Origin: a virus | Lineage: Duplodnaviria > Caudoviricetes | DNA: 32,261 bases | Direction: 5' to 3' (one strand) | IMG/VR virus record: IMGVR_UViG_3300025087_000234 | Span: 1 to 32,261 of that record | Part shown: positions 1 through 32,261 of the stretch, piece by piece | Layout of the letters: each line of letters starts with the position of its first letter | Position numbering within the stretch: the stretch's first letter is position 1 | Program-made: the position numbers and the translations under genes | The notes under the pieces: generated by a model | What the model saw: only the letters and a program-made list of their open reading frames with translations | Database searches by the model: none | Told to the model about the DNA's origin: nothing

Positions 1-76
1 GCGTTTTTATTATTTCTTCGTGAATTTCTTTTTGCCTTTCTAAGTAGCAAATTATTTTTTGAATATTTTTTTTCAT
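1..76 (-). CDS. Small hypothetical protein, runs off the window edge
   Basis: ATGA overlap with the methyltransferase stop; reads MKKNIQKIICYLERQKEIHEEIIKT to base 1. Confidence 0.5.
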   Translation of the reverse strand, partial: MKKNIQKIICYLERQKEIHEEIIKT

Positions 77-1410
77 AATTTTACTGCTTTCTGGTTTGTA
101 AGTTGTTCCCAGCGAGCAATTATTACATCAATATATCCTGGGTCTAGCTCCATCATATAACACGTTCTTTCTGATTTTTCGCAGGCTATCAAGGTGCTTC
201 CACTTCCGCCAAATGGGTCGAGGACTATGTCATCTCGCTTGCTACTGGCTTTTAGCGCTTTCTGGACTAGGCGTATCGGTTTCATCGTGGGATGTAGATC
301 GCTTTTGGTCGGCTTCTTTTCTTTCCAAATATCGGTCTGCTCTTTCTTCACGCAAATTTTTCCAGTCACAACTTGGTCAAGCACGATGTGGTATTCACCA
401 AGGCGCAGGCTCATTTTTCCGTCTTCATCAACTTTCGGTTTTAGCTGTTCAAGGTTCTGCCATACGTTGCCCTCATCTCTGTGGCCGACAAAATAATGGT
501 TTACCACGCCGTCTTTCCACCCATACAGGATCGGTTCATATTGGTTTTGCCAGTCCGCTCGGCTTAGCGTAAATGTATTTTTTACCCAAATCAGGAAGCT
601 TTGGAAGTGTCCGCCTGTTTCTTCAAACGCTGTCTTGAGTGTGTCCAGCTCGGTTGAGCTCATGCAAATATACACAACGCCCTCGCAATAATTCAGCATA
701 TTGCCGATTGATAATTTCAGGAAAGTGTAGAACGCCGTCTTCGTCATTTTATCGTTCATGATTCCCTCTCGCTTGTTTTGCTCGTGAGTTCCCATACCGC
801 CTTGGTAGTCAACATTATACGGCGGATCGGTGAATATCATTTGCGCCATCTTTCCTCCCATCAGTTTCTTTACGTCTTCGGCTTTTGTGGCATCGCCACA
901 CATGAGCGTGTGTCTTCCAAGTTTGTACGTATATCCCATTCTCGCTTTCGGATTTTTTGGAGGCTCTGGCTGGAATTCATCCTCGGGGTCTTGCTCAAGA
1001 AGTTTGTCGAGTAGTCTGGTTATTTCACTTGCTTCAAAACCTGTTTTGTCGATATCGTCTTTGATGGTTGCTAAAAGTTGCGCCAGCAAGTCCTCATCCC
1101 ATTCGCCCGATATTCTGTTCATGGCGATGTTCAATGCTTTTTCCCGATCCATTGTCAGGTTTATATATCCGACCATTACTTCCGTGAAGCCTAATTCTTT
1201 TATCGCTTTCAGGCGCTGGTGTCCGCTGATTAAAATATTTCTGCGTTTCGGGTTGCTGTTTAAAATAAGCGGTTCCACAAATCCAAATTCTTCGCCTACA
1301 TTTTTCTTTAATTTTTCAAATTGTGAGGCGCTTATCTTTCTTGGGTTGTATTCGTCTACTCTGATTTTTTCTACTTCCAGTTTTTCAAATTTTTCAATTC
1401 CTTTGTACAT
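73..1410 (-). CDS. ParB-N domain fused to DNA N6-adenine/N4-cytosine methyltransferase (beta class)
   Basis: N-terminal YNPRK..GFVEPL..ISGHQRL ParB motifs; FTDPPY catalytic motif, HPTMKP and DPFGGSGST SAM-binding motif; likely start is the ATG at 1410 because the GTG at 1428 lies in the tRNA. Confidence 0.93.
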   Translation of the reverse strand: MYKGIEKFEKLEVEKIRVDEYNPRKISASQFEKLKKNVGEEFGFVEPLILNSNPKRRNILISGHQRLKAIKELGFTEVMVGYINLTMDREKALNIAMNRISGEWDEDLLAQLLATIKDDIDKTGFEASEITRLLDKLLEQDPEDEFQPEPPKNPKARMGYTYKLGRHTLMCGDATKAEDVKKLMGGKMAQMIFTDPPYNVDYQGGMGTHEQNKREGIMNDKMTKTAFYTFLKLSIGNMLNYCEGVVYICMSSTELDTLKTAFEETGGHFQSFLIWVKNTFTLSRADWQNQYEPILYGWKDGVVNHYFVGHRDEGNVWQNLEQLKPKVDEDGKMSLRLGEYHIVLDQVVTGKICVKKEQTDIWKEKKPTKSDLHPTMKPIRLVQKALKASSKRDDIVLDPFGGSGSTLIACEKSERTCYMMELDPGYIDVIIARWEQLTNQKAVKL

Positions 1411-1425
1411 AGTTTTTTTTATTAG

Positions 1426-1497
1426 CACCCGATGTGCGAATCGAACGCACCGCTTTTTCTTTTGGAGAGAAAACTGCCAGCCTTGGACTCCTCGGGT
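1426..1497 (-). tRNA. tRNA-Trp(CCA), non-canonical D-arm, no encoded CCA end
   Basis: Acceptor ACCCGAG/ATCGGGT plus G73; anticodon arm TTTCT-CTCCAAA-AGAAA; T arm GTGCG-TTCGATT-CGCAC. Confidence 0.7.
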
Positions 1498-1518
1498 AAA
1501 GAGGACTAGCCTCTTTTT

Positions 1519-1614
1519 TTATTTAGCCTTTTTAGCAGTCTTTTTGACTGGCGCTTTCTTTGCGGTCTTGACTGCTGGCTTTGCCGTCTTGACGGCTTTC
1601 ACTGTTTTTCCCAT
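1519..1614 (-). CDS. Histone H1-like Lys/Ala/Pro-rich peptide (31 aa)
   Basis: Hand translation MGKTVKAVKTAKPAVKTAKKAPVKKTAKKAK*; below the ORF-track cutoff. Confidence 0.75.
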   Translation of the reverse strand: MGKTVKAVKTAKPAVKTAKKAPVKKTAKKAK

Positions 1615-1623
1615 TTGATTAAA

Positions 1624-1842
1624 TTATTCGCAGGCGACATTGTTTCTAAAAACTTTGTTTCCTGTCGTTATATAAACACGACCATTGGTCGCTATAAACA
1701 CTTCATCTGTCGTGGTACTGATTTCAAGGCTCAGTGGAACACTCACGGTTGTTTTTGTATATTCAGCGAACGCATATCCTGTTGCGGTCAATATCGCTGT
1801 CGTTATTAAAATTGAAGCTATTCCTAAAAATTTATTTTTCAT
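1624..1842 (-). CDS. Small secreted/membrane protein
   Basis: Signal-peptide-like MKNKFLGIASILITTAILTATGYAFA; ATG at 1842 preferred. Confidence 0.65.
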   Translation of the reverse strand: MKNKFLGIASILITTAILTATGYAFAEYTKTTVSVPLSLEISTTTDEVFIATNGRVYITTGNKVFRNNVACE

Positions 1843-1857
1843 TTTATCCACAGTTTA

Positions 1858-1899
1858 TTATTATATCATTTATTATATCATATTTACCAAATCACGCAA
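1858..1899 (-). promoter_or_regulatory. Sigma70-type promoter with duplicated extended -10
   Basis: TTGCGT-N16-TATAAT; tandem 12-bp duplication ATGATATAATAA (1858-1881), each copy containing TGnTATAAT. Confidence 0.55.
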
Positions 1900-2377
1900 G
1901 TCTTTTCTGTTTATCTTTTATTATGTCGCCGATTGATTTCGTTTCTGCGCTTTCTCTTTTTTTTCTTTCTGGATCATATCCAACTAATTCGTAATATTTC
2001 TCGCCTGCTAAAACCTTTTTATATTCTGCTTCGGTCGCCACACAATCTCGTGCCACCTCTGGGTAATAATCTTTATTTAGCTTTATCGGAACATAGTTTC
2101 CGTTATCATCTATCGCTGTTTCACCTGCCACCACCCATTCGCCGAACCGTCTTATTACTTTTGTGCCGTCATGAAGCACACCTGTTTGTTGTGCTTTTCT
2201 GGCTTCGACATCATCGGCTGTGCTTTTGGGGTAGATACTTTCAATGCGGTTTTTATTGATTACAGTGTTTATTGATGGGAAATGTGCCAGCTGGCTACTG
2301 GTTGCATTTAAGTTTTGATACTCTTGGTCGGTAATCTCAAACCGATTACCATCCATTGTTTTTAAAATCATTGTCAT
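1892..2377 (-). CDS. Hypothetical protein coupled to the replication initiator
   Basis: 161 aa ORF, ATGA overlap with the upstream gene. Confidence 0.7.
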   Translation of the reverse strand: MTMILKTMDGNRFEITDQEYQNLNATSSQLAHFPSINTVINKNRIESIYPKSTADDVEARKAQQTGVLHDGTKVIRRFGEWVVAGETAIDDNGNYVPIKLNKDYYPEVARDCVATEAEYKKVLAGEKYYELVGYDPERKKRESAETKSIGDIIKDKQKRLA

Positions 2378-3120
2378 ATTACAGATGTTATTAAATTATT
2401 ATTTTTTTTCATGGTTGTTTTTGTTAAGTCTTCATCAATAAATTTTCCCACGCTTTCCAGTGTCCATTTAAAATCCGCTTGATCAAGTAAATATTTCATT
2501 GTGATTATTATTCTATTTGGATCATATCCGCATAAATTTTTGGCTGGCCGAACGTGTCGCCTTATAAAAGATTGCTGTTGCTCTTTGTTTTCAAAATATA
2601 TCTTTTTTGCTTTTGCGTATATTCCAATTATTTGAATATGTTTTTGTTTGTCTTTTAAAATGTCTGGGATTATTTCCCCCTCTGCGACATTTGTCGCAAT
2701 ATTATATTTCTTTATCTTCTTATCATTCTTATCATTCTTGTCTGTGTTTTTTTGCTGTTTATTTGCTGTTTTTTTATTGTCAAGATTGCTGTCAACTGTT
2801 TGAAATTCTTCCCAGTTTTTTATCTTACATAAGCAACCTTTTGATGTTTTTTTGATGTCAACCATACTGTCAACTTCAAAGCGCCTTAACCAAAACCAAA
2901 TTGTTGAGCCAGAAATGCCTAAACCCTTACCAAATTCCTCTCTACCAAAGATAAATTCACCGCTTTTTAATTCTATTTGCTTCCTGCCTAAATAAAAACT
3001 TTCATTGTTGTGGTTGGCTCTTAGTAGGCACTCTATCCAACAATGCACGGCTTTGGAGTTTTTATATATCGGATTTTCTCTCAGTTTCCTGTGGAGCTTA
3101 ATCCATCCATTATTTTGCAT
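2374..3120 (-). CDS. Phage replication initiator / replisome organiser
   Basis: N-terminal GWIKLHRKL..ANH..GEFIFGR winged-helix pattern; Lys/Asn/Gln linker with DKN repeats. Confidence 0.75.
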   Translation of the reverse strand: MQNNGWIKLHRKLRENPIYKNSKAVHCWIECLLRANHNNESFYLGRKQIELKSGEFIFGREEFGKGLGISGSTIWFWLRRFEVDSMVDIKKTSKGCLCKIKNWEEFQTVDSNLDNKKTANKQQKNTDKNDKNDKKIKKYNIATNVAEGEIIPDILKDKQKHIQIIGIYAKAKKIYFENKEQQQSFIRRHVRPAKNLCGYDPNRIIITMKYLLDQADFKWTLESVGKFIDEDLTKTTMKKNNNLITSVI

Positions 3121-3128
3121 ATTTTTAA

Positions 3129-3257
3129 TTAAAAAACAAAAAGCTGGTATCTGCTCCTCGTTGGAACACCGTCAAGTAAAAACCAGCGGTTTGCAGATAT
3201 CAGCTTTCTATTTTTTATTTTTGACGGTTTTTTTACAAGCATGGTTTTATTATACCA
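3129..3257 (-). promoter_or_regulatory. Extended -10 promoter, leader ORF and long hairpin (attenuator or antisense element)
   Basis: TGGTATAAT at 3249-3257; 15-bp stem 3140-3154/3193-3207 with T-rich tracts on both strands; loop complementary to 3221-3236. Confidence 0.65.
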
Positions 3258-3284
3258 AATAAAATATTTTATAGCTATCGTTTT

Positions 3285-3743
3285 TTAGTGCATAAACTGT
3301 GTGTCATAATCCGCTGGCTCAATCTCGTTCGGACTCGGGATATTTATGTTTAGGTTGAGCGAAGCCCACCGCCTACAATCCTCCACATACTCGCTGAATT
3401 CGGTTGTAGTCATCGTGGAGGTGCTAACTGGCACAGGGAGCCTCTGGTCGCCCACCATGCCCCTCACGGCTTGTTTCAGGGCATTGTGGACTTCCTGCCG
3501 TTCCCACGGGTTATATCCAATTTCGTCTGCCACCATGGCTACAATTATTCCCCAGTAGTATGAATTCTGGGGGGTTGTGCGTGTTTTTCGGACTTTTTCC
3601 ACGGTCATGCGTATTCTGACTGGTTTGCTGTTGTCTTTTGGGTCTGCCATTTTTGCAATATATTTCAAAAACTTATCACGATCATTCATTTTAAATTCAC
3701 CGCTCTTTAATTCACCGTAAAATATTAATTTCATTTTTGCCAT
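3285..3743 (-). CDS. NinB/DUF1367-like recombination protein
   Basis: RTTPQNSYYWG and STSTMTTTEFSEYVE..W..LNINIPSP motifs. Confidence 0.75.
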   Translation of the reverse strand: MAKMKLIFYGELKSGEFKMNDRDKFLKYIAKMADPKDNSKPVRIRMTVEKVRKTRTTPQNSYYWGIIVAMVADEIGYNPWERQEVHNALKQAVRGMVGDQRLPVPVSTSTMTTTEFSEYVEDCRRWASLNLNINIPSPNEIEPADYDTQFMH

Positions 3744-3747
3744 ATAG

Positions 3748-4284
3748 TTAAAATTCTGGCGTTAGTTCGATTATGTAGTAACCGAATTTTAATTTATTTT
3801 CATTGAGCTCGTTTATGCTGGTGTCTGGGATTTTGAACGTCAGGAGCGTATCAGTTCCGCTATATTTCAATTCCTCCACGGTCGCTGGCATTTTTATGGC
3901 TTTGCATTCTTTTTGATGTTCTTCCATCTGGCGTTTTTCTTCCTCGACTTCTTCTTCCAGCTCGGTTATCTTGTCTTGGTTCTCTGATTCGAATAGCGGT
4001 TTTTGCCGACTGTCTTGGACATCTCGAATGTCATCTTGGAGTCCTGCTATTTTTCGCTCGTATGGTGCTTCGTCAAAAACCATCGCCATGGCGTATTTAT
4101 AATACGTTCTCGGGAGAATATCCTCGACTTTAATTTTCATTTTCCACGACAGTTCTTTCATGATCAGCTGTTGCAAATTGAATTTTGCCTTGATCGTGTT
4201 CGGCTTGATTTCTTCATTTAAAAATTCTTTTGGCGCTTCCGCTTTGGGAGCCACCACTTTTTTCTTTTTCATAATTTTTTGCAT
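3748..4284 (-). CDS. Hypothetical coiled-coil protein
   Basis: 178 aa ORF with a Glu-rich heptad segment. Confidence 0.7.
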   Translation of the reverse strand: MQKIMKKKKVVAPKAEAPKEFLNEEIKPNTIKAKFNLQQLIMKELSWKMKIKVEDILPRTYYKYAMAMVFDEAPYERKIAGLQDDIRDVQDSRQKPLFESENQDKITELEEEVEEEKRQMEEHQKECKAIKMPATVEELKYSGTDTLLTFKIPDTSINELNENKLKFGYYIIELTPEF

Positions 4285-4718
4285 TATTTAATTAAATAAA
4301 CTTGACCGATTTCTCGGAGTTCGCTTTCTCGTATGCTTAAGCGCCCCTGCTCTGCGAATTCTTTTTGTTTTTTTTCCCAAGCCTCTGGCTCCACAAATAT
4401 TGCGTTTTTAGGTCGTCTTGGCACATAAAATAAAACCACAATAAATGCCTCAATGCCCACTAAATACTGGCAATCATACGGTTTTGTGGCCGTAAAACGC
4501 ATTTTTCCGCCATAGAATGTGATCGGCGAATCGACTATCTTGTAATAAAATCCACAGCCGTTTTTTATCGCAAGCAAGTTCACGAGCTGGTGTTCTCTGA
4601 CTGCGTCAAAGCGTATGCTTTTTCCTTTTTCGAGCTTCAATTCAAAGACTGCGCTTCGTGTCGGGTTGTTTTCTTTTAACCAGTTGCCGAAGATGGACTG
4701 GAAGTTTTTTTCAAGCAT
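4284..4718 (-). CDS. RecU-like Holliday junction resolvase (PD-(D/E)XK), permuted motif order
   Basis: MLEKNF, FELK..SIRFDAVREHQ and KPYDC motifs; ATG at 4718. Confidence 0.6.
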   Translation of the reverse strand: MLEKNFQSIFGNWLKENNPTRSAVFELKLEKGKSIRFDAVREHQLVNLLAIKNGCGFYYKIVDSPITFYGGKMRFTATKPYDCQYLVGIEAFIVVLFYVPRRPKNAIFVEPEAWEKKQKEFAEQGRLSIRESELREIGQVYLIK

Positions 4719-4845
4719 GCTTTTTATACAGCACCTCACCGCATACGCAAATCATTAAATTGGTTTGTCGTTTGCACTTCGGGCATGTTTTAAATTTCTT
4801 CCTTAAATCACCTTTTTCTTTTTTCTCAAATTTATTGTCTGCCAT
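4711..4845 (-). CDS. Small zinc-ribbon protein (44 aa)
   Basis: Hand translation with CPKC..CVCG; overlaps both neighbours. Confidence 0.55.
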   Translation of the reverse strand: MADNKFEKKEKGDLRKKFKTCPKCKRQTNLMICVCGEVLYKKHA

Positions 4846-5164
4846 ATTTTTTACTTAAAAATTTATATTCCTGCGCCCAATTTTTTCTCGGGTATCGCTT
4901 TTGTAAATCAACTATATTGGCTCGAGATAATGCCACGTAGCGGTTAAAATCTTTCACCATAGCCACTCCGCTGTTATGCGCCATACAGCATGGTACTATC
5001 GCCCATTTTTCATTTACCTGTTTTCCTGCATAAATCCACGCATGTTCAAATGTTATCCTGCCGTTGCAGTTGTGGTTCGGCGCATCGCTTCGTTCGTATA
5101 TGCAAAACATCATGAACGGGTCTTGCGTTATTTCTTCTCGTAGCTTAATTGGTATTGGTCGCAT
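4832..5164 (-). CDS. His-Me finger (HNH-like) nuclease
   Basis: C..C-G-R-I-T-F-E-H..IVPCCMAHN pattern, within the recombination cluster. Confidence 0.55.
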   Translation of the reverse strand: MRPIPIKLREEITQDPFMMFCIYERSDAPNHNCNGRITFEHAWIYAGKQVNEKWAIVPCCMAHNSGVAMVKDFNRYVALSRANIVDLQKRYPRKNWAQEYKFLSKKYGRQ

Positions 5165-5165
5165 A

Positions 5166-5411
5166 TTATTCCTCCCAGTGATACTGTCGGTCGTTCTCGA
5201 TCAGTTCTCTTATTTGATCTTCTTTTATCACGTGGGTCGGCTCTTTTGAGCCTTTTCTGAATGTGTTTAAAAACACAACAATATTTGTCCGCACTCCGTT
5301 GATGTCGACTCTGCCAAAAAAATAATCTTTTCCTTTTTTATCGATTCGCCTCCACAGCGCCCCGATGTTAAGCGGTCGGCTTTTTTGCCTCGGCTTATAA
5401 GTCATTGACAT
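5166..5411 (-). CDS. Small putative ssDNA-binding protein (DUF736-like)
   Basis: NIGALW..GKDYFFG..VVFLN..K..P motif downstream of the nuclease gene. Confidence 0.5.
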   Translation of the reverse strand: MSMTYKPRQKSRPLNIGALWRRIDKKGKDYFFGRVDINGVRTNIVVFLNTFRKGSKEPTHVIKEDQIRELIENDRQYHWEE

Positions 5412-5413
5412 AA

Positions 5414-6235
5414 TTATTTAAAAAATTTGCTGGCACCTTTTTGCCACTCATACAAATTTTGTGCGCTTAAGAATGAATTAAAATCTCGATCCATTTCCTC
5501 TGGGTCTTCATCTAAAAAAACAGCTTCAAACATTTTGTACGGCGGAATGGTTTTGATTTTTTTCTTTTCCATTCTGACGTAGTATTCAGCTTCGGTTTCT
5601 TTGGCCAGCCGTGTTGCCCATCTGCCAGCAAATTTGACATTCTTTTCTTCCTCTATGGCTTTGGCGTACGCCGAGGTTTGCATTTTAACTTCGGGATATA
5701 GCGCATTGCCAGTCTTGATGTCGACTAGGTACATTTTTTTTCCGATCTGAATTCCGATGTCTGCCGTTCCTACATATCCGTATTGCTTTGAATAAACGAC
5801 TTTCTCAGCCCATAAGAATTTGATTTTATTTGTTTCTACCCATTCAAGAAAGTTATTGACTCCGATCATCACTCGGCTGTCATCTGGCATTTCTGGGTTG
5901 CGCCCCATGATATAGTCTTCAACCCATTTGTGAATTATTTTGCCGAGTGTGGCCGACTCATCTCGTTGTCTGTCTGATTCTTGTTTTGCCATCTCAAGGA
6001 TGTTGTCACCGCTAACTGTGCCGTCTTTTAAAAGATGAATGTTATCTCGCAGGTAATCTACGGTTGTGTTTACTGCCCATGGGATAAGGAACGGCTTGTT
6101 CAGGGTTCCGCAGATCGTAGTTACACCGCACAGTCTTCTCATCTTCGCTTCCTTAATCCAGTATTGATGAAGTTCCTCGTTAAATAAGATTTTTATTTCG
6201 CCGTTATATAGGCTTAGCTCTTTGTAGTCTGGCAT
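5414..6235 (-). CDS. PD-(D/E)XK exonuclease (Cas4/RecE-like)
   Basis: GVTTI..KPFL..W, G..IH..E, E..YVGTAD..LVDIKTG..Q.SAY. Confidence 0.85.
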   Translation of the reverse strand: MPDYKELSLYNGEIKILFNEELHQYWIKEAKMRRLCGVTTICGTLNKPFLIPWAVNTTVDYLRDNIHLLKDGTVSGDNILEMAKQESDRQRDESATLGKIIHKWVEDYIMGRNPEMPDDSRVMIGVNNFLEWVETNKIKFLWAEKVVYSKQYGYVGTADIGIQIGKKMYLVDIKTGNALYPEVKMQTSAYAKAIEEEKNVKFAGRWATRLAKETEAEYYVRMEKKKIKTIPPYKMFEAVFLDEDPEEMDRDFNSFLSAQNLYEWQKGASKFFK

Positions 6236-6239
6236 AGTT

Positions 6240-7037
6240 TTATTGCATTTTCTTCACCTGCGCTTGACACTGTCGGCAAAGATTTCTTTTATAAATTTTC
6301 ATTGAGTAAGTTGCTTCTTGTTTGGTCATCGGGTTTCCGCACTCATGGCACTCTGCCTCTGGAAGTTCAATGTCATCGCTTTTCTGTTTCGGCTGGTTGC
6401 CCCCGACATTCATTTCCTCTATCGATACGCCAGTTTCCAACATCGGCAGTTTTTGGTCTTTGCTCATTTGGAGTTTGCCGAGATTTTCAAGCATTTCTTC
6501 GTGAATTTCAGCGCCGAGGCATTCTTCAATCGCTCTGTTGTGCGCTCTGGTTTGCGCATTGTGGTTTTGGTATCCTGCCAGCGTACTCATCTTCATACTG
6601 GCTGGCGAGCATTCGCCGACTGCCCATTCACCGAGCGGTTGTCTGGTTTCTCTGTCGATTACCCGAGCCTCGCAGATTGCCTTGTCCGTGTCGTTCAGCG
6701 CTCTTTGCACCCAGTTGTACTCTACTGCCCATTTTCCACCACCATATTGTCTTAGTTTTTGCTTTCTACCTAGCTTGTTTATGTAGGCTACTCCGCCGAG
6801 GATGTTCACGCCGAATGGCGAAACGCCCAGCACGTTAGACATTACGAGGATGGCGTTTTTTTGCTTTTGGACTTCCTTACTTTCTGATTTTTCGAGTAAT
6901 TTTGAGCCCCCTGCCCACATCAGTTTTGAGTCCTTTTTTGGCTCCGATTTCTTCGCCAGCGCCTTGACTTGTTTTGTCAGGCTTTTCACTGTTGGCTTTA
7001 CGCCTTTTTGCTTTTCTTTTTTCATACTTTTTTTCAT
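6240..7037 (-). CDS. Putative ssDNA-annealing recombinase with C-terminal zinc finger
   Basis: Directly upstream of the exonuclease; AQTRAHNRAI helix; CHECG..YS..LCRQCQ tail. Confidence 0.55.
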   Translation of the reverse strand: MKKSMKKEKQKGVKPTVKSLTKQVKALAKKSEPKKDSKLMWAGGSKLLEKSESKEVQKQKNAILVMSNVLGVSPFGVNILGGVAYINKLGRKQKLRQYGGGKWAVEYNWVQRALNDTDKAICEARVIDRETRQPLGEWAVGECSPASMKMSTLAGYQNHNAQTRAHNRAIEECLGAEIHEEMLENLGKLQMSKDQKLPMLETGVSIEEMNVGGNQPKQKSDDIELPEAECHECGNPMTKQEATYSMKIYKRNLCRQCQAQVKKMQ

Positions 7038-7239
7038 TTAAAAATTTAATTAAATTTTCACCTTTTATCCTGTAAGTAGTTCCGTTACCCTCACCGAATA
7101 TTTTTACACAAAGCGCTTCCCTCTCTATCAGCACAAGTTTTAAATATGAGTTATACGATCTTATCCATGGAAAAGCATTAAGCTTTAAAAGGCCATATAA
7201 ACTGTATTCTTTTTCGTTTTCTATTTCTCTAATATTCAT
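6877..7239 (-). CDS. Putative DNA-binding regulator (excisionase/winged-helix-like)
   Basis: First gene after the operator-containing promoter; YSL..PW..GEGNGTTYRIKGENLIKFL; ATG at 7239. Confidence 0.5.
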   Translation of the reverse strand: MNIREIENEKEYSLYGLLKLNAFPWIRSYNSYLKLVLIEREALCVKIFGEGNGTTYRIKGENLIKFLNEKKYEKRKAKRRKANSEKPDKTSQGAGEEIGAKKGLKTDVGRGLKITRKIRK

Positions 7240-7277
7240 ATGTTTAGTTTTGCACAATTATAGTCACATCTTTTATT

Positions 7278-7306
7278 ATCTTATCATTTGTTATAACATT
7301 TGTCAA
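7278..7306 (-). promoter_or_regulatory. Sigma70 promoter P2 with palindromic operator
   Basis: TTGACA-N17-TAAGAT with TG extension; TGTTATAACA at 7289-7298. Confidence 0.85.
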
Positions 7307-7307
7307 A

Positions 7308-7481
7308 TTAAAATAATGTTTGTTGCGGTATTATCTTTGTTACCGATCCTTGTATAAAGATTTTCTTTTTACGCTTTGGGCATTTATGGCTTTGGGCATA
7401 ATAAAACTGGCCGTTGTTCTTTTTCGGTATTGGCTCGTTTGTTAATATCATTTTTACTCGATAACATCTCGGACAGTCCAT
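7308..7481 (-). CDS. Small Cys-containing protein (57 aa)
   Basis: Hand translation MDCPRCYRVKM..HKCPKRKK. Confidence 0.5.
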   Translation of the reverse strand: MDCPRCYRVKMILTNEPIPKKNNGQFYYAQSHKCPKRKKKIFIQGSVTKIIPQQTLF

Positions 7482-7485
7482 TTTT

Positions 7486-7839
7486 TTATTTTACGCCCAC
7501 CAATATCGCTGGCGGTAATTCTATCTCTTTGTTTTTGGGCTTCCATAAATGGAAGCAGTATTCATGGTTGTTTACGTATTCGCTTTTTTTCGGGTGTATC
7601 TGAATGACCGTTTCTTCGTCACCCCAGAAGATTTATTTGATTTTGCACATTTCTTCCCACGTCAGCGCTCTGCTCGGCAAAGACACGCTTACATGCTCCC
7701 AGCCCATGCCATCGCTCGCTACCACCGTATAATATTTTCCACTAATCCCGATCGGGATATAAAACACTCCGTTGTTTCCAAAACTTTCATCGCTTGCCAG
7801 TCTTCCACTTCGGACTCGGCATTGATTTGGTACATTCAT
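7486..7839 (-). pseudogene. Conserved phage protein (WEHVSVS..HP..EYVN.H..C.HLW family) with in-frame TAA
   Basis: TAA at 7633-7635; the same frame continues IFWGDEETVIQIHPKKSEYVNNHEYCFHLWKP to TAA at 7486. Confidence 0.75.
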
Positions 7840-7843
7840 GGTT

Positions 7844-8182
7844 TTAGTTCAGCCCAAGATATTCCCTCCAGTTTATCTCGTTCATTTTACGTTGTTTAGC
7901 TACATTGATGTCTGTCGGCAGGTATATCCCAAAATCAGGATATCCGCTCAGCACTTTTTTGACCGCATGCTCTTGAATGGATCGGCGGACTCGGGAGATG
8001 TGGTCTTCTCTAGGCAGGTCGAATAAATCCTTTATCCTTATCGCTCGTTCCCCATCTGGAAGTGTTACTATTTTTGAGTTGTGATAATTCCACCAAACCA
8101 TTTGCGTCAGTCTGATGTCGCTGTTGCGTGACTGCTTGTCTTTCGCAAGGCACTCTTTGACTTTGTCTTTTAAATTTACCAT
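7844..8182 (-). CDS. Hypothetical phage protein
   Basis: 112 aa; SRNSD..L and I.RVRR.IQ..YLPT motifs recurrent in phages. Confidence 0.7.
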   Translation of the reverse strand: MVNLKDKVKECLAKDKQSRNSDIRLTQMVWWNYHNSKIVTLPDGERAIRIKDLFDLPREDHISRVRRSIQEHAVKKVLSGYPDFGIYLPTDINVAKQRKMNEINWREYLGLN

Positions 8183-8278
8183 TTATTTTACAATTACCAC
8201 CACGGCGATTAAAATTGTGATGGCGAGTATCCATTTTACAATGGTTTCTACTCGTTCTAAAACTTCTAGCTCGTACAT
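8183..8278 (-). CDS. Small membrane peptide (31 aa)
   Basis: MYELEVLERVETIVKWILAITILIAVVVIVK*, fills the gap exactly. Confidence 0.55.
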   Translation of the reverse strand: MYELEVLERVETIVKWILAITILIAVVVIVK

Positions 8279-8279
8279 A

Positions 8280-8801
8280 TTATTCTATTTCGGCCACCAT
8301 CAGGCGTTGTACGCCGAAGTTGATGGCTCGTGTTATTTCTTTATTCATAAAAATGTCTATCCTATTTTTGTATCGACTGTTCATCCGATCAGCGACTGTG
8401 CATTCACCAAATTTATCGATATTCAGTTTGCTACCCATTTTATATCCGTTTGTTGCCACCAAGCATTCGCCTTTTTCATATCTTTCGCACAAATTTGTGC
8501 CGTCTGCCCCGACACAAGGATTTCCGTCAGTTTGCGCCTCTACGGAGTTGTATGCCGTTACCTCGACTATCTTCCCTGTGCCTTGTTTTTTTGGCGCTAT
8601 GGCGGTTTCTAGCGTGGTTGTCGCCGTTTGTGGCTCAATGTACCTCATTTCGCATTTTGGGGCATTTTGGGGCAGTTGCACTGCGTAAATTGCCTTTAAA
8701 ATGGCATAGTCCAGCATTCCTCCTGCCAGAATGCAGAATGAGCCGTACAAAATCGTGATTTTAAGTGTTTTCGCAATTTTTGTTTTTGTTTCTTTTTTCA
8801 T
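8280..8801 (-). CDS. Membrane-anchored 3D-domain (MltA-like) cell-wall protein
   Basis: N-terminal TM helix; VTAYNS..QTD..P..A.G, VADRM..RIDIFM..AINFG; ATG at 8801 preferred. Confidence 0.8.
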   Translation of the reverse strand: MKKETKTKIAKTLKITILYGSFCILAGGMLDYAILKAIYAVQLPQNAPKCEMRYIEPQTATTTLETAIAPKKQGTGKIVEVTAYNSVEAQTDGNPCVGADGTNLCERYEKGECLVATNGYKMGSKLNIDKFGECTVADRMNSRYKNRIDIFMNKEITRAINFGVQRLMVAEIE

Positions 8802-8874
8802 TTTTTTGTTACTGGCCGTCATTGATATCAAATGTCTGTTAGGCCACTATTTTCACTATGGCTCACCAGTTTTA

Positions 8875-9024
8875 TTATAATGGTTTTTTAGCGTTTTCTC
8901 GGTCGACTATCTCTTTGTTGGTTCTGAGATATTTTCCAAGTTTCTTTTCCCATCCTATCGTCACTCCATCACAAAGTATTTCGCCGTTGTCCATGAGTAA
9001 TATTTGTAAAAATTTAATTTCCAT
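8875..9024 (-). CDS. Hypothetical protein (49 aa)
   Basis: Hand translation MEIKFLQILLMDNGEILCDGVTIGW.. Confidence 0.5.
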   Translation of the reverse strand: MEIKFLQILLMDNGEILCDGVTIGWEKKLGKYLRTNKEIVDRENAKKPL

Positions 9025-9187
9025 ATTTTTTGTTGCAATGATATCCAAATTCTATAGGCGGTTTCGCTTCGGCGTTAGCGTGGCAGATTGACCTGCAGTA
9101 GATTTGCTCTTGCCATTGCTTCGGCGTGCAGTTTGCGTGTGGCCAGAAAACGTTACCGCAGTACTGACAGTTTTTGAATTCTTTCAT
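9014..9187 (-). CDS. Small zinc-finger protein (57 aa)
   Basis: CQYCGNVF..YCRSIC. Confidence 0.6.
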   Translation of the reverse strand: MKEFKNCQYCGNVFWPHANCTPKQWQEQIYCRSICHANAEAKPPIEFGYHCNKKYGN

Positions 9188-9874
9188 CTATGCTCTGGCC
9201 GATACTTCTTTTTCTTCAAAAAGCTCTAGGCCGTTAATTCCTCGCACACCCATTCGGATGGCTTTGTTTACTGCTACCTCATCGACCTTAAGGAAGTCTG
9301 CTGGCACCTGTTTGATGTCTAGCACCTTGAATTTCCATACACTCTTGAAAGTCACCGCCGATCCGCTCTCGCTCTTTACTGTCTTCTCTTGCACTATTGT
9401 CGGCTTGGCGACAAATTCTTCCTGCTTCACTTCTTTGATGGCCTCTTTCTGCGCTTTTTTGGTTAGGTTGCTTTTCTCTATTTCCTTGCGTTTGCGTTCC
9501 TGCTCTTTCTCAAATTCTTTGCGCTGTTTTTCAGCTTCCTTTTCTTGCGCCTTGCGGATTTTCTCAGCTTCGGAATTGTGGTACTTCGTCATTTCCATTT
9601 TTACCGCCCTTTCGATTCTTTCGAGTGGTTCGCTCGCTTTCTTAAATTCATTGTTGATGTTTCGGAGTGCTTCGTTCATCGGCTTTGTAAATGACAGCCT
9701 CAACTCCTCGATCCGTTTCTGTCTGGCCTTTATCTGTCCGAGGAAGTCCGTTGCCTCGGTCATGTGTTCGGCTGTCTTGATTGTGATTGCTTGCCCTACT
9801 TTCACAATGTTGCTCACATCTTTGGTGATTTGTGCGAGCTTCAAATCTTTTTCATCTTGCATAATTTTTTGCAT
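9188..9874 (-). CDS. Conserved phage coiled-coil protein (Gp157/Gam-like architecture)
   Basis: Long helical hairpin; C-terminal WKFKVLD..VP..G.RGINGL..FEE. Confidence 0.6.
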   Translation of the reverse strand: MQKIMQDEKDLKLAQITKDVSNIVKVGQAITIKTAEHMTEATDFLGQIKARQKRIEELRLSFTKPMNEALRNINNEFKKASEPLERIERAVKMEMTKYHNSEAEKIRKAQEKEAEKQRKEFEKEQERKRKEIEKSNLTKKAQKEAIKEVKQEEFVAKPTIVQEKTVKSESGSAVTFKSVWKFKVLDIKQVPADFLKVDEVAVNKAIRMGVRGINGLELFEEKEVSARA

Positions 9875-9881
9875 TATTTAA

Positions 9882-10001
9882 TTAAATATTTTTTTCTATC
9901 AAATCCAGCACATCGGATAATGCCAGCCCAGGCTCGCCTGTGGTCACAAGTTCGTATTGTTCGAGCTTGTAGATTTCTTCGATTAATTTTTCTTTGTTCA
10001 T
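9882..10001 (-). CDS. Hypothetical protein (39 aa)
   Basis: Hand translation MNKEKLIEEIYKLEQYE.. Confidence 0.5.
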   Translation of the reverse strand: MNKEKLIEEIYKLEQYELVTTGEPGLALSDVLDLIEKNI

Positions 10002-10002
10002 A

Positions 10003-10167
10003 TTATTCTTCGCTGTGTTCGCAACTGTATTGGCAGTTGTCGCAACCCATTATTCTTATGCCGTCTTTTAAATATTTTTCCCAAAAGCCTGCTTTGGCTA
10101 ATTCTTTGTCTGTCATAAATTCTAGCGTTCCTTGTCCGCATTTCGGACATAGTTTTTCTTCTTGCAT
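10003..10167 (-). CDS. Small zinc-ribbon protein (54 aa)
   Basis: CPKCG..CDNCQY. Confidence 0.6.
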   Translation of the reverse strand: MQEEKLCPKCGQGTLEFMTDKELAKAGFWEKYLKDGIRIMGCDNCQYSCEHSEE

Positions 10168-10168
10168 A

Positions 10169-10366
10169 TTATTTTATCTTTATACCTACCGCTTGGCAGG
10201 TTGCGAGCATGTCCTCGCTCGGTTTAAATAAATTTGATTGTTCTGCCCAGCTTTTCCATGTCAGGCAGTCTTTTTTTTGTTGGCGCTCCATCCCTATGCT
10301 GAATGCGTATGCGATTGCGCCGAAGGCCAGTAGGATTAAGATTGCTCTTTTAATTAAGTTTTTCAT
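10169..10366 (-). CDS. Small membrane protein
   Basis: N-terminal TM helix, two Cys. Confidence 0.65.
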   Translation of the reverse strand: MKNLIKRAILILLAFGAIAYAFSIGMERQQKKDCLTWKSWAEQSNLFKPSEDMLATCQAVGIKIK

Positions 10367-10823
10367 TTCGTTTATATGTTAATTCATATTTTTCGGAGTA
10401 CTCGCCTTTGTTATACAAATTACAGCATAGCCTGCAGGCGCTGTTATTCTTTAAGTTTGATTTTCCGATTTCGCCATGTATTCTGCAAATCGTAATATAT
10501 TTTTTTTCTGGCTGTATGCAGTTCTTAGTTCTGCTTTCTGGCCTGCACCCGACTTCTTTTGCGATTGTTTTCCAGCGGTACTGGTGTCCTCGGGTTCCGT
10601 GCCTGATCCATTCTAGCGCATGCGCTATTTCGTGAAGTATGGTGTTTGTGATTACGTGTTCTTCGTTTAGCGCTATAAATTTTCTTGACAGCTCTATGGT
10701 TTTAATTTTGTATTTGCATATCCCGAGTGAGCTGGCTCTTTCGTTTATCCCGAGTTGCCAGTCATCGAGACTGTATTGTTTCATTTTTCTTTTTGCGATG
10801 TCCATCGCTATTGCCAAGTCCAT
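10350..10823 (-). CDS. SprT-like zinc metalloprotease
   Basis: LG.C..IELS, TILHEIAHAL..GH..WK..A..VG. Confidence 0.85.
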   Translation of the reverse strand: MDLAIAMDIAKRKMKQYSLDDWQLGINERASSLGICKYKIKTIELSRKFIALNEEHVITNTILHEIAHALEWIRHGTRGHQYRWKTIAKEVGCRPESRTKNCIQPEKKYITICRIHGEIGKSNLKNNSACRLCCNLYNKGEYSEKYELTYKRNEKLN

Positions 10824-10829
10824 ATATTT

Positions 10830-11021
10830 TTATTTTAATAATTTTCTCTGCCTCGCAATGCTTTCAGCATAGTTGAGCTTTGTTAAAAGTGGCGTGCTTG
10901 TATATCGGAAGTCATCTCTATATCCTGCAAAAAGCATTTCATCCCACCTCTTTATTGTTGTCAGCAGTTTTTCATCACTTAGCCCTTTTAAAAAACCTCT
11001 GTAATCATTTCTTTTTTTCAT
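10830..11021 (-). CDS. Hypothetical early protein
   Basis: First ORF after promoter P1 and its structured leader. Confidence 0.6.
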   Translation of the reverse strand: MKKRNDYRGFLKGLSDEKLLTTIKRWDEMLFAGYRDDFRYTSTPLLTKLNYAESIARQRKLLK

Positions 11022-11030
11022 ATTTTTATA

Positions 11031-11123
11031 TTGCCGTCTGGGTGATGGGTTTTATAGCCTGCTCGTATCGAGCGCTTATTTATCGGCAACCATCACCCTT
11101 TCGGCTTGCATGTTTCCCCATGC
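11031..11123 (-). ncRNA. Structured 5' leader or small RNA
   Basis: Stems GCATG/CATGC, GCCG/CGGC, GGGTGATGG/CCATCACCC and GCTCG/CGAGC. Confidence 0.5.
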
Positions 11124-11131
11124 TTATTGTT

Positions 11132-11160
11132 ATCATATCAGTTGTTATAACATTTGTCAA
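11132..11160 (-). promoter_or_regulatory. Sigma70 promoter P1 with palindromic operator
   Basis: TTGACA-N17-TATGAT with TG extension; TGTTATAACA at 11143-11152. Confidence 0.85.
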
Positions 11161-11513
11161 GTGTTTTTATTTATTTTGTTATTTTCTTCTAATTTAAGCA
11201 CAAAATAATAATTATAAGCGTGTATTGCATTTTCGCTATATGTACAAAATTCTAAATTATTTACATTATTATTTTTTTTGTCGCAGTCCTTGTGGTTAAC
11301 TATTGTCCTGTTTTTTTTCTTTCTTAAAAATGTTAATGCCACTAGTCTGTGGACTAGATATTCTTTTCTTTTTCCGTCTTTCCATAAACGAACCCTATTA
11401 TATCCGCTAACAGCATATTGGTGTTTTATGTTTTTATCAGTTACCAAATCAATGACGTATCCGTCTTCGTCTATGGAATATCGTTTTTTAAAATTTTTTA
11501 TAATTTTTTGCAT
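11157..11513 (-). CDS. Free-standing HNH homing endonuclease (HNH_3 type)
   Basis: GY.RV.L..LVHRLVA..F..VNHKD.DK.NN...NLE..T..EN..HA. Confidence 0.9.
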   Translation of the reverse strand: MQKIIKNFKKRYSIDEDGYVIDLVTDKNIKHQYAVSGYNRVRLWKDGKRKEYLVHRLVALTFLRKKKNRTIVNHKDCDKKNNNVNNLEFCTYSENAIHAYNYYFVLKLEENNKINKNT

Positions 11514-11519
11514 AATGTT

Positions 11520-11528
11520 ATTATAGCA
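11520..11528 (-). promoter_or_regulatory. Extended -10 promoter for a leaderless HNH transcript
   Basis: TGCTATAAT ending 6 nt before the ATG. Confidence 0.55.
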
Positions 11529-11551
11529 CTTATCAATTATTTATCCATATC

Positions 11552-11574
11552 AAAAAAGACACCGAAGTGTCTTT
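11552..11574 (-). terminator. Intrinsic terminator ending the late operon
   Basis: AAAGACAC-TTCG-GTGTCTTT followed by TTTG; C(UUCG)G loop. Confidence 0.9.
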
Positions 11575-11598
11575 AATTGAGCAAGGTTTTTGGTTTGT

Positions 11599-11826
11599 TT
11601 ATTCCTGTTCGAACGCTCTGATTATGAAAGCGTAGAATGCGCCTGCGATAACGAGCACCTTGAGAATAATTTCCCAATAGCCTGTGGTTGCTAAAGCCCA
11701 ATAGATGGTTGCGCTCACAAGCGCTACTCCGAGCAGGATTGCCCTGCTTGCCCATCCCTTAGCCCCGAATTTCTTTTTAATGCCCTCTACTAAAAGAGAG
11801 ACAAAAACGCCGAGAATAATTTCCAT
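11599..11826 (-). CDS. Putative holin
   Basis: Small protein with up to three hydrophobic segments, downstream of the endolysin; ATG at 11826. Confidence 0.7.
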   Translation of the reverse strand: MEIILGVFVSLLVEGIKKKFGAKGWASRAILLGVALVSATIYWALATTGYWEIILKVLVIAGAFYAFIIRAFEQE

Positions 11827-11927
11827 ATATTTTTGTGATATAAATCGTACCACGTGATCGTGAGTATGTAATAAAACCACGTCAGTGGTGCGTAAATAAA
11901 AATTATTTTAATTATCTTTTTAAACAT
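11790..11927 (-). CDS. Hydrophobic peptide in the lysis cassette (45 aa)
   Basis: MFKKIIKIIFIYAPLTWFYYILTITWYDLYHKNIWKLFSAFLSLF*. Confidence 0.45.
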   Translation of the reverse strand: MFKKIIKIIFIYAPLTWFYYILTITWYDLYHKNIWKLFSAFLSLF

Positions 11928-11931
11928 TTTT

Positions 11932-12606
11932 TTAATTGAATGGCCTCAATCCTTTCTCCACGTACTCGTCTTTTTTTAGCTGGCTCCATATTCCGTACAT
12001 GGCTGGGTTTATCACGGCCTCCAAATCCCAACCGCCGTACACTAAGGCATTTATCTTTTCAGCTGTCGGCCATATTCCTTTGGCCGTCAGTATCCCGAGT
12101 ATTCTGACTTCGTTCTGATATCCGCCTTTCGGCCTGCCACGGTAGTATCGATGGTAGCACCTTGACTTATCCCAGTCTTTCGGGTTTATCTCATCGCCTA
12201 GGTAGTTGTGATTAAAATACGGCGCTGGGTTTATTTTCTCGCCGTTTACCCGAAGCTCGAAGTGTAGATGGTCGCCTGTTGTATATTTTCCTGTGTTGTC
12301 ACATATTCCGATCTGGTCACCAGCGACTATGCCCTCGCCGATTGACACAAGGCTTTCTTTTAAATGATAATAAAATGTCGAGTGTCCGCTCTGGTGTTCT
12401 ATTTCTATTCCAATACCTCCGTCACTGAATAATCCGCTTCTCGTAACTTTACCGCCATTTGAAGCGTACAGCGCACAGCCATTTCTAGCCTTAAAGTCTA
12501 CCCCAGGGTGATACGGCAATCCCATCTGTTGATAAAAATCTAAATAATTCACGCCGAATGGCTGTGTAATAAAAATGTCTTTAAGCGGTAAACGCAGTTT
12601 GATCAT
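11932..12606 (-). CDS. M23 family peptidase endolysin
   Basis: HPGVD, YYHL and TGDHLHFE motifs; unrecognised C-terminal domain. Confidence 0.9.
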   Translation of the reverse strand: MIKLRLPLKDIFITQPFGVNYLDFYQQMGLPYHPGVDFKARNGCALYASNGGKVTRSGLFSDGGIGIEIEHQSGHSTFYYHLKESLVSIGEGIVAGDQIGICDNTGKYTTGDHLHFELRVNGEKINPAPYFNHNYLGDEINPKDWDKSRCYHRYYRGRPKGGYQNEVRILGILTAKGIWPTAEKINALVYGGWDLEAVINPAMYGIWSQLKKDEYVEKGLRPFN

Positions 12607-12668
12607 AATTTTATGTTAATTATTTATATTTTTTATGGGCAATTTAGTATTGCCCAGTTTAAGAGGTT

Positions 12669-12905
12669 TTACCACCAATGTTTTGCTGAGATTTCTTTTT
12701 TAAAACGCTCATTTTCTGTATTCCAAATAAAAAGGTTGTAAGGCTCTGCGCTGAACGTCATCCCACAAAACTTGTATGCCAGCTTGTGCAATATTATTCC
12801 GTTGCATTTTATTTTGTTGTTTTCTCCAACAAAATTTTCACTTACCAAATTTGTGCAATGCGGACATCTATAAAACTTAGCGCCGTTCGTTAAGCTTGTG
12901 TTCAT
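12669..12905 (-). CDS. Small Cys-rich protein, SD-led
   Basis: CPHC..C..CG; AAAGGAGGT upstream. Confidence 0.7.
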   Translation of the reverse strand: MNTSLTNGAKFYRCPHCTNLVSENFVGENNKIKCNGIILHKLAYKFCGMTFSAEPYNLFIWNTENERFKKEISAKHWW

Positions 12906-12916
12906 AATAACCTCCT

Positions 12917-13237
12917 TTAATGGTTTTCACAATTTCTTATGTCTTGCACTTTTTTAATGCAACCGACCCAAGTGCAACCTTTTGTTTTTTCTTTCGGCTT
13001 GATGTTAAACCGACACTCTTTGCAGTAGCGCACATTGCCGTCATTGTTTAGGCAATAAAGAGCATTGCATTTCTTGCAAAAAAATCTGTCATGGAGCGGT
13101 AAGGTTTTTGCGTGCGCAATCGCTTTCAGTGTTAATGCGTCTGATATTTTTCTTATCTCGGCATTGGTTATCCAATCTAATATTTTTTCAGGATTACCTT
13201 TCCGCTTCCTTGCTCGCTTCCGTTCTTTTCTGGACAT
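12917..13237 (-). CDS. Basic zinc-finger protein, SD-led
   Basis: CKKC..C..CKEC..C...C..C; GGAGGTGA upstream. Confidence 0.7.
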   Translation of the reverse strand: MSRKERKRARKRKGNPEKILDWITNAEIRKISDALTLKAIAHAKTLPLHDRFFCKKCNALYCLNNDGNVRYCKECRFNIKPKEKTKGCTWVGCIKKVQDIRNCENH

Positions 13238-13383
13238 CGTTTCACCTCCACATAAACTTCCGAAGCGCCAATGTATTGTTCACAATCTGCGTTCCGTTCG
13301 TCAGGAGTGCAGTTGAAGCAGTCGCCTTTGCCCTCTTTTTTATAAGGGTCTTTCACTGGAAATAGCTGATAAACGCAAATCAT
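13177..13383 (-). CDS. Small Cys-rich protein, SD-led
   Basis: C..CFNC..C..C; AAGGAGG upstream. Confidence 0.65.
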   Translation of the reverse strand: MICVYQLFPVKDPYKKEGKGDCFNCTPDERNADCEQYIGASEVYVEVKRCPEKNGSEQGSGKVILKKY

Positions 13384-13634
13384 TTTTCCTCCTTGGTGGT
13401 TTCGTTGTAAAGAACAAGCTCCAGTTTTCCTGTATTGTAATTCTTTTTGAAATCACCGCACAGGTAGCATTTGAATTTTCCCTCTCTGCCATAAATCTCT
13501 TTTTCGCATTTTGGGCAAGTTTCGTGATCCATTTTTTTTCTCCTTTCCGTTATCGGTCTGTTTGTTTTTTTTCTTTTTATACAATGTATAAAAATTTCTT
13601 TATGCCACTTAGATATTATGCGTCTGTCGTTCAT
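13380..13634 (-). CDS. Zinc-ribbon protein, SD-led, two in-frame starts (13634 and 13532)
   Basis: CPKC..CYLCG; AGGAGG and AAGGAG before the two ATGs. Confidence 0.65.
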   Translation of the reverse strand: MNDRRIISKWHKEIFIHCIKRKKTNRPITERRKKMDHETCPKCEKEIYGREGKFKCYLCGDFKKNYNTGKLELVLYNETTKEEK

Positions 13635-13658
13635 TACGGCCTCCTTTTTAAAAAACAA

Positions 13659-13931
13659 TTATTTTTTCGGAAGTCTTTCTTCCAATATTGTGATTATTTT
13701 TGTCTGTTCATTTTTTAAAAAAGCGATGTCTTCCTCGATGTGCCTCAGGTGATTGTTTTTTATCAATACAATGTTCTCGTCTATGTTTTGGTGCTTCAAG
13801 AAACATGTCGCTTTTAATATCGCTATTTCTTTTGTTGCGTCTATGTCTGGGTCGCGAAATGTTTTATATACTGCGAACGCCACTCCGCCGAGTGTTGTCA
13901 CCTGCAGTATAATATCAAGGTATTGGGTCAT
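13659..13931 (-). CDS. Single-TM plus coiled-coil protein (possible lysis accessory)
   Basis: N-terminal TM helix; NHLRHIEED..IITILEER. Confidence 0.65.
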   Translation of the reverse strand: MTQYLDIILQVTTLGGVAFAVYKTFRDPDIDATKEIAILKATCFLKHQNIDENIVLIKNNHLRHIEEDIAFLKNEQTKIITILEERLPKK

Positions 13932-13937
13932 ATCTTT

Positions 13938-16211
13938 TTATTTTAATTTATTTTGAGCCTCAATCCGAAGCTTTAGTTTATTTATTTCTTTTTTTGCTTC
14001 TTGGATGGCTTTCTCTTTTTGTTTTCTGGCCGTCTGGTTTGTTGTCTTGTTAAAATCATCGGTCAGGCGATTTACGGTGTCTTCGAGTTCGAGAATTTTG
14101 GGGTCGGTTTTTCTCAGCGCCTTTTTGCCCTCTATAATTATATTTTTTACTCCGCCGTCTTTATCAATATAAAATTCGCCGTTAGTTCGGAATGCTAATG
14201 TTCTCGGGTCAACATTTGCCGACACAATCGTATCACCATAATACGAAGCGCCATTTACTCCTCCGACTTCTTCATCGATCACGCTAGACAAAAAAGTGCC
14301 TGACTCGAAGCCATCATCGGCAATGCTTTTTGCGCTCTTGCTATCTGTGCCGTGATACATTTTTATTGTTCCGTCTTGGTTTGTTTTGTAAGGGATTTCA
14401 AATTCATCGAGAATTCCTGCCAGTCTGTCTTGGGCTTCTTTAATGTCGGTCGGCGCTTTTTCCCATAAAATATCATATCCGTCAAACATATCATTATATT
14501 CAAGTTTCATCCCAAGCGCTTCAAGTTCTTTGTCGGCCATAGCTTCGACCGCTTTGCTCGGGTTCTTTTCGGTTACAAATTTTTTCACGTTTTGCGCTTT
14601 CACGGACACGTCTTTTATGCTTAACCCAGCTGGCATATTTTTTAAATCATCAATATTCCCACCGAATATGCGCTCGCCGATTGCCCCCCTTTGCGCTGGT
14701 TTTTGTAAGTTTTCGCCTGCCCGATGTAAAAATGACATAAAGCGACCGCTCTTTGATAACTTTGAAATCCCGAGAAGCGCCAAGGCTTTCGGGTTAAATA
14801 CTGCGCCTAGTCCAAGTATCGAATCAGTAAGGCTTAATGCGTTGTTTCGGTCTGCAACTGGCATTCTGCGGATGACTGCGCTCTTAATCGGTATCAGCTC
14901 GCTCATGGCTTTATTCAGTTCCCCGATATTTTTCACGCCTGATTGTTTTCCGACTGTTTCAATCTCTTTTTTAAGCACATCGTAAAAAGTGTTATAAACT
15001 GTTTCGATCGGTTTTGCATCTGGCGAAGTAAGCCAGTGCCATGCGCCTTTCGTGCCAGCGCCCTGCTTGATCAGGTTCGATTCGTACAACCCTGCTTTAT
15101 AGCTTCCCTCGGTTACGTCTGCCACATCATCCACTAAGTTTTTAAATATTCTTTTTATGCCACCAGCGTCTGCAAAGTTTTTAAACACCTCATCGTTTAT
15201 CCCTTGCCCGAGCTTAGCTTGCGCTTCCGTGCGTATGCCGTCTACTGTTTTGGCTCCAAGGCTTTTATTGAATAATCTTTTTTCGGTTTCTTTCAGTACC
15301 TTGGCCAGATCGGTTTCGACGTTTGAGTTTTTCAATCCTGTTTTCAGTTGAGCGTACAAGCCATTCAATTTGTTTTCCGTCTTTGCCAAAATCTGCCCGA
15401 GGTTTCCGCTCACGTCATGCTTAAATATATTTTTAACATCAAAGCCGTTATCGATGTCGGATTTGTATGGTTTAATAATTTTAAATAATCCCTCCTCGCT
15501 CGACTTGGTAACACTTTTTCCCATCGCACTCTTTATCGGTTTTGCCAATGCAGAAAAAGCGGCACCAGCAAGCGGAAAAGCGGCACCTATCAAGGCACCT
15601 GTCTTAGCGTCATCATCAAACGCTCCTTTTTGTATTGCGGTCTGGCCACCTATCGCCGTTGCCTCAATCGCCGTTCGGGTCAAAAGGTTTGCGCCTTTTT
15701 CCAACTTTGCTATCTTGGCGCTTGGCGCAAAAAATTCCAATATCTGCTCAGTCATGAAGCCTGCCTTTTCCCACGGGTTGTCATCTGGTTTTGTCAGGTT
15801 GCCCTCGGCCATTCCAAGCTTTCGCTCTACGGCGTTTACCAGTTGGTCGGCGGAAGATTTTTCGGTCTTCGCAAAGCCAAGCTTTTCCTCCCAGCTTTTT
15901 GGGGTAACTATTCTGCCTATGCCTTTAATTATATTTTCACCAAGCGTGCTGGCTCCTCTGAGCGTTGATATTCCGCCTTTAACAATACCTTGCCCAAATT
16001 GCTCGGCATTATTATAAAATCCGCCCTCTTTTTCAGCTCCCGACCATGTCGGGTTTAGGTTTGCGTATTTGCTTGCCCATTCGCTGTTTTGGGTCGGGCT
16101 AGCTTGAAAATCGCCCATTTCTTGGAGTAATCTGTTCTGTGTAGAACCTTTTGGCGCAGGCGTAGCCTGCATTTCTTGTAATAATCTATTGGCCATATTT
16201 TTGTTATGCAA
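13938..16211 (-). CDS. Putative DNA-ejection/internal virion protein with C-terminal ADP-ribosyltransferase-like domain
   Basis: Ala/Gly-rich amphipathic core at the P22 ejection-gene position; MYHGT..GF..GTFLSS..ASYYG..GEF. Confidence 0.65.
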   Translation of the reverse strand: MHNKNMANRLLQEMQATPAPKGSTQNRLLQEMGDFQASPTQNSEWASKYANLNPTWSGAEKEGGFYNNAEQFGQGIVKGGISTLRGASTLGENIIKGIGRIVTPKSWEEKLGFAKTEKSSADQLVNAVERKLGMAEGNLTKPDDNPWEKAGFMTEQILEFFAPSAKIAKLEKGANLLTRTAIEATAIGGQTAIQKGAFDDDAKTGALIGAAFPLAGAAFSALAKPIKSAMGKSVTKSSEEGLFKIIKPYKSDIDNGFDVKNIFKHDVSGNLGQILAKTENKLNGLYAQLKTGLKNSNVETDLAKVLKETEKRLFNKSLGAKTVDGIRTEAQAKLGQGINDEVFKNFADAGGIKRIFKNLVDDVADVTEGSYKAGLYESNLIKQGAGTKGAWHWLTSPDAKPIETVYNTFYDVLKKEIETVGKQSGVKNIGELNKAMSELIPIKSAVIRRMPVADRNNALSLTDSILGLGAVFNPKALALLGISKLSKSGRFMSFLHRAGENLQKPAQRGAIGERIFGGNIDDLKNMPAGLSIKDVSVKAQNVKKFVTEKNPSKAVEAMADKELEALGMKLEYNDMFDGYDILWEKAPTDIKEAQDRLAGILDEFEIPYKTNQDGTIKMYHGTDSKSAKSIADDGFESGTFLSSVIDEEVGGVNGASYYGDTIVSANVDPRTLAFRTNGEFYIDKDGGVKNIIIEGKKALRKTDPKILELEDTVNRLTDDFNKTTNQTARKQKEKAIQEAKKEINKLKLRIEAQNKLK

Positions 16212-18570
16212 AATATTGTTTTAATTGAGAACCGCCCTCATTGGTATACATTTTTGCGATGGTGTTTTTCTTTTGCTGGTAGGTCATTCCATCCCATTGG
16301 CTCTTTGGCATGTTGATGTACGACCATCTTTGTTTTCCGCTCGCTGTCTGGAAGCCGATTTTGTCAATCACTTTTATCGTGGTTGCGATCGGGTCACCGA
16401 GAATAGTTGCAGTTTTCAGGTTCGGGTTATTCGGAAATGGGTCGCCTACTTCATAATCCACACCCTCTTTCAACCCTGCCTGTTTTGCTATGTCGGTCGT
16501 GAATGCTGTCGGGTTGTTGTGACGATCGGTTCTCATTCCTGTCGTGGAGGCGCTACTCATTTTTTTTTTACTCAGTAGCCATTGTCTGACCGCTGATTCA
16601 CCTTGCTGTTTTATTGCTTCTTGGATTTCCTCATCCGAGAACCCTGCTTCTTGACCGATATCGAGCGTTGGCCGACTATCTTCCTGCATTAATCCACCAG
16701 AATAATTACTGATATAATCGGTTCCATCAGCCTTTCCAGTTATGCGGTCAATTCTTCGGCCATATTCGTTGGTCAGGTTTTTGTATGATGATTCCGTGCC
16801 AGTAAACTTTTTGGCAATCGTGGCCTTTATGTTCTGAACGGCTTGCTGTGATAAGAATTGCTGGTTATTTACTACCCTCATAGCGTTAAATCCGAAGCTC
16901 TCAATCCAGCTCTGCGCATATTTTTGCACCGTGGCATACTCGCCCTCTCGGACTACGCTGGTTGGATCCATTGCCTTGGCGAATGCATAAATCAAGGCTT
17001 GGTTATCAGCTGGGTTTTTGGTATCGTCTGGTATCTGGCTGATCATGTTTACGCTCTCGACTAATTGGGCATAATTCTTCACGGTTTGCTCACCATCAAA
17101 CTGGTTGGCAATCTTATCTACTCGGCCTGCTACGGATGTCGGTAGGTCGCCAGTTTCTCTTTTAGCTTTATCAATATCAAGCCCCAGCTTTTGAAGTTCA
17201 AGCTGTTGCTTAGTCGCCTCGTATGATAATTTATCAAGGTTTTTGTCTGCCTTGGCTTTTAAATAGTCAGGAACGTACCGCAAATTCTCAGCCTGTTTAG
17301 ACTGAGTCAATGCCGTCACCTGTTTTTCGGCTTGATTCAATAAATAATTCAATTTGCTGGCGTTTAGGGTCTGGTCTTCTTCCAGCTGGCTGGCATATCT
17401 TGTCATCACTTTTTCGATTTCATCCACTCCGCCGTTATAGGTGTCAAGATAACCTTGGCGCTCGTCTAGGAGGTTATTCAGTTCGCTCTGTGCTGTTTCA
17501 TTCAAATTTCTTATTCTGCCACCCCTTGAAGCTTGGCTCAACCATGGGTTGTTTTGCAATTCGGCCGTGCCTGCCGTTATCTGCTCTTTTTTCTCGGCAA
17601 TTTTCTTGTCAATTTCCGCAATCTGATTTTTCAGGTTCGGCAATTCCGAGGAGTTGTATGCTTCTTGGTATATTTGTTCGCTGGTCTTGCTCGGCTTTGT
17701 GTATAGACTGTTAACTACGTCAGGAATGCCAAGGTCATTCTCAATTTTGCTTCTCTCGTCAGATGACACTTGGTTATAAGCATTTAAAAGACTTAGTGTT
17801 TGCTCAGGCGACAGATCTGCTTGCCCTGCGTATGTCAGAATATCCCGAATGCCTTGGTCTTGTGTATCGAATGGAATACCTGCGCTTGGAACGCCCTGAT
17901 CAGCTCCGCTCATATCACCTGCACCAGCGCCTCCGTTTACTGGTATGCCGTACATGGTGTTGCCAATTTTCTGATATCTGGTAAATTGGTTGATTTTACT
18001 CGGGTCTGGTATGGCCTGATAGCCTTTTTGTATCTCAGAAGCCCTGCCAGTCCAGTTTTTTGCCCAGTCATCGGGGGTTATAGCCTTATCGGTGCTTGCA
18101 TCAAAAATAGTCTGCCCTATGCGGTAGAATTGCTTTTGCTGTGCCTCGGGAGCCGTGTTTTGCGGTGTCGGGGTCGGTGTTGGTGCTATTTTGTTCTGAT
18201 TAGGCTGATTATTTCCAATTATGTCAACTTTACCGTTGCCAAAATTTGGCTCTATAACGCTCACTGTGGGGTTCTTGCCTGCGAATGGGTCAACTATCGA
18301 AACACCCCCACTTTGTTTATTCTGGGGCAGTCCTATCGCAATGGGAGTAGAATTTGCGGACTGTTCGGCTGGGATGTAGCGGTTTACGTTCTGGTCGTTC
18401 GGATTATAGTTCGGATTCAACTGAAAACTGCCACCAGTTGGCACCGTTGGCGCTTTCACTTCCGTGGCTCGCCCTGTCCAATTCTTTGCCCAGTCCGTAG
18501 CCCCTATTTTTTGATTATTCGAGGCGTTGTAAATATCTACGCCCTGACGATAAAATGTTTGAGTTGCCAT
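16204..18570 (-). CDS. Putative DNA-ejection protein with repeats, coiled coil and lysozyme-like C-terminus
   Basis: Gln-rich coiled coil; AKAMDPTSVVREGEY motif; RHNNPTA..MYTNEGG tail. Confidence 0.65.
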   Translation of the reverse strand: MATQTFYRQGVDIYNASNNQKIGATDWAKNWTGRATEVKAPTVPTGGSFQLNPNYNPNDQNVNRYIPAEQSANSTPIAIGLPQNKQSGGVSIVDPFAGKNPTVSVIEPNFGNGKVDIIGNNQPNQNKIAPTPTPTPQNTAPEAQQKQFYRIGQTIFDASTDKAITPDDWAKNWTGRASEIQKGYQAIPDPSKINQFTRYQKIGNTMYGIPVNGGAGAGDMSGADQGVPSAGIPFDTQDQGIRDILTYAGQADLSPEQTLSLLNAYNQVSSDERSKIENDLGIPDVVNSLYTKPSKTSEQIYQEAYNSSELPNLKNQIAEIDKKIAEKKEQITAGTAELQNNPWLSQASRGGRIRNLNETAQSELNNLLDERQGYLDTYNGGVDEIEKVMTRYASQLEEDQTLNASKLNYLLNQAEKQVTALTQSKQAENLRYVPDYLKAKADKNLDKLSYEATKQQLELQKLGLDIDKAKRETGDLPTSVAGRVDKIANQFDGEQTVKNYAQLVESVNMISQIPDDTKNPADNQALIYAFAKAMDPTSVVREGEYATVQKYAQSWIESFGFNAMRVVNNQQFLSQQAVQNIKATIAKKFTGTESSYKNLTNEYGRRIDRITGKADGTDYISNYSGGLMQEDSRPTLDIGQEAGFSDEEIQEAIKQQGESAVRQWLLSKKKMSSASTTGMRTDRHNNPTAFTTDIAKQAGLKEGVDYEVGDPFPNNPNLKTATILGDPIATTIKVIDKIGFQTASGKQRWSYINMPKSQWDGMTYQQKKNTIAKMYTNEGGSQLKQYFA

Positions 18571-18577
18571 ATTATTA

Positions 18578-19279
18578 TTAATTACAGGTTTCGAACGTGC
18601 CTCGTTTATACCGACCGCCTTTTCTTATCAGTTCGGTATGCTCGAACATGTTATTATTTTTATTTTTATAACTAGCTTGGCGAAGCATGACTTTCTTTTT
18701 GATTATTTCCAATTTCTGCAATGCTTCTTTTTCCATTGTCGCTCCTCGTTCGAACATCGTTCCTCTGGCTTTTTTATAGCAGTCTGCCAATGACAGCTGG
18801 TAGATAACTTCCTCAATATCTGGGTCATTGTAAAATGGCGTTACACCAGTGTCTGTCGTCAGGTCGCTCGGGATTACTTGCCCCCATAGCGAAATGCCAG
18901 CCACTATGTCAGCGGTTGGTTTCGGGTTTATAAAATATTTATTTTGAAAGTCTGTAAATATTTTATCGGTTGCGTTTGCACCCATGTCTTCCTGATATTG
19001 CAAATAATCAGGGTATGCTGTTTTTTTATAATACTCACCATTGAACATCAATTTGCGGATCGTATCCTGCTTCATATTCTCTGGATAATTATACCATTCT
19101 TGGTTTGCCTCGCTGTCACGGTTTACTGCATCTTCGGTTTGTGGCCAGTTGAAGTATCCTGCTACTCTTTTCATGTTGGCGTTTATGCGCCGTTTGATGT
19201 ATGCCAAAGAATAAAAACTATCCGAGCTTGTTACTCCGAGGTCATCGTATATATTTGTTTGGAATTCTAGGAATGTCAT
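18578..19279 (-). CDS. Head-tail adaptor (tail tubular protein A-like)
   Basis: MTFLEFQ..IKRRIN..WP..YNYP..INPKP pattern and gene position. Confidence 0.6.
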   Translation of the reverse strand: MTFLEFQTNIYDDLGVTSSDSFYSLAYIKRRINANMKRVAGYFNWPQTEDAVNRDSEANQEWYNYPENMKQDTIRKLMFNGEYYKKTAYPDYLQYQEDMGANATDKIFTDFQNKYFINPKPTADIVAGISLWGQVIPSDLTTDTGVTPFYNDPDIEEVIYQLSLADCYKKARGTMFERGATMEKEALQKLEIIKKKVMLRQASYKNKNNNMFEHTELIRKGGRYKRGTFETCN

Positions 19280-19285
19280 ATTTTT

Positions 19286-19519
19286 TTATGTTAATGATAT
19301 ATAAGACCAAATGCCTGCCTCAAAACTGTAAATGTATAATCGTTTCACGGTCGGAGTTGTCAGGCTGTCCATGTATAATTTAATTGCCTGCTCAAAATTC
19401 TTCGGCGTATATGTTGGGGCGCTCGTTATGGTTTTGACGTACCCCTTTAGCATATGCAACCATATTGTGCTATCTTCCGATGTTGTTTTTGGTTGTGGGA
19501 TTTTATTCTGATTCGACAT
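19286..19519 (-). CDS. Small tail-associated protein
   Basis: TSAPTYTP..RLYIY..W.Y motif; follows the nozzle-like gene. Confidence 0.5.
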   Translation of the reverse strand: MSNQNKIPQPKTTSEDSTIWLHMLKGYVKTITSAPTYTPKNFEQAIKLYMDSLTTPTVKRLYIYSFEAGIWSYISLT

Positions 19520-20924
19520 ATACTAATGCTTTCTTTAGCCCGACTAGCGCCGAGCCTCCAAAGTTTATTGCTAATTGCAAATCTGATAATAAAATATTGC
19601 AATCTAATCTTTTATAAGAGATAGCTCCGTCTGCTGAATAATCAAGCGTGCCAACTGTTGAGAACGATCCGCTTGGTAGTTGTCTTATCAAACAAGTCAG
19701 GAGCGCTCCGCTTGCCAGTGTTTCCGTAAATAAATCTACACGCCTCACCCAAACCCTACCACCCAGATTTTGTTTTGCAGTCAGCATTGTCGTTCCTGCC
19801 GTCAAAGTGCTGGCCGTGAAGTCCATTCGCACCATTCGGTGCGCTGTGCTATCTCGGTAATTTAAAACTATAGAATTTTGCATAGTCACCAGCATATTTT
19901 TTAGCTCGTATGCGCCTGCCGTGTCGAGTGCGTAATACGGGTAAAAAAATATATTTCCTTTTCCGTTCACATCGCCGTATGCCATCAGGCTCCGCACGTT
20001 GCTTTTAAATTCTGGCACCAGCACCGTGTTTCCTACCGCCGACAATCTTTGCGAATATACTGGTGAGCTAACAAAATCTATTTTTTTTAAAAGCTTCAAT
20101 CCTTGTCCGTTAAAATATCCAAAATTATCACCGTATGTGACATAGTTTATTCCGCCTACGTTTATTGCCCCCTCGACCTGATCGTCAATTTCTATTTCCT
20201 GCAAAAATTCACCTGCGGTCGTGTCGATTATAAATAATTTAGCCCGAGCTTTTTTGCTGTGCGAGTAGTTTGCGGTTGCGCTCACGTATGCCATCAAGTA
20301 TACTCCGTTCGGGTGTTTTACCAGCGCTGTTATATTTACACCCCCAGGCAGTGTCATCCATGCACTTGTGGCCACGCCTGCGACATCGTATGTATGGATT
20401 TCATCTTGGTCTGCAATATATAGCGTGTCTTCAACTATTTCCATTGGATGACGGAATGATCCGCTTAATCCAGATTTTCCTTTTGTCACTGTCCACCAAG
20501 TTTTATCAATACTCGCCATGTCGTTTGTCAGTTTCACTATATCGTCATCACATGTACAAAAAATATCACCGTTAAAAACTTTAATATCTACGTTTCCAAA
20601 ATTATAGGTATGCCCAGCGGTGTCGTCTATCTGTTTGTAAGTCAGCGTGTCACCATCCAACACCCAAAATTTACCGCCATTATCGACAAAATAACCATCG
20701 TTTCCAAGATACGCTGGGTCTAGACAAGAGGCCACCATTTCGTGCGCAAGCGTGCTTCCAGATATTGCTATTGTTATCAGCCCAGGCTGTGGATACATCA
20801 CGGCTCCTTTGCCTTTAAAATAATTGTGGCCTTTGTAGCTCGGAGATAACCCAAGCCCCTCGATGTTGTCATCGAGGAATGTTCCATTTTGGAATACGTT
20901 TGCGCCTATTTCTATAATCTGCAT
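19503..20924 (-). CDS. Tail nozzle / DNA-stabilisation protein (beta-propeller-like)
   Basis: 473 aa, beta-rich, located between fibre and adaptor genes. Confidence 0.55.
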   Translation of the reverse strand: MQIIEIGANVFQNGTFLDDNIEGLGLSPSYKGHNYFKGKGAVMYPQPGLITIAISGSTLAHEMVASCLDPAYLGNDGYFVDNGGKFWVLDGDTLTYKQIDDTAGHTYNFGNVDIKVFNGDIFCTCDDDIVKLTNDMASIDKTWWTVTKGKSGLSGSFRHPMEIVEDTLYIADQDEIHTYDVAGVATSAWMTLPGGVNITALVKHPNGVYLMAYVSATANYSHSKKARAKLFIIDTTAGEFLQEIEIDDQVEGAINVGGINYVTYGDNFGYFNGQGLKLLKKIDFVSSPVYSQRLSAVGNTVLVPEFKSNVRSLMAYGDVNGKGNIFFYPYYALDTAGAYELKNMLVTMQNSIVLNYRDSTAHRMVRMDFTASTLTAGTTMLTAKQNLGGRVWVRRVDLFTETLASGALLTCLIRQLPSGSFSTVGTLDYSADGAISYKRLDCNILLSDLQLAINFGGSALVGLKKALVYVESE

Positions 20925-20927
20925 ATT

Positions 20928-22952
20928 TTAGATATCAAAATATTTTTTAATATATGTGCCGACTTTCTCGGCGTATTTTTTTACGTACTTCATATTTACA
21001 CCGTTTTTCTTTCCGTATAACCTATCCAACCAAGCGATTGATTCTTGTAAAAGTCTTCCGATCATGATTGCGCCTCTGCTCACGACATCGGTATACGTGG
21101 CCGTTTCCGTTAATGTTTTAAAAAGCGTTTTTATTTTTGCCACCGTATCTGTATAGGTTGCGCTTTCTAAAAAATATTTGCCGATTGTCTTCAAAATGTT
21201 TAGGCTATCCGTACTGGTTGACACTTCCGCTATTCTCTTTCCTGTTTGTTTTTTCGTCAGCAAATCTGTCCATGTTAAGCTCTCGGTTATTGCTTTGGCT
21301 AATGCGTATATACTCGCCACCGTGTCAGTCCACGTTGAGCTTTCAGTGTTTCTTTTTCCGATCAGCTTCGCTACGACCGAAGTGTATGTGCTGGCCTCGG
21401 TTATTCTCTTGGCTGTTTGTTTTTTTGTTACCGTGTCGGAATATGTCGAAGCTTCGGTTATTGATTTTGTGTATGCCGTCCCTGTCGTATAAGTTACTTC
21501 AAGGTAGGGGTCTTTATCTGTTCCTGTTTGTTCGGAAAAATATCCATCAACGTGGACTGCTTTGTCGGTACTCCAAGTTGGACTATTTCCCCCCAAATCA
21601 TAATACGTTTCTCTCGCACCAATTTTTGTTTTTCCAGTTTTACTTATTGCAGAGATGCCAGTTGAGTTTAGAGAAAATGTATTATATCCTGTTATGGAAA
21701 AAGAGGAATAGCTAATTTCAGTATCACAGTATGCTGAACTTCCAAGACTGTCATAATCGCCAGCTGCTAATGCCGTTTCACTAGCAGGGGCTGCGCTATA
21801 AAGATTTAAAGCAGCACTGCTCCACATACTTCCCTCATTTAATTTTGCGTTTCCGTAAAACTTAAATGAAGCACTAGAAATAGAAGCCCCAGAAGTTAAT
21901 GACGATGTATCAAAAATAAAAATACTTCGCATTATATAGCGATAATAGGCGGAGTTTACGTCCGAGGTTATTCCAAAAATATAGATTGAAGCATCCGTGT
22001 CCCAAACAGTATTGCCAACACCGCTTCTCAACTGTGCCAACGAATAGGCGTTTGTTCCAGTTGTATAGTATTGAGCAACTATTCCGTCAACTGTCGGATA
22101 ATACGTGGTTGTCGTATCAGTAAAAACTCTCCCCTCTGCTTTCTTCAAAAAATCAAGCGGTATGGTTTTTTCTAAATATGTTTTTCCATTCTCTTGAAAT
22201 ATTCTTGCACCAACAATTATTTTATTGCCTTTGCTATCCCACGCTCGAAAAGATTTTAAATATGTGAACCATTCCTTGCCGTCATTTTGCGTATCGCCGA
22301 TTAAGGTTTGTTTATCGCTGTCAAACGCTTTTGCTTTTGTAACATCAAGTTTATACGATAAAGTCTTGCCGTCTTTTATGACTTCAAATTCATTATCCTT
22401 TATTGATTTTTCGACAATCTCTTTGCTTTCTGCACGATAAACATCTTTGTTTGGCAACTGTATTTCCCAGCGGAATTTCACGTCTTCGGTTTGCTCGTTC
22501 GGATTATTTACAGTTGCGACTTTTACCAAAGATGAGCGGGTATGATAGAGTAAATAATCTTTTCCTTTTCCGAAAGCGTCTTTATAAAGCACACCTTTAT
22601 TATCTGGATTATTATCAAAGTTCGGGTTGGTTTCATCGGTTTCAATCAGCTCGCCTTTTACCTTATCGCAAACAGCCCGATATTTAATCGTCTGGTCTTT
22701 GTCTTGAAATCTATCACGAAATTCAACAAAGCCGTCTGAATATTCTGGTAAAAAAGGATTGAAAGAGTGAGTAGTAAAACCCCAGCCTCTTTTTACTTCA
22801 TCCCAAATTAAATCCCAGCTTATCTCTTTAAAATCAGCGCCGTCTTTGTAATGGATATGTCCTGCGTGGGATTGTAAAACTTTCTTGCCAACTTCTGTGT
22901 CGTGCAAGAATGTTTTACTGTTGTAATTTCTTTGTTGAGATAGTTCTATCAT
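20928..22952 (-). CDS. Receptor-binding/fibre protein: WapA/Rhs-N-like domain, DNRLRE-like domain and C-terminal repeats
   Basis: IHYKD..FKEI; RSIFIFDTSSL..ISSASF..DPYLEVTY; eight ~19-aa repeats. Confidence 0.6.
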   Translation of the reverse strand: MIELSQQRNYNSKTFLHDTEVGKKVLQSHAGHIHYKDGADFKEISWDLIWDEVKRGWGFTTHSFNPFLPEYSDGFVEFRDRFQDKDQTIKYRAVCDKVKGELIETDETNPNFDNNPDNKGVLYKDAFGKGKDYLLYHTRSSLVKVATVNNPNEQTEDVKFRWEIQLPNKDVYRAESKEIVEKSIKDNEFEVIKDGKTLSYKLDVTKAKAFDSDKQTLIGDTQNDGKEWFTYLKSFRAWDSKGNKIIVGARIFQENGKTYLEKTIPLDFLKKAEGRVFTDTTTTYYPTVDGIVAQYYTTGTNAYSLAQLRSGVGNTVWDTDASIYIFGITSDVNSAYYRYIMRSIFIFDTSSLTSGASISSASFKFYGNAKLNEGSMWSSAALNLYSAAPASETALAAGDYDSLGSSAYCDTEISYSSFSITGYNTFSLNSTGISAISKTGKTKIGARETYYDLGGNSPTWSTDKAVHVDGYFSEQTGTDKDPYLEVTYTTGTAYTKSITEASTYSDTVTKKQTAKRITEASTYTSVVAKLIGKRNTESSTWTDTVASIYALAKAITESLTWTDLLTKKQTGKRIAEVSTSTDSLNILKTIGKYFLESATYTDTVAKIKTLFKTLTETATYTDVVSRGAIMIGRLLQESIAWLDRLYGKKNGVNMKYVKKYAEKVGTYIKKYFDI
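21010..21480 (-). repeat. Eight tandem ~18-21 aa protein repeats, consensus K-x-x-x-E-[AS]-x-T-[YW]-T-D
   Basis: KSITEASTYSD, KRITEASTYTS, KRNTESSTWTD, KAITESLTWTD, KRIAEVSTSTD, KYFLESATYTD, KTLTETATYTD, RLLQESIAWLD. Confidence 0.85.
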
Positions 22953-22968
22953 ATTTATTTTCTAATCC

Positions 22969-22992
22969 CAGCTCCCTGTTTCCAAGGAGCTG
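22969..22992 (-). promoter_or_regulatory. GAAA-tetraloop hairpin without U-tract
   Basis: CAGCTCCTTG-GAAA-CAGGGAGCTG. Confidence 0.7.
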
Positions 22993-23003
22993 TACATCAG
23001 GAA

Positions 23004-23636
23004 CTAAGCATTTGAAACATCTACCGTGATTTGCAAACTATCTCCGCTTGCCACCGCTACAGCCGTAAAGACTTGGCGGTTCAAAAGCGTTCCAGTGGAG
23101 CCTGCATTTAATACGCCTGCCTCTGTTACGTTAAACGAACCTGTAAACGTGAATGTGTTTACCAGTCTTGCCGTGTCGTTGGTTACGGTTGTGGTTGTTC
23201 TGGAAGCGGTCGAGTTAGCACGCTGTCCGCCTGCGGTTGTGATTTCCGATTCCAGTGCGGTGTTACCGACTGCGGCCGCAGTTGTGCCGATACCGATTGC
23301 GATATAGGTAAAAGCGGCCTCAGCGCCGTTGCCATTTACCCTGCTCGCTAAGCCTGCTTTGCCAGCGCTCGTGATCAGGTTGGCCACGCTCATCCGTTCT
23401 ACCCACATGCCAGTGATGAATGGAATCCGTACACCGAACAATGCGATCTTAGCCAACAGGCCAGATTTTACTTCGCCTGCCTCGTTGTACGGGTTGTATC
23501 TTGCTCTGACAAATTTTACGATAGCAGTATTCAAAAATCCATCCTTAAACAATTTTTTGATATTGCCAGCTTTGTCACGCAATTCGTACACGAAGTTTTC
23601 TTGATAATTAACTTTTGCTTTATTGATTTTGTTCAT
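23004..23636 (-). CDS. Tail collar/fibre-like structural protein (DUF3751-like)
   Basis: NLITSAG..YIAIG.G..TALESE..VTEAGV..GTLL.R.VF..GDSLQIT. Confidence 0.65.
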   Translation of the reverse strand: MNKINKAKVNYQENFVYELRDKAGNIKKLFKDGFLNTAIVKFVRARYNPYNEAGEVKSGLLAKIALFGVRIPFITGMWVERMSVANLITSAGKAGLASRVNGNGAEAAFTYIAIGIGTTAAAVGNTALESEITTAGGQRANSTASRTTTTVTNDTARLVNTFTFTGSFNVTEAGVLNAGSTGTLLNRQVFTAVAVASGDSLQITVDVSNA

Positions 23637-23640
23637 ATGT

Positions 23641-23952
23641 TTATTGCTCGTTAATTTCTAGGTCAGCCAATTCGTTGACTGTGTCCTGAGCTATTTTTTC
23701 GACCTTTTCAGCTTCTTCGCTGGCCACGGCGTTTTCCGCCTCTATTTTCATGTTGCCAAGCGTGTTGCTGATTTCGCTAGTAATTTGTTCCACTGGCGTT
23801 CCAATAGGATAGCCGAATTTCTTTGTTTCGATGATCTGTTCATCGGCATAGATTTCGACCTCCACATCGATAAACTTTTCGCCAGTGGCGACCACCGTGT
23901 CAACACGAGAAGTCTTTATTTTTGCCCTTAGGCTTGTTTCTGCGTTTATCAT
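23641..23952 (-). CDS. Hypothetical protein, structural module
   Basis: 103 aa acidic ORF after the capsid gene. Confidence 0.65.
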   Translation of the reverse strand: MINAETSLRAKIKTSRVDTVVATGEKFIDVEVEIYADEQIIETKKFGYPIGTPVEQITSEISNTLGNMKIEAENAVASEEAEKVEKIAQDTVNELADLEINEQ

Positions 23953-23982
23953 TTTAGTGGAATTAATTAATTAGATACCCCA

Positions 23983-24008
23983 AGGGGGCAGATTTTCATC
24001 TACCCCCT
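23983..24008 (-). promoter_or_regulatory. GAAA-tetraloop hairpin after the capsid gene
   Basis: AGGGGGTAGAT-GAAA-ATCTGCCCCCT; no U-tract. Confidence 0.75.
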
Positions 24009-24018
24009 CAGTATGCGT

Positions 24019-25107
24019 TTATAACTTGAAGAAACCCTCTGCAAGCGCTTTGCGCCGTCTGTCGATTACCTTGGCTCCGTAGCAATTCAAACCTTTGTAT
24101 GCTTTGCCGAAGTTCCCTTGCAGGTCTTCTACGCCAGTTTCTACAAAAGCCATTGCGAAGCAGATTGCCGACTTGTGGCCTGCCATACAGTGGTAGCCGT
24201 TAGTTCCGTCACCAGATACTTCCTCGTTCTCGTAGACATTGAAGCCTGCGAGTCTGCCCATAAAGCCGTTTGCTACGACATCATCGCCCTTTTGAGTGGC
24301 GTGGACAAGCTCGGTGCATGTGTCTACTACTCCAGCAATATCAGCTGGGATTACCAACCATCGGTCTGCCTTTGGGGTTTTAGTTTTATTCAACTTAGTC
24401 CTCAAAGCTACGATTTTGGTGTATACGGTTGAAGCTGTTACCTGAACGGCTGTGTTTGCTTCAATTACGTATGTGGCTCCGCCTGCGATTGCTCCGCCAG
24501 TGTATGCGCTGGTGTCGTCATCGCTGTCATCCTCGATCACAATTGCAGTCGTGGATGAATATGTTTTGACACGATACCATGCTGTGTGGCCAAGAGCTTT
24601 GAACCCTTTGCCAACCATACCTGATGCAAAAGTTGTACCAGAGCCTGTGACTGCGCCAGTGGTTACGTCTACAGTGACTGTTCCAGTGGTGTAGTCTGTG
24701 CCGACTCTGTTGCCTGCGCCGACATCCCCATAAAGTCCGAGGACATAAGCGTCAACTGCTTCTTGCAATTCGCCTGCTTTTTGTTTGATTAAATCACTAT
24801 CGACATCTTCCGCATAGGATTTAAATTTATCCCAGCTTTTGATACCAAAATAATAAGCCTTTTTCTGGCTTACGGTCAGAACGCCTTCGCTTTCTGTCGC
24901 ATTGCCTAGGGTAAGGTCAGCACCTGTGTATGTTTGAAGACCTTGGTCTTCCGCTACGGAGAGAATGTTCAGTCTGTCTGCACCACCGCCTTTGATTTCA
25001 CCCTCGTAGTTGTCATTCGTGATCATCGGAGCTACGGCTGTTTCAAAAAACTTGGTGATAACATTACTGGCAAACTTCTCGCCGACATTGGTTGAGAAAC
25101 TGCTCAT
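24019..25107 (-). CDS. Major capsid protein (HK97 fold, P22 coat-like)
   Basis: NDNYEGEI..G.DRL.I, P..DRWLVI, G..GRLAGF.VYE, KGL..YGAKV; follows the scaffold gene. Confidence 0.9.
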   Translation of the reverse strand: MSSFSTNVGEKFASNVITKFFETAVAPMITNDNYEGEIKGGGADRLNILSVAEDQGLQTYTGADLTLGNATESEGVLTVSQKKAYYFGIKSWDKFKSYAEDVDSDLIKQKAGELQEAVDAYVLGLYGDVGAGNRVGTDYTTGTVTVDVTTGAVTGSGTTFASGMVGKGFKALGHTAWYRVKTYSSTTAIVIEDDSDDDTSAYTGGAIAGGATYVIEANTAVQVTASTVYTKIVALRTKLNKTKTPKADRWLVIPADIAGVVDTCTELVHATQKGDDVVANGFMGRLAGFNVYENEEVSGDGTNGYHCMAGHKSAICFAMAFVETGVEDLQGNFGKAYKGLNCYGAKVIDRRRKALAEGFFKL

Positions 25108-25158
25108 ATGTGTATTGTTATTTATTTAATTAAGTTTTCGAACAATACACGAGATGAT

Positions 25159-25908
25159 TTACTCTTTGATGTTAAGCTTGCCCTCTCTTGCGAGTCTGGC
25201 ATACTTTCTCGGGTCTTCTTTCCGAATCTTCTCTACCTCGTCAGCGGTGTATCCGCCTTTTGGGGTTTGAGGAGTTCGGTCACCGCCTGAGCCTGAATCA
25301 AGTCCGCTCCGCCCAGCATCTGGGTTGTCGTCTTTATTCTGCTCTGTTGGTTTGACTCCGATTAAGTTCTTATCAACTAAGAATGATTTTGACAAAATCG
25401 ATAATGGAACATTCAAGTTTTCCTGTTTGTAGGCATATTCTCTAAATTCTCGCTTGTGCTTCTTAATAATTGCGAATTCGGGTTCAGATGTGACTTTTTT
25501 AAAAGTATGTTCGAATTCACGTTCATCAACAATCTCAGCGACTTGAGCTTTCACCTTTTCGAGGTCTTGCTTTAATGATCCCACCGACATAGATATTGAA
25601 CGCCTCTGGTCGAGAGTTAAAATATCCCAGTCTGGTATCGTTTTTGACAATTCATCTTCAGTGTTTTGTTCTTTTTTTGTTTTTAAGGTTTCGTTTTCCT
25701 CTTTGAGCTTCTTTTCGCTCGCCACCAATGCTTCCACGCCCCTTGTGGACTCTGCAAATTTTACTTTGTAGTATTCTGCTCGTTCCTCTGGGTGTAATGG
25801 CACATCATTGGTATCTTTTTTGCCACGCATTTCTGCGTACATATCCGTTGGCGGAATGGTTGGGTTTTCACCGTCATTTTTGCCAGTTTGGACATTTTCA
25901 TTTGGCAT
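25159..25908 (-). CDS. Capsid scaffolding protein
   Basis: Charged coiled coil, Gly/Ser linker and terminal helix; directly upstream of the capsid gene. Confidence 0.7.
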   Translation of the reverse strand: MPNENVQTGKNDGENPTIPPTDMYAEMRGKKDTNDVPLHPEERAEYYKVKFAESTRGVEALVASEKKLKEENETLKTKKEQNTEDELSKTIPDWDILTLDQRRSISMSVGSLKQDLEKVKAQVAEIVDEREFEHTFKKVTSEPEFAIIKKHKREFREYAYKQENLNVPLSILSKSFLVDKNLIGVKPTEQNKDDNPDAGRSGLDSGSGGDRTPQTPKGGYTADEVEKIRKEDPRKYARLAREGKLNIKE

Positions 25909-25973
25909 ACTGTTGTTTTTTGCCGTTCCTCGATTTGTGGTCGCAAGAGTTTGGCTATTAAAATTGTTTAACT

Positions 25974-26342
25974 TTATTCTTCGTCTTCGTTCTCGTCTTC
26001 ATCTTCCAGTTCGCCATTGTCATCGGCTTTCAAAATATCTACGAGGTCGGCTTTCTTTGCCTTTGGGTCAATCTCTATATCCCTTTCCTCGCACATCTTT
26101 TTTAGCTCTGGCACGGTCATCGCTTCGTATTCGTTGTCTGTATCACCATCGCCATTGTCATCGGCTATCGCTTCGGCTCCCTTGATGTCCAAGCGCTCCA
26201 ATGTTTCTTTGTTCAAATAGTCACGGCGTGCGACTAAATGAGCTCTTTCTGCAGGGGTCAAAGCTCCTGCGCTTTTCGCTAATAGCTCAGTCATATAATT
26301 CTGGTCTTTCAGCGAAAGCTCTACTAATGCTTTTTCGTTCAT
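25974..26342 (-). CDS. SAP/HeH-LEM-like domain protein with acidic tail
   Basis: YEAMTVPELKKMCEERDI....AKKADLVDIL. Confidence 0.75.
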   Translation of the reverse strand: MNEKALVELSLKDQNYMTELLAKSAGALTPAERAHLVARRDYLNKETLERLDIKGAEAIADDNGDGDTDNEYEAMTVPELKKMCEERDIEIDPKAKKADLVDILKADDNGELEDEDENEDEE

Positions 26343-26348
26343 ATTTTT

Positions 26349-26696
26349 TTAATTATTATTTATAAGCTTTCTGATATATTTTTCGAGCTTTTGCTTATTG
26401 CGCTCTGGCTCGTCTATAAAAGCAATTAATGTTCTATAATTTTTTAAGCGACCTTTGACTTCGATGTTGCGTTTCCACTCAAACAAATATGTGAATGGAT
26501 TTCTGTCTTCGGTTTCTAACCACTCAGTTTCAAGTCTGATAATTTCCGCCTGTAAGAATTTCTTAATGTCTTCCGTTTTGATTTCCTTTTCAAAGATTTT
26601 CATCCATAATTCATATTTCGCTTTCTCGTGTGGCTTCAATTCCTTTTCGCTTTTTATGCCTCGTTTTTCAAGGAGGCTTGATATTGCGTTATGCAT
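26349..26696 (-). CDS. Hypothetical helical protein, head module
   Basis: 115 aa ORF between portal and scaffold. Confidence 0.7.
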   Translation of the reverse strand: MHNAISSLLEKRGIKSEKELKPHEKAKYELWMKIFEKEIKTEDIKKFLQAEIIRLETEWLETEDRNPFTYLFEWKRNIEVKGRLKNYRTLIAFIDEPERNKQKLEKYIRKLINNN

Positions 26697-26699
26697 ATT

Positions 26700-27419
26700 T
26701 TATAATCCAGTTTCAAATAGCCTGTACCAAGCTTTTACTCTGCCAACACCGTCACCAGTTATTGGGTTGGCCGAAGCCTTAATGACTAACGGCTGGTTAT
26801 CCATACCGAGTAATGCGACATCGGTTACTATCGGTTTTATGGTAGTAATTTTGTCAGCTACGCTTCCTGTAATAAAAGGACTGGTTACTGTGGTACTGAC
26901 TGTCGTGCCTGATCCGTCTGTTTTGTATCTCACGGTTACATTGTGCGCTGTGGCAAAGTCTGCAGTTCCGACATCGTGGATAATTATACCGCCAAGGAAT
27001 TCGGCAATCACTCCTGCGCCGTATGCTGGTGCTATCTCAATGCCAGTTGTGGCCAAAGCTTTTATCTGTGCATTGGTCAATGCGATTTCTTTAAAATAAA
27101 CGTCATCCGCTATGGTAAAAAGACAAGATGTTTCATCGCCTTTGTTTTCGTATTTGCATGCGACACCAGATGTGGCATTTTCCTTAATAAAAACGCACCC
27201 TTTCGCAAATCCTGTTTCGCCATCGGTCGGGACTGTCTGGCCTGCGCACACCAAGATGTTGCCCTCTGAATCCTCTTGCTCGAGTCTGTTTGTCAGATAT
27301 GGAGCCAGCGAGGTCAAAAGTCCTGCTTCGGCTGTTGTTCTTAAACCAGAATCAATCGCCTGAATGCGATCTATTTCCTGTCTTGTTTTTGAGTCTAATT
27401 GTGATTTTAATAAAAACAT
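26700..27419 (-). CDS. Putative head decoration/structural protein
   Basis: G.TVP.D...GFAKGC.F motif and beta-rich C-terminal domain. Confidence 0.5.
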   Translation of the reverse strand: MFLLKSQLDSKTRQEIDRIQAIDSGLRTTAEAGLLTSLAPYLTNRLEQEDSEGNILVCAGQTVPTDGETGFAKGCVFIKENATSGVACKYENKGDETSCLFTIADDVYFKEIALTNAQIKALATTGIEIAPAYGAGVIAEFLGGIIIHDVGTADFATAHNVTVRYKTDGSGTTVSTTVTSPFITGSVADKITTIKPIVTDVALLGMDNQPLVIKASANPITGDGVGRVKAWYRLFETGL

Positions 27420-27437
27420 ATTTTTTTATTTAAAGTA

Positions 27438-29219
27438 TTAAGCGTTTATCATTGCCTCTTGGCCACCCATTGGAATTTCCATCGGCGCTGTTTGCGCTCC
27501 GCCACCTGCCATCATTCCGCCCATTTCTTGGCTCCCTGCGCCCATCTGTGCGGACTGTGCTACGATCCTTTCTTCCTCCTCGATAATCTCGTCTATTTCC
27601 TCAGGGTTTAGGCTCACAATTTTCAGCGCTCGTTTCTGGATGGCCTTGCGAAGCTTTCCGTTATTCGGGAATTCATTTTTGATGGCCAGTAATGAATTCA
27701 GGTCTGATATTTGATTTTGTTCTTTCTGCGCCTTACTCTCAACTATAACTTTGTATCCGCCCTTGTTTTTAATATCTTTCATCGAGATGGTTTTTGGAAC
27801 ATACTTTCCGTTCGGCGCTTTCTTGTGCAGGGTTTCTTTCATGTCGCCCATGTTTGCCAAGGTTATGGCCAGCCATTTCTCAACAAATCTCTGCCAGCTC
27901 AAATTGAAGTATGGCGACATTTCGTTTATGCGTTCGTTCGCTTTCCCGACTGCTATTTTTATTTCGCCAAGGGTTTTTTGTGCGCTCGATATTGCGCCTT
28001 TTTCTACGTCTGTCGAGGCGGTTTCTTTTTCAGCGATATTTATTAAAAATTGAATATCATTCGGCGTGCTATCTAGGTTTGGAATTTCTACTCTCTGGTA
28101 AACTTCATTCGGTTTCCCAGGCAATGGATACCATCCGCCTGCTCTTGGCTCTAGTGCTTCGGGTTCAAACCCCTCGATTGTTGCATCGTAGAAGTTCATG
28201 CCGAAATTACGCAATGTTCTGTTTTCAAAAAACTGAGAATACCAAGTATTTACCATTTGGTTTGGTGTCCGTAGAATGTCCGCTATTGAATCTGGATAGC
28301 TGTCAGTTACTTCCAAATCATCACCGCACCAGCGTTCGAATGGGTAGAATTCTACGCCTAGCACCTCTTTCAGCGGTTTTGCCATTAAAAGTACTTTGTC
28401 ATCTGCATAAACGCATAAATACCGAACGTATTCCTTTGCTACGGCATCCCAAATTCTGGTTATGTGGTTGCTTAAATGAACGATTATGTCGCTTCCTGCG
28501 ATCGTATCTTCAATTTCCTCAACACCGAGGGATGTCATGCGGTCGTTTCTGGCGCTTATTTCGTCGCTATATTTCTCAGTTAAGTTTATGCCCACCGTAC
28601 TTGTCGGCTGTTCAGATTTTTTGCCTGTTGTTTCATTTCCTGCCAGTTCTTCACGCCAATCCCTTAATTCCTGCTTGCCCTCGTCTTCATATTTGCCGTC
28701 TGCGAGGATTTCCTCGATTGAGCGGTATATTCCGCCCTCGATGATGTATCTCGCTGTTTCAAGGTCATACGGCTTCATTTTCGGGTCATGTAGCATGTCG
28801 TAGGTGTCTTTTACCTCAGAACAAAAAGCCTTGTCTTTCCAGTTCAATTTCTTCCAGCTTGCACCAAACAATAAAACTTGTCTTTTGTCAACTTTATCAA
28901 GAATTCCAAGGCTTATTTTGTTGGCCGTGTCATCCCACTTTTCGTTGACTATAATTTCTCGGTCTAGGTCGCCGTCTTTATCTTCGATGGTTATCTCTGG
29001 TTCATCACCTATCCTGCTCATATAGGTCTTCACGGAGCCTTTCAGGAGTGGAACACAAGCGTCTTGGCGCTGGGTCAGCCTATCAATATCAACCTGCAAA
29101 CGATAAAGTTTATAATTCGTATCCCAGTCAGCATGTTTCCGCATGCGATATTCGTACGCTTTCTTTTTTTCCTCGAGTAATTTTTCTAGCAGGAGTTCCC
29201 TGTCTATTTTTATTGCCAT
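27438..29219 (-). CDS. Portal protein (P22-like)
   Basis: 593 aa directly after TerL; LLFGASWKK, YPF..SIAD.L..PN, KTLGEI; Met/Gly-rich tail. Confidence 0.85.
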   Translation of the reverse strand: MAIKIDRELLLEKLLEEKKKAYEYRMRKHADWDTNYKLYRLQVDIDRLTQRQDACVPLLKGSVKTYMSRIGDEPEITIEDKDGDLDREIIVNEKWDDTANKISLGILDKVDKRQVLLFGASWKKLNWKDKAFCSEVKDTYDMLHDPKMKPYDLETARYIIEGGIYRSIEEILADGKYEDEGKQELRDWREELAGNETTGKKSEQPTSTVGINLTEKYSDEISARNDRMTSLGVEEIEDTIAGSDIIVHLSNHITRIWDAVAKEYVRYLCVYADDKVLLMAKPLKEVLGVEFYPFERWCGDDLEVTDSYPDSIADILRTPNQMVNTWYSQFFENRTLRNFGMNFYDATIEGFEPEALEPRAGGWYPLPGKPNEVYQRVEIPNLDSTPNDIQFLINIAEKETASTDVEKGAISSAQKTLGEIKIAVGKANERINEMSPYFNLSWQRFVEKWLAITLANMGDMKETLHKKAPNGKYVPKTISMKDIKNKGGYKVIVESKAQKEQNQISDLNSLLAIKNEFPNNGKLRKAIQKRALKIVSLNPEEIDEIIEEEERIVAQSAQMGAGSQEMGGMMAGGGAQTAPMEIPMGGQEAMINA

Positions 29220-29249
29220 ATTTTTGAGTCCGTTTTTAATCTTAAATTA

Positions 29250-29278
29250 ATTATAGCATATTCTGGCAGTTTGCACAA
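29250..29278 (-). promoter_or_regulatory. Promoter for the head operon
   Basis: TTGTGC-N17-TATAAT with TG extension. Confidence 0.65.
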
Positions 29279-29281
29279 TAA

Positions 29282-30721
29282 TTAAAATCTTGATTTTATC
29301 CCACCTTTCACGCTGGGCATGTTAAACATTCTTTTTACTGGCGTGAACGTCATGCTTAGGCAATCGGCCACGCCGATATCTGATATGTTGTATGGCTCTT
29401 TCCCGAGTTCCTCTTTGCTTATAATCTGAATTTTGCCTTTTGTGGTTTTGTATTTAACCGCAAGCAATTGGCTCCACCGATCATCTCGTATGAGCTTGTT
29501 TCCGAGCTCCAGCCACAGCTTGCTTTGCCAATAAACGTACGCACGCATATTCAGATACAATTCTCTTTCGTGCTGTAAAATTGATGATGGCAATTTCTCG
29601 GCTCCATTAAAACCTACGGTCTTTTTCTTCGTAGTCATCTGCTGGGTAAGCAAGTGATATGTTCCGCTCCCCACCCCTACTCGGTCAATAAACGCATTCT
29701 GTACATCGTACGATCGGACTGCCACCTCGCCTGCAAATGTTATCGGGTCTATGCCTGATTTTCCGAATAGCACCTCGGCCACGTTCTCAAACTTGCGGAC
29801 TATGTTCGATTCGCACTTTCCTGAGTCAGCTGGGTCGCACCCGAGCCTTGGCGCTCCCCATGGCGCTATCTTATCCCTTTCTATTTGTGCCATTTCTACC
29901 AGCCTATGGGTAAATAATGGCAGGTATCCCTTTTCGTCATAGTCTTCCACGTCTGGGAATATGTTTGCGTACAAAATATCAAAGTTCGGGTTCTTTCTCA
30001 CCTCCTCGACAAACGCTTCAGTCAAACGGCCGTCAATCATTCCCTGTTTATAATCTATGTTTATTTTAAAATAACCGACATCGGAAAACGCTCGCTTGAA
30101 ATGATTGTTATTGAACGGGTTCCCGACTTTCATGTAGAAGTTATCCATGTGGTCGCCCAACATGCGGAAAATCTTTGACTGGGTCGTGTCATTTATCAAG
30201 GCGCTCTCATCCTCAATAACGTTGGCGCAACCTTGCCCCATCACCGCCGTTCCGTCTTTGCCTGCTCCGTATGCTCGGACTTCACCGCCGAATTTGTATG
30301 TCAGGTGATCTCTTTTTCTGCGCTGGGTCAGGCGCTCTATTCTGATTTCTTTTTCGTTCACCAGCTGGCCACGCAACATCGGGTCGTTTACGCTGAATTG
30401 GATTACGTAGTCCATTATAATTTGCGCTTGGTCTTTTGTTCCTGCTACAACCGCCCACGGCTCGTGCTTTGTCGAGGAGCGGACTGATACACCGATTGCT
30501 ATCGCAATGCTCTTTCCGTATCGAGTATGCGCCATCGTGTGAATACGCTTTATTGTTTCGATGTCTATCGGAGCCTTACGGCCGAGTATGCACTCAATAA
30601 TTATTTTCTGGCCGTGGGTTATCGTTTCATTTAAAATAATACCCTCTTTGGTTTTGAAGGTATATATTTTAAGTATTTTATCCGTTAACGGAGTTTTGAT
30701 TTCTGATAATGGTATCTGCAT
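29282..30721 (-). CDS. terL: Terminase large subunit
   Basis: Walker A TRYGKS, Walker B VIEDES, VGNP, RNase H-like LGCDPA..IDRVGVG..ADCLSMTF. Confidence 0.92.
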   Translation of the reverse strand: MQIPLSEIKTPLTDKILKIYTFKTKEGIILNETITHGQKIIIECILGRKAPIDIETIKRIHTMAHTRYGKSIAIAIGVSVRSSTKHEPWAVVAGTKDQAQIIMDYVIQFSVNDPMLRGQLVNEKEIRIERLTQRRKRDHLTYKFGGEVRAYGAGKDGTAVMGQGCANVIEDESALINDTTQSKIFRMLGDHMDNFYMKVGNPFNNNHFKRAFSDVGYFKINIDYKQGMIDGRLTEAFVEEVRKNPNFDILYANIFPDVEDYDEKGYLPLFTHRLVEMAQIERDKIAPWGAPRLGCDPADSGKCESNIVRKFENVAEVLFGKSGIDPITFAGEVAVRSYDVQNAFIDRVGVGSGTYHLLTQQMTTKKKTVGFNGAEKLPSSILQHERELYLNMRAYVYWQSKLWLELGNKLIRDDRWSQLLAVKYKTTKGKIQIISKEELGKEPYNISDIGVADCLSMTFTPVKRMFNMPSVKGGIKSRF

Positions 30722-30723
30722 TT

Positions 30724-31197
30724 TTATTCATCTTTTTTTTGAGCTTCGTTTTCTTTTTTGGCTTCATCCCAGTCCTTGGTCTGGAACGCCTGCGGTTTAA
30801 TATCACGCAAATTAACTTTCGGATATATGCCTTTGTCATTCACGTCTATAATCGCCTCAAATTCAATCATGTGTTTTTTCTTCAGTTCGTCATACTCAGC
30901 TAAAAACGGTTTGACTAGCTCGCCGATTTTTTCCTTGTCCGCTTGTATCTTCTCTGGCTTACCCTCGTATTCCGCTGGCACTCTTAAAAACAAAACATCC
31001 AAGATGGCGACTTGGCCTCTTGGCGTATAATTAAAATAAGCGTCAAGCTTTAGGTTGTGCTTTTCGCATAGTTCTTGGTACTCTTTCAAAAATCCGTTTA
31101 TCTTGTCTTTACGTTCCTGTTGTCTGCGTGTTGGTTTCGGCGGTCTTCGGAAGCCGTCAGGTATTTGTATGGATATTCCTTTTGCTTTTTTTGACAT
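30724..31197 (-). CDS. Hypothetical protein with an internal domain duplication
   Basis: FLKEYQELCEKHNLKLDA and FLAEYDELKKKHMIEFEA. Confidence 0.7.
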   Translation of the reverse strand: MSKKAKGISIQIPDGFRRPPKPTRRQQERKDKINGFLKEYQELCEKHNLKLDAYFNYTPRGQVAILDVLFLRVPAEYEGKPEKIQADKEKIGELVKPFLAEYDELKKKHMIEFEAIIDVNDKGIYPKVNLRDIKPQAFQTKDWDEAKKENEAQKKDE

Positions 31198-31330
31198 ATT
31201 TGTTTATCTTAAATTTTTTAAATCCTGTTTTTCCTTTTACTCGTTTCAGGTGCGGACAGCCTCGGAGCGTACAATATTCAATCGCTTTGCCGTTCTGGAC
31301 TTTGCTTTGTTTTTTTAAACAATAAAACAT
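31157..31330 (-). CDS. Small basic Cys-containing protein (57 aa)
   Basis: Hand translation MFYCLKKQ..YCTLRGCPHL. Confidence 0.45.
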   Translation of the reverse strand: MFYCLKKQSKVQNGKAIEYCTLRGCPHLKRVKGKTGFKKFKINKYVKKSKRNIHTNT

Positions 31331-31331
31331 T

Positions 31332-31832
31332 TTAATCTGGGAGGATTTTGCTGACCTTGTCGAGCGCTTTCCTCAGCTCATCGTCTACGGCTATCTCGGT
31401 CTTGTCTTTTAAGTCCTCGGTATAATTTAAAAACACTTTTACATCGGCTCCGCTTCCCTCTTTCAAGCATTTTCTTTTCAGGGAAAGAATAACATCGCCC
31501 GAGTCATCTTTGAAGTATGTCCGTCTGCGCCTTTGCACCTCGTCATAAAAACCCGATCGCTTTTTCCAGTCAGTCAGCGTTGCTGGATCAATTTTTTGTT
31601 TTTTTGCAAATTCCTCCTGTGTTGCTGGCTCCCTCATCACACTCGGCATTGCTATCCACGTTATGTAATCGTCAAGTATTGATACATTCCTTTCCCTTAC
31701 GTCAAATAAGCCGTCTTTGGTCTTTGTTTTTTCGCAGGTGTTTTCTGGTGTTTCTTTTTTTATCTCCGCTTTCCTTGCCTCTGGCTTCTTCTTTCGCTTT
31801 AACCCTTTTAATTTTAATTTTGTTTTAGTCAT
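31332..31832 (-). CDS. Terminase small subunit-like HTH protein
   Basis: TQEEFAKKQKIDPATLTDWKK helix-turn-helix upstream of terL. Confidence 0.7.
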   Translation of the reverse strand: MTKTKLKLKGLKRKKKPEARKAEIKKETPENTCEKTKTKDGLFDVRERNVSILDDYITWIAMPSVMREPATQEEFAKKQKIDPATLTDWKKRSGFYDEVQRRRRTYFKDDSGDVILSLKRKCLKEGSGADVKVFLNYTEDLKDKTEIAVDDELRKALDKVSKILPD

Positions 31833-31844
31833 AATGATATTATA

Positions 31845-32078
31845 TCATTTAATTGCCTTTTTGTCTATGTTCGCTATTTTCAATTCTTTTATCATTTCTT
31901 TTATGCTCGCTAGTACCCACTCGTAGTATTCCACGGCTTGCTCTGGGTGTCGCCAGCAATGTGCTTCCTCAACCCATATCGGCCGATAGTTTAAGTGGTC
32001 GCACTCCTCATTTACTTTAATCGTTATGGACTCATCCTCAAACGTGAAGTAATATTCTGTCTGTGTTTTTTTCAACAT
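31845..32078 (-). CDS. Hypothetical protein
   Basis: 77 aa ORF in operon spacing. Confidence 0.6.
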   Translation of the reverse strand: MLKKTQTEYYFTFEDESITIKVNEECDHLNYRPIWVEEAHCWRHPEQAVEYYEWVLASIKEMIKELKIANIDKKAIK

Positions 32079-32091
32079 ATTTTTTTAATTA

Positions 32092-32220
32092 TTATTCATC
32101 CCAGCTGTCATTGCTCTTTCGATAGTGCTGGTCTTCGTACCCATCCCACTCATCCCACGTTTTGCCCCACCAAAACCACGCCACGATAAGTATTGTTATT
32201 ATGCCTCCGATTATTGCCAT
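32092..32220 (-). CDS. Small membrane peptide (42 aa)
   Basis: MAIIGGIITILIVAWFWWGKTWDEWDG.. Confidence 0.5.
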   Translation of the reverse strand: MAIIGGIITILIVAWFWWGKTWDEWDGYEDQHYRKSNDSWDE

Positions 32221-32261
32221 ATAGTTGTTATTCAAATAATTTTTTAAAAAATGATTTTTTC

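Follow-up and report, generated by a model that had tools for sequence, protein, structure and literature searches.

A block of four small Cys-rich ORFs, served by five strong Shine-Dalgarno (SD) sites, lies in the lysis region of a tailed phage genome, between a small gene with a hydrophobic N-terminus and the M23-type endolysin (Table 1). The genome is the 32,261-nt virus record IMGVR_UViG_3300025087_000234 (Duplodnaviria; Caudoviricetes), positions 1 to 32,261, with an estimated completeness of 97%; the whole of this stretch is referred to as the window. The minus strand carries the window's called genes: terminase, portal-like, P22-type coat and ejection-like genes, the lysis region, and genes of recombination and replication. 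Near-identical records have ~3 kb extra between the two ends of the window, as seen in L162. There was no integrase match among 53 proteins of the phage, no tRNA or Rfam match in the window and no lipobox in its proteins. The sequencing runs in which this DNA occurs carry the labels groundwater, soil or simulated metagenome. A strain variant, L021, differs from the window by indels near 26110-26115 and 9255, in genes for 122-aa and 228-aa proteins, and its block is identical. Elsewhere, the 68-aa DUF7694 ORF (7633-7839) covers just half of its profile, and what follows its stop resembles a continuation; the region 7308-7839 is possibly a broken gene.

Table 1. Features of the SD-led block and its flanks in the window, and the SD-led units of four relatives. 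Energies are in kcal/mol; z, folding z-score.
Feature	Position	Strand	Description
Upstream flank gene	13659..13931	(-)	90 aa, hydrophobic N-terminus, SD-free; first small gene past the ejection genes
Fork point	13661..13690	(-)	final 30 bases common to both alleles; ends on base 1 of the stop codon of the flank gene
SD 1, AGGAGG	13640..13645	(-)	intergenic, 5 nt 5' of ATG 13634; -11.8
ORF 1	13380..13634	(-)	start 13634, 84 aa; second SD-led start 13532, 50 aa; basic N-terminal part and two CxxC
SD 2, AAGGAG	13540..13545	(-)	within ORF 1, 7 nt 5' of ATG 13532; -9.0
SD 3, AAGGAGG	13388..13394	(-)	in final codons of ORF 1; start 13383; -11.2
ORF 2	13177..13383	(-)	68 aa, 5 Cys, orphan; 61-nt overlap with ORF 3
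SD 4, GGAGGTGA	13242..13249	(-)	within ORF 2; start 13237; -15.2
ORF 3	12917..13237	(-)	106 aa, 8 Cys, basic N-terminus; single homologue P0002
SD 5, AAAGGAGGT	12910..12918	(-)	overlaps ORF 3 stop; start 12905; -12.9
ORF 4	12669..12905	(-)	orphan of 78 aa with 4 Cys; predicted zinc ribbon
Hairpin	12636..12656	(-)	8 bp, closes the block; A-rich native leader next; U tail absent
Downstream flank, M23 peptidase (endolysin)	11932..12606	(-)	SD-free; diverged version on the alternative allele
Holin-like hydrophobic protein	11599..11826	(-)	SD-free in the window phage
G001 unit			two CxxC ORFs; structured leader, z -3.0; further start-less SD; GC 0.49 vs 0.39
G003 unit			a single Cys-rich ORF of 57 aa, flanked by the endolysin and the holin-like gene; SD -17.8; leader z -4.4; hairpin with U tail, z -3.2
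G006 unit			promoter-like site (by eye); three tandem ORFs, a basic 42-aa and two Cys-rich; SD -11.9, -8.6, -6.6; U-tailed hairpin
G013 unit			promoter-like site (by eye); SD -14.1; 65 aa; U-tailed hairpin; directly after holin-like and lysozyme-like genes

The strength of each SD was computed as a duplex energy with a generic 12-base anti-SD probe, the canonical 16S tail, which may differ from that of the host. The five block starts score from -9.0 to -15.2 kcal/mol with spacings of 4-7 nt, and the coordinates, motifs and spacings given in the preliminary description were all confirmed. The starts at 13634 and 13532 share one frame, so that five starts serve four ORFs. The comparison set consisted of 49 hand-curated non-block starts of the window, and 47 of these are weaker than -8 (-7.8 to +2.9 kcal/mol). 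SD strength is not similar elsewhere in the genome as far as the curated starts go, and the description of the core genes as SD-free holds with two exceptions. One is the start at 5164 (GGGAGG, -10.2), whose motif lies within the final codons of the gene upstream and is missing in its 4 homologues in relatives; the other, at 4718 (-9.3), is doubtful, the motif being far upstream and the start uncertain. The sole score of note in the missing ~3 kb, -9.5, belongs to one doubtful 40-aa ORF. By chance, 73 of 2794 internal ATGs reach -9, and the clustering of the block is beyond chance (47 genes, 5 of them SD-led, 4 of these side by side; p = 0.001). Three of the five block SDs lie inside coding sequence that runs upstream of their start.

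Native starts of the window lie in an A-rich context with a T at position -1; an extended -10 box occurs 6 nt ahead of the ATG in three of them. In the family, the motif TGnTAnAAT peaks 6 nt before the ATG (15 of 1780 starts at exactly that gap, 3 of them in the window); examples are found at window positions 31832 and 11513 and in relatives. This arrangement suggests leaderless transcripts.

The hairpin at 12636-12656, which had been proposed to end the block, is real (z -4.4), but it has no U tail and falls outside the set of terminator-like sites. A long stem covering SD 1 was rejected as not significant (z -1.3). Within the N-terminal part of ORF 1, A-runs (13532-13570) are followed by an out-of-frame TAA just 5' of SD 2, and slippage by one base there would turn the 84-aa ORF into two genes; the contigs of four sequencing runs showed no indel at this place. 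For the holin-like protein, no family match above cutoff was found. Homologues of the upstream flank gene are present in G017 (45%) and G009.

All four block ORFs encode Cys-rich proteins (4-8 Cys), as first described, and at least 4 Cys are also found in 3 of 23 SD-free small genes. From the CxxC spacing the block proteins are probably zinc-binding, and ORF 1 is predicted to be a C4 zinc ribbon. No profile match above curated cutoffs was obtained for the four ORFs in Pfam, PHROGs, NCBIfam or PADLOC. ORF 1 gave sub-cutoff zinc-ribbon matches only, and the sub-cutoff matches include the TFS, RpoP and HVO_2523 models along with generic zinc-ribbon matches. The proteins thus resemble small C4 zinc-ribbon or CPXCG-type micro-proteins in having CxxC pairs in 50-106 aa and sub-cutoff Pfam and NCBIfam matches, but differ in that they belong to no family above cutoff. 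Among 5.8 billion proteins, ORFs 2 and 4 have no homologue and ORF 3 has one non-self homologue, P0002 (83%, from a 24-kb contig), in which 8/8 Cys are kept. No homologue of ORFs 1 and 3 was found in 50,697 phage records, nor of any block protein in 37 relatives. An Atlas search returned hypothetical clusters only, and a PDB sequence search with ORFs 1, 3 and 4 gave nothing under E 0.1. By sequence comparison, then, the four ORFs are near-orphans. AlphaFold models had pLDDT values of 41.5 and 40.2 and were unusable.

The annotated N-terminal extension of P0002 ends in Gly-Gly-Glu-Lys-Met; the frame is kept and the peptide fits a retained GGAGGTGA. Further upstream, P0002 differs, by eye, from the same frame in the window. 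The SD appears to travel with the gene. The composition of the block is unexceptional: the ORFs have a GC of 0.35-0.43, the block as a whole is not GC-rich (0.37 vs 0.42), and its codon score is inside the range of other small genes (p = 0.37).

A second allele was found at the same junction. In run X4 (records 10, 11 and 13), which is a possible source of the DNA, the upstream contig, with a depth of 43.1, stops at 13661, and two contigs continue from it: the window allele at a depth of 33.5 and a 1110-nt contig at a depth of 15. The latter shares 13661-13690, then runs through 813 different bases into the endolysin (12494-12537) with 5 differences. At 80% likeness it nowhere matches the block. 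Run X1 also contains a fragment of this diverged endolysin, and the allele was not found in the fetched related loci or in viral_contigs. If the endolysin start is equally distant, the alternative cargo would be ~740 nt as against 1054 nt in the window. Since a second allele begins at the upstream gene's stop codon in one run, the block occupies a swappable slot. Horizontal import, one of three options originally put forward, is thus borne out as to mobility, with the fork at 13661 and the second allele, but finds no foreign signature in GC or codon use. The fork and the first ATG are separated by 26 nt, with no promoter-like site inside; the only site near the fork is a 9/12 match straddling it, which is at chance level (13 found, 9.5 +- 2.9 expected). 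With no promoter in this gap, the block would ride on the late transcript.

Relatives were gathered by scans with tail, adaptor, coat and portal proteins. Of 44 long records mapped, 34 were fetched (without G020-G025, G027, G030, G031 and G041), plus G001-G003, and their genes were called with our own greedy script, which missed some small genes. L009 and L010 were set aside as unrelated phages, and AT-rich short joints were taken as noise. Across the family, the fraction of genes with an SD of -9 or stronger ranges from 0 to 24%, with 21 records below 7% and 16 above. SD-led genes are small in both groups (SD-poor records: 15/17 vs 390/905, p = 2e-4). With the window included, 13 of 819 sense candidates are SD-led small ORFs, vs 0 of 292 antisense. 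In an exhaustive scan of 17 SD-free relatives, 9 small ORFs of the coding strand reached -11, against none of the opposite strand. Five of the nine were dropped on inspection: in G002 the SD derives from upstream codons; in G005 the ORF is 36 aa and the SD lies within the upstream gene; in G009 one ORF overlaps a real gene in another frame and a second is an internal ATG of IF-1; and in G017 the ORF is a homologue of the window's flank gene. A 97-aa Cys-rich gene of G008 (-10.2) was also dropped, being a conserved structural-module gene.

The four units picked by inspection (Table 1) are non-homologous with one another and with the window block. Three of the four are Cys-rich, with at least 4 Cys in 5 of their 7 ORFs, as counted after selection. 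Two of them belong to the lysis region and the other two to different parts of their genomes; a clear GC excess is seen in G001 alone. Behind the G001 cassette lies a perfect SD, AAGGAGGTGATC (L013:6955-6972, minus strand), with no ATG behind it, perhaps the trace of a lost third gene. The preliminary description had allowed that the block might prove a one-off, near-identical import; instead, non-homologous SD-led cassettes occur in 4/17 SD-free relatives, and no near-identical donor was found in the searches made. Its proposed check, whether related phages keep an SD-led block at this very locus, came out negative: the exact locus is not conserved. An excess of SD genes near the endolysin (18/150 vs 31/540, p = 0.012) vanishes for non-membrane genes (6/93 vs 30/487), and conservation at the lysis locus was rejected. 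In SD-poor relatives, SDs at -9 show no excess (17 vs 18-23 of 907 in shifted windows) and those at -11 a modest one (12 vs 4-7). Cys enrichment among the SD-led small genes of relatives is not significant (5/22 vs 44/376, p = 0.17; 4/14 vs 45/391, p = 0.08). The cassette class is visible through a few strong cases and not as a genome-wide statistic. The SD-led block is real, beyond chance and mobile; it recurs in build, not in sequence or exact position.

The SD-using sister phages place strong SDs on particular genes. Of 34 endolysin loci examined, 24 yielded a small hydrophobic ORF by a rule blind to SD. The first such ORF past the endolysin is SD-led (-11 or stronger) in 10 of the 24: 7/8 in SD-using, 1/12 in SD-poor and 2/4 in unclassified records. 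None of 29 endolysin genes reaches -11. Two SD-led lysis-module ORFs match holin PHROGs, and in SD-using relatives the holin-like genes rank 1-5 of 56-80 by SD strength. Strong-SD holin-like genes with an SD-free endolysin are seen at L022:17941-18150, L063:15698-15925, L067:17625-17822, L083:19189-19374, L096:17601-17828, L255:18344-18574 and others; this pairing is a possible lysis-timing device. The most SD-biased shared family is Tad2-like (PF11195), SD-led in 9 of 14 members (for example L256:1103-1402, L282:4193-4438 and L290:11538-11795), and 51 of 70 shared families are without SD. Runs of SD-led genes occur in G028 (4 genes) and in G034 and G036 (3 each), and strong SDs are found on an AAA protein and a capsid gene in G019 and G028. 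Among the small SD-led genes of these SD-using phages, Cys-rich products are few (5/65). Because holin-like and Tad2-like proteins should act in the infected cell, the hosts of the sister phages likely read SDs. This argument may fail to carry over to the window's SD-free group, in which holin-like genes are mostly SD-free. Past the coat gene, in the structural module, G028, G036, G038, G040 and G045 have long runs of glycosyltransferase, methyltransferase and nucleotide-sugar-like genes (by eye).

Traits of the ultra-small candidate phyla radiation (CPR) hosts include SD-free starts, leaderless sigma70 starts, monoderm-type lysis and occurrence in groundwater. The window phage and its family show wall hydrolases and holin-like genes, leaderless-type starts and presence in groundwater runs, signals that are suggestive of a CPR host. 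In SD-poor records the sigma70 -35/-10 pair is found 28 times vs 4 +- 3. The Bacteroidota motif TAnnTTTG is not enriched there (37 vs 30 +- 5) and is mildly raised in SD-using records (56 vs 35 +- 6); for the archaeal TATA, SD-poor records show no excess (12 vs 16 in shuffles). The sigma70-type promoters, the lack of excess of the other two motifs in SD-poor records, the missing lipobox in window proteins, the leaderless starts and the habitat together indicate that the host is probably a CPR bacterium. Cultured phages gave weak coat-protein matches only and no portal match. The sole match in genome_contigs comes from a Bdellovibrionota MAG, in a contig made up of phage sequence only, and the phylum has 131 genomes; this isolation, and an rpsU with an SD in that MAG, make misbinning likely. 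The MAG holds a full relative of the window phage and, on another contig, a second weak coat-protein match (G003:C9, G003:C6), probably misbinned. To our knowledge, translation start in CPR bacteria and their phages is largely unstudied. Of the Parcubacteria, 48% are reported to have a detectable anti-SD motif, and many to have lost bS21 (PMC9297842), so that SD reading by the host could fall either way. The 37-kb SD-free phage G009 encodes IF-1 just upstream of the terminase (L236:10259-10459); phage IF1 has been reported for huge phages (PMC7162821).

What has to be explained is why SDs are strong here and lacking elsewhere, why the ORFs are orphans, why one junction has two alleles, and why four relatives have analogous but unrelated cassettes. 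The explanation that we favour, with about as much doubt as confidence, is that the block is a moron-like accessory cassette and that the ribosomes translating it are those of the phage's own host, which is probably a CPR bacterium and would keep its anti-SD. Native genes would be initiated at mRNA ends that are A/T-rich or leaderless. For a small gene, a strong SD would then be a portable start signal, able to work in any slot, even within upstream coding sequence, and a host ribosome retaining the anti-SD would read it. The promoterless block would be read from the late transcript alongside the lysis genes. Its products, as predicted from sequence, would probably be zinc-binding host-interaction proteins (for instance in counter-defence or host take-over) under fast turnover.

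It is also conceivable, though on the unlikely side, that SD-using phages with a composition like that of the window phage recently supplied the genes, the SDs being leftovers that are unneeded or unread in the present host. The polymorphism of the slot within one population, the SD-rich runs of the sister phages and the missing -9 excess in SD-poor relatives are consistent with such a relic, and an origin in such donors would not show up in GC or codon use. However, no donor was found (fetched relatives; 5.8 billion proteins for ORFs 2-4; 50,697 phage records for ORFs 1 and 3), all frames are open with all 5 SDs intact, and the small SD-led genes of SD-using phages lack the Cys-richness of the cassettes. 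Quite improbable, in our estimate, is a gate set by the state of the ribosome, in which the host anti-SD is ordinarily hidden and becomes exposed when infection is advanced or the cell is stressed, letting a ribosome subpopulation switch on the SD-led genes (cassettes and sister holins). The model for it, from the Bacteroidota, is the rpsU gene of Flavobacterium johnsoniae, for which bS21-gated SD translation has been reported (PMC9976891). The block is like that gene in having rare strong SDs amid an SD-free background, and some SDs fall below -13 kcal/mol, the range given there for gated rpsU; with the generic probe these are one of the 5 block starts (-15.2), with another borderline (-12.9), G003 (-17.8) and G013 (-14.1). 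The high rank of the holin-like timer genes next to SD-free endolysins, the G003 SD lying in a predicted stem and the IF-1 of one relative also suit a gate. The block is unlike the rpsU case in that the host is probably not a member of the Bacteroidota, no bS21 link was seen and most block SDs are weaker than -13; three of the five are weaker even than -12. The SD-poor records are not Bacteroidota-like, bS21 is often lacking in Parcubacteria (PMC9297842), and the strong SDs on the AAA protein and capsid gene suit a booster better than a gate.

The preliminary description had listed first a cassette meant for a second cell, the one on which the host lives. The genes would then suit the ribosomes of that bacterium or archaeon and be expressed in it once DNA or RNA had been transferred. 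This now seems very unlikely. If the host were without an anti-SD, the SDs would lack a reader at home; U-tailed hairpins end the G003, G006 and G013 units, and promoter-like sites precede those of G006 and G013. There is a weak archaeal flavour in the sub-cutoff TFS, RpoP and HVO_2523 matches and in DUF7576 of G006, which among 14 controls also gives a signal in Haloferax and Synechococcus. Yet the zinc-ribbon matches are generic, the promoters are of sigma70 and not archaeal type, the swapped segment of the window has no promoter in its 26 nt, no transfer route was seen, and SD-led genes of the sisters are holin-like or Tad2-like, of which the holin-like ones make no sense in another cell. 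A wider proposal assumes two translation codes, with SD-free starts for housekeeping and SDs that address fast-turning small zinc-finger effectors (in the sisters, the holin-like timer and Tad2-like proteins) to a distinct ribosome pool, either an unmasked host state or the ribosomes of the CPR host's partner cell. We consider it doubtful.

Phage morons are variable insertions between conserved genes, with their own promoter and intrinsic terminator, atypical composition and expression in the prophage state. The window block is like them in bringing small orphan genes into a variable slot between conserved genes, and the G006 and G013 units add a promoter-like site, an SD and a terminator-like hairpin. 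The window block is unlike them in that it has no promoter of its own, no U-tailed terminator and no foreign composition, and it is marked by a translation signal unused in the rest of the genome. Cargo co-transcribed with late and lysis genes is exemplified by stx in lambdoid prophages (PMC8065619). The block is similarly situated in the lysis region, with likely late co-transcription, but its products are small Cys-rich orphans without toxin homology, and an SD contrast is not a known feature of stx cargo.

A literature search, with most subscription journals outside it, found no paper describing cassettes of this kind in phages of CPR bacteria. A family of phages with SDs on 0-24% of genes, on particular gene classes and on swappable orphan cassettes, offers a testable handle on translation start. 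The SD content of a phage could predict the 16S tail of its host, and an upstream SD could be a cheap filter for host-interaction genes in these phages. If gating or expression in a second cell were true, the cassettes would represent a new layer of phage control.
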